From IMG/VR virus record IMGVR_UViG_3300045988_113377, positions 1 through 64,000 of that record: a stretch of 64,000 nt of DNA; one strand, given 5' to 3'. Below are positions 1-64,000 of this stretch, in pieces. Both the position numbers and the translations under genes were made by a program. How positions within the stretch are numbered: position 1 is the first letter of the stretch; every line of letters begins with the position of its first letter. A model generated the notes under the pieces. The model made no database searches, was not told where the DNA came from, and worked only from the letters and a program-made list of their open reading frames with translations. The stretch comes from a virus.

Positions 1-221
1 AACAGCGTTATGTAGGGTTTTCCCACAAAATTAAGACTTACAGTGCTTTAAAACAGCATAATGTGAGTTTATTCTACAAAATTCAATAGGTTGAGAGTTG
101 AAAACTATATTCTATAGATTAGTAGTAATCGGAATGTATAACAATTAAAACATAAACAACATGAACGTATATGACTTTGCACCTGACTTAGATTTGAGTA
201 AGGAGGTAGAAGGTTCTATTT

Positions 222-422
222 TTGGGGGTAAGAGGAATAGGAGGTAGTGATGGTATAGTATATGCTAAGGTAGTTAGCTGTGCAGAAGTTAAGGATTACA
301 GTTGTGAGGGGTGTATTTTTTATGATTGTTATAAGGATAAATGTTTGTTATCGCGTAGTGATAGTTGTATAGATGGAGACTGGATTTGTAGGTACGAACA
401 GGCTGCCATAGAGGGGAAGTAG
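222..422 (+). CDS. small Cys-rich hypothetical protein (66 aa)
   Basis: ORF preceded by GGAGG-like SD; seven Cys, mostly paired (CxxC), could bind metal. Confidence 0.35.
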   Translation: MGVRGIGGSDGIVYAKVVSCAEVKDYSCEGCIFYDCYKDKCLLSRSDSCIDGDWICRYEQAAIEGK

Positions 423-454
423 GCGGCGCCTTGGGCTAAGGCCTGCGGTTGTAG

Positions 455-490
455 GTGGAACGTAGGTCGGAGCAGAGCCGGAACAGTTTA
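455..490 (+). other. tRNA-fragment-like sequence (GTAGGTCGG...CCGG T-stem-like, non-canonical loop)
   Basis: shares the string gtaggtcgg...ccgg with the T-arm of the element at 611-735 but loop is agcagag instead of ttcgatt. Confidence 0.3.
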
Positions 491-610
491 TTGTGGAACT
501 AAAAAAAATAAAAAGGAGGAGATGGCGATATGAAAAAGGCATTTAAGATATTTTCTATTATGTTTGTCATAGAAATAGTGCTGATAGCTATTTTAGATGC
601 TATGGCGTAA

Positions 611-735
611 GTGAGAAAAATTTCTTCATTAATTTTCTTATGCTTTAGACAGAGTGCTCCCGTCTGCGAAGATCGGAGCACTTGCTTTATGGGATTCATG
701 GTGCGGTAGGTCGGTTCGATTCCGGCGATCTCACA
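611..735 (+). tRNA. tRNA-like element 1 (canonical T-arm GTCGG-TTCGATT-CCGGC; acceptor-like pairing GTGAGA/TCTCAC); non-canonical length 125 nt, may be intron-containing or degenerate
   Basis: GGTTCGATTCC T-loop motif at 713-723; 6-bp pairing 611-616 with 729-734; internal 9-bp hairpin 654-662/675-683; full cloverleaf could not be completed by hand. Confidence 0.35.
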
Positions 736-763
736 CAACATTAAAAACAAAGGAGGAAAGAAA

Positions 764-1111
764 ATGAAAGATGGTATTACATTACATCCAGAACACGGAT
801 TGAATCCGTCTATAGAAGTCTGCATGATATGTGGCGAAGAGATGGGGATTGCTTTATTAGGGAATAACATCAAAGGGCAGGCGCCGCATCATATATGTAC
901 GGGAGAAATATGTGACAATTGCAAAAAGATAATAGATGACGGAGGCTGTTTTATTATCGAAGTCGAGGATGGATCAGATCAAAAGAATCCGTATCGTACA
1001 GGGAGATATTGTGCGATAAAAAAAGAGGCAGCAAAGAAAATACTTGGACATGAACATAGTGTTGTGTACATGGAAAAGTCTGCATACAGTCAAATAATAC
1101 CACAAAAATAA
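764..1111 (+). CDS. hypothetical protein with CxxC...CxxC zinc-ribbon-like motifs (115 aa)
   Basis: strong SD AAAGGAGG 8 nt upstream of ATG; CMICGEE...CDNCKK cysteine pairs. Confidence 0.55.
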   Translation: MKDGITLHPEHGLNPSIEVCMICGEEMGIALLGNNIKGQAPHHICTGEICDNCKKIIDDGGCFIIEVEDGSDQKNPYRTGRYCAIKKEAAKKILGHEHSVVYMEKSAYSQIIPQK

Positions 1112-1119
1112 AGAAGAAT

Positions 1120-1434
1120 ATGTTTACAAAAGAAGAGCGATTATTCATATGGAAAAAGGTATATGAGATGATTGATAGGTTAGAGGATGGGGAATACATA
1201 TGTGTTGCGTTAAGAAATGTAGTGTTTATGTATTTCAAAACACATAAAAATATCTATGAGTTTCGTTCAGACGAAATGGTGAGAATATATTTCCCGGAAT
1301 TGGAGGAGAAGATAAGTATGGCCACAGAACCAGAGGAAACAAGAACGTTTTATGGGTGGTTTGGTTGTATTAGTCCAGAAACGAAGGAGGTAAGGCTGAA
1401 TATTGTGAAAGATATTATAAAAGAGTTAGAATAG
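1120..1434 (+). CDS. hypothetical protein (104 aa)
   Basis: ORF tightly following previous gene; no recognisable domain. Confidence 0.5.
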   Translation: MFTKEERLFIWKKVYEMIDRLEDGEYICVALRNVVFMYFKTHKNIYEFRSDEMVRIYFPELEEKISMATEPEETRTFYGWFGCISPETKEVRLNIVKDIIKELE

Positions 1435-1493
1435 TATTTTTGTTAATCTATTTTATTCATCAAATTAAGTTTTGGGTTTTGGCATGTCGGTTC

Positions 1494-1588
1494 GTGAGAA
1501 TAGGCATGTCTATTTGTGTATCATAGAGGGATGGCGCGGCGTGCCGGTATGTATGTGCCGGTCCTGGTTCGATTCTGGGCATCTCACA
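1494..1588 (+). tRNA. tRNA-like element 2 (T-arm CCTGG-TTCGATT-CTGGG; same acceptor pairing GTGAGA/TCTCAC as element 1); 95 nt, type-II-like length
   Basis: GGTTCGATTC motif 1566-1575; 6-bp pairing 1494-1499 with 1582-1587; upstream 1481-1500 carries a degenerate copy gtcggttcg-tgagaa of the element-1 T-arm; cloverleaf not completed by hand. Confidence 0.35.
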
Positions 1589-1607
1589 AACAATAAAACA
1601 TAATTAT

Positions 1608-1856
1608 ATGGAAGTAATAACATTCGGTCCGAACATGGATTTGTCTTCTAAAAAAACAGGAGATGTATTTAGATTAAAATTGTATGGTATAGAGTATGAT
1701 GTCAAAGTAGTTGGTGACGACGAAGATCCTCTTATGTTCTGCAAAGATTGTATATTTTTTAACAACTCCGAACGGTGTTCACTCTCAGAATCGCAAGACT
1801 GGTGCTTAAAAAAGCAAGTTGTTTACTGTAAAATAAGACATGATGGGGGAATTTAA
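1608..1856 (+). CDS. hypothetical protein (82 aa)
   Basis: ORF only. Confidence 0.45.
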   Translation: MEVITFGPNMDLSSKKTGDVFRLKLYGIEYDVKVVGDDEDPLMFCKDCIFFNNSERCSLSESQDWCLKKQVVYCKIRHDGGI

Positions 1857-2031
1857 TGCGAAAGACGCCAATTTCTTATGGCGTCAAATTGGTAGGATTG
1901 ATGGGGTGATAGAAACTCTGAACCGTACCGAAGGAGAGATGCCGGAAATTATAGCTGGAGTGCTAAAAAGAATAAGAGACGATATAGATAAGTTTGTAGA
2001 TAATAAAACGAAAGATTATGAGAATATATAA
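1840..2031 (+). CDS. hypothetical protein (63 aa)
   Basis: ORF, overlaps neighbours by a few nt in phage-typical fashion. Confidence 0.35.
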   Translation: MMGEFNAKDANFLWRQIGRIDGVIETLNRTEGEMPEIIAGVLKRIRDDIDKFVDNKTKDYENI

Positions 2032-2248
2032 AAATGATATTATAAAGGCGTCAGCAATAAGCACCGGCGCCGACAGAGGTGCGTTGCTGTGTTCGATAAC
2101 AGATTCAGGATCCACGTCTATAGCGGGCGTAATATCGGCTGTTAAAGATAAGTTACCAGGCAAAGATCATAAGAAGATGATTTTTGAAATACGGAATGAT
2201 GGAAGAAACGAATATGGCAGATATAATAATTGTGGAGGGGAAATATGA
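2018..2248 (+). CDS. hypothetical protein (76 aa)
   Basis: ORF only. Confidence 0.35.
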   Translation: MRIYKNDIIKASAISTGADRGALLCSITDSGSTSIAGVISAVKDKLPGKDHKKMIFEIRNDGRNEYGRYNNCGGEI

Positions 2249-2457
2249 AATACAGAGGTCTGTTGCTCCCTATGATATTAGCTGCAATGTGCGGAGATGA
2301 TGCCTTTGTGCTAAATACTAAAAGGGGAAAAGGAATGCAATCTACATATAGAAGAGAAAAGATTGTCAGAACAGAAAAAGAATTTGATATTAATGGTACT
2401 AAAGTAATGGCATACTCAAGAAAGGATGCTATTAAAAGATTAAAACATAAGAAGTAG
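2230..2457 (+). CDS. small protein with N-terminal signal-like hydrophobic segment (75 aa)
   Basis: MKYRGLLLPMILAAMCG hydrophobic N-terminus. Confidence 0.4.
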   Translation: MWRGNMKYRGLLLPMILAAMCGDDAFVLNTKRGKGMQSTYRREKIVRTEKEFDINGTKVMAYSRKDAIKRLKHKK

Positions 2458-2504
2458 AAAACGTATTTTTATGTTAATGTTAGTTTTTTCATTTTTATTG
2501 AAAG

Positions 2505-2545
2505 GAGCGCCGGCCTGTGAAGGTATGCGCTCTTTGTATTTATAT
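2505..2545 (+). terminator. rho-independent terminator (GAGCGC/GCGCTC stem, T-tract)
   Basis: 6-bp GC stem 2505-2510/2527-2532 followed by tttgtattta. Confidence 0.5.
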
Positions 2546-2566
2546 AATGCATAAAACAATAATAAG

Positions 2567-2821
2567 ATGACAGATAATAACATAGATGTGAATATCGTAC
2601 CTGTAAAGAATGGTGCGAAACGTGTTGTGGTATCATATTACCATTATTCACGCAAGGACAAAAATCACATGAGTTCCCAAACGGATTACGTTTGGGAAAC
2701 AAAGAATGAAGAAATGTTTAAATACTTTGAGGCCAGGAGGACAAAAGTATTTTATAGTCAGATTCGTGCCATGTGTAGATTCTATGGCAAGAAAAATGTA
2801 CGTAAATACAAAAAGCTATGA
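2567..2821 (+). CDS. hypothetical protein (84 aa)
   Basis: ORF only. Confidence 0.45.
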   Translation: MTDNNIDVNIVPVKNGAKRVVVSYYHYSRKDKNHMSSQTDYVWETKNEEMFKYFEARRTKVFYSQIRAMCRFYGKKNVRKYKKL

Positions 2822-3627
2822 TATTAAAAACGACAACCGACGAGTTTTGTTTCATTAACGTAAGTTTCTATGAAACAATAGCAGATCCTCGCTATTTCTT
2901 TGAACAAGATTATGAAGAGATGCCGGAATATGAGGAGGAATTAGATTTTGATTTTGATTCTTATCGCAATAAGTTTATTCCTTTTGTACAGGAATGGGCG
3001 AATAAGGTGGGCGAACGCCTTTATGAATATGGTGTGAATAACATAAAGGTAATATCGGTAGGACATCCAAAAGAATACAATTATGGTACTGATTGGATGA
3101 ATGTAGGGGTAGAGTTTTGTGATAAATGGAGGCAAAAGATGTTATCTAACATTGGTAAGATTGTTAATGATGATAAATGCAAGAAGTATGCGGAGGCTAA
3201 TTATCGGTCGGTATCAGGATACATCTTTTTAGGGCCTGAAGATTTAAAGGAATTTGAAAAGAAAATAATAGAAAGAAAGTCAGATTCGGGATATGATGTA
3301 ACAATATTATTAAATATGTATCTAACTTTGGCTTTTGTAAAAGAATTTGGATTTAAAGCCGGAGAAGCATGGAGTGAAATAACAGAATATGCTTACGGAT
3401 GTTTGTCGTATTCCGATTTTGCAACAACGGAAACGCTTATACCGGAAGGTTCGGAGTATTTATTCAATGATGTGCATACAGCAGAAGCCGACGAATTATA
3501 TCATCATGTCCTGGATAAATACGGATGGGCGTGGCGTGATCCGAAATATAAGTCAGAAACAGAATTATGCGCGATGCTAAAGTGGGCAAAAGAAAAAGGC
3601 TTGACCATTGAAGAGTTAAGTATTTAA
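2818..3627 (+). CDS. hypothetical protein (269 aa)
   Basis: long ORF, ATGA start overlap with upstream gene. Confidence 0.65.
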   Translation: MILKTTTDEFCFINVSFYETIADPRYFFEQDYEEMPEYEEELDFDFDSYRNKFIPFVQEWANKVGERLYEYGVNNIKVISVGHPKEYNYGTDWMNVGVEFCDKWRQKMLSNIGKIVNDDKCKKYAEANYRSVSGYIFLGPEDLKEFEKKIIERKSDSGYDVTILLNMYLTLAFVKEFGFKAGEAWSEITEYAYGCLSYSDFATTETLIPEGSEYLFNDVHTAEADELYHHVLDKYGWAWRDPKYKSETELCAMLKWAKEKGLTIEELSI

Positions 3628-3639
3628 TTGTTAAACATA
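3619..3639 (+). promoter_or_regulatory. copy 1 of 21-nt exact repeat AGTATTTAATTGTTAAACATA (second copy at 52689-52709)
   Basis: 21/21 identity between two loci 49 kb apart; overlaps stop codon of 2818..3627 and precedes a hairpin and the next gene. Confidence 0.45.
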
Positions 3640-3654
3640 AGGCAGTAGTGGTGC

Positions 3655-3939
3655 GTGAGTATAGGTGCTGCCGTTAAAATATTTTATAAGATGAAAAAAG
3701 AAGAGATTCAAACTATTTTATACACAATCAAAGAAGGAGACAGTATTAAAATCAAAGTACAAGACAAAAGTGAAGAGATAAGATTGCGGGATCATGTAAG
3801 AAGAACGCAGAAATACGGATACAGGTTTTGTTTGTCTCATTTACATGATGGAATTTTCTATCTGGAGAAGTTGGAGGAAGGGGATAAGGATAAATACTAT
3901 AGAGTAATAAACAGAGGAAATGGAAAGACCGGAGTATAA
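3655..3939 (+). CDS. hypothetical protein (true start probably ATG at 3691, MKKEEIQ...)
   Basis: ORF; internal ATG with A-rich leader more plausible than GTG at 3655. Confidence 0.45.
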   Translation: MSIGAAVKIFYKMKKEEIQTILYTIKEGDSIKIKVQDKSEEIRLRDHVRRTQKYGYRFCLSHLHDGIFYLEKLEEGDKDKYYRVINRGNGKTGV

Positions 3940-4213
3940 TAAGCTACGCAAAATGGCTAAGACTACTCCAGGTCTGATAGTGGACGAGGCGCAAAACATG
4001 ATGCGTGTATCGCTATACGATAATGGGGAACTTAAGAAGGTGGTAGTAGTAATGAAATGTGATTCTTTTTTACAGTCAAAAAGTAACATAGAAAAGATAA
4101 TGTTATTATCATCTTCTATAGAAGATAGAAAAAACAAAGAAAAAAATAAAACAAAATCAGAAAATGAACAGAATAACAAAAATAAGAGAAGAAATAGGAG
4201 GAAAACAGGTTGA
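3920..4213 (+). CDS. lysine-rich low-complexity hypothetical protein (97 aa)
   Basis: ORF; KNKEKNKTKSENEQNNKNKRRNRRK tail. Confidence 0.3.
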   Translation: MERPEYNKLRKMAKTTPGLIVDEAQNMMRVSLYDNGELKKVVVVMKCDSFLQSKSNIEKIMLLSSSIEDRKNKEKNKTKSENEQNNKNKRRNRRKTG

Positions 4214-4547
4214 TTTGACCTTTTACGGGCGGTTTTGCAGCCTTATCGAAGGTGATAGAAAGATAATACTAAGGGCGATAAAAAACGGTCGTAAAAAAGG
4301 CGTAATCGGAGCCATTCAGCCTGGGAGACATGATAGAATTTGGACCACATGGTCTATTGCTTTTAACGATCTGAAGGTAGGGGATACGGTAGAGTTCAGT
4401 ACATCTGGAAAATACAATCCCGGATTTCATGCTACGGAAAAGTATGTAGGGTGTGTAAAATGGATAAAAGGATCGGAATGTGCGATAAAAACCGGCAATG
4501 GAATGGCGGTAGTATTAATTAAACACGTGGAAAGGGTGGTAAAATGA
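4164..4547 (+). CDS. hypothetical protein (127 aa)
   Basis: ORF, ATGA overlap with next gene. Confidence 0.5.
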   Translation: MNRITKIREEIGGKQVDLTFYGRFCSLIEGDRKIILRAIKNGRKKGVIGAIQPGRHDRIWTTWSIAFNDLKVGDTVEFSTSGKYNPGFHATEKYVGCVKWIKGSECAIKTGNGMAVVLIKHVERVVK

Positions 4548-4828
4548 TGGATTTAAGAATGTTTATAGACCTATTTCAGGAGATTGAGGTAGAGAACTTG
4601 TTTAAAGCGTTAGATTTATGTATGGAATATGCAAGATTAGATTTACATGTGTTTAATATAGGAGCTCATGTAACATGTTCATACAGTAATGATCTTGAAT
4701 CGCTTTCACAGGTAGAAGGTTGTAATGTGAATATGATAATAGAGGTGCCTCGCTTATTCGAAGCATTCATGGAATACGCTTCACCGGAAATGAAGTTGTA
4801 TTACGAAAAACTAACAGAGACAGTATAA
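4544..4828 (+). CDS. hypothetical protein (94 aa)
   Basis: ORF only. Confidence 0.5.
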   Translation: MMDLRMFIDLFQEIEVENLFKALDLCMEYARLDLHVFNIGAHVTCSYSNDLESLSQVEGCNVNMIIEVPRLFEAFMEYASPEMKLYYEKLTETV

Positions 4829-4829
4829 T

Positions 4830-5303
4830 ATGAAAGAGGAAGTAGAACGGATAAAGAAGTTGGTTGGCATAGATCATGATAGATGGGAGCAACCTTGTAC
4901 ATGTGATAAATGTAAGAATATGTGTAAGGTTCCTTGTATTGGTACGCCAAAAGACATAGAGGCTATTATAGATGCCGGATACGCTGACAGGTTAAAAGAA
5001 ACAATGTGGATGGTAGGGTATCTTGCAGTGAAAGAAAAACCAATAGCGATGATCCAGCCAACAGAGAAAGACGGGTGGTGCGCATTCCGCCGGCCGGACG
5101 GTCTCTGCGAGCTGCATGACCGAGGACTAAAGCCGACTGAAGGAGTTCTGGCTTCTTGTAAGGTGGTTGAAGAAGACAATGTCCCAACATATGAAACGTC
5201 TGTACTTAGAGCAGTAGCTCATGAGTGGGTTAAGGTGGAGAACTTCGCAACTATAATGAGGGTCGTTTTTAAATTTTTGCATGAAAATGAACGTGGAAAA
5301 TAA
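4830..5303 (+). CDS. Cys-cluster protein (CTCDKCKNMCKVPC), possible Zn/Fe-binding (157 aa)
   Basis: CxCxxCxxxCxxxC cluster near N-terminus. Confidence 0.5.
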   Translation: MKEEVERIKKLVGIDHDRWEQPCTCDKCKNMCKVPCIGTPKDIEAIIDAGYADRLKETMWMVGYLAVKEKPIAMIQPTEKDGWCAFRRPDGLCELHDRGLKPTEGVLASCKVVEEDNVPTYETSVLRAVAHEWVKVENFATIMRVVFKFLHENERGK

Positions 5304-5691
5304 ATTAGACAAAGTGGTTAATATCCTAAAAGAAAAAGGATTTGTAGTATATAGAAAGGGCGGGAAGGAGCCAGGTGTGTTTTACGCTAAAGAAGGTGAC
5401 AGCCGAATAGGATTCGTTTATCCCAACAACGGATATATATACGACAGGATAAAAATGTGGTCTTTTTCAAGGATATATAAACCGCATAAGAAAACAGGGT
5501 CTTCGTGTTTAATGTGTGTCAGCGACGAATTTACGATAGAGAATGCGATTAAGAACATAGAGGATAGACTGTGGGTGAATTGTATAAAAGATGGTAACAG
5601 AAAACGACCAGAAGAATATAAAAATATAAGAGAATTTGTTGGTAGCTTCACTAAATTCTACAGCTCTGTAGAATTAGTTGAGGTTAAGTAG
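5281..5691 (+). CDS. hypothetical protein (136 aa)
   Basis: ORF only. Confidence 0.5.
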   Translation: MKMNVENKLDKVVNILKEKGFVVYRKGGKEPGVFYAKEGDSRIGFVYPNNGYIYDRIKMWSFSRIYKPHKKTGSSCLMCVSDEFTIENAIKNIEDRLWVNCIKDGNRKRPEEYKNIREFVGSFTKFYSSVELVEVK

Positions 5692-5768
5692 TTTTCCATG
5701 CGAGTTAGTTGCCGGCAATGGTCTGCGAAGATAGGTGCCGTTTTTTTATTCAAGAAAGGAGGACAAAG

Positions 5769-6020
5769 ATGGAGAAAAGAGACAAGAAGATACCTTACGA
5801 GGTAGTCATACAGGAAAGAAAAAGAGTGGATTTGTACGGTAACGTAGTGTATTATATCCATTGGTTTGATAAATATGGGTACAATATCACAAACGAATGG
5901 AAATTCTGGAGCAAGGGTCCGAAAAAGAAATACGATAGAGTTAATCGTTATCTAACGGATAGTTGGTTGAAGGAATACTGTGGGAATAACGATTTAAAGA
6001 TAAGGAGAATAAAGGAATGA
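5769..6020 (+). CDS. hypothetical protein (start at ATG 5769 preceded by AAGGAGG; ORF track begins 5709)
   Basis: SD AAAGGAGGA 7 nt upstream of internal ATG (MEKRDKK...). Confidence 0.5.
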   Translation: MEKRDKKIPYEVVIQERKRVDLYGNVVYYIHWFDKYGYNITNEWKFWSKGPKKKYDRVNRYLTDSWLKEYCGNNDLKIRRIKE

Positions 6021-6532
6021 AAAAGATAAAAGTAGACAAAGTGATATTATATTACATGGATCGGGTAGACCCTGACGGGAACCCATACCGGTTCTATGTA
6101 TATAAAGACATGGCATCTGAAATAGAATACTTTTGCACGGAAGAGACAGGTAATATGACTATACCAATCGGAGAAGGAGAGTATGTCGAGATCGTACCAA
6201 AAAAAATAGAGAAAATACCGGTAAGGGGATATAGGAAGCTTACTGGAATATGGAATCGTGAAACATGTAACGGGAAGGGATGGTATAGGCTTTTTAATTA
6301 TTTCAAATACAAGCCGACCCTATGTTATTTTAAAAAAGCGGGACATGATGAAAATGGGAACACAAGATACGAAATATCATTATTTAATAACATTATAAAT
6401 GTGACAAGGTATTTCAATCTGTGGAGAATGAAGCCAGGAAAGTATGTTATGGTAACAAACGAGTGTGGTGCCTTGGATGTTATAAAAGAAAAATTCGATA
6501 ACATAAATATAGTGGAATATGGATCTGAATGA
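6017..6532 (+). CDS. hypothetical protein (171 aa)
   Basis: ORF, ATGA overlap. Confidence 0.55.
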   Translation: MKKIKVDKVILYYMDRVDPDGNPYRFYVYKDMASEIEYFCTEETGNMTIPIGEGEYVEIVPKKIEKIPVRGYRKLTGIWNRETCNGKGWYRLFNYFKYKPTLCYFKKAGHDENGNTRYEISLFNNIINVTRYFNLWRMKPGKYVMVTNECGALDVIKEKFDNINIVEYGSE

Positions 6533-6887
6533 ATTGTACAAAGAAATAGAAAAAGCAGAGGTTGATCTGAATGCAAAAAGATTAAAGTACATCAAAGAGG
6601 CATTAGTGGAGAACGGTGGAAGTATAAAGCTAAAATTCAAAGAATTTAAAGAGTTTAAAGAAACTAATGATGCGTTTGACTTCGATGATCAGTTTCCGGT
6701 GATAATAGAAATTGCTGGGATTCCTATGTATTTAACGGAAGTGTATGTCAAAAAAAACGATTTTCGTATAGTTCTGCTGGATTATGATGATATGACTTTA
6801 GGTGATTATGATAATACAGGGGAAAATGAACAGGTTGCTTATTTTATTAACTATTGTTTAAATCAAGACAAAGATGGGAAAGAGTAG
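6519..6887 (+). CDS. hypothetical acidic protein (122 aa)
   Basis: ORF only. Confidence 0.5.
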   Translation: MDLNELYKEIEKAEVDLNAKRLKYIKEALVENGGSIKLKFKEFKEFKETNDAFDFDDQFPVIIEIAGIPMYLTEVYVKKNDFRIVLLDYDDMTLGDYDNTGENEQVAYFINYCLNQDKDGKE

Positions 6888-7062
6888 AAAAGATTATGAG
6901 AAGTTTCTTAACTCCATATCTCCAGATAGAGACGATGAAACATGGATCATTGGAGGAAAGAACAGGTATTGCGGTAGAGAGAATTACGGCACTATGATCA
7001 AAAGGTATGATCCTATTGGTTTTAACGTAGGGTACAGGGAGTGGGCAGAACAGCCAGGGTAA
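6874..7062 (+). CDS. hypothetical protein (62 aa)
   Basis: ORF only. Confidence 0.35.
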   Translation: MGKSRKDYEKFLNSISPDRDDETWIIGGKNRYCGRENYGTMIKRYDPIGFNVGYREWAEQPG

Positions 7063-7088
7063 GGTGGAGCCTGCCCTGCCATGAGGTC

Positions 7089-7120
7089 GGCCTGGCTGTC
7101 TGTGGCCAGGGTCGTATATT
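7089..7120 (+). terminator. GC-rich hairpin (CCTGGC/GCCAGG), likely transcription-unit boundary
   Basis: 7091-7096 pairs 7105-7110; preceded by second GC-rich hairpin 7040-7075; unusual GC-rich patch in AT-rich genome. Confidence 0.4.
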
Positions 7121-7193
7121 AGTCAGATAGTGAACAATGAAAACGATACAAATATTATGAATTTAGGCAATCATATACCTAAAATAATAGTTT

Positions 7194-7508
7194 ATGACAT
7201 TCAAAGAATTTATGAAAGAAGTAGGCTATGATCTGATGACTACCTTTTGGGAAGATTTCAGCATAGCTGATAAGTATGGTATAGCAGGTGTCAAAGATAC
7301 CTACAAACGTGCGTTTGATGAATGGAAAGGTAATTATAAGTTCTTCACAGAATTGGTGATTGTGTTGAATCATAAAATATGGCAACATTATGAAAGCAAT
7401 CGCAAACTGGCTGCATTGTATGACCGGTTATGGCAAGAAGCTGATGAGTATGCCATGAACAACTTTAAGGGAGAAGAACTTGATTATTATTACAGAGTAA
7501 CAGATTAG
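7194..7508 (+). CDS. hypothetical protein (104 aa)
   Basis: ORF only. Confidence 0.5.
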   Translation: MTFKEFMKEVGYDLMTTFWEDFSIADKYGIAGVKDTYKRAFDEWKGNYKFFTELVIVLNHKIWQHYESNRKLAALYDRLWQEADEYAMNNFKGEELDYYYRVTD

Positions 7509-7511
7509 AAA

Positions 7512-7970
7512 GTGATTATGAAAAATACGATAGTAACAGGCAGCCTAATTGTATTCAGTGACGGATTTGTTTGGAAAAGATTGTCCAACGAAAAAGCCTA
7601 CAAGATATGGGTGTCGGCAGAAAATGAAGATTTTGAGTTATACAAGGTGAGAGTAGATGATGAGTCCGAGTCATTGATAGAAAGTTTGGAAGATTTACAG
7701 GATGCCTTTAAACAGGGTCATTATGTATGTATAGAAGTAGGTAAGCTACCATATAGCATAGGTTTGAATTACTTACGAAATCTACAAGAGTTATCGGTGG
7801 AAGCTGTGGATTATCTATCAGGACTAAAAGAATGTAGCAGGGAAGAGGCATTTAACATCATTCAAAAGTGGGCTAAAGAGTTTACGGAAAAATATGAAAA
7901 TTATGATTTTAATGGTTCATACTATGATGTAATAGATGCATTTATTGATGAGAAGTTAAAAACTATTTAA
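7512..7970 (+). CDS. hypothetical protein (152 aa)
   Basis: ORF only. Confidence 0.5.
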   Translation: MIMKNTIVTGSLIVFSDGFVWKRLSNEKAYKIWVSAENEDFELYKVRVDDESESLIESLEDLQDAFKQGHYVCIEVGKLPYSIGLNYLRNLQELSVEAVDYLSGLKECSREEAFNIIQKWAKEFTEKYENYDFNGSYYDVIDAFIDEKLKTI

Positions 7971-7981
7971 AATACAAAGAC

Positions 7982-8791
7982 ATGGAAGACGATCTTATTA
8001 CAACAAAAGAAGTAGGCGATTATCGCATTAAAGTGTATTATTGCCGTGATTCAGAACGCCCTATAACTAATTGGGGTTTGTTTGGGTCATTCTTTTTTGA
8101 ATACTCTGATATGCATCAATTGCATGATGAATGCAATTGGAAAACTTTCTTCTACGATAACAAGCATGATCTTAGAGATGTTATTGATGCTATTGTAATG
8201 AAGCATATAGAACAGAAAGACATTGTAAAATATTTAAAGAAAGGGGAAGCGAATGGGATCTCATTCACATACAACAGAGGTGGCAATGTATGGGAGTTGA
8301 AGCATAAGACAAGTCCATATATAGGTCAAGAGTTTTTTCCAAGTGATTTGACGGACTTTGATTGCAGAGGAGAATTAATAGAGGATCTGGATGATGAAGA
8401 CCTGTTAGATATCATATCCAAATATGGAAAAGACGTGGTGGCTATAGAGTGGTCAACAAGGGGTTATAGTCAAGGTGATTATATAAAAGGAATAGCATAC
8501 GTTACAAAAGAAAAATATGATAATGAAGTCTGCGATAAAGAAGGAGACTGGAAAGAAGATTGTGCCAAAATTATAAATAATGAAGTAAAGTCCATAGGTA
8601 TGTGGATGTGGGGAGATATAAAAGGGTACGTTCTTGAAAAGAAGGTAGCATTTACCAAGAAATACAAAGACGAATCAAGAGAGGATGAAGATTGCGAAGA
8701 ATGGGAAGAGGTTGATTCTTGCTGGGGATGTTACGAGGAGACAGATGAATTGATAAAGGAAGTCATGATAGAGAATGGCTTAGAAGAATAG
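7982..8791 (+). CDS. acidic hypothetical protein (269 aa, DE-rich C-terminus)
   Basis: ORF; many Asp/Glu runs. Confidence 0.55.
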   Translation: MEDDLITTKEVGDYRIKVYYCRDSERPITNWGLFGSFFFEYSDMHQLHDECNWKTFFYDNKHDLRDVIDAIVMKHIEQKDIVKYLKKGEANGISFTYNRGGNVWELKHKTSPYIGQEFFPSDLTDFDCRGELIEDLDDEDLLDIISKYGKDVVAIEWSTRGYSQGDYIKGIAYVTKEKYDNEVCDKEGDWKEDCAKIINNEVKSIGMWMWGDIKGYVLEKKVAFTKKYKDESREDEDCEEWEEVDSCWGCYEETDELIKEVMIENGLEE

Positions 8792-8859
8792 GTTGTGTAT
8801 GCTGATGCCATGAGTGATTTTATCCAGAAATTATATAACTACATTTAATAACATATCTT

Positions 8860-9252
8860 ATGAAAACACAAGAAGAATACGCACTTGAAATTGACGAAAT
8901 TGTTCGCCGGGATGTAGAGAGCTGCCAGAGTGACTGGTTTATAATCGACAGGGAGATATTTATGCAGCCAGAGAATAAGAACAAGACATTTATTTTGGGA
9001 ACAAGAAAGACCGGGTGCGATATGATCGTACTTGGAGGTACTAATTGCGGTGGATCCGATATGGATTGGCTTTTTGGTTGCCTTGGCAATGAAAATTTTT
9101 ATGTATGCCAGCCAGTATCTTTCTATAAATCACAACAAGAAATCCAGAAAGTAAATCCGCTTTATGCTTTCAAGGTGGCCACTGCTTATTTTAGAGAACA
9201 AGGGAAGGTTCCGGTATTTGAAGATAGTAACTGTAGATTAATAAAACTATGA
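8860..9252 (+). CDS. hypothetical protein (130 aa)
   Basis: ORF only. Confidence 0.5.
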   Translation: MKTQEEYALEIDEIVRRDVESCQSDWFIIDREIFMQPENKNKTFILGTRKTGCDMIVLGGTNCGGSDMDWLFGCLGNENFYVCQPVSFYKSQQEIQKVNPLYAFKVATAYFREQGKVPVFEDSNCRLIKL

Positions 9253-9656
9253 GCATAAAAGTAATAAGATACAGGTTGCCATCTTGTTGGGCTTGTCCGT
9301 TAATCAATGATGATTACACTGGATTAACGGATGAAGAATGTGAGGAAATCCATAAAATACAAGATATGGAAAGATTGAATTTTGAAACATTGTTTCGTAT
9401 CGTAAGATGGGATTACAACCGTTGCTTTAAGGATGAATCACTGGACAAGGATTTGTTCATAGAAAAATACGGGAAAGTTATGGGTGAACATTATTATAAC
9501 AAGTTTGTCCATGAATTTGACGGAAATATTCTGAAGATGGTTGGTTACTTCAGAGGTTCCGAAAAAGAGGGGCAAGTCTTCTGCGATATGATAACCGAAC
9601 GTATTGAAAAATACGAAAAGAGAATGTCATATGATAAAGGTAAGTTAAACAATTAA
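9249..9656 (+). CDS. hypothetical protein (135 aa)
   Basis: ORF, ATGA overlap. Confidence 0.5.
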   Translation: MSIKVIRYRLPSCWACPLINDDYTGLTDEECEEIHKIQDMERLNFETLFRIVRWDYNRCFKDESLDKDLFIEKYGKVMGEHYYNKFVHEFDGNILKMVGYFRGSEKEGQVFCDMITERIEKYEKRMSYDKGKLNN

Positions 9657-9668
9657 AAAGATATTTAT

Positions 9669-10730
9669 ATGAACAATTCAATGGTCGCTCACTTGTGGGC
9701 TCATGAACAAGAAGAATCAGCATCAGGGAGCAATTTCTTCTTTGAAGGTGCAAGTATTTATTCTTATGGGTATCACTTTGAAATCGGAAGAATAGTAAAA
9801 AACAAACAAGGGAAGAAAGCATACCTGATAAATGAAGATTATTATTCTGCTACCACGAGCAAACATCAATGCTATGCTCGTAATGCGATACCAACTTGGG
9901 CAATGGTTCTCAGTGTAGGGGATAATATATCGGATACTGGTAATATGAGGTTCGTTGCCAGCAAACTGGAATCAATTAAGAAGTCTATTGAAAAATACAA
10001 AAGAGCTAAAACAGAATTATCTTATACAGATATTTGGGGCGCTTTTGGGAATATGATGGATTACATTCAGTTCTTTAACATGGGAACTGCTAAGAGTATC
10101 CTTAAAAAGAGTGCTAATGATTGGCTTGGAACCAATCATGAATTATCCAAGAGCGGAGATAGTATCAAGCGTAAGCACGTACATGAATTAAAACGCATCT
10201 TTCAAATTTTATTGGATCATCAAGGATTAAAAGTGTTAGGGACCGTAAATGTGATTGTTGATGAAGTTTGCGGGGAAGGTACATGGATTAAGTATTCAGA
10301 AAGATCTGAAAGATGGAGAAAGGGTGAGGAAGAAAGAGAAAGAATAAAATTAGAGAGATTAAGAAAGGAAGAAGAAGCCCGTTACAAGGATTTTGATGAA
10401 AAACTGGAAGAGTGGAAGTCAGGAGAAATCAATTTCTTGAATACACCTTTCTATATTCCTGGTGAAAAACCTAACGCCTGGATTCGTATAAAAGGAAATA
10501 TTATTGAGACAAGTAAACAGATAAAGATTGGAATAGCAGAAGCCAGAAAACTGTGGCGGGCTGTGTCGGCAATGCACCGGGGCGCCGAGTTTCGGCACGG
10601 TCTGGTGGAGGACATCACCGGTCACCAGTGGAGTCTAAATCGGTACGAAAACAATTTGCTAACCGCTGGATGTCATAGGATAGCATATAACGAAATGGAG
10701 AGAATAGCAAAACAACTGGGATGGGTTTAA
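9669..10730 (+). CDS. hypothetical protein with charged coiled-coil segment (353 aa)
   Basis: RWRKGEEERERIKLERLRKEEEARYKDFDEKLEEWK. Confidence 0.55.
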   Translation: MNNSMVAHLWAHEQEESASGSNFFFEGASIYSYGYHFEIGRIVKNKQGKKAYLINEDYYSATTSKHQCYARNAIPTWAMVLSVGDNISDTGNMRFVASKLESIKKSIEKYKRAKTELSYTDIWGAFGNMMDYIQFFNMGTAKSILKKSANDWLGTNHELSKSGDSIKRKHVHELKRIFQILLDHQGLKVLGTVNVIVDEVCGEGTWIKYSERSERWRKGEEERERIKLERLRKEEEARYKDFDEKLEEWKSGEINFLNTPFYIPGEKPNAWIRIKGNIIETSKQIKIGIAEARKLWRAVSAMHRGAEFRHGLVEDITGHQWSLNRYENNLLTAGCHRIAYNEMERIAKQLGWV

Positions 10731-10776
10731 GTAACCCATCTTGTTTTATTGATTACATAATTAAAAATAAAAAGAT

Positions 10777-11519
10777 ATGGAAAATCCAATTATTGTTCCG
10801 TTTGATTTAAATACGGCGAGAAAAATTAAAAGCGGAGAAATAGAAGGTTCAGTATTAATTGGTAATATTAAAATAGAATTTGTATATGAGTCAAAAGACT
10901 GTGCAGATCGTTATAATTTACTTTTTGTAAAAAAGATGAATCTGGGATAAGTGCTATATATGCCGATACAGAAGGTCGTACTTTTTTCAACAACGTTCTG
11001 GAATTGGAAGTAGAGGCTGGAGCGTATTTTAAGAAAGGAGATGTATTAATAAGCACGCTTGGGAACCCATTTATATATAATGGTATTATTAATAGAGAAG
11101 GAGATATGGGATGCATATATGGTATATCGGCATATGGCGAGATTACATCTGAAGAAGTTCCAATATGGACAAGTGTGTGTGGTGAGGATAAATCCAAGTA
11201 TGTTAGATTAGCCACAGAGGAAGAGAAAAAATCTTTTGCTGAAAGAATTGCTAATACAGAAAACCTTAAAAAAGCAGGAATAATAAAACAATATCTAAGT
11301 GAGTACGAATACTTGCTGACTAAAGAAAAGAAATGCGATTTTAAGCCATTCGATCAAGTCTTGGTGAGAGCAAGCAATTTGGGAAATTGGAATCTACACT
11401 TATCTGCCAGAGTAAGAGAAGAAGAATACAAATATGAATGCTTGGGAGGTTTGAGATACAAAGAGTGTATTCCATACCAAGGAAATGAGCATCTTTTAGG
11501 AACTAATAAAAGCAAATAA
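10777..11519 (+). CDS. tandem paralog of N-terminal two-thirds of 11524..12705; two frames (10777-10950 and 10917-11519) joined by putative -1 frameshift at A_AAA_AAG 10929-10935
   Basis: frame-1 product MENPIIVPFDLNTARKIKSGEIEG... and frame-0 product ...SAIYADTEGRTFFNNVLELEVEAG... are colinear homologs of consecutive segments of the downstream protein; classical slippery heptamer at the junction. Confidence 0.5.
10929..10935 (+). promoter_or_regulatory. candidate -1 programmed ribosomal frameshift slippery heptamer A_AAA_AAG
   Basis: heptamer in phase with upstream frame; -1 shift enters the long downstream frame. Confidence 0.4.
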
Positions 11520-11523
11520 GATC

Positions 11524-12705
11524 ATGGAACAGAGAACAGCAACAATTCCGTTTGATTTAGAAACGGCGAAAAAAATAAACATAGGGGAAATAGCAGGTCG
11601 TATTGTGACAGAGAAAGGACAAAATAGAGCAGAAATCGTATATGAAGACAATTCGTCAAATTGTCCGTTATTGGTTGTAATTCATTCGATTTCTGTATCG
11701 GCAGACTGGTTTTCTGCTACAGGAAAAGCACTTAGCAGCGAAAATCGCCTCCTTCTTGAAGTCCCGGAATATACTACGTTTAAAGATGGAGAGGTGTTAA
11801 GTAATAAAGATGGTAGCTATATCTTTATTTTAAATACACATGGGAAATATTTAACATCTTTTTATGCCTCTTTAAATCAAAAAGGTATTCTTAAAATAGA
11901 AGATGGTTTATCTGCTTGGGAAAATCAGATAGAAAAATACAGATTTGCCACTGAGTCCGAAAGACAAAAGTTGGTTGACGCATTAAAGGCAAGCAAAGAA
12001 CCTGAAGCTAAAGAGTATCTGAAACGCTTCTTCGGGATTGAAGAAAAACCGAAATATGATTTTAAGCCGTTTGACAAAGTGCTGGTAAGAAAAGAAGGAA
12101 ATAAAAAATGGAATATCAGTTTGTTTGCAAGGGAAATTGTGGACGATTATAATGGATTGCCTTATAAGTACGAATGTTCCAATGGAACATTATGGGATTA
12201 TTGTATTCATTTTGAGGGTAATGAATGTCTTTTAGGAACTACTGAAAATCCAGAAAAAATGAAAATGGTAAAATTATCTGATTTTTATCCTTATGACAGA
12301 AACAAAGGAGGAATACAGGAATTGCATCATAAAATTGAGTCCAAAACACTTCAGTATTGGGGTGAAGATAGTGGTATTCTGATCGGCATCACTCCGATAT
12401 ATAAGAGACGTTTGTGGAGCGAAGAAGTGAAAGTTGTAAATGATAAAATGACAAATATGAAAACAAGAACATACGAAGGGGTGCAGCACGGAGACTGGGT
12501 AAGATGTGTCTTATGTGGAGCACGAATGCTTCTTCCATGTGGAGCTGACAAATGCCCAGAATGTAGCAGTGAAGGTACTTTAACGTGGGTAGATGAAGAT
12601 AAGCAAGAAATGGATGCTAAACATCTGGATTGTCTTGTTCCAATACGCAAATTGGAGTTACAAGAATATCTGTCCCCAGAAATTTTGAAAATGGAACATA
12701 TATGA
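11524..12705 (+). CDS. hypothetical protein (393 aa), paralog of preceding gene; C-terminal Cys-rich Zn-ribbon-like region
   Basis: shared IPFDL...GEI N-terminus and FKPFDxVLVR...W domain with 10777..11519; CVLCGARMLLPCGADKCPECSSEGT. Confidence 0.6.
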   Translation: MEQRTATIPFDLETAKKINIGEIAGRIVTEKGQNRAEIVYEDNSSNCPLLVVIHSISVSADWFSATGKALSSENRLLLEVPEYTTFKDGEVLSNKDGSYIFILNTHGKYLTSFYASLNQKGILKIEDGLSAWENQIEKYRFATESERQKLVDALKASKEPEAKEYLKRFFGIEEKPKYDFKPFDKVLVRKEGNKKWNISLFAREIVDDYNGLPYKYECSNGTLWDYCIHFEGNECLLGTTENPEKMKMVKLSDFYPYDRNKGGIQELHHKIESKTLQYWGEDSGILIGITPIYKRRLWSEEVKVVNDKMTNMKTRTYEGVQHGDWVRCVLCGARMLLPCGADKCPECSSEGTLTWVDEDKQEMDAKHLDCLVPIRKLELQEYLSPEILKMEHI

Positions 12706-12775
12706 AAATAGAATACATACAAAATGTAAATGCGGTGCAGTCACTATCAGATTTGATAATGGAGCTTCGAATAGC

Positions 12776-13000
12776 ATGTTTTGGGAAACATTTGAAAAAT
12801 TGGATTTGGATGCTGGTGATGCCACATGGCTTCACCAGTCCTGCTGCTGCGACCACTGCGTCAACCATTGGGGAATAGACTTATGCGATTGTGGATCAGA
12901 ACATAAGGTAGGAGAATGTGAATGTGGATCCCAAAAGGCACATGATACATTAGGGATTAAATATGATTCGTTTGGAGCAATATTAAAAAACTTTGGATAA
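12776..13000 (+). CDS. small Cys/His-rich protein (74 aa)
   Basis: CCCDHCVNHWGIDLCDCGSEHKVGECECGS. Confidence 0.4.
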   Translation: MFWETFEKLDLDAGDATWLHQSCCCDHCVNHWGIDLCDCGSEHKVGECECGSQKAHDTLGIKYDSFGAILKNFG

Positions 13001-13476
13001 TGGATATAGTGAGCAAATACACCGCCTTGTTAGGACAAAAGAAACTAAAAGAATCATTTGTGAAAGATTTGGAGCTTGTATTATCAAGAAAAGATCCTAA
13101 TATAGAAAAAGGGAAACTTAATTTCATTCGTTATTCAGAAATGAAAAATTGGAGTGTAAGAGAGTTGTTTGGTGAAGACTTGGAACAAGCTGATAGGGCT
13201 TTAATAAACAAGGTGTATCATATGCTATTTGATATAGGTTCGGATTTTGAATCGGTTATAAGAATGCTATATAGCTTTCGTAACGGACCTAAATCGGGGA
13301 TAAAAGTGGCGGATCCAGAGGATAATTACGAATGGACTAACAAGGACGGAAATGAAAAATATTCTACTAAAAATCTCCCAAAAGCGCATTTTAGATGGGA
13401 TTGGAGAAGATATACCTTATCAAAAGAATCAGTTGATAAAATAACGGAGTTTGTAGACACCATATTAAAATCATAG
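13000..13476 (+). CDS. hypothetical protein (158 aa)
   Basis: ORF only. Confidence 0.5.
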   Translation: MDIVSKYTALLGQKKLKESFVKDLELVLSRKDPNIEKGKLNFIRYSEMKNWSVRELFGEDLEQADRALINKVYHMLFDIGSDFESVIRMLYSFRNGPKSGIKVADPEDNYEWTNKDGNEKYSTKNLPKAHFRWDWRRYTLSKESVDKITEFVDTILKS

Positions 13477-13583
13477 AGAAATTATGAACGAAGTAATTTT
13501 AAGCAACATGTTAGGATGTCAGCGGATTAAAGCACAAAGACGTATCGTTTGCTATCTCACTGACGGAGCATGATAGCGTACAA

Positions 13584-13955
13584 TTGCTTGACGATGATAG
13601 CCGTGAAAAATCCGGAAGTGAGACATATTACGAACGTAAATGTGATGCGCTGTTTGACATTGACGGACGCGGCAATACGGAACGCCTTGTGGCCAGAAAT
13701 CCAAAGTTGAAAAATTTGCTGAAAGATGGCGAGTATATACCATCTCTTGGTCAATTAAATTTAATGGCCCATTATATGGACGAACTAAACAAAGCATTCG
13801 CTTATGTTTCGGCATCTCCCCTCTCCTCGACGTGGTATAGATCCAGTACCGAGAGCAGCCCGAGCGTCGCGTGGTACGTGGACTTCTCCATTGGTAGCGC
13901 GTACTACAGTGACAAGTACAACAGTAGCAGGGTTCGGGCGGTAATTGATTTTTAA
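13584..13955 (+). CDS. hypothetical protein (123 aa), 3' half unusually GC-rich
   Basis: ORF; local GC-rich patch 13790-13950. Confidence 0.3.
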   Translation: MLDDDSREKSGSETYYERKCDALFDIDGRGNTERLVARNPKLKNLLKDGEYIPSLGQLNLMAHYMDELNKAFAYVSASPLSSTWYRSSTESSPSVAWYVDFSIGSAYYSDKYNSSRVRAVIDF

Positions 13956-13966
13956 AAAGGATTACA

Positions 13967-14764
13967 ATGATAACATCGGTAAAAATAAAAGACAACACAA
14001 AAACTCCTTTTGAATATGCTTCTGACATAGAAGCATTTGAAAATGGCAGAGAATTTATTTTCAAGCCAGGAGTGAACGTAATTATAGGTAAAAACGGTAG
14101 TGGAAAATCAACCTTGCTTAACATCATATCAATGTATGCGTTATGTGAGAAATCCATGTGCTCTGAAATACCGATCGAGGCACTGGATTTTCCACCTATA
14201 TTTGATGATGATGACAAGGTTCTTGATGGGATTGACATATCATCCGATTATGCAGGGAAAGTATTCCGTTTATTGCCATCGGCGGAGATGAATCGAGATA
14301 GTGTATTAAAAAACATCAGCAACTTAGATTTGTATGTGAATAATATTCGAAGATCTTATGGAGAGAAAGTGGTGTTATCATTGGAATCACTTTTCAATTT
14401 AATGTTCGGTCAAAAGGATTATACATTTCCAATACAAGATCTTGTAGAATACAAGAAAAAATCAAATGCGTTTTGGATTAAAAGAATTGATAACCTGTTG
14501 AAGTATTATGAAAGAAACCGCATAACATTAACAGAAAGCAGTTTTGAATACACGGTTCTCATGGATGAGCCAGATAGGAATCTTGACATTGACAACATAA
14601 TGCAAATTTATAATGTATTGTCATTCCATAAACCACAAACACAAATTATAGCCATAGTACACAATCCGGCATTGATTTACAAGTTAAGCAAATTAGATTG
14701 TGTGAATTTCATAGAGATGACAGAAGGGTATCTTAATAAAACTTGTACATTTGTGTCCAATTGA
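13967..14764 (+). CDS. ABC-type/AAA_21-like ATPase (Walker A GKNGSGKST, Walker B LMDEPDRNLD, H-loop IVHNP), 265 aa, no fused effector domain
   Basis: motifs read from translation. Confidence 0.65.
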   Translation: MITSVKIKDNTKTPFEYASDIEAFENGREFIFKPGVNVIIGKNGSGKSTLLNIISMYALCEKSMCSEIPIEALDFPPIFDDDDKVLDGIDISSDYAGKVFRLLPSAEMNRDSVLKNISNLDLYVNNIRRSYGEKVVLSLESLFNLMFGQKDYTFPIQDLVEYKKKSNAFWIKRIDNLLKYYERNRITLTESSFEYTVLMDEPDRNLDIDNIMQIYNVLSFHKPQTQIIAIVHNPALIYKLSKLDCVNFIEMTEGYLNKTCTFVSN

Positions 14765-15073
14765 TCAAGGCATTTATATGTCATTTTAACACATTTTTTA
14801 TAAATCAATTAATTATTCATTTTTAAGTTACAGTCATGAAAACATTAAAAGAAAAAGACAAACAATCTTTTTTAGCAAGAAAAGAAGAAGCTTATTCCTT
14901 AATAATGGAAATGGGATCATTATTGGCAGATTATGATCATCAATGGTCTAATGAACTAAGAAGAAAATTTGAAAGAGCTACTTCTTTTCTTTCCTCTATG
15001 AATTAGAATATTTTCTATCATCGGGGAACTTATTGGTAGGATTATAGAATACAAAGTAAAACAACTTATTGCA

Positions 15074-15457
15074 ATGGCTTATTTCATATTAATGGGAAGA
15101 AGAATCCCCAAACAAGCTATAACAGGCTTCAAATTTCAAAATGAAACAGATAACATTCGTCCTTTTCTGTCAATCAGGATAAGGGGAAAGGACGAAATTA
15201 TACCTTTCAAAGATAAAAAGGAGATACAGTCCGTAAAAGCGCATCTGTGTTCTATCTTCTCCGGATTTGTAAAAATAGGCGACTGGTATCTCAAGATGTC
15301 GGAAGTTAAGGAATATAAGCCGGTGACCGCCGAAGACATGAACCCCTACATCTTGTTTAAGACATCTAAGTTCGGAAACATAAAAGTTCGTTTCCCGAAA
15401 GATGAAGATATGGATGCAGAATTATTGGTGTTAGATCAACTTTTTGATGTAGAATGA
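15074..15457 (+). CDS. hypothetical protein (127 aa)
   Basis: ORF only. Confidence 0.45.
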   Translation: MAYFILMGRRIPKQAITGFKFQNETDNIRPFLSIRIRGKDEIIPFKDKKEIQSVKAHLCSIFSGFVKIGDWYLKMSEVKEYKPVTAEDMNPYILFKTSKFGNIKVRFPKDEDMDAELLVLDQLFDVE

Positions 15458-15481
15458 ATTATTGATCATATTTTAGAAATC

Positions 15482-15733
15482 ATGACCTGGAAAGAATTAA
15501 AAGACAAAATATCCCTTATGACAGAAGAAGAGCAACGACAAGAAGTTGCAGTATGGGGAGAAAATATGAATCTAATGAAAGATTGTTCCTTGGAGAAAAC
15601 AGACGAGGATATGTACTACAACTCTGAATGGGATTATACTTGTGAAGAGAGTGAATTGGAACCGGAAGACAAGAATGACCCTGATGTACATAAGGTATAT
15701 GAAGCAGGAATGTATTATATTTATTCGAATTGA
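15482..15733 (+). CDS. hypothetical acidic protein (83 aa)
   Basis: ORF only. Confidence 0.45.
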   Translation: MTWKELKDKISLMTEEEQRQEVAVWGENMNLMKDCSLEKTDEDMYYNSEWDYTCEESELEPEDKNDPDVHKVYEAGMYYIYSN

Positions 15734-15751
15734 TTTTAAAAAGATCTGATT

Positions 15752-16498
15752 ATGGCAGCATTAACAACACTAAATATAACGGAAAAGAACGCTAATAACA
15801 GTTTGTCTGTAACTGTTAAAGTGAATGTCACCAAAGAAGGAGTGTTTACCACTAACTTGTCAAAAGAAGATGTGGACAAGATTCATTCTTATGGGATCAA
15901 ATTACCTACAAACAGATTAGGCAACGAAGGATATTTCAATAGTATAGCACTTTCTGATTTGGAAAGTCAAATCAGGGAAGTTCTGAAGAGATGTTTGAGT
16001 TATAAAATAGTAGAAGAAGTGCCTGTTATTAAGTATCAACTGGAAACGAATTGCACGTTTTCCTATGACAAAAACGGAAATATTGTCCCTAACCCCTCTA
16101 AGGAATGGACAGGAGGCGATGAAAATGGAGAATGGAGAGATGGAACTTCCCGTTTAGATGCCTTAAACACCCAACCTTTCGGTTTTAGTGTTTATGCAAA
16201 ACCATTTCTAAAAAGAGTAATTGAATATGGAAATGGAGAGACAAAAGTAGAATACGGCAGGTTAAATACAGAAAAAGGAACTTATGCGCACTGGCTGAAT
16301 TGTGTAACGAGCATATCATACAATATACATAAACAGGTAATGGAAGTGGAGTGTAACGAATGTACCTCGAAATTATTCGTTGATATGATCAAGTCCATTT
16401 GTAATATAAGCGAACAAGTTAAGAGTTTTGTCAATCCAGAACAAATAAAAGCAATTGCGGAGTCAAATGAACCGATTTTGCTTTTATCTAACAACTAA
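15752..16498 (+). CDS. hypothetical protein (248 aa)
   Basis: ORF only. Confidence 0.55.
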   Translation: MAALTTLNITEKNANNSLSVTVKVNVTKEGVFTTNLSKEDVDKIHSYGIKLPTNRLGNEGYFNSIALSDLESQIREVLKRCLSYKIVEEVPVIKYQLETNCTFSYDKNGNIVPNPSKEWTGGDENGEWRDGTSRLDALNTQPFGFSVYAKPFLKRVIEYGNGETKVEYGRLNTEKGTYAHWLNCVTSISYNIHKQVMEVECNECTSKLFVDMIKSICNISEQVKSFVNPEQIKAIAESNEPILLLSNN

Positions 16499-16651
16499 AA
16501 AATCATGAGGTATGTATGTGTTTTTATCTGCTTTCTGTTATGACTTATTTTTACGTTGCTATTATCATTCACTGTCATAGGATTGGTTATAAGCGTGAGT
16601 GATGAATGGCAGGAAATGGGTGATAAAATAATAGATAAACTTTAAAAATAA

Positions 16652-16936
16652 TTGAGCATGAGTAAATATACAGCAAAACAAATTGCCGAGTCCGATGATC
16701 TGTTTGATAAGCAAATACATAAAGTCAGAAAGTTTTATTTGAGTCGTAATCCTGATAAAATGATGATGCTCGAAGAAAGAAAAGCTGTTATCAAAGAACG
16801 AAATAAAGGTCTTTCCCCAGAATATGATAAGGAATATTATTGCGGAACCTGCGGAGCTAAAGACGGTGCGGAGCATCCTAAAACCGGATATTGCTTTCAC
16901 TGTGATACGGATAACTGGATTCCAAAAAATGACTAA
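16652..16936 (+). CDS. small Zn-ribbon protein (CGTCG...CFHCD)
   Basis: two CxxC pairs. Confidence 0.45.
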   Translation: MSMSKYTAKQIAESDDLFDKQIHKVRKFYLSRNPDKMMMLEERKAVIKERNKGLSPEYDKEYYCGTCGAKDGAEHPKTGYCFHCDTDNWIPKND

Positions 16937-16955
16937 CAGCTAAAATAATCGAATT

Positions 16956-17207
16956 ATGACAGCCGAGAAGTTTAAATCTATTTGTGAATATAAAGGAATA
17001 ACTTGGAATGATCTTGTCCGTATTAGGATTATCAGGCCAAAGAAATTTTTAGGATTCTTTAGGCAATTAACAGGTATAACAATCGAAGGTGCATTCAATA
17101 GATGTTCTGCTTGTGTTGAAATAATGGCTAATGATGACAACGGTGTTTCAATGATGCACTATATTGATTACGAAGATATTATAGGAGTTGAATTAATTAA
17201 AAATTAA
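16956..17207 (+). CDS. hypothetical protein (83 aa)
   Basis: ORF only. Confidence 0.4.
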   Translation: MTAEKFKSICEYKGITWNDLVRIRIIRPKKFLGFFRQLTGITIEGAFNRCSACVEIMANDDNGVSMMHYIDYEDIIGVELIKN

Positions 17208-17393
17208 AAATAATTGAGTGAACAGTTTGCAAAAATCAGTACGAATGCGTTGTTAGGATTATCAACATCCGCCACATAAGAACCATCTAATCCCGTAAAT
17301 ATCGTGATGCGTTGGTAGTATGTGTACAGATAGCAAGCAGGCGTTGGGATAAAGCATTTGGCAAACATTCACTCTAAATAAGAAATAGTAGAT

Positions 17394-17849
17394 ATGAATA
17401 CAGAATTTGAAAACATGGCTTTGCTGAATATAGAAGACTACAATGAGCTTAAAGCTAAAGCCGAAGCAACAGATGAGCAGATAAAGAAACAAGCCGAAGA
17501 AATGGCTAAGCCTGAAGTTGTCACATTGAAAGTGTGCTTTGATACATACGGATTATTATACAGGCCAAATACTTGTGTTGATGTTGAAATACCATTCTAT
17601 GATGATGAAAAAATCAGAGATATGCTTAACAAAGCAAGTGCTGATATAATGAAATGGTGCGACAAAAATATGGTAAAATACAACAAAGAACTCAAAGAAT
17701 CCAGATCTACAAAAAAACATTGCGAAGGACTAAGAAAGCATATCGCAAATCTCGAAAGGCGCCTCTTAAAGCATGCATTGGCAAACGTTATTTTATCTAT
17801 TATATCAGTTGCGGCTATAATTGCTCTTTTCACATTAATTCAAAACTAA
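17394..17849 (+). CDS. coiled-coil protein with C-terminal transmembrane helix (151 aa)
   Basis: ALANVILSIISVAAIIALFTLI C-terminal hydrophobic helix. Confidence 0.5.
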   Translation: MNTEFENMALLNIEDYNELKAKAEATDEQIKKQAEEMAKPEVVTLKVCFDTYGLLYRPNTCVDVEIPFYDDEKIRDMLNKASADIMKWCDKNMVKYNKELKESRSTKKHCEGLRKHIANLERRLLKHALANVILSIISVAAIIALFTLIQN

Positions 17850-17855
17850 ATAGAC

Positions 17856-18116
17856 ATGGAACAAGAATATGCTATTCCTCTTTTTAAAGCTGGTGCAGAA
17901 TGGCGCATTAACAGCGTGTGGCATTCTATAACAGTAATTCCAGATTGCCACCGTTTTATTGTGTTTCTCCCTAAGAAATCAACAATAGGATCAAAGAATC
18001 CAATTATGGGTATATTGGAAGAGAACAGAACTTTTATATCCAGCCGTCCAGGATGTATTTTATGCAGATTAGATGAAATGGAATCATGGGCTTATTTGGA
18101 TGATCTATTACCTTAG
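17856..18116 (+). CDS. hypothetical protein (86 aa)
   Basis: ORF only. Confidence 0.4.
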   Translation: MEQEYAIPLFKAGAEWRINSVWHSITVIPDCHRFIVFLPKKSTIGSKNPIMGILEENRTFISSRPGCILCRLDEMESWAYLDDLLP

Positions 18117-18149
18117 GTAATTATATACTCAATTTTAAAAGTTAGAATT

Positions 18150-18398
18150 ATGAAAAAAGATTTAACAGACAAAGAAAAAGAGGAAAGAATGAATTACCTT
18201 ACCATTCATAAATGTAAAAACGAGGATGAACGTAAAGAGTTAAAAGAATTATGTGATTGGTATTTTAAGGATACTCCTACATTAACTATGTCTTTTTCTT
18301 TAACAGAAGAAGATTTTCGGGTAACAATGGAAAGGGACGTGGAGTTGTCGGAGGTAGCCGGAGCGGTAAAGAATCAACACCATAAGAAGAAAATTTGA
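18150..18398 (+). CDS. hypothetical protein (82 aa)
   Basis: ORF; AATTTTAAAAGTTA motif just upstream. Confidence 0.45.
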   Translation: MKKDLTDKEKEERMNYLTIHKCKNEDERKELKELCDWYFKDTPTLTMSFSLTEEDFRVTMERDVELSEVAGAVKNQHHKKKI

Positions 18399-18404
18399 AA
18401 GGTT

Positions 18405-18608
18405 ATGACCGACAGAGAGCTTCTTGAAGAAAACAATAAGATGTTAAAGGAAATTCTAAGTTTTGTGAGAAAAGTTGATTCTGCTGAATACAGGGATCAT
18501 CAAGACTTTATGGAATTTCTTAGAAATGTGGCAGCCGATATATGGGTGGAATATACGGAGCCTGAACAAAGAAGTAAGTTGTTTAATCTAATAAATAAAG
18601 AAAAATGA
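18405..18608 (+). CDS. hypothetical protein (67 aa)
   Basis: ORF only. Confidence 0.4.
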   Translation: MTDRELLEENNKMLKEILSFVRKVDSAEYRDHQDFMEFLRNVAADIWVEYTEPEQRSKLFNLINKEK

Positions 18609-19279
18609 AAACAATTTTTGATTTAAGCAGAGATGAGATTGTGGAATTGACAGACGAAGACATAAGTCTGTATATAGACAAAGAGCTTGCTAATAAAGGT
18701 ATTCCAATTGAAGCTAAAAACTGGAATATAAAGAACAAAAAAGAAATCTCGTACCCCAAAACAGGAGTTCCATTATTTGTATTAAAAGATATCGGCATCG
18801 GTTTTAGAACCATAGAAGGTGCAACTGAGGTGGCTAATTTGCTTGTCAAGTATAATGCATTTAAAACAGAATCGAGATATCTGGCAGGATCGTATGAACA
18901 GTTTTGGATCATGAAGGAGAGTGTTTGCCCGGCTGTTAAAGGAGAAACAGGATATAGCGAGGAAGAGTTTGATAAGATAGATGAGAAAAATAAAAACCCT
19001 GAATTGACAGGTATAAATACCTTCAATGACACCGTGAAAAAAGTCAATGAAATCAAAGATAGGGTATTGAAATACGTGTACAATATAAAACAAGAGCGTT
19101 CATATAACAATGACATGGTTGGCATCTTTGAGAGGTATAAGGATATAGCAGATGGCGACATGGAGGTGGCTATGAATTTTATCAAGGAGGCCTATCCATT
19201 CAATGAAGAAACAGAGGTGTTTATCAGAAAAAAGTTCGACATGTTTATACCAGTTCCTATACCTGACGAATTAAAATAG
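18605..19279 (+). CDS. hypothetical protein (224 aa)
   Basis: ORF, ATGA overlap. Confidence 0.55.
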   Translation: MKTIFDLSRDEIVELTDEDISLYIDKELANKGIPIEAKNWNIKNKKEISYPKTGVPLFVLKDIGIGFRTIEGATEVANLLVKYNAFKTESRYLAGSYEQFWIMKESVCPAVKGETGYSEEEFDKIDEKNKNPELTGINTFNDTVKKVNEIKDRVLKYVYNIKQERSYNNDMVGIFERYKDIADGDMEVAMNFIKEAYPFNEETEVFIRKKFDMFIPVPIPDELK

Positions 19280-19305
19280 CAGCAATTAAGCTAAATTAAA
19301 TCATT

Positions 19306-19614
19306 TTGAATCTTTTTTATTATCGAAAGACATATCTTTGTCCAAAAAAAACAAACATAATGGAAGAAAAAGAGATAAAAGAAGCTATGATTGAAGCCCT
19401 GACGCACTTAGAGGGGTGTAAGTATTTCGTGGCTACGATAGTAAATAAAGAGGAAAGAAGATTTGATATGAGCCTAAGAATGTCACAGTATCAATTGGCG
19501 TTAGTTATAAAAGGCATCTTATCTAATAATGAAATGATGATGATGGACGTTTTGCAGTGGTGTTCTGAAAGACTTAAAAATAGTATAGAGAAAGGAAAGA
19601 AATCAACTAATTAA
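19306..19614 (+). CDS. hypothetical protein (start likely ATG 19360, MEEKEIKEAM)
   Basis: ORF only. Confidence 0.45.
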   Translation: MNLFYYRKTYLCPKKTNIMEEKEIKEAMIEALTHLEGCKYFVATIVNKEERRFDMSLRMSQYQLALVIKGILSNNEMMMMDVLQWCSERLKNSIEKGKKSTN

Positions 19615-19625
19615 ATATTAATACA

Positions 19626-20096
19626 ATGAATCGCTGGTTTGAAATTACGGTAAAAGCCGAGATTGATAATATCGAGAACGGCAAAAAAAAGAAAGTAACT
19701 GAAAAGTATTTGGTAGATGCCTTATCTTATACAGAGGCAGAATCAAGATCTTTAGAGATTTTCAAGGATTTATTTCAAGTGTTCGACATTGTTAAAATAA
19801 ATCCTATTAAAGTGTCGGAAATCTTCTTCAACGGAGAAGCTGAGTACTGGTATAAGTGTAAGGTAAATTACATTACACTGGATGAAAAGAAAGGTAAAGA
19901 AAAGAAAATTCCATGCTATATGTATGTCCAGGCCGGCAATCCTAAGGATGCCGAAGCTGTGTTGACTAAAGGTATGCAGGGCACGTTAGGCGACTGGAAT
20001 TGCGAAGCTATTGCTGAAACGAAGATCATTGACGTATTCAAATATGATCTTCAGAAGGGAGCTGAAAAATTAGGCGAGAAGAAGAGTGAAGAGTAA
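19626..20096 (+). CDS. hypothetical protein (156 aa)
   Basis: ORF only. Confidence 0.5.
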   Translation: MNRWFEITVKAEIDNIENGKKKKVTEKYLVDALSYTEAESRSLEIFKDLFQVFDIVKINPIKVSEIFFNGEAEYWYKCKVNYITLDEKKGKEKKIPCYMYVQAGNPKDAEAVLTKGMQGTLGDWNCEAIAETKIIDVFKYDLQKGAEKLGEKKSEE

Positions 20097-20325
20097 GGCT
20101 GATGTAGTTTCCAACATAGCGCTTGTTGTGGCGATAATATCATTGCTTTCAGCAGGCGCTTTCCTTCTGATAGTGATTAAGACAGACGAGGTATCTAAAT
20201 TATTAATGAACGTACCTTATCTACTGGCTTCGGCGGGATTGTTCTTTTCAATAATATCATTATTATTCGAATGGAAAGCAAGGAAAAGAAGCTATACGTC
20301 TGCGAACGATGCGGACGAAAAGTGA
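20086..20325 (+). CDS. small membrane protein (two TM helices)
   Basis: hydrophobic segments VSNIALVVAIISLLSAGAFLLIVI and LLASAGLFFSIISLLF. Confidence 0.4.
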   Translation: MKSKADVVSNIALVVAIISLLSAGAFLLIVIKTDEVSKLLMNVPYLLASAGLFFSIISLLFEWKARKRSYTSANDADEK

Positions 20326-20792
20326 TGATAAGAAGTCATGGCTTATGCCAGGCTTGCAGGAGCAAAGAGTTGACTCCGAAGAAGAAAAACAGAATTACAT
20401 CCATTAAAAACAGCAGCAAGAAGAAAAAGTTAGAGAGCCCGGATTTATCCGGGTTTTTTCGTCTTATGCTGGAAGAGCTAAATAGTATTCGGATGTCTAT
20501 GACTGGTAGGGCTATTCATTTTCCTACAGTATGTAACGTATGTCACATACTTCCGAAAAGGATATATAAGTCGGTTGCCACTTGCAGAGATAATATAGTT
20601 TTTCTACATGAATCGGAGCATACGGTATTCGACATGTATCTTGACCGGATAGAATTTGATAAACTTGAAACAGAATTTCCTTTTGTGTGGAAATATGCGG
20701 TAAAGAAGGTACTGGATATGGAAAGCAGGGGAATGATTAAAGAAAGAGGTAGGTTGATTATTGAAATAATTGACAGATATAACCCCAAATAG
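20271..20792 (+). CDS. Zn-ribbon protein, possible HNH-like nuclease (173 aa)
   Basis: CERCGRK...CQAC then CNVCH...N...H..EH. Confidence 0.35.
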   Translation: MESKEKKLYVCERCGRKVMIRSHGLCQACRSKELTPKKKNRITSIKNSSKKKKLESPDLSGFFRLMLEELNSIRMSMTGRAIHFPTVCNVCHILPKRIYKSVATCRDNIVFLHESEHTVFDMYLDRIEFDKLETEFPFVWKYAVKKVLDMESRGMIKERGRLIIEIIDRYNPK

Positions 20793-20874
20793 TATTTGAG
20801 AAAGCAGCCACAGATATTGATGAGACTGTAACTGTGTTGTATTATGTTAAAGAGGAATTAATTGAGAAATTGCG

Positions 20875-22194
20875 ATGATAGAACAGAAAATAAAAATATT
20901 GACAGATTTAGGGTTTGTACCTATGGTGGAGGGAAAAGGAAATACGTTGTTTAGAATGAACGATGTTGTGATGTCGGTGTCAGATCCTAATCAAACACCG
21001 GAGCAATTGAGAAAGGAAGTTATGTCTTTAATAAAAAACAAAGACATAGCAGAAAGAGGCGGACAGGTTCCAGTAGTTAAAGAGCCGGCGCCTGAGCCAG
21101 AGCAGGCCCAGAAGGAGGAACCGGAAGCTCCGGCGGAGGAAGCCGCTCCTAACCCTGGAGAAGAGGATTCGAATCCGTTTACAGAAAATCAGGAAACGTT
21201 AGAACCGTTTTATATCTGTGATGAGTTAAAGAAGATCGAGACTCCCAAATTCGTAAGATTAACATTAGACGGTAATCGTTTTTATGTAAGAAAGATGGAC
21301 GATGGAACAGCCAAGATATATGCTTCGGTAACAACCATGATCAGAGACGGATTCGTAGATGACAAGACGGCTCTTCAAGAATGGAGACAGGAGATGAGGA
21401 TGATTGGTCGCAATCCGGAAGAAGTATCAGAATATGATGCAGATAAAGGAACGATCATGCACTACCTATACGGATTGTACTTGACAGGTAGAGATATGGT
21501 CTTAAATCGAAGTTTTATAGTTAAGACAGTGCAAGAAGGCAAGCTTAAAATATCAAAAAAGAATCTTGACAAATTCTTTGGTAGCATAGATGATCTTGAC
21601 GATATGATTGTCAGAGTTATGAAGTTTGCTAAGTTTTGTTCGGAGTATAAGGTTAAGCCGATGATGATTGAAAGAATATTATCATTAGAAGATTATTTGG
21701 TAGCTACGCCGATAGATGCGATGGTTAAAATGACATTCAAGTACAAAGAAGAAGGTTATTTTGGAGCCGTGTATCAAAGGGCTACGGGGCAGTTTAAAAA
21801 AGGTGATCCGAAGAAGGAGGTAAGAGACGTGGAGAAGGAAGAAGTGGTTATTCTCGACTTTAAATCAGGGGGAATATGGGAATCATACGCATTTCAATTA
21901 GAAGCTGAAAGAAGAATGGTTAAAGCATGGTATGGGATTGATGCACGTATTATGAACTTTTCTCCAAAAAGCACGAGCAGCAAAGGATATACGTTGAAAG
22001 AATGGACAGAAGACAGTATAGCACTTGAAAAGGCGGACTGCGTGTTCCAACAAGGTATGTTGAATCACCTTAGAAAAGATAAGAAGTTCAAAGTGAGAAA
22101 AGGAGTGCTGAATATCAATAAGCCGTACAATGAAGAGGATCATACGGTCGTGTATGATATTGCAGAGGAAATGTCTAAAAGATTCATAATATGA
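20875..22194 (+). CDS. hypothetical protein with Pro/Glu-rich linker and possible PD-(D/E)XK-like motif (PID...ILDFK), 439 aa
   Basis: motif resemblance only. Confidence 0.4.
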   Translation: MIEQKIKILTDLGFVPMVEGKGNTLFRMNDVVMSVSDPNQTPEQLRKEVMSLIKNKDIAERGGQVPVVKEPAPEPEQAQKEEPEAPAEEAAPNPGEEDSNPFTENQETLEPFYICDELKKIETPKFVRLTLDGNRFYVRKMDDGTAKIYASVTTMIRDGFVDDKTALQEWRQEMRMIGRNPEEVSEYDADKGTIMHYLYGLYLTGRDMVLNRSFIVKTVQEGKLKISKKNLDKFFGSIDDLDDMIVRVMKFAKFCSEYKVKPMMIERILSLEDYLVATPIDAMVKMTFKYKEEGYFGAVYQRATGQFKKGDPKKEVRDVEKEEVVILDFKSGGIWESYAFQLEAERRMVKAWYGIDARIMNFSPKSTSSKGYTLKEWTEDSIALEKADCVFQQGMLNHLRKDKKFKVRKGVLNINKPYNEEDHTVVYDIAEEMSKRFII

Positions 22195-22424
22195 ACGATA
22201 TTGTTATTCCTGAAGGAGATTATATAGAAATCGTAAAACCGATATGCATCAATCCTTTTGGTTATTATTTTATTAACATCAAAAGGGGTTCGAGATTAAG
22301 ATTATCGAAAGATTTGAAAATAGGAGATAAATATGCAATATGTGTACTTGCATCTCATAAGAAATATGGCAAGACCATCGAAATAATAATGCCTATATTG
22401 GTCAGAAATACAAGAAGAGTATGA
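22191..22424 (+). CDS. hypothetical protein (77 aa)
   Basis: ORF, overlap. Confidence 0.4.
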   Translation: MNDIVIPEGDYIEIVKPICINPFGYYFINIKRGSRLRLSKDLKIGDKYAICVLASHKKYGKTIEIIMPILVRNTRRV

Positions 22425-22771
22425 AAAGAAAAATTAGAAGAACAGGAGAGATAATAGACGTAATCACTTTCAGTAGCTCAACTACAAGAAGCGACCATGA
22501 CAGAATACAGTTCTATGGTGATAATGGGAATGTGATAAGTGAGAGTTTAAATTTTTATCTCGATACCCTTCCTGTAAATGACGAAAACAAAGATGTAGAC
22601 TGGGAGCAACGTAGATTCGATCTTATCAAGGCTTATTCTATTGAGTTTGTTAAAGCACAAAATAGAAAAGGTGAAATAGATTGCGGAGTATATGTACCAG
22701 ATGTGGTGTCATGGTCTATAACTATAGCAGATAGAATCATAGAGGCGATGAGAGGAGTTAAAAATGCTTGA
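22421..22771 (+). CDS. hypothetical protein (116 aa)
   Basis: ORF only. Confidence 0.45.
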   Translation: MKRKIRRTGEIIDVITFSSSTTRSDHDRIQFYGDNGNVISESLNFYLDTLPVNDENKDVDWEQRRFDLIKAYSIEFVKAQNRKGEIDCGVYVPDVVSWSITIADRIIEAMRGVKNA

Positions 22772-23777
22772 TTTTAGAAAATACGAAAACGTACCTCGGT
22801 TTCAACTTGACCGCAGGCCGGGCAGGAGCCGACTGAAGCTAACCTGCCCAGCTTGCGGGAAAAGTCGGTGCCTCACTCCTTATATTGATGTGGCAACAGG
22901 TCAGGTTGTTGGCAACGAGTTCGGAAGATGCGATCATGAACGGACTTGCGGTTACGATAAACGACCTACCGGTAAGGATGTAGGTGACAAAGATCTTTGG
23001 ATTTCAGGAAACAAGTGTATAAGAGCTTATCGTCCTCCTGTAAATCCTGACGTTGTAAATTACATACCTTTTAGCGAGTTTGAGAGGACTGTGGTTCCAG
23101 ATGATAGAAATACTGTATTTAGATTTTTATCGTCTCTATGGGGAAAAGAAAGGGTATCTGACGTATTTAGAAGATATCATGTCGGAACAATGGACTTATG
23201 GGGATGGAAAGGGTGTTGTATATTCTGGCAGATAGACAAAGATTTTGTATGTAGAACCGGCAAGATCATGGACTTTTATATAAAGACCGACAGCCAGGGG
23301 AATGAGATTGATGTAAAAAGAGTGAAAGAAAAAGACGGTGACAATGAGCGGCCTCATGTTATGTTTTATCACTCGTTGCATGCAAGGGACTTCTTGTTTA
23401 GACAATGCCTGTTCGGGGAGCATCTTCTAAGCCAGTATCCGGATAAGGTGGTTAATCTGGTGGAATCAGAAAAGACGGCTATTATATGCGCTGTGAATAA
23501 ACCGGATGAGTTATTTGTGGCCACCGGAGGGTTGCAGAATCTAAGGCCGGAAGTGATAGATGTTTTAAAAGATAGAAAGACTGTAGCTTTTCCGGACAAA
23601 GGACAAGCATTTGAGACATGGAGTAAAAAGATAGATGGGATGATGATGAAGTCAAGGATAAAAGTATCGGACTATCTTCAAAATGTTGAAAATGTAGGAG
23701 ATGGAGATGATGTGGCAGATTTGATAATTAGTAACAAGGTAAAGGAAAAATATCATGAGCCTGGATGTTTATATTAA
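22764..23777 (+). CDS. putative DNA primase (N-terminal Zn-ribbon CPAC...CDHERTC; TOPRIM-like E...FPDKG segment)
   Basis: motif resemblance and position next to helicase genes. Confidence 0.45.
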   Translation: MLDFRKYENVPRFQLDRRPGRSRLKLTCPACGKSRCLTPYIDVATGQVVGNEFGRCDHERTCGYDKRPTGKDVGDKDLWISGNKCIRAYRPPVNPDVVNYIPFSEFERTVVPDDRNTVFRFLSSLWGKERVSDVFRRYHVGTMDLWGWKGCCIFWQIDKDFVCRTGKIMDFYIKTDSQGNEIDVKRVKEKDGDNERPHVMFYHSLHARDFLFRQCLFGEHLLSQYPDKVVNLVESEKTAIICAVNKPDELFVATGGLQNLRPEVIDVLKDRKTVAFPDKGQAFETWSKKIDGMMMKSRIKVSDYLQNVENVGDGDDVADLIISNKVKEKYHEPGCLY

Positions 23778-24108
23778 GAGTAAGAAGAAGGAAGAGGATC
23801 GTGAATGGGTTGCAAACATCACCCATAACATGAACAAGATGGCACAAAAAATATTCGTATCAGAAAATAAAGAAACGCTGTACGATTATGTTTGGAGACC
23901 AGAAGAATTGTATAGAGAAATATATACCAATGAGATGAAGAATGTACTTACAAAGGGTATATGTGTTATGATCTCCAAGAGAAAAAGTCTTTTGAGATAC
24001 GAGCCGGAAAACGGATGGGGGTCTTATGATTCATTTCTTAAGTTTCTTATCGAATATAAAGAGGCGTGTGAAGATAATCCAGGTTATATAATTGAAGCAA
24101 GCAGATAA
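23755..24108 (+). CDS. hypothetical protein (117 aa)
   Basis: ORF only. Confidence 0.45.
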   Translation: MSLDVYIKSKKKEEDREWVANITHNMNKMAQKIFVSENKETLYDYVWRPEELYREIYTNEMKNVLTKGICVMISKRKSLLRYEPENGWGSYDSFLKFLIEYKEACEDNPGYIIEASR

Positions 24109-24367
24109 TATGGAAAATTACAAAAACACTTTAAACGAGGTAGTGGTGATCGAATCGTCACCAGAAACGTATTTTGTTTACGCTATTCGTAATGCTATTC
24201 GTATCTCTAAATGTGCGTATCCGACAGCCAAGAAAGTAATTTTCAAAAGAGAGGATGTAGAGGTAGAGATTTCGGAAATGGAAACTGAAAACAGTTTGTA
24301 TGAAAAGTTTAAAGAAAAACAAAAGAATAGGGTATGGAACTTAATGAGCGCCAACAACGGGTTTTAA
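24092..24367 (+). CDS. hypothetical protein (91 aa)
   Basis: ORF only. Confidence 0.4.
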   Translation: MKQADNMENYKNTLNEVVVIESSPETYFVYAIRNAIRISKCAYPTAKKVIFKREDVEVEISEMETENSLYEKFKEKQKNRVWNLMSANNGF

Positions 24368-24900
24368 GAGGCGAAATTTGTCCTTATTGCGGAAGAGAAA
24401 CCGAGTTGATCAATGCCGATAAAGTATATAACAGAAAAGGCTTAGGGATGGTTATGATGTGCAAACCATGCAACGCTTATGTCGGTGTTCATGAATCAGG
24501 GCCGAATAAGGGAAAAGCTAAAGGCCGGCTTGCAGGGCCATCACTGAGGTCTCTTAAGATAAGAGTCCATGCCGAACTTGACAGACTATGGTCTACGCCG
24601 GAGGAACGGGAAAGGATGTATAAAGATTTATCTGAATTTCTCGCTATACCGGAAGAGTACACACATATAGGTATGTTTGGCGAGAAGACGATGGGAAAAG
24701 TCTTTCAGTTCTGTCATGTAAACAAAGAGCGATCAGGTTCGAGAATAGAATGGCATAAACCTGGAGATAAGTGCCCTAATAAAAACAATCAAATAGTGTC
24801 AGGCAGTAGCGCATGTAGAGGATGTCCTGAGTATCTTCATGATGAGAAAGACGGGTATGTCTGGTGTGATCCTGATATGAGCTACGGCAGGTTGAAATAG
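24334..24900 (+). CDS. Zn-finger protein (CPYCG...CKPCN; C-terminal Cys/His cluster), 188 aa
   Basis: paired CxxC motifs. Confidence 0.45.
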   Translation: MELNERQQRVLRGEICPYCGRETELINADKVYNRKGLGMVMMCKPCNAYVGVHESGPNKGKAKGRLAGPSLRSLKIRVHAELDRLWSTPEERERMYKDLSEFLAIPEEYTHIGMFGEKTMGKVFQFCHVNKERSGSRIEWHKPGDKCPNKNNQIVSGSSACRGCPEYLHDEKDGYVWCDPDMSYGRLK

Positions 24901-24954
24901 GGCGTGAATTGCCTATCTTTGTGCTATTATTAATCAAAAAAAAAATATAAGCAC

Positions 24955-25233
24955 ATGGGTAGATCGACAGAGTACTACAGGACTCATCCCGAAGCCAGGA
25001 AGAAAAAGGCTAAAAAGGACAAGGAGATAAATGCCAGACCGGAACAGAAAGCCAAACGCCGAGAGCTTGGTCGTAAAAACTACGAAACGGACAAGAAGAA
25101 GGGTAAGGGCTGGAGAAAAGGAAAGGATTGTTCTCATACCAAGAACGGTCTTAGGTATAAATCAGTAAAAGCTAATAGGGGATCCAAATCGGATACGAAA
25201 GGTGACAAAAATGCAAGAGGATCTGAAAAATAA
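24955..25233 (+). CDS. highly basic Lys/Arg-rich small protein (92 aa), possible nucleic-acid binding
   Basis: about 40% K/R, low complexity. Confidence 0.4.
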   Translation: MGRSTEYYRTHPEARKKKAKKDKEINARPEQKAKRRELGRKNYETDKKKGKGWRKGKDCSHTKNGLRYKSVKANRGSKSDTKGDKNARGSEK

Positions 25234-26329
25234 AATAGATATAAGAAGGATATTCAAGACCTCTAAACAGGTTATGGAAGAGGCGTATGAGAATATCTTG
25301 AAATACAGGCGGGGAGAGCTTATCCCCGCTAAAACCGGATACGATTATATTGATGAGGCTTTGCTTGGAGGTATTTTTCCCCAACATGCTATTGCCATAG
25401 GAGCCCGGCCATCTGTAGGTAAATCGTATGTGGCCCAAAAGATATTGGAAAATGTGATGAATCCGATGATCAACCCGCAAGCAGAAGATTATTTTCTTGT
25501 CAATTGCGAGTTCGAAATGAATCCTCAAGATCTTCTTCTTCGCAGAATGAGCCAGGATATGAAAAAACGGGCTCCTGAAATATTAAGAAGGCAAGATTCT
25601 AATACAGTAGAAGAGATGAGGATGTTTGAAATCCTTCAAGGTGAAATTAGAAATAATATAATATACATCGATGCTCCGTGTACGGTAAAAGAGTTTGAGG
25701 CGGCTGTGTATCATATAGCTACCAAACACAAAGACAAACGTCTTATAATATTTAAAGTCGATCATATTGCTTTGATAAAAAGAATGGGATTGGATCCTAA
25801 GTCGGCTATAGATGATTTGGTGGCGGTTATGAACGAGGCTAAATTAGTATATAAAAACATATTTTTCCTCATCATATCCCAATTCAACAGAGAGATAGAA
25901 GGAAGGATAAAAAGCCCTCAAGAGCAGCCTCCGCGTCTTTCTGATTTTTATCAGTCTGATACGCTGGGGCAACTATGTACGTTAATGATAGGTTTGCACA
26001 ATCCTCGTAGGTACGGGCTGGATAAGTATATGATATTTGGGAAAGACTGGTATCAGACTCTTGATAGGTTTAAAACTGAAAACAAAACATCATTCAGGAC
26101 AGCCGGGCTGGTGTTTCATCATATACTGAAGGTAAGGCAAGTTAGTATGGAAGAGCTTACTAATACAATCCACCCAGAGATACTGCCGGGACATGGATGG
26201 ATGTACGGGGAGGGCGGGACGAAGTTCGTGAACCCCAACCAGCCGCCGACGCCGCCTAAGCTCTATACTGTGGAAGACGTTACGGACAATCAGGAACAAG
26301 AGACAAAAGAAGAACAGTCATTGTATTAA
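25202..26329 (+). CDS. DnaB-like replicative helicase (RecA-fold C-terminal domain; Walker A GARPSVGKS)
   Basis: Walker A, KVDHIALI Walker-B-like strand, overall resemblance to DnaB/gp4 helicase C-domain. Confidence 0.65.
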   Translation: MTKMQEDLKNKIDIRRIFKTSKQVMEEAYENILKYRRGELIPAKTGYDYIDEALLGGIFPQHAIAIGARPSVGKSYVAQKILENVMNPMINPQAEDYFLVNCEFEMNPQDLLLRRMSQDMKKRAPEILRRQDSNTVEEMRMFEILQGEIRNNIIYIDAPCTVKEFEAAVYHIATKHKDKRLIIFKVDHIALIKRMGLDPKSAIDDLVAVMNEAKLVYKNIFFLIISQFNREIEGRIKSPQEQPPRLSDFYQSDTLGQLCTLMIGLHNPRRYGLDKYMIFGKDWYQTLDRFKTENKTSFRTAGLVFHHILKVRQVSMEELTNTIHPEILPGHGWMYGEGGTKFVNPNQPPTPPKLYTVEDVTDNQEQETKEEQSLY

Positions 26330-26343
26330 AAAAAATAAGAACC

Positions 26344-26946
26344 ATGAGACTAACAGTAGAAGAAAACGAATACCTGATAAGTAAGTTCCTTTTGGTTCTT
26401 ACTGAGTTTGCAGGGGATGAAAGAGAGATGTTTTTAATCAACTCCATACATGATAAGGCGGTGGCGGATATGAATTATCGTCTTCCGTCTTTAATAAGCA
26501 GAGAACGTAAAAGACGAGTTATTGAGCTCCTTAAAGAAGGAACCAGAATAATCAAGGACTTTTCTGGCTATGCTGGTGATATGGGTATGATTAACGAATA
26601 CGATCGTCTAAAGAAAGAAATAGGAACCGTCCAAGACCAGCTTGGTGACGTAGAAGGTCAACTTCGGGCAGCAGGAGAAGTTATTAAAAAAGAACTTGAT
26701 ATGATTGCTGACCGAATCAAAGAAGATCTTCTTGATCGAGAACTGGCTAAAAGTAATGCCGAGGCTGAAAGAAAAGCCAAAGTAGATCCGAGATACGAAG
26801 TAGCTTTAGGTGATTACAAGGAGATGCTGGAAGTGATTTTTACAACCAGAAACAAGTATTCTACGGTAGATTCTGTACATGACGATCTTCGACAGTCGGT
26901 ATCTACCGGTAGAAATTCGATTATTAAAGAAGGGTACAACAGTTAA
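26344..26946 (+). CDS. hypothetical coiled-coil protein (200 aa)
   Basis: ORF only. Confidence 0.5.
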   Translation: MRLTVEENEYLISKFLLVLTEFAGDEREMFLINSIHDKAVADMNYRLPSLISRERKRRVIELLKEGTRIIKDFSGYAGDMGMINEYDRLKKEIGTVQDQLGDVEGQLRAAGEVIKKELDMIADRIKEDLLDRELAKSNAEAERKAKVDPRYEVALGDYKEMLEVIFTTRNKYSTVDSVHDDLRQSVSTGRNSIIKEGYNS

Positions 26947-26961
26947 AAACAAGGAGGGAAT

Positions 26962-27159
26962 ATGGAAAAGAAGGAATTTAAAGTAGGAGAAGTGTTTACT
27001 GCCGGACTTGTAAGATTAAAATGTGTGGAAGGTGATACATGCGATAGGTGTATATTTGAAAAATACAATTATTGTTCATGTACAGACATGATTATTGGTC
27101 CATGTGGACATATTGATAGACAAGATAACAAGGATGTTATTTTCATTAAAGCTGATTAG
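26962..27159 (+). CDS. small Cys-rich protein (65 aa)
   Basis: strong SD AAGGAGGG; Cys pairs. Confidence 0.45.
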   Translation: MEKKEFKVGEVFTAGLVRLKCVEGDTCDRCIFEKYNYCSCTDMIIGPCGHIDRQDNKDVIFIKAD

Positions 27160-27161
27160 GT

Positions 27162-27875
27162 ATGTACATCAATTTCAGACAACTTGCAGCATCAGACATG
27201 ACTCCTAATGATCTTGCTAATCTTCTTGCCATAAGACAGAAGGATACGGTTATGATCGAAGCCATGCCGGAAGAAGATGCTGGGAGGTATATAGAGCTTG
27301 GCCTGGTTGAGAAATTAAAATCAGGCGTGATGAGATTGACCAACAAAGGAACGTCTTTTGTGAATTATATAGAGACACCGGAGATGACAGACGAGGTTCT
27401 GGAAACGTTGAAGATTATGATAGGAATGTACGAATCATATTCAAAAGACATAGGTGTCAGCAGAAAAGAAGCGGAATCCAGATTGTGTTGGTTTATGGGT
27501 AACACCTCATTCAAGAAAGAGGTCATACTTCAGGTAACGGAATCTTATATAGCAGAGTCAGGAGATTATACAATGAGCTTATGCAACTTCATATGGAAAC
27601 CGCCTTCTCAGGCTTTTTCAGTTCATATGAACCTTAAAAATTCAAAGCTCTTTGACTTAATAGCTGAAAAATTTAAGATCGCTACCGAGCCTTATTTGGA
27701 GTCTAAGAAGAATAAGGAAATGGATTGGTTGTTTGCCGTATCTAAATTGCCTACGCCGCCGGCTAAAGGCAATCCGGATTATTTGTTTACCGGAAGTTCT
27801 GAAACAGACAAAGAGCGATTGAAAAACATAAAAACGTATTTATTTAACAAAATTAGAAAGCAATGGAAAAAGTAA
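27162..27875 (+). CDS. hypothetical protein (237 aa)
   Basis: ORF only. Confidence 0.55.
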   Translation: MYINFRQLAASDMTPNDLANLLAIRQKDTVMIEAMPEEDAGRYIELGLVEKLKSGVMRLTNKGTSFVNYIETPEMTDEVLETLKIMIGMYESYSKDIGVSRKEAESRLCWFMGNTSFKKEVILQVTESYIAESGDYTMSLCNFIWKPPSQAFSVHMNLKNSKLFDLIAEKFKIATEPYLESKKNKEMDWLFAVSKLPTPPAKGNPDYLFTGSSETDKERLKNIKTYLFNKIRKQWKK

Positions 27876-28114
27876 GAATCAGAAAGATAATAGAGGATAT
27901 AATTATTACTCAGTTTCTTAATTCGGAAATAGATATAGTTCATGAAGAAGATGTGACGTTTAAAGAACTTGGATTAGATTCTGTTGATCAAATTGAACTG
28001 GAAGTGATGGTGGAACAAAAATTCAATATTGTTATTATTGATTATGATATGGAGACCATCAAAGATATGACTGATCTTGTTTACAAAATAATAACAGAAG
28101 GGTATGGGAAGTGA
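27863..28114 (+). CDS. acyl carrier protein (phosphopantetheine site LGLDS)
   Basis: FKELGLDSVDQIELEVMVEQKF matches ACP helix II / DSL motif. Confidence 0.65.
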   Translation: MEKVRIRKIIEDIIITQFLNSEIDIVHEEDVTFKELGLDSVDQIELEVMVEQKFNIVIIDYDMETIKDMTDLVYKIITEGYGK

Positions 28115-28598
28115 CATAATTTTATGCATGGCTTTAATAGCGTCATTTGCTTTTGTTATACAGTTTTTGTTGTCGATATTAGGATCTGATCTGGATACGG
28201 ATATTGACATTGACAGTGCTTCTGATTTAAGTATGTCTTTGTCGGACATTATATCATTCAAGGGCATAACACATTTTATTCTTGGATATAGCTGGACTAC
28301 CTACTTTTCGGGTTCCCATTTAGTAGGGGTTGTGATAGGGTCGTTTTTCTTTATCGTTTTGTTTTACGTATATAAGTTACTTCTTAAGTTAAAGCAAGAA
28401 ATGGTGTACGAATGTCCGGAAGATTTAAACGGAAGAGAAGTGGAGATAGTATTTAGATCAGGGAAGAATCATTATATGGTAAATATTTCGAAAAATGGAA
28501 GACAGGAGCAAATGAGAGTAAGATGCTTGTCTGGAAAAACTTACAAAAACGGTGACAAGGTGAATATAAAATACGAAGAAGGAGAACTAAGTATCTAA
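28104..28598 (+). CDS. NfeD/YqiJ-like membrane protein (3 TM helices + C-terminal OB-fold beta-barrel)
   Basis: hydrophobic N-half; C-terminal GREVEIVFRSG...YKNGDKVNIKYEEGELSI; immediately upstream of SPFH gene as in yqiJK. Confidence 0.6.
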   Translation: MGSDIILCMALIASFAFVIQFLLSILGSDLDTDIDIDSASDLSMSLSDIISFKGITHFILGYSWTTYFSGSHLVGVVIGSFFFIVLFYVYKLLLKLKQEMVYECPEDLNGREVEIVFRSGKNHYMVNISKNGRQEQMRVRCLSGKTYKNGDKVNIKYEEGELSI

Positions 28599-28630
28599 TT
28601 TTTTTTATCAACAATTAAATTTTAAAAGTT

Positions 28631-30331
28631 ATGACAACAATCATGTACGTGTCAGCTATCTTAGCTGTAGTGATTATTTTGACAATCATCGGAGTCTTAT
28701 CAAGGTATCGTAGATGTAAGCCTAATCAGGTCTTGGTCGTTTATGGTAAGACAGGTGGGGAAAAGAAATCGGCGAAATTATATCATGGTGGAGCGGCATT
28801 TGTCTTGCCTATTATTCAAAGCTATGATATTTTGTCTATGGAGCCTATGCAAATAGATTGTAGGCTCACCGGTGCTTTGTCGTCTCAAAATATCAGAGTG
28901 GATGTGCCTACTACTATTACAGTAGCAATCAGCACAAATCCTGAAATTATGCAGAATGCAGCAGAAAGGCTTTTGGGGATGGATACTGAATCTACTGAAA
29001 ATCTTATTACGGATATTGTTTATGGCCAAATGCGTTTGATCATTGCTGAAATGACGATTGAAAAACTTAATTCTGACAGGGATGAGTTTTTGGATAAGGC
29101 AAGAAAAAACATTGATAACGAACTTAATAAGTTAGGTCTTTACCTCCTAAATATCAACATCAGTGACATCAGAGACGAAGCCGGCTATATCATGAATCTT
29201 GGCAAAGAAGCTGAAAGTAAGGCCCTGAACGAAGCACAGGCTAATATCGAAGAACAGGAAAAGCTGGGTGCTATTAAGATTGCTGTACAGCAAAAGGAAA
29301 AAGAAACGGCTGTAGCTAATACCCAAAAAGAGCAAGAGATTCAAATTGCCTATACTGAAAAAGAAAAGGAGACAATAGTAGCTGAAACGAAGAAAGAAAA
29401 AGAAATAGCCTTGGCTTTAACCGATAAAGAAAAACAGATCGGTGTAGCTCAAGCAGATAGAGACAGGGCTGCGGTTATCGCAAAAACTTTAACCGACAAG
29501 GAATCGGCGATCGTAAGATCTAAGGCAGAACTTGAAGTAAATAAAGCCGAGGCTGAAAGGATGGAAGAAGTCGGAAAGAATAAGGCTGAAGCTGACAAGG
29601 AAGCAGCTATAGCAATACAAGACTCTGAAGCTCAGATTAAGAAGGCTGAGGCTGAGAAAAATGCGTCTATAGGATACAACAATGCCCAGAAGGAGGTTGC
29701 TGTGTCAGTATCAGAACTACAAATTATCAAAGCTCAATCAGAAAAGAAGGCCGGAGAAGAAAAAGTTAAATCGGAAGCGGCTGTAAAAACGGCAAAAGAG
29801 CTTGCTGATAAAGAAGTGGAAGAAGCTAAGGCTAAGAAAGTTCAGGCTGCGCTTAAGGCTGAAAAGATTGTGCCGGCTGAAACCCAGAAGGAAGAGGCTA
29901 TCTTGCAAGCTGATGCCGAGGCCGAGAAGATCAAACGCCGGGCTGAGGCTGAGGCATCAGCACATTTGGCAAAAGCTGAGGCAGAGGCAAAAGCTATTCA
30001 GATGAAGCTGGAGGCAGAAGCCGAAGGTAAGAAAAAGTCGTTGATGGCAGAAGCCGACGGATTTAAGGCTATGGTGGAAGCAGCAGAATCCAATCCTCAG
30101 ATAGCCATCCAGTACAAGATGGTTAATCAGTGGAAAGAAATTGCTGGAGAACAGGTTAAGGCGTTCGAGCACATTAACCTCGGAAATACCACGGTATTTG
30201 ACGGCGGTCAGAACAGTACCGGTAATTTCCTTAACAATGTTGTTAAGACCGTCGCTCCGGCATTGGGAGTCATTGATCAGCTTCCGATTGCAGATACTTT
30301 AAAGAAATTAAAAGGAGATGACAAAAAATAA
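28631..30331 (+). CDS. flotillin-like SPFH/band-7 protein (N-terminal TM, SPFH domain, long EA-rich coiled coil)
   Basis: TM helix, SPFH-like region, about 250 aa of AEAEA/KAEAE repeats typical of flotillin/YqiK. Confidence 0.75.
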   Translation: MTTIMYVSAILAVVIILTIIGVLSRYRRCKPNQVLVVYGKTGGEKKSAKLYHGGAAFVLPIIQSYDILSMEPMQIDCRLTGALSSQNIRVDVPTTITVAISTNPEIMQNAAERLLGMDTESTENLITDIVYGQMRLIIAEMTIEKLNSDRDEFLDKARKNIDNELNKLGLYLLNINISDIRDEAGYIMNLGKEAESKALNEAQANIEEQEKLGAIKIAVQQKEKETAVANTQKEQEIQIAYTEKEKETIVAETKKEKEIALALTDKEKQIGVAQADRDRAAVIAKTLTDKESAIVRSKAELEVNKAEAERMEEVGKNKAEADKEAAIAIQDSEAQIKKAEAEKNASIGYNNAQKEVAVSVSELQIIKAQSEKKAGEEKVKSEAAVKTAKELADKEVEEAKAKKVQAALKAEKIVPAETQKEEAILQADAEAEKIKRRAEAEASAHLAKAEAEAKAIQMKLEAEAEGKKKSLMAEADGFKAMVEAAESNPQIAIQYKMVNQWKEIAGEQVKAFEHINLGNTTVFDGGQNSTGNFLNNVVKTVAPALGVIDQLPIADTLKKLKGDDKK

Positions 30332-30494
30332 ATACAATGGCCCAAGGTTACACTTGGGCCTAATTGAAGAAATAAAAGCAGCATTCATAGATTTCCTGCC
30401 TGCGGGAACAGTGATTCTAAGTGCTTTACTAATTACGATATTTTTAACATGGATTTTGGACAAGATTTAGAACCAGAAGAACTGACCGGGCATT

Positions 30495-30854
30495 ATGATC
30501 AGTGTTATGGAATTGATTTTGAAACAGAAGAAGAGGAGGATGAAGAATATGACGGATGAGGAATTTGCATTAGATAATAAGAAAAAAGTTGTTGTAAGAA
30601 AAAGAATATCCTATTTAAGCAAAGGGGATAAAGTGTGGATCGTGTCTTCCGACGGCTACCTGCTACACACGGACGTCGTTCGGCGGGACCGGGGCCGATC
30701 TTATGTGGATATAGACGGGATACTGTATTGGAAGCGAGGATTAGATGGCAAGCATCGTAATCGTAATAACTACATGCAGTTTGCCATGACGCCGGAGGAC
30801 GGTAAGAAGTATGTCGTATATTACCCGGAAGGATTTAAAGACAATGACTTATGA
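30495..30854 (+). CDS. hypothetical protein (119 aa)
   Basis: ORF only. Confidence 0.45.
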   Translation: MISVMELILKQKKRRMKNMTDEEFALDNKKKVVVRKRISYLSKGDKVWIVSSDGYLLHTDVVRRDRGRSYVDIDGILYWKRGLDGKHRNRNNYMQFAMTPEDGKKYVVYYPEGFKDNDL

Positions 30855-31870
30855 TGGTCCCGGAAACGCATTTGCTATATAAGGAGTTTAATGGCGTGAA
30901 ACGTCTTGCCATTTCCTATTCCCAGATAGATACGTTTCTTACCTGTCCAATGAAATGGTATAAGACTTACGTAGAGGGCAAAAGGTCTACGGAAAAACAA
31001 GAAGCTACCTCTTATGGTACGGTTATCCATAAGACACTGGAATACTTTTTTAAGAACGGAAGACAGCCTTCTGGTAAAGACCTTGGAGAAGCAATAAGTT
31101 ACTATGCTTACCAGGAAGACATACCTTGGCAATCACCGGAAAATATGATGATAGCCATGAAGCAATCTGGAGAGCTTCTTGCTTGGATTGTGGATCTGTT
31201 CAAAAAAGACGGCAATAGGTTTATGATAGCTGATAGTGATCTTAATCCCTGCGAGAAACTTATCAGACACGGCGCTATAGTTGGAGTCGAAGAAGATTTT
31301 GTGCTGCCGTACCGTCTTCCTAAGCCTGTTAACATAAATGGAGTAATTCATACTCATGTGTACATAGTAGGATCGGTAGACCTTCATCTGGCTATAAAAA
31401 GCAAGAACGTAGTTCACCATTATGTCATAGATTGGAAATCAGGTAATAAGGTTTTTGATTCTAAGAAGTTGGAAACGAATTTACAGCATCCTATATATTC
31501 ATTTTACATCTATAGAAAATATGGTGGAGTTCTACCAGATATGAACATCTATTTCTTTACCAGAACCAGACAATACCAAAAGGTTAAGGTGGATGAGGAA
31601 CGTAAAACAAAATCTATAGAGATGCTAAATGACACTTTGTCTAAAATGTATGATTTTGAAGATAATAGTGTAAAATCATTTCAAGCGTACATCCAGGGAG
31701 CAGAAGGAGCCAGGTATAGCAAGCGGCGTGCCACCCTAAGCCAGCCTGTTTCGCAAAACAAGCTACCCTGCCCGTCAGCACTGTGTTATTATTGTGACTT
31801 TGGATTACATAACAAAAACGAATGCCCTTTCTCTTCGGATTGGGATCCGTCTAAAAAGATAAAACGATGA
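30851..31870 (+). CDS. Cas4/RecB-family PD-(D/E)XK exonuclease with Fe-S cysteine cluster
   Basis: N-terminal Cys (TFLTCPMKW), VDLH...IDWKSG nuclease core, C-terminal CPSALCYYC...ECPF. Confidence 0.65.
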   Translation: MMVPETHLLYKEFNGVKRLAISYSQIDTFLTCPMKWYKTYVEGKRSTEKQEATSYGTVIHKTLEYFFKNGRQPSGKDLGEAISYYAYQEDIPWQSPENMMIAMKQSGELLAWIVDLFKKDGNRFMIADSDLNPCEKLIRHGAIVGVEEDFVLPYRLPKPVNINGVIHTHVYIVGSVDLHLAIKSKNVVHHYVIDWKSGNKVFDSKKLETNLQHPIYSFYIYRKYGGVLPDMNIYFFTRTRQYQKVKVDEERKTKSIEMLNDTLSKMYDFEDNSVKSFQAYIQGAEGARYSKRRATLSQPVSQNKLPCPSALCYYCDFGLHNKNECPFSSDWDPSKKIKR

Positions 31871-32038
31871 AATACGAGGACGTTCAAAAGTTAAGAACAA
31901 AATACCGGCAAGACCCGGAAGTTATAAACGTAGAATACATGAGAGACGTTGCTGTAAGATGCGGGAATTTCAAGAAAGCGTTTGAGCTTCAGGAGAAGCT
32001 GGAGGATATATGGTTCAACTATTTAAAAGGAGTGTAAT
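31868..32038 (+). CDS. small hypothetical protein (56 aa; below ORF-track cutoff)
   Basis: ATGA overlap with upstream gene stop; fills gap. Confidence 0.3.
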
Positions 32039-32360
32039 GAAAGAAGATCTAATATGTGGAGTAGCGATCCTTTTGTATTTAGTTTTATTATACTTACTCA
32101 CGACAGCTTTCATAAAAACAGGTAGAGCAGTAGAGCGTTATAAGATGAAGAAGAAAACTGACAAAATCAAAGTAGGTCAAAGATACGAACATAAGAGCTA
32201 CTTTGAGGATCCATTTGAAAGAGGCAAGCATGTGATTAAGATATTAGACATAAAAGAAGGGTACGCTCTATATGAGTACGAAGAAAAACTATATATACGT
32301 TCTTCTGTGAGTCTTGAAGATATTGCTAAAATATATGTTTTAATTACTGATATAAAATAA
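32010..32360 (+). CDS. hypothetical protein with N-terminal TM helix (116 aa)
   Basis: ICGVAILLYLVLLYLLTTAFI. Confidence 0.45.
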   Translation: MVQLFKRSVMKEDLICGVAILLYLVLLYLLTTAFIKTGRAVERYKMKKKTDKIKVGQRYEHKSYFEDPFERGKHVIKILDIKEGYALYEYEEKLYIRSSVSLEDIAKIYVLITDIK

Positions 32361-32366
32361 GGGATT

Positions 32367-32753
32367 ATGGAAAAGAAAGTCACAATCAAAGAAGGAATGG
32401 ATATTTTTTACAAAAATGCAGGGAAAGATATATGGGTCTATATTGGACTTTTTGGAAATAAAGTGCTATCCATTTTAAAAAACAAAGGTGTTATTGCATG
32501 CGAAAACGATGCTGAATATTGCGTGTTGATGGATGGAGAAGATCATTTTATAAGTATAGCAAAAGACATGAGTCACGACTATTGTTGTGAGTACGTTGTA
32601 GAAAGAGCAGAAGCCTACAGAGACTACCCCTCCAAAGGTGCTACATGCAGTGTATGCCTGTTTGAAGATAATGAGAATAAAGCAAGGGAGATGTTGAAAG
32701 AGGCGATAATAGAACTTTCAAAAAATAATATAATAGATTGCGATGGGCTTTGA
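32367..32753 (+). CDS. hypothetical protein (128 aa)
   Basis: ORF only. Confidence 0.5.
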   Translation: MEKKVTIKEGMDIFYKNAGKDIWVYIGLFGNKVLSILKNKGVIACENDAEYCVLMDGEDHFISIAKDMSHDYCCEYVVERAEAYRDYPSKGATCSVCLFEDNENKAREMLKEAIIELSKNNIIDCDGL

Positions 32754-34164
32754 ACTTAGACCTTACCAAAAAGAAGCAGTAGATGCCGGGCTTAAGTTTC
32801 TTACAGGAAGATCTAAGAAGCCTGGCATAATCGTAGCCCCATGCGGATGTGGAAAGAGCCTTCTGATATCCAAGATAGCACATGAAATAAATAGACCGAC
32901 ATTAGTATTACAGCCCTCAAAAGAGATTCTGGAGCAGAATTATGCAAAGGCCGTATCATTCGGTTCTAAACCTACTATATATTCTGCTTCATGTGGTATA
33001 AAGGAGCTGTCGGCTATGACTTATGCAACATTAAAGAGCATAAAGAAAGATGTAGCGAGGTTGAAGGATATAGGGATAGATACCTTATTGATAGACGAAT
33101 GTCATTCAGGATATTCTCCTGAAGAAGGTTCTGAATTTATGGAGTTTATGAACAGGTTCCCAGAGGCGAAGGTGCTGGGCTTCACCGCCACTCCCTGCCG
33201 CCTCCGAACCTACAGTTCCATGCTGGAAGGGAACTATAGCAAGCTCAATATGCTGACGAAAGACGAGCATAACTTCTTCAAGAAAATAGTTCATGTGATT
33301 CAAATACAAGAACTAACTTCTCAAGGGTTTTGGTGTCCACTTAAGTACGAACGATGGTCGTTTGATGAATCGGCTCTGATGTTAAACAGTACCGGAGCCG
33401 AATACACCAACGAATCTATTAAAGAAAGTATTGTACGAAACGGCTTAAACAACTCTATCTACAAGCGCCTTCTTCAACTTATGAACGAACGTAAAGCCAT
33501 TTTGGTTTGCATGGATTCTATCGAATCATGTAATAGAATATCCGAGTTCATGAATGCCAGGATGGGAGCCATAACAGGTGTCGTAACATCGCTAACAACC
33601 AAAAAGAAAAGAGAGCAAATCATATCCGATTTCAAAGAAGGTAAGTTAAAGGTCGTGTTTAATTATTCAACGCTTGCTACCGGATTTGATTTTCCTGAAC
33701 TTGATTGTGTGATGTTTGGACGACCAACGTTCTCATATTCAGTATTTTACCAAATTGTAGGTCGAGCCGTCCGCATCCATCCTGACAAGAAAGAGGCGCT
33801 GATAGTTGATTGCTGCGACAACATGAGGCGTTTCGGCCGGATAGAAGATTTAACGATCGAACAATTTCCTTCTAAGGGATGGTGTATGTTTGCCGGCGAT
33901 CAACTTCTGTCCAATATAAGGATGGGTGATATTATTACCAAAGACGAAATCCTTCGCCGGGCAGCCTCGCTTAAATCCGTAAATGGAGATGGTAGGAGAG
34001 AGGACGATCTTGACAGCATAATAATGTGGTTTGGAAAATATGAAGGAATTAGATTCAAAGACATACCGGTGTCGTATTTTAGGTTCTTGGCTGAGAATAT
34101 GACAGTAAAACCGGGAGATAGGAAAGAAAAGATTATCGAATATTATAATAGGATAAAGGCATGA
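32743..34164 (+). CDS. SF2 DEAH-box DNA helicase (motif I APCGCGKS, motif II DECH, motif III TATP)
   Basis: canonical helicase motifs in order. Confidence 0.75.
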   Translation: MGFELRPYQKEAVDAGLKFLTGRSKKPGIIVAPCGCGKSLLISKIAHEINRPTLVLQPSKEILEQNYAKAVSFGSKPTIYSASCGIKELSAMTYATLKSIKKDVARLKDIGIDTLLIDECHSGYSPEEGSEFMEFMNRFPEAKVLGFTATPCRLRTYSSMLEGNYSKLNMLTKDEHNFFKKIVHVIQIQELTSQGFWCPLKYERWSFDESALMLNSTGAEYTNESIKESIVRNGLNNSIYKRLLQLMNERKAILVCMDSIESCNRISEFMNARMGAITGVVTSLTTKKKREQIISDFKEGKLKVVFNYSTLATGFDFPELDCVMFGRPTFSYSVFYQIVGRAVRIHPDKKEALIVDCCDNMRRFGRIEDLTIEQFPSKGWCMFAGDQLLSNIRMGDIITKDEILRRAASLKSVNGDGRREDDLDSIIMWFGKYEGIRFKDIPVSYFRFLAENMTVKPGDRKEKIIEYYNRIKA

Positions 34165-34517
34165 ACAACAAGAGAAGAAAAAAAATATCAGATGTTATCA
34201 AAAACGCAAATAAGTATAAAACAGATTTTGAATACATCAAATCAAAGTTATCGGAGTTAAAGCACAACATAAATTCAGCCAAAGATGATATTGATATGAT
34301 TTTAGATGAAGAGACGGAGGCGAGAGATAATATACCGGAATCGTTACAAGACTCAGAAAGATATTGGGAATCAGATCGGGCTGTAACTGATATGGAGGAG
34401 GTGGTTGATGACATGGAAGGCATTATAAATGATATAGATGATGTGATTTCAACCATAGATGGGAGCATTAAAACCATAAATGGTTCTATAAAAGTAAATT
34501 TAGAAGGAATAATGTGA
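34161..34517 (+). CDS. acidic coiled-coil protein (118 aa)
   Basis: ORF, ATGA overlap. Confidence 0.45.
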   Translation: MNNKRRKKISDVIKNANKYKTDFEYIKSKLSELKHNINSAKDDIDMILDEETEARDNIPESLQDSERYWESDRAVTDMEEVVDDMEGIINDIDDVISTIDGSIKTINGSIKVNLEGIM

Positions 34518-34550
34518 GTCTATAAAAACACTATAAGTAAAATTTAACAC

Positions 34551-34616
34551 AATACGCTTGTATTAAAGTTACACAATCTATATTTTTACGTCGTGTAATT
34601 TTAATACAAGCGTATT
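34551..34616 (+). promoter_or_regulatory. long nested inverted repeat (17-bp perfect arms AATACGCTTGTATTAAA / TTTAATACAAGCGTATT, inner TTACAC/GTGTAA), followed by T-tract; terminator and/or operator
   Basis: arms 34551-34567 and 34600-34616. Confidence 0.5.
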
Positions 34617-34637
34617 TTATTAAATAATTTAAAAGTT

Positions 34638-35354
34638 ATGATTTCTAAAGACAGGTTATTGTATGGAGTGGTAATCAGACAGGACATTAAAACTTCCTTT
34701 ATGTCATTAACTGGATTACAAGAGGCATATACAAGAAAAAGAGTGGAGATGGGGTGGAATGATAAGAGAATAGAAAATATTCTTTCGAACAAGGAGAGTG
34801 CAGAAAGGATATTTTATATTCTTAAAAAACAGAAATACATAAAAAGTGAAACCTTGAAAGAGTTTATGGATATAGTGGAAAACAACTCTTTGATAAAAGT
34901 AATGAAGTGGTATAATGCCTATAAGACTACAGGAAGAGGAACAAACAGGAATGTCATGTGTGATCCCTACATATGGGTATTAGTCGCTATAGAATTAAAT
35001 CCTATGCTGTATGCAGAAGTCACTGGATGGTTAAATGATAAACTTATTTTGGATAGAATAGAGATAGGAGATAAATACAATACTCTTTCAAGGTCTGTAT
35101 CAAAATTTGAAGATGTTGATTACATAGAAATGGCTGATAAATTAAACTGGATTGTATTCAATAAACATAAATATGTTTTAGATAACAGAGCAACCCAAGA
35201 GCAGTTAAAAGAACTTGAAACGCTTCAATCTAATCTTGCATTTTGTATAGAAATGGGAACCATATCCTCTTTTTCCGATTTAATGAACATGATGAGATCT
35301 ATATATGTAAAGAAATGGGGAGAAGAGACTGTAACCTCTAAAAAAGTAAAATAA
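34638..35354 (+). CDS. hypothetical protein, possible KilA-N/APSES-like DNA-binding N-terminus (238 aa)
   Basis: weak resemblance only; AATTTAAAAGTTA motif just upstream. Confidence 0.35.
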   Translation: MISKDRLLYGVVIRQDIKTSFMSLTGLQEAYTRKRVEMGWNDKRIENILSNKESAERIFYILKKQKYIKSETLKEFMDIVENNSLIKVMKWYNAYKTTGRGTNRNVMCDPYIWVLVAIELNPMLYAEVTGWLNDKLILDRIEIGDKYNTLSRSVSKFEDVDYIEMADKLNWIVFNKHKYVLDNRATQEQLKELETLQSNLAFCIEMGTISSFSDLMNMMRSIYVKKWGEETVTSKKVK

Positions 35355-35355
35355 T

Positions 35356-35643
35356 ATGGGAGTAAAAGAAATAAGAGAACTACTTAGACTCTACAATCTC
35401 GAACATAGTGTCGTCCAGAACAAAAGCTCTGGGCGCTATTCTATTATTCTTCACAATAACATCATAGGAACGAACGTAGATGGAGAGAAGGTAGTTGTAT
35501 TCAGGACCATTCCGGAAGGAAGCAACACGTTCTCTATGGAACGAAATAGATTCTATGAGGAATTTGTAGAGGTTTTTGATGACGATAAGGCGATTGAAGC
35601 CGTAAGACAATATTTTGAGAATAACAGGAATGATAGAGTGTAA
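35356..35643 (+). CDS. hypothetical protein (95 aa)
   Basis: ORF only. Confidence 0.45.
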   Translation: MGVKEIRELLRLYNLEHSVVQNKSSGRYSIILHNNIIGTNVDGEKVVVFRTIPEGSNTFSMERNRFYEEFVEVFDDDKAIEAVRQYFENNRNDRV

Positions 35644-35695
35644 GACGAAGATGGATTATATTACTATAGAAATGAGGTAAAACAACGATAAAACA

Positions 35696-36229
35696 ATGGA
35701 AAAGATGGATGATAACACTAAAAATATCCTTTATCCAAAAGGATCTATTTTTCGCATATTGAAAGATGATATAATCAGTGCAGAATTTAAAATAGCCAAA
35801 GGAGCTATAGCGGAGGCAGTATCAGACATAGAAGTAAATGATAAATATGCTGAGGTTTGTTGTAATGGGGAGACGTTCGTCATAGAAACGGATATTATGG
35901 ATATTATTCTTTCCAAAGACCCCGTAGAAAATAAATCGGTGAAAAATGACATCATTGACGATAAACTACGATGGGATTTACTTCCAATGGAAGAGATTGA
36001 GGACATTGTAAAAGTCTATCATGCCGGCGCCAAGAAATATGGGCCTAATAATTGGCAGAATCTTGACAACGGCTTTGAACGGTACCGTGCGGCAATGTTT
36101 CGACACCTAATGGAATACATGAAAGGAGAAAGAGTGGATAAAGAGACGAATGTACACCATTTAGCTGCGGCTGCATGGAATGTGATAACTATGTTGTGGT
36201 ATGATAAACACGGGAAAGGATTAATATAA
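35696..36229 (+). CDS. dATP/dGTP pyrophosphohydrolase-like (DUF550) domain protein
   Basis: C-terminal RWDLLP...YHAGAKKYGPNNW...RAAMFRHL...GE..DKETNVHHLAAAAWN matches DUF550 signature. Confidence 0.55.
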   Translation: MEKMDDNTKNILYPKGSIFRILKDDIISAEFKIAKGAIAEAVSDIEVNDKYAEVCCNGETFVIETDIMDIILSKDPVENKSVKNDIIDDKLRWDLLPMEEIEDIVKVYHAGAKKYGPNNWQNLDNGFERYRAAMFRHLMEYMKGERVDKETNVHHLAAAAWNVITMLWYDKHGKGLI

Positions 36230-36243
36230 AAAGCGAAATAACA

Positions 36244-36874
36244 ATGGAAGAAAAATGGGCTGATATTGACGGATATGACGGATACCAAGTAAGCAATATG
36301 GGTAATATTAGAAGTCTGAAAAGCATGAAAATATTAAAACAGCAAGAAAAAGAAAATGGATATAATACTGTGTCTTTAAGAAGAGAGGGGGTGTTAAAAC
36401 AACTCTATGTACATAGGCTTGTAGCATTGGCATTTTGTGAAAAAGAAGAATGGAAAAATCATGTTGATCATATAAATTGCATAAGAAATGACAATCGAAG
36501 CGACAATTTAAGATGGTGCACTCCAAAAGAGAATTGTAATTTTCCACAAACAAGAATAAACGCCTCTAAATCTTTAAAATTAGCAATGAATAGAGAGGAT
36601 GTTAAAGAGAAACTTGCAAATTCGATGAAAGACGTTTTTAGCAGAAGAAATGTAAAAGAAAAGATGTCGAAAGCATCAATATTGAATCATGAAAATGGAT
36701 TATACGATCACTTAAAAAAAAGAAGTTTTAAAATTAGATAAAGAGGGGAATGTTTTAAAGAACTACGAATCGGTGTCATCTGTTGCAAATGACGGATATG
36801 ATCCAAGTTTTGTATCAAAGGTATGTAGAGGCGATAAGTCCATAGCTTATGGATATATATGGAGATTTAAATAA
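36244..36874 (+). CDS. HNH homing endonuclease (NUMOD4 + HNH_3 + C-terminal DNA-binding tail), reading frame broken at A8 run 36713-36720
   Basis: WADIDGYDGYQVSNMGNIRS (NUMOD4), VHRLVALAF...VDHINCIRNDNRSDNLRWCT (HNH); downstream frame encodes ...NYESVSSVANDGYDPSFVSKVCRGDKSIAYGYIWRFK, typical homing-endonuclease C-terminus. Confidence 0.65.
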
Positions 36875-36958
36875 TAACATAATTAGGTGCTTGTCGTCAA
36901 TAAGCACTTTGATGAATAACAAAACCATTCACATCATAAATTATAAGGAGGAAAAGAA

Positions 36959-37270
36959 ATGACAACAGAACAACTAAATTATTTATTAAGAGAAGAGCTT
37001 TATGCTATAAAAAACCATAAAGACAATATTGATAGAATCAAAAAAGAATATTTTGATTCCAATTATGGGTTAAAAGAAGGAGATAAGATCCGTATTTTAC
37101 ACGAAGCAGGAGATGAAATGATAGGCTTCTTGAAAAAAGTTGAAGTATGTGGAGACGGAGATCTGTACTTGACAATCCAAAAACAAAACGAAAAAGGTGA
37201 CAGAGGCAAAGGGAAATGGAATATGTATCTATCATCAAAATTAATTAAAATAGAAAAATTATCAGATTAA
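36959..37270 (+). CDS. hypothetical protein (103 aa)
   Basis: strong SD AAGGAGG. Confidence 0.55.
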   Translation: MTTEQLNYLLREELYAIKNHKDNIDRIKKEYFDSNYGLKEGDKIRILHEAGDEMIGFLKKVEVCGDGDLYLTIQKQNEKGDRGKGKWNMYLSSKLIKIEKLSD

Positions 37271-37277
37271 TAACGAT

Positions 37278-37820
37278 ATGATTAGAGCAAGATTTTACAT
37301 TAAAAAATCCGACTGCGGTAACGACTACCGTCCAGTCAAATGGCCTATAAAATATCCATATTGGTGTAGTGGTGAATCCGATGATTCATTCATACTTGTA
37401 GCGTATGCCGAAGACGAAGACAGCATAAAAGAGCTGTGGCCGGAAGCATACGATATTAATGTCTTAGAAAAAGATACTGAGGTTAAATTCACATTAAGAT
37501 TTCCTAAGCCTAAATGGTATGAATTGCAAGAAGAGAGATCAGAAGAGTATGATAAATTATATGGTAAATTCGTATGGGTTACAGACATGTGTCTAAAAGA
37601 TGGGAAAATAAGAAAGGTAAAAGCCAGAATAGAAGATTGTGGTGGTCTTTTATTAGCCGACACTCCTGGTCGTTACACCCCTTATCAGATAGGGGATTGT
37701 GCTTTTGAAAGCAAGGAAGAGGCTTTAAAACATGCAGAGGAACAGAGAACGAATTTAATTAAGTCTCTTAGGTTACAAATACATGAACTTGAAAATCTAA
37801 AATTCGAATGCGATGATTAA
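37278..37820 (+). CDS. hypothetical protein (180 aa)
   Basis: ORF only. Confidence 0.55.
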   Translation: MIRARFYIKKSDCGNDYRPVKWPIKYPYWCSGESDDSFILVAYAEDEDSIKELWPEAYDINVLEKDTEVKFTLRFPKPKWYELQEERSEEYDKLYGKFVWVTDMCLKDGKIRKVKARIEDCGGLLLADTPGRYTPYQIGDCAFESKEEALKHAEEQRTNLIKSLRLQIHELENLKFECDD

Positions 37821-38526
37821 CTATGCAGCAAAAGCCAGAAAAGCTTATTTGATAAACAATTTCGATAAGATTCTTAACAGCCTCAACACGCTTCATTCAA
37901 CGGTTGAAACCATGACGTTGTTCGTAAATGACCAGGCTTATAATTACATTCTTAAGCTAAAGGAAGTAATTAAAACCAGTCCTATGTATAAGCACAATAT
38001 CAAGCGTCTTTTAAATGACATGGACAAAGAGATAAAGAGGTACAATGCTTCTATCTACTACATAAATAAAGAGCGTAGTGAGGTTATAGCTGATATAACA
38101 CAAGCGATGGAAGATTGCCTCATGCCATACATAGACGACCTGGCCGGCGCTATAAGGGCAGCCGTGTGGTCGAAGGGTGTGTCCGAGGAGCGGACGGAAG
38201 CGGCGGTATTGTCCCTAATCGTATCCTCCTTGGCCACGACATCAGGCAGACTTATCTCAGGTGGATATCAGATCATGAAAGAAATGGGTGGGGGTCAAGG
38301 TGGTAATCCATTTACGTTTATGAGCATTGATAAGATAAGACACTTATCTACATCATTATCTGATGCTATTACCGGTGGGGAAATAGCTCTTGAGGAAAAA
38401 GAAGCCAATGACATAACTAAGGCAATGGATATTTTTATTGAGAAAATGTCTGATTCGGATATTGTTGATAAGGTGATCAGCATACTTGAAGAGGCTGAAT
38501 CTAAAAATAAGGAGGAGCGATCGTGA
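37813..38526 (+). CDS. hypothetical protein (237 aa)
   Basis: ORF only. Confidence 0.55.
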   Translation: MINYAAKARKAYLINNFDKILNSLNTLHSTVETMTLFVNDQAYNYILKLKEVIKTSPMYKHNIKRLLNDMDKEIKRYNASIYYINKERSEVIADITQAMEDCLMPYIDDLAGAIRAAVWSKGVSEERTEAAVLSLIVSSLATTSGRLISGGYQIMKEMGGGQGGNPFTFMSIDKIRHLSTSLSDAITGGEIALEEKEANDITKAMDIFIEKMSDSDIVDKVISILEEAESKNKEERS

Positions 38527-38714
38527 ATTATTTGGATGGGTATGTAGAAGAAGTTCTTTCTGAGCCGTACTATGATGATTATGGCTCTGGGGTTTTTAGG
38601 TGGTGGGTGAAAGTGTCTTACGTTTGTGAAGGCATAGGAGCTGTCACTACCTTAATGTTTGATACGAGAGAAGAAGCAGAGGCAGTAAAAATAGGTTATA
38701 AATTTTTATGTTGA
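38523..38714 (+). CDS. hypothetical protein (63 aa)
   Basis: ORF, overlap. Confidence 0.35.
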   Translation: MNYLDGYVEEVLSEPYYDDYGSGVFRWWVKVSYVCEGIGAVTTLMFDTREEAEAVKIGYKFLC

Positions 38715-38721
38715 AAATAAT

Positions 38722-38958
38722 ATGAGGTATTTTGTTTTATTGATGGCACTTGTGTTATCATCATGTTCGCATGATGATAGTCAGGTTAATAACGGATGGG
38801 TTATATATGATTTACGTCCTTTACAGGGTGGACGTGTGATGTATTATGCTGAAGACGAAAGAATTTCAATATTTAAACATAATAGAATCATAAAATTCGT
38901 TAGATACCAAGGGGAATACAATATCGGAGATTCTATTAAGATCGTGAAAGTAAAATAA
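38722..38958 (+). CDS. small lipoprotein (lipobox LSSC)
   Basis: MRYFVLLMALVLSSCSHDD signal peptide with lipobox. Confidence 0.5.
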   Translation: MRYFVLLMALVLSSCSHDDSQVNNGWVIYDLRPLQGGRVMYYAEDERISIFKHNRIIKFVRYQGEYNIGDSIKIVKVK

Positions 38959-38959
38959 T

Positions 38960-39448
38960 ATGGAAAATAATTTAAAACTCGTATGCCCAAAATGTGGCAC
39001 CCCTCACCAGCCTCATTCTCCGCACATGATGGATGCAGATGGATTTGAAAGGTGTGAGATAAGAACTGTCATGGAAGACAGGGGGTGGTGCTACGAATGC
39101 TCTTTTTGGCAAAATATGTACGACAAGCACAAAGACGATCCAGGATGGGTTAGGATAGACGGTGAAAGCTGGGTGCTTAAGCCTATGGTGGAAAACGTAC
39201 CGAGCGGATGGAACAGCCTTGGATGTGGTGGAAGAAAGATGTATATCAATATCGAAGGGAAAGGCATTGTTGTATCAAATAACTGCTGGTGCCAAGGTGA
39301 TGTTTCGGACGCATTCAAGGATCTTATGCCTGATAATGCTACTTGGGCTACGAAGGAGGAATTTGACAAAGCTCCTGTAGTAGGATATATTGTAGAAGGT
39401 ATTGGTTTAGTTTTCACAGATAGGGAAGGTCATGAAGTTAATGCTTAG
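38960..39448 (+). CDS. Cys/Trp-rich hypothetical protein (162 aa)
   Basis: ORF; multiple Cys. Confidence 0.5.
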   Translation: MENNLKLVCPKCGTPHQPHSPHMMDADGFERCEIRTVMEDRGWCYECSFWQNMYDKHKDDPGWVRIDGESWVLKPMVENVPSGWNSLGCGGRKMYINIEGKGIVVSNNCWCQGDVSDAFKDLMPDNATWATKEEFDKAPVVGYIVEGIGLVFTDREGHEVNA

Positions 39449-39572
39449 AAACTTGTTTCATATTCCTCTTAGAATAGTTGAAAGGAAATTAACTAATGGG
39501 GAAGTAGAATATTGATGCCAATATCAAAACATTTTTGGGAAATGGAAAAACAGGATAAAATACGATATGTTT

Positions 39573-39598
39573 GGCATGTCGTGTTATGCTGTTTTTTA
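39573..39598 (+). terminator. weak hairpin + T6 tract, possible end of plus-strand block
   Basis: ggcat/atgct stem then gttttttatt. Confidence 0.3.
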
Positions 39599-39679
39599 TT
39601 CATTCGAAGATGCGTATGAATTTAATTATGGTAAGAACAAAGAAGAAAAGGTAAAGGTAGTGGATTCTTGTTACAAGAA

Positions 39680-39730
39680 AAGATGGTAACTACAATAATC
39701 CCCGGCCATACAATAGGTGTACGGTTGGGG
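39680..39730 (-). terminator. GC-rich hairpin (CCCCGGCC/GGTTGGGG) possibly terminating minus-strand late transcripts
   Basis: 8-bp stem with two G-U pairs, 15-nt loop, U-rich after stem on minus strand. Confidence 0.3.
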
Positions 39731-39803
39731 ATTATTGTAATATATGATTAATAACCGTCTTATTTTATACTAATACATTTTAGTACTATTTTTATATCTT
39801 TTA

Positions 39804-40253
39804 TTATAATTCTACATAGGTGTCAATAGGAACAAAGCTGCCAATTGTACTTATCTTATATATTGAATGAATAAGGTGAGTACTTGGACTTAATTTCAGT
39901 TGAGGTACTTGATTGGATCCTTCTGTAATAAAGAAATAATAAAAAACGTCTCCAATCGTAAACTGTAACATAATATCACCTGTTACCGATCCTTCATTAA
40001 AGTAAGCCTGGATATATTGTCCAGAATTTGATATCGTACAATTTATAGGATTACCGCCCATCGTACATACCTTGCTATTATTAATCTCATCTAAAACATA
40101 GGAAGCCGCCATAGTTGCTCCATTAGATCGGTATCTACAACCAAGAATAGGTACAGGATTTCGCCATGTGGTTGTAGGGGCCGAAATCGAACAAGCAAAA
40201 ACAGGGATCTTGCCGCCAGTAACTGTATTAATATTTTCAAATCTTCTTCTCAT
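39804..40253 (-). CDS. MRRRF-family small protein (149 aa), possible virion accessory/fiber-like protein
   Basis: N-terminus MRRRFENIN shared with two other genes in window. Confidence 0.5.
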   Translation of the reverse strand: MRRRFENINTVTGGKIPVFACSISAPTTTWRNPVPILGCRYRSNGATMAASYVLDEINNSKVCTMGGNPINCTISNSGQYIQAYFNEGSVTGDIMLQFTIGDVFYYFFITEGSNQVPQLKLSPSTHLIHSIYKISTIGSFVPIDTYVEL

Positions 40254-40257
40254 AATT

Positions 40258-40878
40258 TTATAAAATTAATTCAGTAAAAGGACGGACATAATGTGAACTA
40301 CCCCTTGAACCTGTATCCAAATGATCTCCTTGGATGTTTATATCATAATACCACGAATAGGAAAATTTTTCATTTCGAGTGGATGTCCACATTTTATTAC
40401 TCATTATCGTACCTCCTACCATTAAAAGGCATTCGTTTATTTCATTAGCATACAATGATATCAAAAAAAACTCTCCGGCGCCACCTACATATCCATTTTG
40501 ACCATTTTTAAATAAATAGCTATTAGCTTTATTAAAAGCGTAATCTGTATTACTGGTATCATATTCAAGATACGCATTCTGATTTTCACGCCCCCCCCAA
40601 TAATCCTTTTTAATAGTTCCCATATGAGAACTATCTTGTGCAAATATATTGTCTATTTCTCCATCCTTACCCCAACGAAATGTGCCAATATATTCGGTGG
40701 CTATAACAAAACACACTTTATCTACAAGAGCTATTCCATTGCATAGATCATTGGAATATCCTTTATTAGACCAATTTTCTTTTGTATATAATCCTCCATC
40801 TACATGTTGGATGTATATGCCTTTATTGATTATAAGCGAGGGATTTACCCCCATCCCTATTTGAAATCTTCGTCTCAT
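40258..40878 (-). CDS. MRRRF-family protein (start at internal ATG 40878, MRRRFQIGM; ORF track extends to 40965)
   Basis: conserved MRRRF N-terminus begins at aa 30 of the tracked ORF. Confidence 0.5.
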   Translation of the reverse strand: MRRRFQIGMGVNPSLIINKGIYIQHVDGGLYTKENWSNKGYSNDLCNGIALVDKVCFVIATEYIGTFRWGKDGEIDNIFAQDSSHMGTIKKDYWGGRENQNAYLEYDTSNTDYAFNKANSYLFKNGQNGYVGGAGEFFLISLYANEINECLLMVGGTIMSNKMWTSTRNEKFSYSWYYDINIQGDHLDTGSRGSSHYVRPFTELIL

Positions 40879-41091
40879 GATTTTTGTTTGCAAGATAGCA
40901 ATAATTGACAACATAAAAGAAACCGGTTCCCTATCATCTCTGACTGAGAACCGGTAAGAAAACAATTTCAGAAAAAATTAAACCTACATAATCTTTCAAG
41001 TAAGAACAAAAAACGTACAATCTACTCTTTGACGATGCTAATATAACATATTGGAATCATACAAAAACAATGCAAGTCCGATATTCTTCGT

Positions 41092-44000
41092 CTACTTGTA
41101 GCTAACATCATCGTCCCCTTCCGAATCAGGAGTAGCGCCGATGAAGAACATCATTGACTTGTTGTTCGTCTGCTGCCACCAATTATAGGCGCGCGCTACG
41201 TCTTCCGGCGTCTTGATATTATACCATTGTTTGATAAACGTCTGTTTGGCGAGTTGCCTAAATGACTTAGACTCTCCCTTGTATGTACCGGATGTTACTT
41301 TATCAAGTGAATAATTCCTAAGATCGGTAAGATCCTTCAGTTTTCGCCCCATAACAAACGGATCGTTAATGATATCTACCACGTTAAGCTCCATAATAAA
41401 CGGCATCTGTGAAGCTATTTCGTTTATGGTTCTGAATCCGACATAGGATCCAAATTGAGTAAGCCAACTTTCTTCGTTTTCATCATCATCACGCCATCCG
41501 GCAAGAAGCATAGATACGGCCTGCATGATAAGGAACGTGCCGGCATAGACACTGAGACGTTTGAGATTGGTTTTTTCTACCTCATTCATATTGTCTTTAT
41601 TTTCATTCCAGGCATCTATGATGTTTTTCATACCAGACTCGGAAGCCAGGCTAAATGTTTTGGCTATCATATTCTTTAACGTAATTGACAACCCTTCCTC
41701 TTCTTGCATTGTCTGGAAATTGAAGCCACGTCTTTTCCACAGACGTTGAGCCGACAGCACCAACCATCCTCGGTGGGCGGTCATGAACCTGGCTATCCAG
41801 TTGCGCGATGCGGCAGTTCGGTTTTCTTCATTCAAAGATCCGTTGCATATCTGCGACAAGCTACGAACTTGATTTCTGGTTATAGCCATCTGGGTTTCTA
41901 CTTCCTCAACAGTAACACCCGATCCTGGCTTTACAACCACCTTCCCATCCACGACGTCTACCATACTCCATAAAGTACGATCTTTTAATGCGTTCCATTC
42001 TCTTTTTATGGTACTCTGTTCTTTACCACGTTCTTTTTCCATCTTGAAATCTTGGAACGTGTAGAACCGGCCTTTGTAATAACGAACATTGTCCATAGTA
42101 GCAATCATAACCTGCGGATCAAGAGGGTAGTTCAGGATTTCCATAAAAGCATACATAGGCGAACGCATTAAGGTCCTGGCCGCTCTATTGTATCCGGCAC
42201 CATACATACGATTTCGGATATTGAATATCCCCATTCTCTCACCTATGACATATAATTTGCTTTTCCTATCTATGTCTCCGGTTTCTGCTATACAAGATGG
42301 AGCAAGGCGTGAAAATTCAGCCGATGCGTATTTAAGGGAGTCTTTGCTTATATACTGTCCTACGGCAGATTCCATGATGAGGTTGATATGACCTGTTAAG
42401 GCGCCGGTAGCTGCCACAAATGGAGACAGTGCCAGGTTCATGACCGACATAAACCTTTCAACAGCCATCATAATTCTTGTAAGGTCTACCGTATATCCTC
42501 CGATGTTCACCGTAAGTTTTTTGGTGTTCATCCTAATGCCATAATAATGATCGTTGAAGAAGTCCCTGAACATCTGATATGCTTGGGTTGCTTCAGCCTT
42601 TTTACCACCTTCAAATTGTTTATTTAGTAACATCTGCTCCAGTCCTTGAGCGAGCTCTATAGACTTCTGCTTTTCGTTGTATAACGATGACTGCATCATA
42701 AGCATCGAATAAGAGTAACCAAAATCATGAGATACGTCATCTTGGTTCTCTAATTCATATATGTAGTATTTAGGTATAGACCTAAGCCTGTCTTCTGGAT
42801 CATACACTTCTCCTTGCCTGGTCTTACCATATAGAGAATCGTCTACTCTGTCCAGGCACAGATCTGATACAAAATTACGAACCGTATTTTTGAAGTTAAT
42901 ACCCAATCCTTCTACACGTTCTATATCTTGTTTGGATATCTGTGGAATAGCATACAGGTTCGGGCTCTGCTCTTTGTATAGATCAAGGGATTGTCTTTTT
43001 ATTTCCTTGAGTTTTTGAATCATATTCCACTGCTCTACGTTTTTAGTAGCAACCTCATTACCGTCAGCATCATACTTGATACCAAAGTCATTGAAATACG
43101 ATTCGTCACGATACAGGCTTTTCTTAGGCATTCGATGACCATACCCATGATCTTTTACATAATCAGGATTACGACCGCTATTTTCGGCTTCAGATTCAGC
43201 CACCCATGCCCTTGCAGGGTCGAAAGACAAGTACGATATGTCCATGCCATAATCTTGGGTGGATGTACCGTTTTGTACGTCCTTAACCATTTGCGCCACA
43301 TCTATCTCACCTCGACCGATTTTGTCGATCATAGCTGCATATCCGGTAGGCGCCATGCGTTTATAGTACGAAAAAACCTGGCTTCTGGCAAATTCATTAA
43401 CAATAGCATTAGCTTCTTCTACGCCCTCTTCTCTTGTATTATTTAAAAATAAGCTGACCATCTTAGCATTAACAGCATTCCTGAAATCTCTACCGTCTAA
43501 TTCTTTGCTTATACCAAGCTTTTCTGACAGGTAGTTGGTTTCAGATACGGTAAACAGATATCGGTTATCAGCAGCCTTAAACAGCTTATCCCTTAAAGCC
43601 TGAATCCTTTTTGCTTTCTTCGCCGTAGTATGACGTTGTACGAACTTCCATTCCACTTCCTTGGAGTCAGCAAGAGCATTTAAATAAGACTGATTTACTT
43701 CGTTTTCAGCCTTACTGCTTTTAGTAAGGTACTTATCAATATCTTCAAGACCCACCATCTTAGCATAATCTATCAAAATAGCGTAATCGGCTTCAATAGC
43801 TTCAGATGCGGCCCTAAAAGCATCTCTTTCAGATGAGGTAAATGTCGCTTCGTTAATCTCTCCGATATCAGCCACATCGCGATTGTTTCCGATTATTTCC
43901 TTGATAATAGCCTTATTTTTTTCTATATCTTTCACAATAGAATCCACGTCAGTCGCATCTCTATCACTTGTCGTAGAACTAATGATATCATGCGCCATTT

Positions 44001-47000
44001 TAAGATACGAAGCCTTGTTATTTGATTCGGTACGTGCCGACTGTTCTGATTCTACATCATTCCAAAACCGATCGTTGAATGACAGGTGACCTCCCAACAT
44101 AAGTGTCTTCAGCGCAGCTTCTCCTCCCAACTCGTTCTGAATCGTTCTCAATTTTTGCAAAAACGATTCTGATACGGCATTAGTGGCATTATTTGATTCC
44201 TTTCTCCAAACTTCATTTATAGCTTGTATTTCTTTGGCCATCTTAAGTTGGTCGCCGGTTTTTTCCACTCTCCTGGTTCCTACATATATGTATTCTGAAG
44301 CTGCTTCCTTACGTTGTTTACGAAGCAGTCCTTCTTCTTCGTAATTGCTGCTTTTAAAATAGGCAACCTCATCAAAATTACCACCGCTATCAATAAAAGG
44401 CTGCCTCAATATCCGTTTTTGCCGGGATAGGGCATTAAGGTATTCTTTGGTTGTTTGAGAAACCGGATGCCCTAATTCTTCTTCAGCCTTTTTGTATATG
44501 GATTCCATTCTTGTGGCATAACTTTCGCTAAATTCCAGTTCCGAATTTTCAGCATCCCACTTTTCCATCTGCTCTGTATAGATCTTTTCCTGCTCGATGG
44601 TAAAAATATCGGTATTAACTCTATCAGACGATGGTTTGAATTTAGCGTTTTCAGTAACCGTATTTCCATCCTTGTCAACTACTTCTCTTTTAAATACGTA
44701 ATTACGGTTATTGTCAACCACATCACCAATTTCTTCTTCTGATATCTCTATGTTCATGGCAGTCGCAAACGCTCGCATCTGCGCCAGCTTCTTATTACGA
44801 TCGTATTTAGCCATATCAAGAGCACTACGAAGGTAATTAGAAGTTTTGCCGTCTACTTTCTGAAGCAGTTTTTCAAATTCAGATTTGTTAAAACCATGCT
44901 TTTTCGCATATGCCAGGAAGTCGGATATGGCGGGCTGGGCATTCACCATCGCATTGTAATTGTCTTTGGCAATCATAGCTCCAAGAGCGTTATTGAACGG
45001 ACTGGAAGAATGCTCTAATATACCAAACCACCTACTTATCCAAGAAACATCGTGTTGAACCTTGTCAAAAAATTCTTTTACTCTCTTTACCTTATCTGCC
45101 GGCACATGAAGTTCGTTCATTAACTTATCAAGCAACGTACTTTCATCAAGGTCTTGTACTGATTTAATATCAGACTGAATACCATTGATGTCGGCAATGA
45201 CGGTATTGATCCTATTTGTATAATCCTGCTTTTCACGTTCATCAAATTCGGTACTTCTGTTACGGATATATCCTCGAAGATCGTTCATGATCGGAAGAAC
45301 CTGATTGTTGATAATATCTACGTTCTTTCGATCATTGGTATTGAAGTGAAGCTTACCGTCTTTGGTATCACCATGAAGGATGGTGTTCACCACATTACTT
45401 AAGTATCTGACCTGAGCTTCGGCTGTAGAGATCATGCTATTCATGGCAGCCGCCATCTCATTCTTGTCTATTTCGGTCTCTACTTTATTTATCTTATCTT
45501 CTATGGTCTTAAGCTGCTCAAGGGTCATAGACGTAGTTACAGCCCTATCAGAGCTTATCTGACGTAAGTCTCTTAAGGTTTTTCTTAGTGATCTGATCTT
45601 AGACTCAAGAAACTTGTTCTTGTTCATAGAAGAAAGGGAGTATAATGTAAAATCATTATCCTTTAACAGAGAGGTATCAAATCCTTTATCTATGTCGGTA
45701 ATAGCAAGATCACGAATGTTTTTAATAACGTTATTCAAATCTTGTCTTTGGGTAGATAAAGCTGATTTAAGCCAGCTTACGATTCCAGAGAGAAGCTGCC
45801 GGACGCGCCCCAGGAAGGAGGTGGGCTCTACCGGCGCCTGTGCTGTGCCGGTCTGCATCTCCCTGGCAAGGATCTTTCCAAGAATTTCTCTCCTAACAGC
45901 ATTATCAAGCTCGGATCCTTCATATACCTTACCGTATGTATTATAATACTGACCTGCATACTGGTTCCACTCTTCCGTACCTTCTACATCTTGCAGAACA
46001 GCCTCAACAGCATTCTGATCTCTGTATGCCTCTACAAGGAAGTGGGATGTTTCTTCTACTAAATCAGATAAAGTAGCATCTTCACCAACTGCTATTACGT
46101 TATTGGCAATATCCGCCAATGCCTTAGCAGAAGGTTCATGCCCGTATTTGGTTTGGTACTTCTCTATATAATCGGTCATACCTATGACACTAACGCCAAG
46201 CGTTTTCAGTATCTCGACAATAGAATTTCGTTGATCACGTTCCTGCCTGCTATAATCTGATACGATCTTAGCTTTAGTATCAGCATAAAGATCGTTGTCT
46301 TCTAATATGAATGAAACTACAAGCGCATCAAAATGATCGTACTTAGCATCCAATTCATTGTATCTTCCTGACTTAAGATCGTTCTTTATCTGCTCTTTGC
46401 TAACCCTTTCCGTTCCTCCGGTGGCGAGCCTCATAGTTACCTTACTATTATCCAACGAGCTTATGGTTATCATACCTTGGTCGTTCATGGAAACATCTGA
46501 ACCAAAATGATTACGGAGCTCGGTGTAGGATAAGGCTGAATTGAAAAGTCTAATTTGTCCTGTATGACCTTCTCCTGTAAGATAATAGCTTCTTGTTTCA
46601 GGATCGAATATCTTAGATCCGGACAAAAGACCTTTCTTTATAAGGTAGTTAATTATACCACCTTTTGTTGATAAAGAAGTAGAAGCAGAAGCGGTCATGA
46701 CCGGTATAAAAGATTTGGGATTATTAAGAACATACCTTCCAGCTTTGTAAGTAATGTCTGCCACGCCATCCCAGGCAGATTCTTGAACGGTGCCTGATAA
46801 GAATCCTATTCTAATATCATTTCCGCCAGAGCGAAGAGCTTCTCCGTAATCTTCAAATAATTGATTACGATCGTTCATGAAAAACAAACGAGGCTCTCCG
46901 GTCTGATACGTTACACCCACAGGATTAGAATCTGTCTGTGGTAGCTCTTCTGGGCTAAATATCTTAAGACCGTCTTTTATAACCATATAATTAACACCCT

Positions 47001-47514
47001 TATCCTGTACCATAGATACGGGAGTGAAGTCCGAAGATATAGCATCTTGTAGATACCGCCCTGCGTCTATTCCCGGTCCTTCCGGTACGGAAATACTTGA
47101 CGGGACCATAGCATCTACCAACATAATATTATCACCCAGATCTTGGCTGTAAAATCCAAAGCCCGATTCTCGGATTTCATAAGGTGCATCTGATTTTGAC
47201 ACAAGAACAGGGTTACTCATCTTAGAAGCCTTATCCAGCACCCTTTCCCTGTAGGCTTCCGGAATAAGATCGATGTTGGATTTCACCTTATTGTAGGCCT
47301 GTTTGTTGATAGGCACTCTCTTTCTCCAGTCGCCAAAAGCCTTTAAGAACTTATTAGAAAATACGGTTTTAAAAACAGTAGTAGCCCGTTCCCTATTCTC
47401 CATAAGAGGAATAGATGCTATTTTATCAAACAACATAGACCTGTCCCCTGATCTGGTAGAGACAGAAACAACTTTCTTTTTATTATCTCTTTTAATAATA
47501 CACGTTGATGTCAT
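41092..47514 (-). CDS. giant protein (2140 aa), probable virion/ejection-associated protein; function unassigned
   Basis: uninterrupted 6.4-kb ORF; no SD; late-strand location. Confidence 0.7.
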   Translation of the reverse strand: MTSTCIIKRDNKKKVVSVSTRSGDRSMLFDKIASIPLMENRERATTVFKTVFSNKFLKAFGDWRKRVPINKQAYNKVKSNIDLIPEAYRERVLDKASKMSNPVLVSKSDAPYEIRESGFGFYSQDLGDNIMLVDAMVPSSISVPEGPGIDAGRYLQDAISSDFTPVSMVQDKGVNYMVIKDGLKIFSPEELPQTDSNPVGVTYQTGEPRLFFMNDRNQLFEDYGEALRSGGNDIRIGFLSGTVQESAWDGVADITYKAGRYVLNNPKSFIPVMTASASTSLSTKGGIINYLIKKGLLSGSKIFDPETRSYYLTGEGHTGQIRLFNSALSYTELRNHFGSDVSMNDQGMITISSLDNSKVTMRLATGGTERVSKEQIKNDLKSGRYNELDAKYDHFDALVVSFILEDNDLYADTKAKIVSDYSRQERDQRNSIVEILKTLGVSVIGMTDYIEKYQTKYGHEPSAKALADIANNVIAVGEDATLSDLVEETSHFLVEAYRDQNAVEAVLQDVEGTEEWNQYAGQYYNTYGKVYEGSELDNAVRREILGKILAREMQTGTAQAPVEPTSFLGRVRQLLSGIVSWLKSALSTQRQDLNNVIKNIRDLAITDIDKGFDTSLLKDNDFTLYSLSSMNKNKFLESKIRSLRKTLRDLRQISSDRAVTTSMTLEQLKTIEDKINKVETEIDKNEMAAAMNSMISTAEAQVRYLSNVVNTILHGDTKDGKLHFNTNDRKNVDIINNQVLPIMNDLRGYIRNRSTEFDEREKQDYTNRINTVIADINGIQSDIKSVQDLDESTLLDKLMNELHVPADKVKRVKEFFDKVQHDVSWISRWFGILEHSSSPFNNALGAMIAKDNYNAMVNAQPAISDFLAYAKKHGFNKSEFEKLLQKVDGKTSNYLRSALDMAKYDRNKKLAQMRAFATAMNIEISEEEIGDVVDNNRNYVFKREVVDKDGNTVTENAKFKPSSDRVNTDIFTIEQEKIYTEQMEKWDAENSELEFSESYATRMESIYKKAEEELGHPVSQTTKEYLNALSRQKRILRQPFIDSGGNFDEVAYFKSSNYEEEGLLRKQRKEAASEYIYVGTRRVEKTGDQLKMAKEIQAINEVWRKESNNATNAVSESFLQKLRTIQNELGGEAALKTLMLGGHLSFNDRFWNDVESEQSARTESNNKASYLKMAHDIISSTTSDRDATDVDSIVKDIEKNKAIIKEIIGNNRDVADIGEINEATFTSSERDAFRAASEAIEADYAILIDYAKMVGLEDIDKYLTKSSKAENEVNQSYLNALADSKEVEWKFVQRHTTAKKAKRIQALRDKLFKAADNRYLFTVSETNYLSEKLGISKELDGRDFRNAVNAKMVSLFLNNTREEGVEEANAIVNEFARSQVFSYYKRMAPTGYAAMIDKIGRGEIDVAQMVKDVQNGTSTQDYGMDISYLSFDPARAWVAESEAENSGRNPDYVKDHGYGHRMPKKSLYRDESYFNDFGIKYDADGNEVATKNVEQWNMIQKLKEIKRQSLDLYKEQSPNLYAIPQISKQDIERVEGLGINFKNTVRNFVSDLCLDRVDDSLYGKTRQGEVYDPEDRLRSIPKYYIYELENQDDVSHDFGYSYSMLMMQSSLYNEKQKSIELAQGLEQMLLNKQFEGGKKAEATQAYQMFRDFFNDHYYGIRMNTKKLTVNIGGYTVDLTRIMMAVERFMSVMNLALSPFVAATGALTGHINLIMESAVGQYISKDSLKYASAEFSRLAPSCIAETGDIDRKSKLYVIGERMGIFNIRNRMYGAGYNRAARTLMRSPMYAFMEILNYPLDPQVMIATMDNVRYYKGRFYTFQDFKMEKERGKEQSTIKREWNALKDRTLWSMVDVVDGKVVVKPGSGVTVEEVETQMAITRNQVRSLSQICNGSLNEENRTAASRNWIARFMTAHRGWLVLSAQRLWKRRGFNFQTMQEEEGLSITLKNMIAKTFSLASESGMKNIIDAWNENKDNMNEVEKTNLKRLSVYAGTFLIMQAVSMLLAGWRDDDENEESWLTQFGSYVGFRTINEIASQMPFIMELNVVDIINDPFVMGRKLKDLTDLRNYSLDKVTSGTYKGESKSFRQLAKQTFIKQWYNIKTPEDVARAYNWWQQTNNKSMMFFIGATPDSEGDDDVSYK

Positions 47515-47561
47515 AGTAAAACATTTTTGTTATAAGACAAAGGTAGTTAAAAATCAAGCAT

Positions 47562-47604
47562 ATCATAAAAAATAAAGCCATCTAACTTCTCAGTCTGATG
47601 GCTT
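47562..47604 (-). terminator. rho-independent terminator (AAGCCATC/GATGGCTT) for minus strand
   Basis: 8-bp perfect stem 47575-47582/47597-47604, U-tract on minus strand. Confidence 0.55.
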
Positions 47605-47659
47605 AAAAATAATATGGAAAAAAAATAATTATAACTTGACGCCAATTGTCAAGTTCAGC

Positions 47660-47983
47660 TTATATGTAATGCATGTACCCATCTCGGTGTATAAACCTTC
47701 CCGATTCAAAGCGCTCAATATCTTCAGGGCAAATAGGGCCCGAATCCTCTCTCCTGGCTTCAAACCAAAGCCCCGGCTTACGAAGTCGGCAAGTTATGAT
47801 ATAGTTAAAGCAATTGTGCGTAAAATGGAAAACAGATCCTACAGGGAAATACCTATCAGCTTGAAATACGATTCTTTTTCGTTTAGTATCAAACGTGATA
47901 TCTCCTACTATCTTAGCCACGTAATAGCTTCTGCCATTTAACGTTTCATCTGTCTGCGGTATCCAATAATAACCTCTTGCCAT
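47660..47983 (-). CDS. hypothetical protein (107 aa) in terminator-bracketed mini-unit
   Basis: ORF between two hairpin terminators. Confidence 0.45.
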   Translation of the reverse strand: MARGYYWIPQTDETLNGRSYYVAKIVGDITFDTKRKRIVFQADRYFPVGSVFHFTHNCFNYIITCRLRKPGLWFEARREDSGPICPEDIERFESGRFIHRDGYMHYI

Positions 47984-47992
47984 GCCACAAAT

Positions 47993-48036
47993 ATAAAAAA
48001 AAGTCGGATAACTTACGTACCCGACTTTATTATTTG
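47993..48036. terminator. bidirectional terminator (AAGTCGG/CCGACTT with A-tract and T-tract)
   Basis: 7-bp stem 48001-48007/48021-48027 flanked by A10 and T-rich runs. Confidence 0.5.
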
Positions 48037-48086
48037 TTTAAATAGTTCAATTCCGCCATTTTTTTATGATATGTCCTGCTTGGTAA

Positions 48087-48437
48087 TCATATGATAAACA
48101 TTTCTTTCAAGATACTATTTTTTATACTATATATCAATTTCATCTCATCTCTATCATATACGTCAAAAAAGGATTCACTTAAGTTCTTTGGATTTACATT
48201 CAGTTGAATTATGCAATTACCGGTATAAACCTTAATTCCGTAATTATCAGAGTATATATCCTGCATAGTATCAAATGTCTCAATTAAATTTTCAACAAGG
48301 GCTCTGTTAAATGAAAAAGATTCTTTACCATCACCTTTAAATGTGATATGATCTAAATCCCTGTTGTCAAATTCATACTCTAACTGATTGCCGTCCATCA
48401 TATCATAAAATATTGACTTTCTGATTATAAATCCCAT
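48087..48437 (-). CDS. hypothetical protein (116 aa)
   Basis: ORF only. Confidence 0.5.
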   Translation of the reverse strand: MGFIIRKSIFYDMMDGNQLEYEFDNRDLDHITFKGDGKESFSFNRALVENLIETFDTMQDIYSDNYGIKVYTGNCIIQLNVNPKNLSESFFDVYDRDEMKLIYSIKNSILKEMFII

Positions 48438-48453
48438 ATTATTTTGTTTTTAG

Positions 48454-48759
48454 TTAATATAAATCTTCTGAATACAATTGTTCTCTAACGGCATTCCTAT
48501 CTACTACCATTTCCTGATTATTGTTTCTAACAAGTTCAGATGCCTCCTCTCTTGTTAAAAACCGATTCTTGCTTGTCAAAAATCCTTGAACACTGCGGTT
48601 TTTATGGGCTATACCGTATGCCGCAAGTTGAGATAGTATAGAGGGGTGTCTCAATCCACAGAACACGGCGCCGGATGGTATATTGGTGGGCTGATGGGGA
48701 CGCTTCTTGCCGTCCTGCACCCAGATGGCGGCGCATATTACTATTTCTTTATTATACAT
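48454..48759 (-). CDS. hypothetical protein (101 aa)
   Basis: ORF immediately downstream of iscB. Confidence 0.5.
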   Translation of the reverse strand: MYNKEIVICAAIWVQDGKKRPHQPTNIPSGAVFCGLRHPSILSQLAAYGIAHKNRSVQGFLTSKNRFLTREEASELVRNNNQEMVVDRNAVREQLYSEDLY

Positions 48760-48796
48760 GATACGTTTTTCTATTAAATTTATTAAATCTATTCAT

Positions 48797-50017
48797 TTAC
48801 TTTAATATAATCGGATGCCTCTTCCCTCTAATGAGTTTAAACTTTTTGCGTGAAACATCTTTTGAATTTTCTCCGTTGAAATCCCTGATATTGAAACTCC
48901 CTGATTTTCTCCTTCCATAAACAAAACATATTTTATTATTATACAACACTTTATCAAACAACCTAAAACCAAAAACCTCAAAAGGAGCTTGATTGTTTTT
49001 CTTCTTTCCTCCTTTTAAAATTTTCATTTTATGTATTTGCCTATTATGCCTACGAATTAAACGTTTTAAATATTGACATCCGATTCGTTTCGCATTAATG
49101 TTCTTAGAAATGACAAACGCGTCGGATGTATGGGATTTTTCAATCCCGTATTTAATCCGATTATGTTTCGTAATGTAACCAAACGTCATAGAAACTCTGT
49201 CGTATCTGGATCTCAGTTCTTCATACAACTTCCATTTCATGATCCCCATTACGGCTGCGTCGCGTAGCGACTTGCCTCTTCTGATCTTTAAATCTATATT
49301 ACCTTTATGGTATTCTTTGTGACAAGTTTCACATAAGGTAATAAGATTGGATGGGGAATCTCCACCTGTCTTTCGTGATTCAATATGATGAACGTTAAGA
49401 ATCGCATCTTTCGATTTCCCTTTACAATACTGACATTTATGTCCATCTCTTGCTAAAACATATTCCCTAACGTTCCAAAATCCAAGTTGATCACCCTCCT
49501 GATATTCTTTACCAGATATCTCAGGATTGTTAATCTTTTGAGTATCGAATTGAGCTACCTCAACAACAATACGAGATATTGGTAATATAGAACATACATT
49601 GTCAATAACACGAATATGAGCGTCTACTTTGTACCGCACCGAAGGTGCTATCCATCCTTGACGTTTGTTTTTCACCCTGTTGTCAAAACGAGGTTTTCTA
49701 TATCTCAATCTATTTCGTCTCGTTCTTCTCGACTCTCTTCTGGTAGACAAAAGATCTACAATATCATTTCTAAGAATTACCTCACTACTGTAAAGTTCTT
49801 TGCTTTTCGTCGTAGCTGATAGACCAACATGCTTAGTTCCAGCATCAACGCCTAACACAATTTCTTGTTTGTAATCGGATGTGACGTACATTAATTTGAT
49901 GGTAAACGGACATAGGTTCACAACGACTGCCTTGTTTTCTTTAAGCAGTCGTCTTACCTTACCATGCCTTGTTGTAGGCATCATAGGTTTACCATTTATG
50001 TCTTGTACGTACACCAT
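48797..50017 (-). CDS. iscB: IscB, OMEGA RNA-guided nuclease (PLMP domain, RuvC-I, Arg-rich bridge helix, RuvC-II, HNH, RuvC-III, C-terminal TAM-interacting domain)
   Basis: N-terminus VYVQDINGKPMMPTTRHGKVRRLLKENKAVVVNLCPFTIKL matches the IscB PLMP domain; GVDAGTKHVG (RuvC-I Asp); RRESRRTRRNRLRYRKPRF (bridge helix); VVEVAQFD (RuvC-II Glu); CQYCKGKS...NVHHIE...CETCHKEYH (HNH); KSHTSDAFVI (RuvC-III His/Asp). Confidence 0.85.
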   Translation of the reverse strand: MVYVQDINGKPMMPTTRHGKVRRLLKENKAVVVNLCPFTIKLMYVTSDYKQEIVLGVDAGTKHVGLSATTKSKELYSSEVILRNDIVDLLSTRRESRRTRRNRLRYRKPRFDNRVKNKRQGWIAPSVRYKVDAHIRVIDNVCSILPISRIVVEVAQFDTQKINNPEISGKEYQEGDQLGFWNVREYVLARDGHKCQYCKGKSKDAILNVHHIESRKTGGDSPSNLITLCETCHKEYHKGNIDLKIRRGKSLRDAAVMGIMKWKLYEELRSRYDRVSMTFGYITKHNRIKYGIEKSHTSDAFVISKNINAKRIGCQYLKRLIRRHNRQIHKMKILKGGKKKNNQAPFEVFGFRLFDKVLYNNKICFVYGRRKSGSFNIRDFNGENSKDVSRKKFKLIRGKRHPIILK

Positions 50018-50379
50018 ATCTACAAACGTTTTTAATGTTTATTCAACATAAGTCAGGAATATTTCATCCTGTTAGTACCCATCGCCAATGTTATAAGAGG
50101 TTTTGATGCAAGCAACACTGTTTCGCAAATACACTACTCCTGTTTAATCGCTTGCCTTAGGGCTACGGACTTGGGCAAACATCCGTAGGTAACTATCTAT
50201 TCTCAAATAACGTAGCCTTAGTTTCAAGGCTTAGGCTAATATCCGGACCATTTCTGGTACATTAAAACCTTATAATGAAATTATATTGTTTTAATGTTAT
50301 TTCGGATATACAGATATACTTTTTACCCCCAATCGATTCTTTTTATCTTACGACCTAATTTAAGCCGTTCTAAAGCCTG
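50018..50379 (-). ncRNA. candidate omega-RNA of IscB (structured non-coding leader directly upstream, same strand)
   Basis: 362-nt ORF-free interval with multiple mutually exclusive helices (GGCTACGG/CCGTAG/CGTAGCC, TAGCC/GGCTA) consistent with a pseudoknotted scaffold; position matches known IscB-omegaRNA architecture. Confidence 0.55.
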
Positions 50380-51033
50380 TTAGAATGTCATGCCATGACG
50401 AGGCAGTTTGAGATACTTTTCAAGTCTGTCGGAGGCTTCATTTGGTGTATGGCCATCGTATTCGAAAGCGGTTTCTCTTTCAGGAACATCAAACAAATCC
50501 CAGTATTTGCTTTCATAGTGATTAGATACCTGACCGGTAGGTAGGATCGCCATCACAATAAACCAATCATCAGAACCGAAGCATTTTTCTCCGTCGCTGT
50601 GTCTCCTTGATTTGCAAACTTCAACCTGTCCGCTTCTGGCTAATAGATTAAAGAAGGCAGCGTTATACAACATGCGATACCGATACAATTCATTGAAAGT
50701 GTGGTATCCGTCAGAGACTTCTCCCACGTCTACAGGCTTCTTGTTTTGAATACTACCCAAAATATTCTCTATATAGAGCTGTATTTTATACATACCCATT
50801 TCGGTGTGGCCGTATTTGTTCAAGATATTATTGACATCGTATTGTATATTAAAATCTTTTTCAAATTCTACTTCAGGATGATTAGGATAGTAGTAATCTA
50901 CTGATGCTTCTAACACAGACTTGATATGCTCTACTATCCTCGTGGCATCATCATGTTTTAAGAAATTCTTGAATCCCTCAACGAATTTAATATCTTCTTC
51001 GATTGTTGATTCGAACTCTTCTTTTGTCATCAC
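50380..51033 (-). CDS. hypothetical protein (217 aa)
   Basis: ORF only. Confidence 0.55.
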   Translation of the reverse strand: MMTKEEFESTIEEDIKFVEGFKNFLKHDDATRIVEHIKSVLEASVDYYYPNHPEVEFEKDFNIQYDVNNILNKYGHTEMGMYKIQLYIENILGSIQNKKPVDVGEVSDGYHTFNELYRYRMLYNAAFFNLLARSGQVEVCKSRRHSDGEKCFGSDDWFIVMAILPTGQVSNHYESKYWDLFDVPERETAFEYDGHTPNEASDRLEKYLKLPRHGMTF

Positions 51034-51083
51034 TCTAATTACATCTTTTTTTTAAATCGTCTAATCCCATGATTTATTTTAAA

Positions 51084-51725
51084 TTAGTTGTTATTATACT
51101 TTTTTATCCTACAATACAAATCCAATAAGAACTCAGCAGAAAAACCATCCCATGCATTATTCTGCCAAATATCTACTTTGTTAATAAACCAAGACCATGT
51201 AGGACCATCATATGAAGAATCAGATGATGATCCCAATCCGATTTTCTCCATTTCATTCGCCACATCAGAATAAGGATCTAAATCGACTCCCCTAATCATG
51301 TTAATAATATCACCCTTGTCTAATGTAAATTGAAACCGCTCCTTGTTAGTAAGCGAATCTTGATTCAATTTACCAGTCGCAAGCCATTCTCCATCATGAT
51401 ACAATTCGGCAAGTTTCTTTACCTTATTTTTAAGAAAAGAATACTCTTGTGTGACTTCTATAAAATCAGCTTCGTTAGCTTCACCCTCTATGAAGATAAC
51501 GGTTTTGCTTCCAGGTCTATGATCGTCTAAGCTTGCCGGGATTCCCAATATCGTCCATCCTTTAAACTCAGCTATCTTAAAACGCATGACATCAAACACC
51601 TTATAGAAATCATCACAATCTACAGATTCTATTACCTTAATATCCTCTTCTGTGAATTTACCTCGTATTGGAATAACGTGATGACCGGGGCAGCCATCGG
51701 TTCCGAAATATGCGATTCTAACCAC
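51084..51725 (-). CDS. hypothetical protein (213 aa)
   Basis: ORF only. Confidence 0.55.
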   Translation of the reverse strand: MVRIAYFGTDGCPGHHVIPIRGKFTEEDIKVIESVDCDDFYKVFDVMRFKIAEFKGWTILGIPASLDDHRPGSKTVIFIEGEANEADFIEVTQEYSFLKNKVKKLAELYHDGEWLATGKLNQDSLTNKERFQFTLDKGDIINMIRGVDLDPYSDVANEMEKIGLGSSSDSSYDGPTWSWFINKVDIWQNNAWDGFSAEFLLDLYCRIKKYNNN

Positions 51726-51745
51726 GATATTTACAATATTTTAAT

Positions 51746-51961
51746 TTATTTTGCTAAAACATTCATATAACATGGCACATCTACCACATCTCTTCTACGA
51801 AGTCCCTTATCAAAATAGGAAACCATATAAGTATTTTTACCTTCGTGATCAGGTCTGGGATCAAAACATTCAAAAACGAATCTTGTTATACCTTCCAAAT
51901 GACCAAGCATGAAAACAAATTCGCCACTGTATCTTTTATTAGCCAATTCTTCTACAGTCAT
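51746..51961 (-). CDS. hypothetical protein (71 aa)
   Basis: ORF; ATGA overlap with upstream gene. Confidence 0.4.
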   Translation of the reverse strand: MTVEELANKRYSGEFVFMLGHLEGITRFVFECFDPRPDHEGKNTYMVSYFDKGLRRRDVVDVPCYMNVLAK

Positions 51962-52185
51962 AATCTGTCCCCTCCTAATCCTGAATTGATGCTAACGTAC
52001 TTAACACGGACATCATTTCCACGTCCAAGCTGACCCCAGCCGGGCGATGGCGTTCCCTTGGCCGGAGCAGGGACAGCCCTAAGCCGAGACCAGTCCTGCT
52101 TTTGTCTCATGGCTTCAGCCTCTTTGTAATATCGGTTACACAGTTCTTGATCTTCGTAACCAACGTAATCTTCCTTATTTTCCAT
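51958..52185 (-). CDS. hypothetical protein (75 aa)
   Basis: ORF only. Confidence 0.4.
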   Translation of the reverse strand: MENKEDYVGYEDQELCNRYYKEAEAMRQKQDWSRLRAVPAPAKGTPSPGWGQLGRGNDVRVKYVSINSGLGGDRL

Positions 52186-52239
52186 AAAAAATACTTTTTC
52201 AACAAATGTACGACATTCATGAATTAATTAGATTTAAAA

Positions 52240-52290
52240 TAAAACAATATGAATTAAAATAAAAACCCGATACGTTAAAATCGCATCGGG
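52240..52290 (-). terminator. rho-independent terminator (CCCGAT/ATCGGG) for minus strand
   Basis: stem 52266-52271/52285-52290 then U-rich run on minus strand. Confidence 0.5.
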
Positions 52291-52581
52291 CCTGGTATTG
52301 AAAAAACAGGTTCAGATCTTGGGTAAAGACTCGAGCCAATTTTTAACATCTTTATATTTAGGGTCTTTGTCTATTCTATCTCTCAGTTCATGCAATGCTG
52401 AGTCCATAACCGTATTCGGTACGCCAATCAACTCTCCTATTAAATACAAGGGTGTTTTATTTGATTTAGATTCGTGTGCTATATTCATGTCAAAAAAAAA
52501 GTTATGTGAAACAAACCGGCCACGGGTATTCTATTGCCCGCCGACCGGTATAACATTTTTTTTATTCCTTTTTTTTCCAAA

Positions 52582-52604
52582 CGGGAAAAACGGGAATGCG
52601 GGAA
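52582..52604. repeat. three direct CGGGAA repeats at 8-9 nt spacing
   Basis: cgggaa at 52582, 52591, 52599 preceded by long T-tracts. Confidence 0.4.
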
Positions 52605-52688
52605 TCATATTTTTCACTATGGCTCCCGCACCACCGTTAGCCCCGGCTCCATCTAAAAGGACGATTTTATCACCACCCATAATTTTAT

Positions 52689-52709
52689 AGTATTTAATTG
52701 TTAAACATA
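52689..52709 (+). promoter_or_regulatory. copy 2 of 21-nt exact repeat AGTATTTAATTGTTAAACATA
   Basis: identical to 3619-3639. Confidence 0.45.
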
Positions 52710-52726
52710 CGTGCATGATGCACGTA
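52708..52726. promoter_or_regulatory. 19-bp perfect palindrome TACGTGCAT-G-ATGCACGTA (candidate operator)
   Basis: 9-bp perfect arms around a single central base; abuts the 21-nt repeat. Confidence 0.45.
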
Positions 52727-52803
52727 ACAAAGATCATGATTGCAGGGTGGAATATGGGTGTGTTTATTTCCTATAGAAGAGAAGTATTTTCACAAAAACA
52801 AGA

Positions 52804-52853
52804 AGAGATGAGTAAATATTACTATAAACTCATCTCTTAATTGCTTTTTGTTG
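52804..52853. terminator. bidirectional terminator (10-bp perfect stem AGAGATGAGT/ACTCATCTCT, T-tracts both sides)
   Basis: 52804-52813 pairs 52828-52837; ctttttgttg follows. Confidence 0.6.
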
Positions 52854-52862
52854 TAATGAAAT

Positions 52863-53516
52863 TCAAGCCATGTTACACAACTTGAATTTATATTCATCAA
52901 TTATATCATTCAAGTCACAATCTGATAAGTTGAACCATTCTCTGTATATTCCTTTGATATCGAATCTTGCATGAAGCTCGCTTTCTATGTCTTTATCCAC
53001 ATAAGCTATTAATGTTAAGTTATCTTCTACAACAGACAATCCAGATAGCCTTCTTTTTACATCAGAACTTTTACCTATTTTATAGAAACCATTATTATTA
53101 TTTCTTATTATATATGTAAAATATTTTATATATTTTTTATTATATCTACCAATAAATCTATGTGTTATATCTAATACACAATCTTCATTTTTAATATTAC
53201 ATAAATCAAATACATCGTGAATAAAATCTTTAAATAAAGACCTATCACACTTCATACAGATAATACATAGAATCGATTTGGGGAATAAATAATAGTCATG
53301 CCTAAATACATGACTATCATTATCTATTATTTGATTTCCATTATTATCATATCTGTATGATATATAATCTATCCCATCCTTAAAATCAAAAGATGATATT
53401 ACATCCTTTATCCAATGTTTAAAATCATACTTACATTCTAACAGTTTATGAACGTATTTTGCGTCAATCATCTTTCTGTCATTTATTAACACAAAAGGAA
53501 TAAAAGTATTATCCAT
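52863..53516 (-). CDS. Bro-N-like + T5orf172 (GIY-YIG-like) domain protein, AT-rich moron
   Basis: C-terminal GFYKIGKSSDVKRRLSGL...NLTLIAYV...ELHARF...REWFNL matches T5orf172 signature; gene about 27% GC. Confidence 0.55.
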   Translation of the reverse strand: MDNTFIPFVLINDRKMIDAKYVHKLLECKYDFKHWIKDVISSFDFKDGIDYISYRYDNNGNQIIDNDSHVFRHDYYLFPKSILCIICMKCDRSLFKDFIHDVFDLCNIKNEDCVLDITHRFIGRYNKKYIKYFTYIIRNNNNGFYKIGKSSDVKRRLSGLSVVEDNLTLIAYVDKDIESELHARFDIKGIYREWFNLSDCDLNDIIDEYKFKLCNMA

Positions 53517-53694
53517 AATAAAAAAAATAGGCCCAAAAGAGAATGTCAGATCCCACTATGACAAACTCTAATGAGCCAAAAATATCTTTCAACATCAAAC
53601 AACCAGAGGTAAGATCTCGTTGTTCATTGTTTCTGGAACAAAGATAAGAACGGGATTTTAAATAACAAATATTTTAATACTTTTTAAATCAAAC

Positions 53695-53720
53695 CAGGGC
53701 CCGCATTACTGCGAGCCCTG
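53695..53720 (-). terminator. GC-rich interrupted hairpin (CAGGGC-CGCA/TGCG-GCCCTG)
   Basis: 10 paired positions with tetraloop TTAC. Confidence 0.45.
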
Positions 53721-53803
53721 ATCTACACTAATCTAAACTAATACCATGAAAAACTTAAATCTAAAAACTAAAGAACACACAAATGTAGGAAAATGTATGC
53801 CTT

Positions 53804-54001
53804 TCACAAAGAATCTGTATCCTGTTCTTTTGTGTGATTCAAGACATGGGATATAGTTCTGATACTTAATCCGGTTTGATTTTGTATCAGATTATAAATA
53901 TAGGATTTTGAAACTACAGTTCTTAATTGACCTAAATCATTCATAATGTTTTTATACATAAGATGAATGCTGTTGTTACGTTTGATGGTACTGATTCTCA
54001 T
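53804..54001 (-). CDS. hypothetical protein (65 aa)
   Basis: ORF only. Confidence 0.35.
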   Translation of the reverse strand: MRISTIKRNNSIHLMYKNIMNDLGQLRTVVSKSYIYNLIQNQTGLSIRTISHVLNHTKEQDTDSL

Positions 54002-54134
54002 TTCCTACTGTTATTAGTTACGTCCGGTTCTTACTTTTTCCTATTTCTATAATCCCTTCCTGAAACTAATATTGCAAACTTAATAAAAATAATTCATAAA
54101 CAATGAAAATCTAACTTTTCTTGTATGTTATTGA

Positions 54135-54160
54135 TATACGTGCATATATGAGAAAAGTGA
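54135..54160 (-). terminator. hairpin AAGTGAG/CTCACTT downstream of 752-aa gene
   Basis: 7-bp stem, 12-nt loop; no clean U-tract. Confidence 0.35.
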
Positions 54161-54224
54161 GACTTTCACAAGCCTCACTTCCCAAATTATAACCATGAAA
54201 AAACTATATATATGTACACAAAAA

Positions 54225-56483
54225 TTACCTACATTCCAATTTATTAAGATCATCCAATTCAGGCTTGCTTACGGTCATGTCTTGCGTCAAGCCAGATCTG
54301 TTTTGGTATGGAGCGTAATCGGTTTCTACCGTCTTAGCCTTCTGAGTAGAATCGTATTTCACCTCTGATTCGGTTCCTGTCAGATTTTGGTAGATAGAGC
54401 CGGAACTACTCTCGCTTACTTTAGACCATATCTTATTACCTACTCTTATAAAATTATCATAAATACCTTCTGCTGTTATAACACCATCTCGCTCTACGAT
54501 ATTAGGGCCCGATTTTTCTTTTAACAGATACGGGTGCCTGGTGTAAAAATAGTGTTCAAAATCATTCCCGGCATACGAAGAGTCATACTTCTCCAAATAA
54601 AACAATTCTGATAAAGAAGGGTCGGTACTGGTCATGCTATAATCAAACAACATCAACCTGTCTTTTCCAGATAAAGATAATTCTATTGATTTCAAAATAT
54701 CAGGATCATCAGAAATAAGGCCCAAAGATGGACCAGGTTTGAAGTCAAGATACTTATAGGCATTATCATATAATTTTGTTTTATGGAGTTTGTTGTCAAG
54801 GTAAGATTGGTATAAATCGAATAAGGATAATGGGTTTTCGCTATCTTGTTTTTTGTTCATGTATCGACTATACTCCCGATCCACATCCACGTAAGGAACG
54901 TCAAGTACCGCCGGGTGTCCAAACGCCATCCTGGTCATTATCATGTCCTCCGTGTTCTGAGAATCCATGAACGATCTGACGTATTTTTTAATGGAAGCCA
55001 TGAGCGTATTATTATCTACGTTCCGTACTTTCTCTTTATCCAAAACGCCGTTCTTAAAACAAGATTCAGGATATATTTTAGTAGAAAAATGAGTTAGGTT
55101 GTGCTTGGCTAACACTGTTGATATTTGATACATCTCGTTAATATCATCTTTGCTGATCCTTTGATATAGATTATCTCCTACCTTAAGCAATGAATGTTTC
55201 TCAAACGCTTCTACTGGGTCTATATTGGATTCAGAATAAACGATATTCAAATTATCCATATACTCCGGCAATAATTCAGAATAATAATCTGTGCTATCAC
55301 CAAGAACATCATCTATAGAAGATGCCAGCGTTGGAGCATAATTTACATCATTATGCCTGGCCACATAAATATCAAGATCCAGCATCAAATTATCTATCTT
55401 ATTCAAAGATTCTTCTGTGCCATCATAAGTTTCCGATGTCCCTATTATATCTATGCCAAACCACGTACAAGCCTCTTCTATATCCCATATCATGCTTCTT
55501 AAATCGGATTCGGTGTCGGCATTAGCCCTATGTAAATAAGCCGATATACGAGCTCTTAGGAACTCTATTTTGCCAGGATTGTAATAAGACAGATCTTGTA
55601 ACTTAGACAAGGATCTTCTCTTGCCTTCTACCACATCATCCCCTTCTATGTTTATTACCGGAATCTTATTCGTAGATGAGAACTCATCAAACATAGATTC
55701 GGCAAATTCTTTATCAGAAACGAATTTCTCAACCAGTTCAGGATATGAATTTCTCAACGATTCAAAAGCAGATGAAAATTCAGAAAAGTTTTTTATGCCG
55801 GCTACTGTTTTACGCATAGCATAATAAAGCTCAGAAGGATTATATGGTACCTTTTTACCAAATTGGTTAAACACTCCCTCCTTGTAAACAATAGGACCAT
55901 ACTGATAGTCAACAGACATAAAATAATTATCCTTTTCCCTATCATGTTCGTTAATAGAAGAATCTATTAACTTTCTCATGGAAGTCGAAACCTCGTTTAA
56001 AACAGAAGGATCGGATAAAATACGACTTATTTCTGTTTCATCATACAAACCGGATCTCCTTAATTTCTGCTCATTCAGTATCAAACTGCCATCTACATAA
56101 AAATCGAAGAGAATAGCATTAGACAATGAAGACGCATTGAAAAAATAATGAGTAGACAAAAGGAAATCCCTTACATCCTTAACATCCTGAGCCGTTAAAG
56201 GATCAGCAAAATAAGTCTGACGCTTCATATACGACAGCACGTCTTCTAAAAGAGGTTCACCATTGGGATCGGTATTAAACATCTCTCCTGGAGCCGGGTT
56301 ATTCCAATGACCGTAATACGACAAAAAACCAGGAGTGTAAGCCTTAGCCCATACCTGAAGAGCTCGTTCGCTATTCCCTAATAATTTCAAGGCACTTTCG
56401 TAAAGAACGGAAGGCTCCCCGTTAGGAGCCTTAACCCGTTTTATTTCATTTTCCTTTTTTTCTATCTGACATTTGACACCCAT
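54225..56483 (-). CDS. large hypothetical protein (752 aa), probable virion component
   Basis: long ORF in late block. Confidence 0.65.
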   Translation of the reverse strand: MGVKCQIEKKENEIKRVKAPNGEPSVLYESALKLLGNSERALQVWAKAYTPGFLSYYGHWNNPAPGEMFNTDPNGEPLLEDVLSYMKRQTYFADPLTAQDVKDVRDFLLSTHYFFNASSLSNAILFDFYVDGSLILNEQKLRRSGLYDETEISRILSDPSVLNEVSTSMRKLIDSSINEHDREKDNYFMSVDYQYGPIVYKEGVFNQFGKKVPYNPSELYYAMRKTVAGIKNFSEFSSAFESLRNSYPELVEKFVSDKEFAESMFDEFSSTNKIPVINIEGDDVVEGKRRSLSKLQDLSYYNPGKIEFLRARISAYLHRANADTESDLRSMIWDIEEACTWFGIDIIGTSETYDGTEESLNKIDNLMLDLDIYVARHNDVNYAPTLASSIDDVLGDSTDYYSELLPEYMDNLNIVYSESNIDPVEAFEKHSLLKVGDNLYQRISKDDINEMYQISTVLAKHNLTHFSTKIYPESCFKNGVLDKEKVRNVDNNTLMASIKKYVRSFMDSQNTEDMIMTRMAFGHPAVLDVPYVDVDREYSRYMNKKQDSENPLSLFDLYQSYLDNKLHKTKLYDNAYKYLDFKPGPSLGLISDDPDILKSIELSLSGKDRLMLFDYSMTSTDPSLSELFYLEKYDSSYAGNDFEHYFYTRHPYLLKEKSGPNIVERDGVITAEGIYDNFIRVGNKIWSKVSESSSGSIYQNLTGTESEVKYDSTQKAKTVETDYAPYQNRSGLTQDMTVSKPELDDLNKLECR

Positions 56484-56509
56484 TGTAATTAACTTTTTTG
56501 CAAAGTTAA

Positions 56510-57040
56510 TTATAAAACCGACTTATACAATGACGGATCCCAAATTCCTTCTATATAAATCTCCGGAAAACTCAAACTGCCATCACGAAGAGTGGTGACT
56601 TCCAAGCTGGGAATGTTGAAAACAGTACTGGTATCACCAAAATTACCATTCAACTTGATAGCATTTCCGCTGTTATTAGCCTCATAATAAAAATAACAAT
56701 AATTTTCATTAATGCTTGGATCATATTCGTACCAATATGTTAGATCTTGTATATGATCTTCTATGTTACCAATTTTGTTTTCACCTAATATAAAAATACC
56801 ATTATTGCTATGATTATAAACCATAGATTCATAACCACCATAATTCCAATTACTATTAAACATTATGTAACTAACATCAGAACCATGATCTTTTAATACA
56901 GGTCCTATATGTATATGAATTTTATTAAACTGACATACATAAGGTCTTTTTCCTCCAAGCCTTTTTATATCTTCATTGGATAACTTATTATAACATCCTC
57001 CCACGAAATTATCCGCAGCATTAAAAAATCTCCTTCTCAT
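56510..57040 (-). CDS. MRRRF-family protein (likely start at internal Met 57040, MRRRFF...; ORF track extends to 57049 and overlaps the 2213-aa gene)
   Basis: third member with MRRRF N-terminus; Asn/Tyr/Gly-rich like fiber/lectin domains. Confidence 0.5.
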   Translation of the reverse strand: MRRRFFNAADNFVGGCYNKLSNEDIKRLGGKRPYVCQFNKIHIHIGPVLKDHGSDVSYIMFNSNWNYGGYESMVYNHSNNGIFILGENKIGNIEDHIQDLTYWYEYDPSINENYCYFYYEANNSGNAIKLNGNFGDTSTVFNIPSLEVTTLRDGSLSFPEIYIEGIWDPSLYKSVL

Positions 57041-57042
57041 AC

Positions 57043-60000
57043 TCAACACTCCTTATTTAACTCATTTATCGAATCCGAATTATCAGAACCTTCTACGAGA
57101 TTCTTATTCCTATCTATCTCTTCCTGGCTCATATTACTCATCATATTTTGTATTTTTCTACCAGATTGAGATAAAGAGCGGATGAATGCACTGGAACTTA
57201 TCTTAACTCCAAGATCCGGTTTTGCCCTAAACGCTTCACCGGTACTGATATTATACAAATCATACACACCTGAGTTCATATAGAATTTATATATCCAGTT
57301 TCCACCAGCTTTTTTGTACCCTAATTTGGTTAACTCGACTACACTCATACCAAATTTAATGCCATTACGACCCATTATCTTCTCCGGTATAGGTTCTACC
57401 TTAGCCGGAACAGATGTATATGCTTCATCACCGCCGTACAGGAAATAAGGGGTTGTCACCCTTGATATGTGAGTAAGCGGTTCTTCGGATATACGAGGCT
57501 CGTCTTTCGCAGCCTTATATTCTTCCCTTGGATTGGATATCCTAATAAAAGGATCGTATGTCAAAAAGGTTAAGCCGTATTCTACTTTATAACCTGATAC
57601 GCCGTTAAGATCCCTTATAGCCTTAGTCGTATGCGAGTGATTGATGGTGTCTATACCATACCTTGATTCCATATCGGTCATAATACTATTAACCTCATCT
57701 CCCTCTACATAAACCTCTTCTCCTTCCGGGATAGAGGTTATGCCGGCAGCCCTTCTAAGTAGCCATAAAGTGACTTCAGCAATGTCAGAGAACTTATCTC
57801 CGTTCTTCCTATAGTTATCTACTCTTCCTTCTTCATATCCAGGTAATTCGATATTTCCTTTAACTTCGACATTTGTTCTGGATTGTCCTTTGCCTTCTCC
57901 ATCTCCCTTTTTATCGCCATCTTCCTCAGTGCGTACTGCACCGCCTTCTGCACTTCCTTCTTTTCCATCATTTAAAATATTATCTGATTCTGACTCTATA
58001 GACTCCACGACAGCATCATACTCTGGTATGCCGCTAAGGAAATCTGCTACGTTATTCAAAAACTCTATTTTTTCCTCGTTTGTCATATCAAGGCTTTCCA
58101 CGGGCTCCCATATGGCAGGCAAGTTGTTTGATTTTATTGCAGTAGAAACATCTTCTACAGTTTTATTATCCACCGTAGGCAAAACTTTAGAAACCAAACT
58201 ATTGATATCAGATTCCATTTTTTCTACTTCCTCTTTTGTGCCATATTCTTTTAGGGTATCCATGCCATTGACTCTAAGAGAATAATTCAAAGCCTTGCTT
58301 GGAACAAAATTAATATATTTCAAAAAGTTTTTCAACTCTGATATAATTTGTTCGTCAGATCTTGGCCCAACATAATCAACCACCACCTGATCTGTTTGAG
58401 AACGAAGCCAAGAAACGTATTCTTCTAAGGTCTTACCACCTTTACTGGAAGGAGTGGATATTTTATCACCTACTGTTCCTTTAGGTTCTAATCCCATTTC
58501 TTCCTTAAGGCTTTTAGGATTACCTCTCTCACGAAGAAACCTCAAATCACCTCCTACAATCTTCCTTGCTATAAAATCAAAAATATTAGCATAAGACGGC
58601 AATCCTTCTTTTTCTATATGAGATTCTATTTCGTTTAACATAAGAGAGAAGTTTTTCCTGGAGGTACGCTTCTTGCCAGGTAAAGACCACGCAGCTTGTG
58701 CCGCAGGAGTCGGCTGAGCTAATGGCGCCGGCTGAGTCTCCCGGACAGCCCCTTCCTCTGGCATTTCCTCTTCATAAACATCCACGTCTTCTTTAGAAGT
58801 AACGGTCTTACCCTCATCAGAGAAAGGAAGATCATCCTCTATAAGTGATTTAGGTCTGGAAGATGATTTACCAAACTGAATCCTGATCTTAGGAGCGACA
58901 AACATCTCACCTTCGAAATCTATTCCAGATTCTACTTCAGACGTCACAATGTCTTTCACACTCCTACTTCCATCTTCTACCCACTTAACAACATCAGGAA
59001 CCGTAGATAATTTTTCTATAGCCTCACGAGCTTTTCTAAGCCCTGAAATAGGATTCAAATACGATACTTGATACGAAGCCGGATCAAGGCCTAACTTGGT
59101 TAGATACGCATTAAGATCTTGTATATCATCTTGACCCATCTGTAGCAATTCAGAATCACCAGATTCAAGCAGCATATCTATAAAAGACATCCATTTCTGC
59201 CCTTCCTCTGATTCCACAGAACGTAGGCTAACTGGGAAAAGATAATTAAGACCGTTTTTACCTTTGATGACAACTACCGGAACTCTTACATTTTTGTAAT
59301 TATTCCCCTTGTCATTTAATATAGAATAAGCAAATGGGAAGCCTGTGTATTTAGATCCGTTCTTAAGCACGACTTTGCCATTTAATACATATCCGACATC
59401 AGATACTTTTTCAGCACCTTTTTCGGTAATAGGGAGATTTTCTACCTGGCCATATCCTTGACCGTTCACCTTCATGTTAAACACCGGTCTTCCGGGAAGA
59501 GTCTGGGCAACAACATGCGTGCCGACGCCGATGGTAGCCGACCGGCCGGCGTCCTTCTTCCACTTGTTGAAAGCCGTTCTTCTTATCTTACTTATACCAT
59601 CTATGCCTCCTGTATCAGCTTTTACAACAGAAACGAATCTGTTCCCACTCATGACCTTGATAACCATATTGGATACCAGTTTATTCTCAGCAGATTCTAT
59701 TCTTTTTTTATCGCCGGACTGAACAGCGTCATTGTATTCGGCAAAAAGAGACTGATTATAGGTATCATTTACATCTATTTCGAGATTGACCTTATCTCCT
59801 TTTTTCAAAGAAGATAATGCTTCCTGATCTATTTTATCTACCTCATTCTCTCCGAATCCGACACCTGTTCTGTACGGAACCAATTCATCTGAATCAAGAC
59901 GCTTATAAACCAAAGAATAGGAATTACCCACGTCCTGAATAGACACATCTGTGTAGCGATTAAGAACACGAGCCGATTCTTTGTCTATAGACCATCTCGC

Positions 60001-63000
60001 ATGATAAGGCAATTCAATTATAGTAGCCGTTTCTCCACCTATATTAAGAGAATACCTTTTAGTGCCATTAGCGTTCGTTTCAGAGCTTATTTGAATAGGA
60101 ACCAATGATTTTATAGAAGATATAAATTTATCGGCTCTAAGACCTGCAATTTCATACCTTTCGTTGCCATCGTTGGAGATTCTTCTTACCATCAACGTCT
60201 CTGGATTCTGGGCGCTATCTATGTTAGCTCCAGGCGTATTATCGGATTCATCTAACTCATTTACAAGAGAATCTATATTGGTATCATCCTCCCCAAAATT
60301 ACTTAACGTAGATTCGGAAATACGACCTTTATCAATAATCCTGTTTTGTTCGATATAAGGAAGGAGATCTGTGATGTTTCCAACTTGGCCAAGATCTTCT
60401 ATGGTAAATACCGAATCAGCAAGCTTATCTTCGTCAACCTTCTCCCCTTTATCCCGTCTGTTCATTATATCAACATACGAAGAAATAGCATCATCAAGTT
60501 CCTTCCTTTGATCTGGTTCTAAATTGGATTTAGCCATATCAATAATAGCTTTATTATCCTCATACACAGATCTCGGACTTGTAAGCCTATCAGCCTTCTC
60601 AGATAATGATTTTATGAGATTAACAGGACTGTCACCCAAAGATGATACATAATCATCAAAATCTTGTTTGTATTTATCATACACATCTTTTTCTCTCGCA
60701 GTAAGAAGATCGGCATTGCCTGTATATAGTTTATCAATTATAGACTGCCTTACGGCCGGAACCATAATAGGATTATCCATAGCAGCCTCATAATCTTCAT
60801 CCGATACAGACTCCGTAAGCGGTGACTCTTTTATATCATCTTCTGCTTCCTTCATCCTATCTTCCCTTACTTTATCAAGAGCATGCATAAAAGCCTTGAT
60901 AGTCCAAGCTTCGTCTTCCGAAATCTTACCTTCTGACACAGCTTGATCTACTACCTCATCAGTATCATATTCACCAACTTTATTAGGCTCTGCAAAATCA
61001 GGAACCTTATCATCCCCCTTATAAGGAGTAGACCATAGAGAAGACAGCGCTTTTGAAAATCCCCTGTTTTCCTCAGCTAAGAATCTTTTATCAAGCATCT
61101 TGGACAAGAAGTTATTCATATTCCTATAGCCCATCAAACTCCTTCGGTATTCATTTACCAAGGATCTCATGGCTTTGTCTTTGGCTGTAAACTTCTTTTC
61201 CTGTCTTGATTTTACATTAAAATAATCATCAAAAGCCACAAGCGTATCATAGGCTTCTATCACATCTTGTGAACTTATGGGAGAAAGAGGAGATGATAAA
61301 ACAGATTCGGTTTTACTTACCAGCTCTTCTATCGAAAACTCTTTTCCTATTAACGTTGATAACTCAGACAACGAATTGTTGTAATTGGTTCTAAGATCTT
61401 CCAATTCTTTGGTTTTTCGTTGTATGGATTCAGCTTGTGGGTCTTTTCCATCTACGTTACGGGGACGGGTAGCAAGATCTTCTATTTCGGATTCAAGTTC
61501 TTCTATTCTTGACCGTATGCCACGGATAGCCATCGCCCGCTCCCTTGCCCTGTCCGACAGCCGGGAGAACGTACTTAGAGCATCCGCCACGCGAGGCTGC
61601 CCCGAAAGCGTTTCTATGACAGAAGCTATGTCTTTCATTCTTGATTCTGATTGAAGACCAAGGAAGGCATTACGAGCCACGTATTTCCTAAACTCAATCT
61701 TAGAATCATCACCTATAAGATCTTCGGCAAAACTCTGGGCAGATCTGAAATCCGAAAGACGATTGTTATAATTATCAATAATAGAATCCTTGTATTTCTT
61801 TGCCTCTTCCAAAGACATTCCATTAGCTTCGGCTATTTCCGAAATAGGCATCATATCAATCATCTGCCTAAAATTTTCAGCCGAATCCTCTAAGGTTCCC
61901 ATTTGGTTGTCAATAGACATCTTTTCAAACATAGCATCATCAAGCTCCTTGCCAGTCATAGACTGGGCATCGGAACGAACTTGAGGCCCTAAACTCATTG
62001 ATTTTTTCAACGTATTCAAAGCCGCCGTGTTAAGATTAGAAGATGCTTTGTTGTATTCATTCACTTGCCTTTCCAGCAAGATCTGACTATTGCTATACTC
62101 TTTAACCCCAAAGAAGCCTTCCCTCATACCAAACAAAGAACCGATAATAGCACCGATTCCTATTTCAGTCCATCCTTCTTTAGACGTATATTGCTTTTTA
62201 AATCCTTCAGAAATAGCATCAAGAACATCAACGGCTCCGTTCATGGCTACATTATCATATCTTGACTTAACATATTCCTCAGCCGTATTCTGAACAGCAC
62301 CTTGAGATCCTTCTTCCCATAAGCCTTCGGACACCGGCCTTTTCATGATATTGAAAACATTGCCTGCTATCTTTTGTCCTATATTGGGATTGGTTATTTT
62401 AATAGCCATCTCTCCCGGCTTCGCAACTTCCGTCCCTAATCCAAATAAATGCTTGTTGAGCTTCTTTTCCAACCCTGGTATAGCCTTGCCTCCTAACCCT
62501 ATATACTTACCAAAAAGAAGCCAGTTAGATAATCCTACTATACCCATATTGGCGGCAAATATAGCACTACCTACATCAGCATTAGAATTACGAAAAACAG
62601 CCATTTCCTCTGCATTGGGATCACGACCATAAATCTTACGATAATAATCCTTGAAATCAGACTCAGATTGCTTCATAAAAGAATTTGCTTCAACCGATGA
62701 CTCGAATCCGGCACTGGTAGCCAACAACGTCATGGTTTTAGCCGCCTCCCCTACATTTCCTCCGGTAGCAACTCCTTTTCTTACATAGTCATTAAACACG
62801 CTTTTAAGGCTTCCTATACCCCTATTTGCAGCTTGCCTTGCTGCTAACTTAGCTCCGATTCTTCCACCTAATTTAGCACCTATATTGCCCAATGATCCAA
62901 CTCCAAGTCCTCCGGTCATGTACGCTGATATCATGGCTCCTACGGTAAAAGACATTCCGTTACCAAGGACATCATTCCATAAGAAATTACCGGTATCCTT

Positions 63001-63684
63001 AAAAAGCTTCTGACCGAAATTATAATCTTCTACCTCTTTCTTGTAATAATGGGGAAGAAGCATGTCTATTTGCTGGTCAAGATCACCTACAAACTTATCC
63101 ATGTTAGTGTTTAACGCAGCTTTGTAACTTCCCTCAGATGCCATATTGATAAGTTTGTCAGGCAATGACACAACTCCTTGTGCACCGTACAATGCGGATT
63201 TTAAAGCGAATTTGCCTACACCATTCCAAAACTTACTCCATCCGCTCTGTCTCCTGGCATAATAATCTTCATTGTTTATACCCGGAATATAGTTAGAATA
63301 TTTTGTACGCCATACCCCATCATTACCCATCTGATGACTTTCACGGATACTTACCTTCGGTCCATAGGGATTAAGAGGCGGCGGGACAGGTGTAGCCCCC
63401 CTGTAGCTGTTACGAGCCAGTGCCTCCGAGTAGCTGTTGCTTATCTCCTTGGCTATATACGGTTCTTCGTATTCGGCAGCAGCTATCCTTGATGCGTAAT
63501 CCGGAAATTTAGGTTGGGCATACACACCTTCACCAGGCATATAATTAGGAACCAGAGGTATTGTCGTCTCTGGTAATGTAGCCGGAGTGTAATTCTCTTC
63601 TTCGGCTAATTTCCTTTGCCTTGCCACATCTTCGTAAGTGGTTTTAGCAGCAGGATTATATCTATCTATATTATTGTCAGCCAT
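57043..63684 (-). CDS. giant protein (2213 aa), Gly-rich N-terminal region; probable virion/ejection-associated protein
   Basis: uninterrupted 6.6-kb ORF; GLGVGSLGNIGAKLGGRIGAKLAARQAANRGIGSL glycine-zipper-like segment. Confidence 0.7.
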   Translation of the reverse strand: MADNNIDRYNPAAKTTYEDVARQRKLAEEENYTPATLPETTIPLVPNYMPGEGVYAQPKFPDYASRIAAAEYEEPYIAKEISNSYSEALARNSYRGATPVPPPLNPYGPKVSIRESHQMGNDGVWRTKYSNYIPGINNEDYYARRQSGWSKFWNGVGKFALKSALYGAQGVVSLPDKLINMASEGSYKAALNTNMDKFVGDLDQQIDMLLPHYYKKEVEDYNFGQKLFKDTGNFLWNDVLGNGMSFTVGAMISAYMTGGLGVGSLGNIGAKLGGRIGAKLAARQAANRGIGSLKSVFNDYVRKGVATGGNVGEAAKTMTLLATSAGFESSVEANSFMKQSESDFKDYYRKIYGRDPNAEEMAVFRNSNADVGSAIFAANMGIVGLSNWLLFGKYIGLGGKAIPGLEKKLNKHLFGLGTEVAKPGEMAIKITNPNIGQKIAGNVFNIMKRPVSEGLWEEGSQGAVQNTAEEYVKSRYDNVAMNGAVDVLDAISEGFKKQYTSKEGWTEIGIGAIIGSLFGMREGFFGVKEYSNSQILLERQVNEYNKASSNLNTAALNTLKKSMSLGPQVRSDAQSMTGKELDDAMFEKMSIDNQMGTLEDSAENFRQMIDMMPISEIAEANGMSLEEAKKYKDSIIDNYNNRLSDFRSAQSFAEDLIGDDSKIEFRKYVARNAFLGLQSESRMKDIASVIETLSGQPRVADALSTFSRLSDRARERAMAIRGIRSRIEELESEIEDLATRPRNVDGKDPQAESIQRKTKELEDLRTNYNNSLSELSTLIGKEFSIEELVSKTESVLSSPLSPISSQDVIEAYDTLVAFDDYFNVKSRQEKKFTAKDKAMRSLVNEYRRSLMGYRNMNNFLSKMLDKRFLAEENRGFSKALSSLWSTPYKGDDKVPDFAEPNKVGEYDTDEVVDQAVSEGKISEDEAWTIKAFMHALDKVREDRMKEAEDDIKESPLTESVSDEDYEAAMDNPIMVPAVRQSIIDKLYTGNADLLTAREKDVYDKYKQDFDDYVSSLGDSPVNLIKSLSEKADRLTSPRSVYEDNKAIIDMAKSNLEPDQRKELDDAISSYVDIMNRRDKGEKVDEDKLADSVFTIEDLGQVGNITDLLPYIEQNRIIDKGRISESTLSNFGEDDTNIDSLVNELDESDNTPGANIDSAQNPETLMVRRISNDGNERYEIAGLRADKFISSIKSLVPIQISSETNANGTKRYSLNIGGETATIIELPYHARWSIDKESARVLNRYTDVSIQDVGNSYSLVYKRLDSDELVPYRTGVGFGENEVDKIDQEALSSLKKGDKVNLEIDVNDTYNQSLFAEYNDAVQSGDKKRIESAENKLVSNMVIKVMSGNRFVSVVKADTGGIDGISKIRRTAFNKWKKDAGRSATIGVGTHVVAQTLPGRPVFNMKVNGQGYGQVENLPITEKGAEKVSDVGYVLNGKVVLKNGSKYTGFPFAYSILNDKGNNYKNVRVPVVVIKGKNGLNYLFPVSLRSVESEEGQKWMSFIDMLLESGDSELLQMGQDDIQDLNAYLTKLGLDPASYQVSYLNPISGLRKAREAIEKLSTVPDVVKWVEDGSRSVKDIVTSEVESGIDFEGEMFVAPKIRIQFGKSSSRPKSLIEDDLPFSDEGKTVTSKEDVDVYEEEMPEEGAVRETQPAPLAQPTPAAQAAWSLPGKKRTSRKNFSLMLNEIESHIEKEGLPSYANIFDFIARKIVGGDLRFLRERGNPKSLKEEMGLEPKGTVGDKISTPSSKGGKTLEEYVSWLRSQTDQVVVDYVGPRSDEQIISELKNFLKYINFVPSKALNYSLRVNGMDTLKEYGTKEEVEKMESDINSLVSKVLPTVDNKTVEDVSTAIKSNNLPAIWEPVESLDMTNEEKIEFLNNVADFLSGIPEYDAVVESIESESDNILNDGKEGSAEGGAVRTEEDGDKKGDGEGKGQSRTNVEVKGNIELPGYEEGRVDNYRKNGDKFSDIAEVTLWLLRRAAGITSIPEGEEVYVEGDEVNSIMTDMESRYGIDTINHSHTTKAIRDLNGVSGYKVEYGLTFLTYDPFIRISNPREEYKAAKDEPRISEEPLTHISRVTTPYFLYGGDEAYTSVPAKVEPIPEKIMGRNGIKFGMSVVELTKLGYKKAGGNWIYKFYMNSGVYDLYNISTGEAFRAKPDLGVKISSSAFIRSLSQSGRKIQNMMSNMSQEEIDRNKNLVEGSDNSDSINELNKEC

Positions 63685-63994
63685 AAATTTTCTGCAAAAA
63701 ATCGTTCAACTTACTAAACTTGTCATTCATATTGGGCGTGATATTTATTCCTCTCATATACGGATCCCTCATCTGATCAAGACGTTCTTGAACAGCCTCC
63801 TTCACGTATTTTACAAAGAAGTACTGAGGACACTTCTGGTGAATGCTATTCCAGTAATCCGCATACTCATCATTACCTGGATCCAAAGGAACAAAATCCG
63901 AGAACAACAATGCAGGATTTTTAGAATTTTTAGTCCTTTTGTCATAGAAATTGACCGCTACCTCTCTTGAACCCCTGTCATCCATTCCCCCCAA
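63677..63994 (-). CDS. hypothetical protein (C-terminal 105 aa; probably continues beyond window edge)
   Basis: ORF reaching window end. Confidence 0.4.
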   Translation of the reverse strand: MGGMDDRGSREVAVNFYDKRTKNSKNPALLFSDFVPLDPGNDEYADYWNSIHQKCPQYFFVKYVKEAVQERLDQMRDPYMRGINITPNMNDKFSKLNDFLQKIYG

Positions 63995-64000
63995 CTGAAC

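What the first reader, a model, noticed from the sequence alone, without database searches (positions are those of the whole stretch)
48797..50379. Complete IscB RNA-guided nuclease with upstream omega-RNA-like leader embedded in a phage late-gene region
The 406-aa minus-strand ORF carries every hallmark of IscB, the IS200/605-associated ancestor of Cas9. It has an N-terminal PLMP domain (INGKPMMPTTRHGKVRRLL), which closely resembles the characterised OgeuIscB N-terminus as recalled from memory, not checked. It has a RuvC-I Asp (GVDAGT), an arginine-rich bridge helix, a RuvC-II Glu (VVEVAQ), an HNH module with Cys pairs and the catalytic His (NVHHIE), and RuvC-III His/Asp (HTSDA). All catalytic residues appear intact. 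Directly upstream on the same strand is a 362-nt ORF-free, helix-rich interval, exactly where the guide-plus-scaffold omega-RNA is encoded. No TnpA is present. The locus sits inside a phage structural module, so it may be a phage-borne OMEGA system, either a mobile passenger or a weapon against competing elements.
Basis: partly seen in the sequence, partly recalled or inferred. Interest (0 to 1): 0.85.

Follow-up and report, generated by a model that had tools for sequence, protein, structure and literature searches.

The report
Phage-borne IscB guide-RNA nuclease element
A gut phage carries a complete, apparently working copy of IscB (the small RNA-guided DNA cutter from which Cas9 evolved) with its guide RNA; this is a known kind of selfish mobile element, and related phages show it has spread widely and here removed part of a neighbouring anti-defence gene.

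Summary
Window 48797-50017 (-) encodes a 406-aa IscB: NCBIfam guided_IscB scores 362 bits against a cutoff of 175, OgeuIscB matches at E~1e-43, all catalytic residues are intact, and the best fold matches are solved IscB complexes. Immediately upstream, 50071-50309 (-) passes Rfam's HEARO (omega-RNA) threshold at 100.6 bits against 83.

Comparison with about 190 related phage loci defines a 1550-bp element, 48760-50309, made of omega-RNA scaffold, iscB and a 37-nt tail, with no TnpA. The scaffold starts exactly where homology to element-free relatives ends, so the guide is the flank (50310-50325).

The family sits at many sites in ~150-kb human-gut phages, always directly 5' of an ATG. That is the complement of the ..CAT motif published for GstIscB. 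Of 114 occurrences of the guide core, 108 are followed by ATG. IscB dN/dS is 0.06-0.19 and the omega-RNA helices covary. Element-bearing phages cluster only in the 260 nt next to the element.

The most likely explanation is a non-autonomous IS200/605-type element that persists and spreads by RNA-guided cutting of element-free genomes followed by copying. In the window it has removed the Tad2-like domain of a neighbouring gene. It is a new member of a known kind. The host phage is an unclassified Caudoviricetes; I found no support for calling it crAss-like.

The parts
48760..50309 (-). The whole mobile element (1550 bp): omega-RNA scaffold, iscB and a 37-nt tail. No transposase gene.
   Evidence: Homology to element-free csAssE-Sib stops at 48762 and resumes at 50306. 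The same block with these ends abuts many different flanks in related phages. The 5' end carries a 2-nt 'AT' ambiguity.
48797..50017 (-). iscB coding sequence, 406 aa (stop TAA at 48797-48799).
   Evidence: ORF; Pfam RRXRR+HNH; NCBIfam guided_IscB 362 bits vs cutoff 175; PDB OgeuIscB E~1e-43 and hhalign 100% over residues 2-333; Foldseek top hits are IscB complexes, 8CSZ E 2.3e-21; dN/dS 0.06-0.19.
50018..50309 (-). omega-RNA scaffold. 50071-50309 is the Rfam HEARO match; 50018-50070 holds further conserved 3' hairpins outside the Rfam model.
   Evidence: Rfam RF02033 100.6 bits vs 83. 24-sequence alignment with 11 base pairs kept through double changes. The outer helix ATATCCG/CGGATAT becomes ATAATCG/CGATTAT in the second subfamily.
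50310..50325 (-). Predicted guide segment, 5'-UAAAAAGUAUAUCUGU-3'. It is flanking phage DNA abutting the scaffold. The 16-nt length is assumed from OgeuIscB, from my own knowledge.
   Evidence: The scaffold's first base is the first base after homology to empty-site phages ends. The guide core is followed by ATG in 108 of 114 occurrences. There is no second match with 3 or fewer mismatches in the window. Transcription and the RNA 5' end were not tested.
48760..48796 (-). 37-nt conserved tail (ATGAATAGATTTAATAAATTTAATAGAAAAACGTATC). This is the transposon's left end on the opposite strand, and it ends directly at the ATG of the next gene.
   Evidence: The tail is conserved at different insertion sites and is always followed by ATG plus unrelated gene sequence. 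A weak AT-rich inverted repeat at 48769-48810 folds no better than shuffles.
48454..48759 (-). Downstream 101-aa phage gene. Its ATG (48757-48759) is the ATG motif next to the element, and its first ~260 nt form the only tract linked to element presence.
   Evidence: Linkage test: nearest-neighbour purity 0.80 against 0.28 expected in 0-260 nt, and none beyond 350 nt. PHROG of unknown function.
50310..50379 (-). Decayed remnant of the first ~23 codons of a Tad2-like (Thoeris anti-defence 2-like) domain. It is cut off by a premature TAA (50380-50382) and carries a +1 G (run of 5 G at 50326-50330).
   Evidence: Base-level alignment with csAssE-Sib. The csAssE-Sib orthologue has WDGH plus Tad2-like domains, PF11195 at 8.7e-13. 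The same TAA is present in the other window-type loci L013 and L017.
50380..51033 (-). Upstream gene, now WDGH domain only (217 aa). It is co-directional, so read-through transcription could supply the guide.
   Evidence: Pfam WDGH 3.6e-36. The transcription role is an inference.

Best explanation
This is a complete, non-autonomous IS200/IS605-family element of the iscB-only type, carried by a ~150-kb human-gut tailed phage. It encodes the RNA-guided nuclease IscB and its omega-RNA. The scaffold is the transposon's right end, so the guide is the ~16 nt of phage DNA that abuts it. Here that DNA is a piece of a Tad2-like coding sequence.

Proposed working: a transcript reading in from the upstream gene gives guide plus scaffold. 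The IscB-omega-RNA complex cuts any copy of the phage genome (a sister or a co-infecting relative) that still has the guide sequence followed by the motif ATG, meaning genomes without the element at this place. Its own locus is spared because there the guide is followed by the scaffold (ATA...). The break is repaired by recombination with the element-bearing genome, which copies the element in together with the adjacent deletion. This is the published TnpB/IscB 'homing' logic, applied between phage genomes. New insertion sites, always immediately 5' of an ATG and usually a gene's start codon, require a Y1 transposase supplied in trans, which was not found.

Shown here: identity of protein and RNA, intact catalytic residues, purifying selection, RNA covariation, exact element ends, many insertion sites, clean empty sites, the ATG rule, presence of target plus ATG in element-free relatives, and a short linkage tract.

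Inferred: transcription, cleavage, the guide length, that ATG is the TAM, and homing itself.
For: Identity: IscB; omega-RNA.

Function maintained: dN/dS 0.06-0.19 against copies up to 17% diverged, and most of the 79 copies are intact at 406/408 aa.

Element ends.

Mobility: 328 confirmed copies in viral contigs, several contigs with two copies. Clean insertions with no duplication or loss at L040/41/63 and L031/36-39, and empty sites for L005, L019, L024 and L049, two of them in this window.

Motif: at nine junction classes the undisturbed sequence continues directly with ATG, and several more do so after a 2-nt AT shift or by manual tracing. The background ATG frequency is 0.019 per position. 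The 3' flank starts with ATG at every site. This matches the published GstIscB/TnpA TAM TTCAT read on the other strand, and the published placement of HEARO at the right end (PMC10055086).

Target logic: the guide core is followed by ATG in 108 of 114 occurrences, by the element in 4 and by ATA in 2. There is no second target in the window.

Spread across backgrounds: element-bearing loci cluster only in the 260 nt 3' of the element (purity 0.80 against 0.28 expected; identity 0.917 against 0.845) and are interspersed from 350 nt outward and on the 5' side.

TnpA-less.
Against: There is no expression or cleavage evidence. The guide length and RNA 5' end are assumed.

The ATG rule could reflect only the specificity of an unseen transposase, or selection for harmless sites, rather than IscB's TAM.

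The linkage pattern is also what an old insertion followed by frequent recombination would give. The 5' flank is 97-98% identical among all loci, so it carries little signal, and the apparent asymmetry is weak evidence.

At the window's own locus no simple insertion state was found: every filled relative has lost at least the 91-aa gene.

The C-terminal 70 aa do not align by sequence to the OgeuIscB TAM-interaction domain, and the model is of moderate quality (pLDDT 68).

Only partial genomes were searched for TnpA.
Confidence: 0.7

Rival explanations
1. An ordinary transposon-maintenance role only. The element is mobilised and excised by a host or other-element Y1 TnpA, and IscB merely re-cuts the scarless excision joint so that a sister genome restores the element ('restorative homing'). 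There is no conversion of other phages.
For: This is the experimentally shown role of TnpB/IscB (PMC10055086). The many insertion sites next to a ..CAT/ATG motif imply transposase activity at some time. The excision joint and the empty allele are the same sequence for clean insertions.
Against: No TnpA in the window or in 1.8 Mb of related loci. At the window's locus excision could not recreate a cuttable joint, because the guide would then be joined to the ATG of the 101-aa gene in a sequence no relative shows. Yet the guide's natural target plus ATG exists in about 95% of relatives. The element is found on many backgrounds with only a short linked tract.
Confidence: 0.17
2. A domesticated phage weapon. 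The phage keeps IscB because it destroys competing phages (localized marker exclusion or killing), or targets host or satellite DNA, rather than because the element drives itself.
For: Related phages that keep the Tad2-like sequence carry the target plus ATG, so cleavage would harm competitors. Free-standing phage homing endonucleases are known to do both (review PMC13565253).
Against: At every site the guide is simply the local flank, with no sign of retargeting. Copies are multi-site and some are broken or reduced to mini-elements, which is the pattern of a selfish element. No host match could be tested. This rival overlaps with homing rather than excluding it.
Confidence: 0.08
3. An inert passenger: a recently immobilised relic whose nuclease or RNA no longer works.
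For: No transposase. The guide-side flank is decaying (stop codon, frameshift). Small deletions in the guide region occur in relatives (L004, L013, L054, L055). Some copies are disrupted.
Against: dN/dS 0.06-0.19, all catalytic and zinc residues invariant, compensatory changes in the RNA, and an Rfam score above threshold.
Confidence: 0.04
4. A nuclease-dead RNA-guided regulator (by analogy with TnpB-derived TldR repressors) controlling the downstream gene.
For: The element always sits directly upstream of a gene's ATG and is co-directional with it.
Against: The RuvC and HNH catalytic residues are all intact and invariant. The guide matches the upstream flank, not a promoter of another gene.
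Confidence: 0.01

Closest known systems
OgeuIscB-omega-RNA (human-gut metagenome IscB; PDB 7UTN, 7XHT, 8CSZ)
   Same: Same domain order and catalytic residues; hhalign 100% probability over residues 2-333, with 34% identity. It is the best structural match. The omega-RNA is encoded 5' of the gene on the same strand.
   Different: 406 aa against 496 aa. It lacks a ~35-residue insertion after the bridge helix. The C-terminal domain is ~70 aa and not alignable by sequence to Ogeu's ~110-aa TAM-interaction domain. The inferred motif is ATG, whereas Ogeu's TAM is NWRRNA (abstract of PMC12660989, listed).
GstIscB / ISGst5 of Geobacillus stearothermophilus (Meers et al., PMC10055086)
   Same: iscB-only IS200/605 element with HEARO at the right end and the guide taken from the flank. 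The TAM TTCAT is shared by TnpA and IscB; on the IscB-sense strand it reads ATGAA, matching the ATG(W) rule here. The proposed role is cutting the element-free allele so that recombination restores or copies the element.
   Different: That system is chromosomal with a TnpA in the same genome. Here the carrier is a lytic-type phage genome with no TnpA found, and the relevant element-free allele is in other phage genomes.
HEARO RNA, Rfam RF02033
   Same: Passes the curated threshold over the full model, 1-211.
   Different: The conserved structure continues ~50 nt beyond the model's 3' end, with covarying hairpins, as Meers et al. also noted for the family. The 5' hairpin region differs completely between the two phage subfamilies.
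Free-standing phage homing endonucleases (T4 SegF/SegB, Mob; 'intronless homing', localized marker exclusion)
   Same: A nuclease gene sits between conserved phage genes. Its target lies in the allele lacking the gene. Short co-conversion of an adjacent marker is seen (review PMC13565253).
   Different: Recognition would be by a guide RNA plus a 3-nt motif rather than by protein, and self/non-self follows from the element's own insertion. No experimental evidence exists here.
IscB/HEARO copies already deposited in phage genomes (Clostridium phage c-st, Ralstonia and Staphylococcus phages)
   Same: IscB homologues occur in 30 GenBank phage records, usually labelled 'HNH endonuclease'. HEARO is noted in Silviavirus phages (PMC13346280). 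PHROGs phrog_119.
   Different: All are below 60% identical to this protein. None belongs to the csAssE-Sib lineage, and csAssE-Sib itself has none.

Membership tests
IscB (RNA-guided endonuclease, OMEGA) | Curated whole-protein family model | tested here: met
   NCBIfam NF040563 guided_IscB (equivalog) 362.2 bits against cutoff 175, residues 2-303.
IscB (RNA-guided endonuclease, OMEGA) | N-terminal PLMP domain and arginine-rich bridge helix | tested here: met
   Pfam RRXRR 8.9e-61 over residues 2-175. PLMP motif GKPMMPT aligned to OgeuIscB GKPLMPT. P11, M13, P14 conserved.
IscB (RNA-guided endonuclease, OMEGA) | Split RuvC with catalytic Asp, Glu and His/Asp | tested here: met
   D58, E153, H296, D299 align to the OgeuIscB motifs and are invariant in 66 sequences.
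IscB (RNA-guided endonuclease, OMEGA) | HNH domain inserted in RuvC, with catalytic His and two Cys pairs | tested here: met
   Pfam HNH 7.6e-11, residues 195-238. H210/H211, C195, C198, C229, C232 invariant.
IscB (RNA-guided endonuclease, OMEGA) | C-terminal TAM-interaction domain | tested here: inconclusive
   Residues 334-406 are conserved among homologues (G337, D355, R369, R370, G373) and are modelled as a five-stranded beta unit with block-mean pLDDT about 67-84. But phmmer, a profile search and hhalign all stop at about residue 333. Foldseek alignments are full length but TM-scores are only 0.37-0.44.
IscB (RNA-guided endonuclease, OMEGA) | Overall fold like solved IscB | tested here: met
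   Top Foldseek PDB hits are 8CSZ (2.3e-21), 9LIQ, 9NVU, 7UTN, 9K30 and 7XHT, followed by IsrB and Cas9. The model is of moderate quality.
IscB (RNA-guided endonuclease, OMEGA) | RNA-guided double-strand DNA cleavage | not testable with these tools
   Needs biochemistry.
omega-RNA / HEARO (RF02033) | Covariance-model score at or above Rfam's gathering score | tested here: met
   100.6 bits against 83, full model, 50071-50309 (-).
omega-RNA / HEARO (RF02033) | Immediately 5' of iscB on the same strand | tested here: met
   The scaffold ends 53 nt before the iscB ATG by the Rfam model, and conserved hairpins fill the gap.
omega-RNA / HEARO (RF02033) | Structure supported by compensatory changes | tested here: met
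   11 of 64 predicted pairs have double changes that keep pairing. The outer helix covaries between subfamilies. Caveat: the sequences are related, and no R-scape-type statistic was run.
omega-RNA / HEARO (RF02033) | 5' guide taken from DNA flanking the transposon end | tested here: met
   The element/flank boundary coincides with the first scaffold base at more than 30 different flanks. That the flank is transcribed as a guide was not tested.
IS200/IS605 family, iscB-only (non-autonomous) element | Insertion without target duplication or terminal inverted repeats | tested here: met
   Clean empty/filled pairs at the L040 and L005 sites. Exception: the L031 group, whose tail repeats 15 nt of the flank.
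IS200/IS605 family, iscB-only (non-autonomous) element | Conserved short motif (TAM) flanking the left end, also required next to the guide's target | tested here: met
   ATG follows the element at every site and follows the guide match in undisturbed alleles. Background frequency is 0.019 per position. Whether IscB needs it is untested.
IS200/IS605 family, iscB-only (non-autonomous) element | Y1 (HUH) TnpA transposase | tested here: not met
   Absent from the element (there is no room in 1550 bp), from the window and from 1.8 Mb of related loci (best E 1.1, probe validated at 145 bits). Absence in cis is normal for iscB, about 1.5% having tnpA nearby, so the element is filed as non-autonomous. 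A trans source is unknown.
IS200/IS605 family, iscB-only (non-autonomous) element | Sub-terminal hairpins at both ends | tested here: inconclusive
   Right end: the terminal helix ATATCCG...CGGATAT is present and covaries. Left end: only a 75%-complementary AT-rich repeat at 48769-48810, with fold z = +0.89.
Homing (super-Mendelian) nuclease element | Target present in element-free alleles and absent from the carrier | tested here: met
   108 of 114 occurrences of the guide core are followed by ATG. The window's own copy is followed by scaffold, with no other match.
Homing (super-Mendelian) nuclease element | Element on unrelated backgrounds with a short co-converted flank | tested here: inconclusive
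   The pattern is as expected, but an old insertion plus frequent recombination gives the same pattern.
Homing (super-Mendelian) nuclease element | Nuclease-dependent over-transmission in mixed infection | not testable with these tools
   Needs an experiment.

The most novel reading that the evidence does not exclude
In these gut phages the IscB elements act as transposase-independent RNA-guided gene drives between co-infecting genomes, and they renew their own guides. Any deletion that joins the scaffold to a sequence whose intact allele is followed by ATG creates a new working guide. Such a copy is immune to older versions, because their target is gone, but cuts every genome that still has the sequence, older versions included. 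This would produce a one-way ratchet that erases neighbouring accessory genes, here a Tad2-like anti-defence domain. IscB-less omega-RNA mini-elements elsewhere in the same genomes would add further guides in trans, a step towards an array of guides.
Probability: 0.2. Interest if true: 0.8.

Novelty: new member of a known kind. Interest (0 to 1): 0.55.

Why it matters
IscB-omega-RNA is the ancestor of Cas9. Its natural role has been shown only for chromosomal transposons in one bacterium, and homing into co-infecting phages is so far a theoretical category (PMC13565253). This family gives a natural population in which that idea is directly testable. It offers hundreds of near-identical copies, known empty alleles, a simple inferred motif (ATG), candidate resistant alleles, and nested variants with different guides. 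It also shows a mobile element removing part of a phage anti-defence gene, so such elements may shape phage accessory-gene content. In practical terms it is a compact (406-aa) IscB with a possibly very short TAM. None of this changes what kind of system it is.

Tried and rejected
(1) 'crAss-like phage': I assumed this from the name csAssE-Sib and used it while working. The taxonomy entry says unclassified Caudoviricetes. The giant virion protein otherwise matches only Cellulophaga phages phi17:2 and phi4:1 at 22% identity. The label is dropped, and the two literature searches built on it were therefore of little use.

(2) Sequence alignment of the C-terminal domain to OgeuIscB's TAM-interaction domain failed with phmmer, a 12-sequence profile and hhalign.

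(3) Left-end hairpin: not supported.

(4) A crude HUH...Y regex for TnpA was replaced by tblastn with a Pfam-validated IS608 TnpA probe. This probe would miss very divergent transposases and anything outside the fetched flanks.

(5) Host-genome source: the genome scan found only one close copy, in a 20-kb contig of a Vibrio olivae assembly with no other clear similarity to the window. All other hits were 60% identical or less. The search is seeded by exact peptide words.

(6) GenBank phages: no close relative.

(7) Other copies, tRNAs or other RNA families in the window: none.

(8) P0001 (520 aa) is an IscB with an internal tandem duplication, not a fusion.

(9) A TnpA-type 'adjacent deletion' and recombination between two neighbouring copies were both considered for the nested 5' junctions. 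Neither can be separated from selection on random deletions with these data. Two direct copies 3 kb apart do exist (L035).
Full report
OBSERVATION.
The minus-strand ORF 48797..50017 (406 aa) exists as described.
- Pfam finds RRXRR (8.9e-61, residues 2-175) and HNH (7.6e-11).
- NCBIfam's equivalog model for RNA-guided endonuclease IscB scores 362 bits against a cutoff of 175.
- The best solved relatives are OgeuIscB and engineered derivatives (E about 1e-43 to 1e-45).
- A 12-sequence profile raises this to 1e-63 to 1e-65, and hhalign gives 100% probability over residues 2-333. I had recalled the OgeuIscB sequence from memory; its C-terminal 123 residues were checked against the PDB and match 7UTN chain D residues 373-495.
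- In a 66-sequence alignment whose non-phage members are 58-64% identical, D58, E153, H210, H211, H296, D299 and the four zinc cysteines are invariant.
- An AlphaFold model built from that alignment is of moderate quality (pLDDT 68, pTM 0.51). Its best Foldseek matches are the IscB-omega-RNA-DNA complexes (8CSZ 2.3e-21, 9LIQ, 9NVU, 7UTN, 9K30, 7XHT), then IsrB and Cas9.
- One feature is not confirmed: the C-terminal TAM-interaction domain. Residues 334-406 are conserved and modelled as a small beta unit, but no sequence method aligns them to OgeuIscB's larger domain.

THE RNA.
An E-value scan of 47500-51200 and a gathering-threshold scan of the whole window each give one significant hit. It is HEARO (RF02033), at 50071-50309 on the minus strand, 100.6 bits against a gathering score of 83, matching the full model. 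HEARO is the RNA now called the IscB omega-RNA (PMC10055086).

In an alignment of 24 diverged copies, 11 of 64 predicted pairs keep pairing through changes on both sides. The conserved structure continues about 50 nt beyond the Rfam model, to just before the iscB start codon. The outermost helix pairs the very first bases of the conserved block with a segment 60-75 nt downstream. It reads ATATCCG/CGGATAT in one subfamily and ATAATCG/CGATTAT in the other, which is a compensatory change.

WHAT THE ELEMENT IS AND WHERE IT ENDS.
The window is 93-95% identical to phage csAssE-Sib (OR575929, 151 kb, human gut), which has no IscB. Homology breaks at 48762 and resumes at 50306. In between, 1543 bp in the window replace 388 bp in csAssE-Sib.

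A scan of IMG/VR found 328 confirmed relatives of the protein, mostly on 80-160-kb contigs, and several contigs carry two copies. A scan for the upstream flank gave 109 more loci, most of them without the element.

Across these loci the conserved block always begins ATATCCGAAATAAC (subfamily A, 88-95% aa identity) or ATAATCG(A/C)GAATAAT (subfamily B, 82-85%). It always ends with a short tail after the iscB stop codon, directly followed by the ATG of a different phage gene.

In window coordinates the element is 48760-50309 (1550 bp). The scaffold begins at the element boundary, so the guide must be flanking DNA. Assuming the 16-nt guide length of OgeuIscB (my own knowledge), it is 50310-50325, UAAAAAGUAUAUCUGU.

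NO TRANSPOSASE.
A remembered IS608 TnpA sequence was first validated as a Y1_Tnp member (145 bits). It was then used in tblastn against the window and all 210 loci (1.8 Mb), and the best E-value was 1.1. The same probe finds 122 phage records in GenBank, so it works.

Absence of tnpA next to iscB is the rule: about 1.5% have one nearby (PMC10055086; also PMC9755519). The element is therefore a non-autonomous IS200/605-type element. Only partial phage genomes were searched and no host is known, so a trans-acting transposase is neither found nor excluded.

INSERTION RULE.
Several sites have clean empty counterparts.
- At the L040/41/63 site the empty allele reads ...GTTTGTATC|ATGAAAG and the element sits exactly at the bar, with nothing lost or duplicated.
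- The L031/36-39 site is the same, with a 2-nt AT ambiguity.
- Other sites are replacements that run from one ATG to the next gene's ATG: 28 nt (L024 group), 170 nt (L019), 181 and 272 nt (L049 and L048).
- The empty versions of the L019-type and L049/L048-type sites are in this window, at 31851-32039 and 19352-19637 on the plus strand.

In a census of 34 flank classes, the undisturbed sequence continues with ATG at nine classes directly. Several more do so after the 2-nt shift or by manual tracing (L031/36, two mini-elements, L040, L005, L006, L007). ATG occurs at 0.019 of positions. The exceptions are copies with a few bases missing right next to the scaffold (L004, L013, L054, L055), and L049 (ATA).

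[quoted passage not shown] Read on the IscB-sense strand, that is ATGAA placed 3' of the guide match, which is the arrangement found here. I therefore take ATG (..CAT in transposon orientation) as the likely TAM/target motif. This is an inference from comparative data, not a measured specificity.

THE WINDOW'S OWN LOCUS.
In csAssE-Sib the upstream gene encodes WDGH plus Tad2-like (Thoeris anti-defence 2-like) domains and is followed by a 91-aa cysteine-rich gene.

The least-deleted filled relatives (L002, L003, L010) keep the whole WDGH/Tad2-like gene. Their element begins after GGGATGAGTTTGTTTGT, seven codons into the 91-aa gene, where the empty allele continues ATGTTC.

The window type (also L013, L017, L105, L106) lacks a further 117 bp, with TGTAT present at both breakpoints. 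This removes the C-terminal two thirds of the Tad2-like domain. The rest is cut off by a GAA-to-TAA change at the domain boundary, shared with L013 and L017, and in the window alone it also carries a +1 G.

Other relatives keep the same 3' flank but have 5' junctions progressively further upstream:
- in the Tad2-like domain (L096);
- in the WDGH gene (L007, L015/18);
- in the 213-aa gene (L012/14);
- in the 71-aa gene (L022, L011).
Where the undisturbed sequence could be traced, each junction lies directly before an ATG.

No relative shows a simple insertion at the ATG of the 101-aa gene with the 91-aa gene intact.

IS IT FUNCTIONAL?
IscB dN/dS against nine copies is 0.06-0.19, with dS 0.25-1.1. 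Most copies are full length. The RNA covaries. All of this argues against a relic.

DOES THE GUIDE HAVE A TARGET?
The 15-nt guide core occurs 114 times in the window and fetched loci. It is followed by ATG 108 times, by the element 4 times (the window among them) and by ATA twice (csAssE-Sib type). The window has no second match with 3 or fewer mismatches.

So nearly every relative that retains the Tad2-like sequence carries guide match plus motif, including relatives that have the older L002-type element 117 bp downstream. The window's own copy is followed by scaffold.

For the L002-type guide, 57 empty alleles have ATG and 25 have TTG. The TTG comes from a synonymous GTA-to-GTT change in the 91-aa gene. 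It is a candidate resistant allele, but this is a single case.

SPREAD.
Among loci that share the 3' flank (20 filled and 50 empty distinct sequences), filled loci are each other's nearest neighbours in the first 260 nt 3' of the element. Purity is 0.80 against 0.28 expected, and identity is 0.917 within filled against 0.845 between filled and empty. This is not seen at 350-700 nt (0.21), at 1.3-3.8 kb (0.05-0.40), or anywhere on the 5' side (0.00-0.15).

The element is therefore on many genomic backgrounds with only a short linked tract. That fits copying by recombination after a break at the guide/ATG boundary: the 5' side is flush with homology, while the 3' side must be resected through the non-homologous 91-aa gene. 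It equally fits an old insertion followed by frequent recombination, and the 5' flank has too little variation to make the asymmetry convincing.

Among the 109 loci chosen without regard to IscB, 13 are filled at this site.

MECHANISM, WITH RIVALS.
Most likely (0.7 overall; identity about 0.97, homing between phage genomes about 0.6): a non-autonomous IscB-omega-RNA element whose nuclease cuts element-free alleles and is copied in by recombination, with new sites created at some time by a transposase in trans.

Rivals:
- maintenance after TnpA excision only (0.17);
- a domesticated anti-competitor weapon (0.08, not exclusive);
- an inert relic (0.04);
- a nuclease-dead regulator (0.01).

For the nested junctions I see three possibilities that the data cannot separate:
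- transposase-type joining of the right end to a downstream ..CAT site;
- recombination between two neighbouring direct copies (two copies 3 kb apart exist in L035);
- random or microhomology deletions, of which only those that create a working guide-plus-ATG pair are amplified by drive.
The last is the basis of the 'novel case'.

COMPARISON AND NOVELTY.
Protein, RNA, architecture, TnpA-less state and proposed role all match the known IscB/OMEGA kind. IscB homologues and HEARO are already present in deposited phage genomes, labelled HNH endonuclease. Public metagenome collections hold far more than 8000 homologues, named at most 'RRXRR protein [Bacteriophage sp.]'.

In the held literature I found no description of this phage family or of inter-phage IscB homing. 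A 2026 review lists the latter as theoretical.

Verdict: a new member of a known kind. Interest is moderate (0.55), because the comparative material makes an open question testable rather than because the system is unusual.

CONTEXT CORRECTION.
The carrier is an unclassified Caudoviricetes phage. 'crAss-like' was my unsupported assumption. The element lies in an islet of small accessory genes on the minus strand, between a 2140-aa virion structural protein (phrog_37651) and a 2213-aa protein that matches only a PHROG of unknown function.

Noticed in passing
window 50310-51033 (-); L001 5934-6689: The element has removed the Tad2-like (Thoeris anti-defence 2-like) domain of a WDGH+Tad2-like gene. 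The remaining WDGH gene ends at a new TAA placed exactly at the domain boundary, shared with L013 and L017. This suggests the truncation was tidied up by selection.
   Followed up: partly
window 31851-32039 (+) and 19352-19637 (+): The window holds empty versions of two other insertion sites used by this element family in relatives (L019-type, and L049/L048-type). At the L019-type site the guide-matching sequence is followed by ATG, so this phage would itself be a target for those copies. The L049-type junction is followed by ATA, not ATG.
   Followed up: partly
L019:1994-~2365 and L078:7451-~7830: IscB-less mini-elements of roughly 370 nt: a full HEARO scaffold (112.9 and 99.2 bits, above Rfam's threshold of 83), a short linker and the family's tail. 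They sit at two different sites, each directly before an ATG, in genomes that also carry intact iscB copies. They might supply extra guides in trans.
   Followed up: partly
L031, L036-L039 (element tail and 5' flank): In this group the last 15 nt of the element tail (AACGCAAAAAAGGAA) repeat the 5' flank/guide (AACGCAAAAA(T)AAGGAA). This gives a direct repeat of the target around the element, which the usual IS200/605 insertion does not produce. It is unexplained.
   Followed up: no
L004, L013, L054, L055, L060 (5' junctions): Small deletions (4-10 nt or more) lie in the guide-coding DNA right next to the scaffold, changing the guide. They do not obey the ATG rule. The cause is unknown; slippage, or weak self-cutting next to the ATA of the scaffold, are guesses.
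   Followed up: no
empty alleles of the L002-type target (e.g. L081-L189): 25 of about 85 empty alleles have TTG instead of ATG next to the L002-type guide match, through a synonymous change in the 91-aa gene. csAssE-Sib has ATA instead of ATG next to the window's guide match. These are possible cleavage-resistant alleles.
   Followed up: partly
window 52863-53516 (-); window ~52620-52640 vs L001 7632-10354: A 217-aa protein combines an AntA antirepressor domain with a T5orf172/MUG113 domain and a sub-threshold GIY-YIG match. It lies in a region that does not align to csAssE-Sib. The window also lacks about 2.7 kb present in csAssE-Sib, including a gene annotated 'spike protein'. This stretch is a variable islet.
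   Followed up: no
L067 (iscB codon ~196), L062: L067's iscB has an in-frame TAG where the window has CAG (Gln). This is either a nonsense mutation or TAG read as Gln in that phage. L062 has an in-frame TGA at a Lys codon.
   Followed up: no
L071, L009, L021, L016, L020: Mosaic or damaged omega-RNAs. L071, L009 and L021 combine a subfamily-B 5' hairpin region with subfamily-A-like segments, indicating recombination between subfamilies. L016 has an inverted duplication at the outer helix. L020 has lost almost the whole scaffold but keeps an intact iscB.
   Followed up: no
L190 (NZ_JBHMEP010000019.1, Vibrio olivae CECT 8064 assembly): This is the only close copy (88% aa) found in the bacterial/archaeal genome collection. 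It lies on a 20-kb contig with almost no other similarity to the window. It could be a phage contig, a contaminant or a real transfer.
   Followed up: no
L040:442-588: Two adjacent tRNA genes lie about 3 kb upstream of a subfamily-B element in a related phage. The 64-kb window itself has no tRNA.
   Followed up: no
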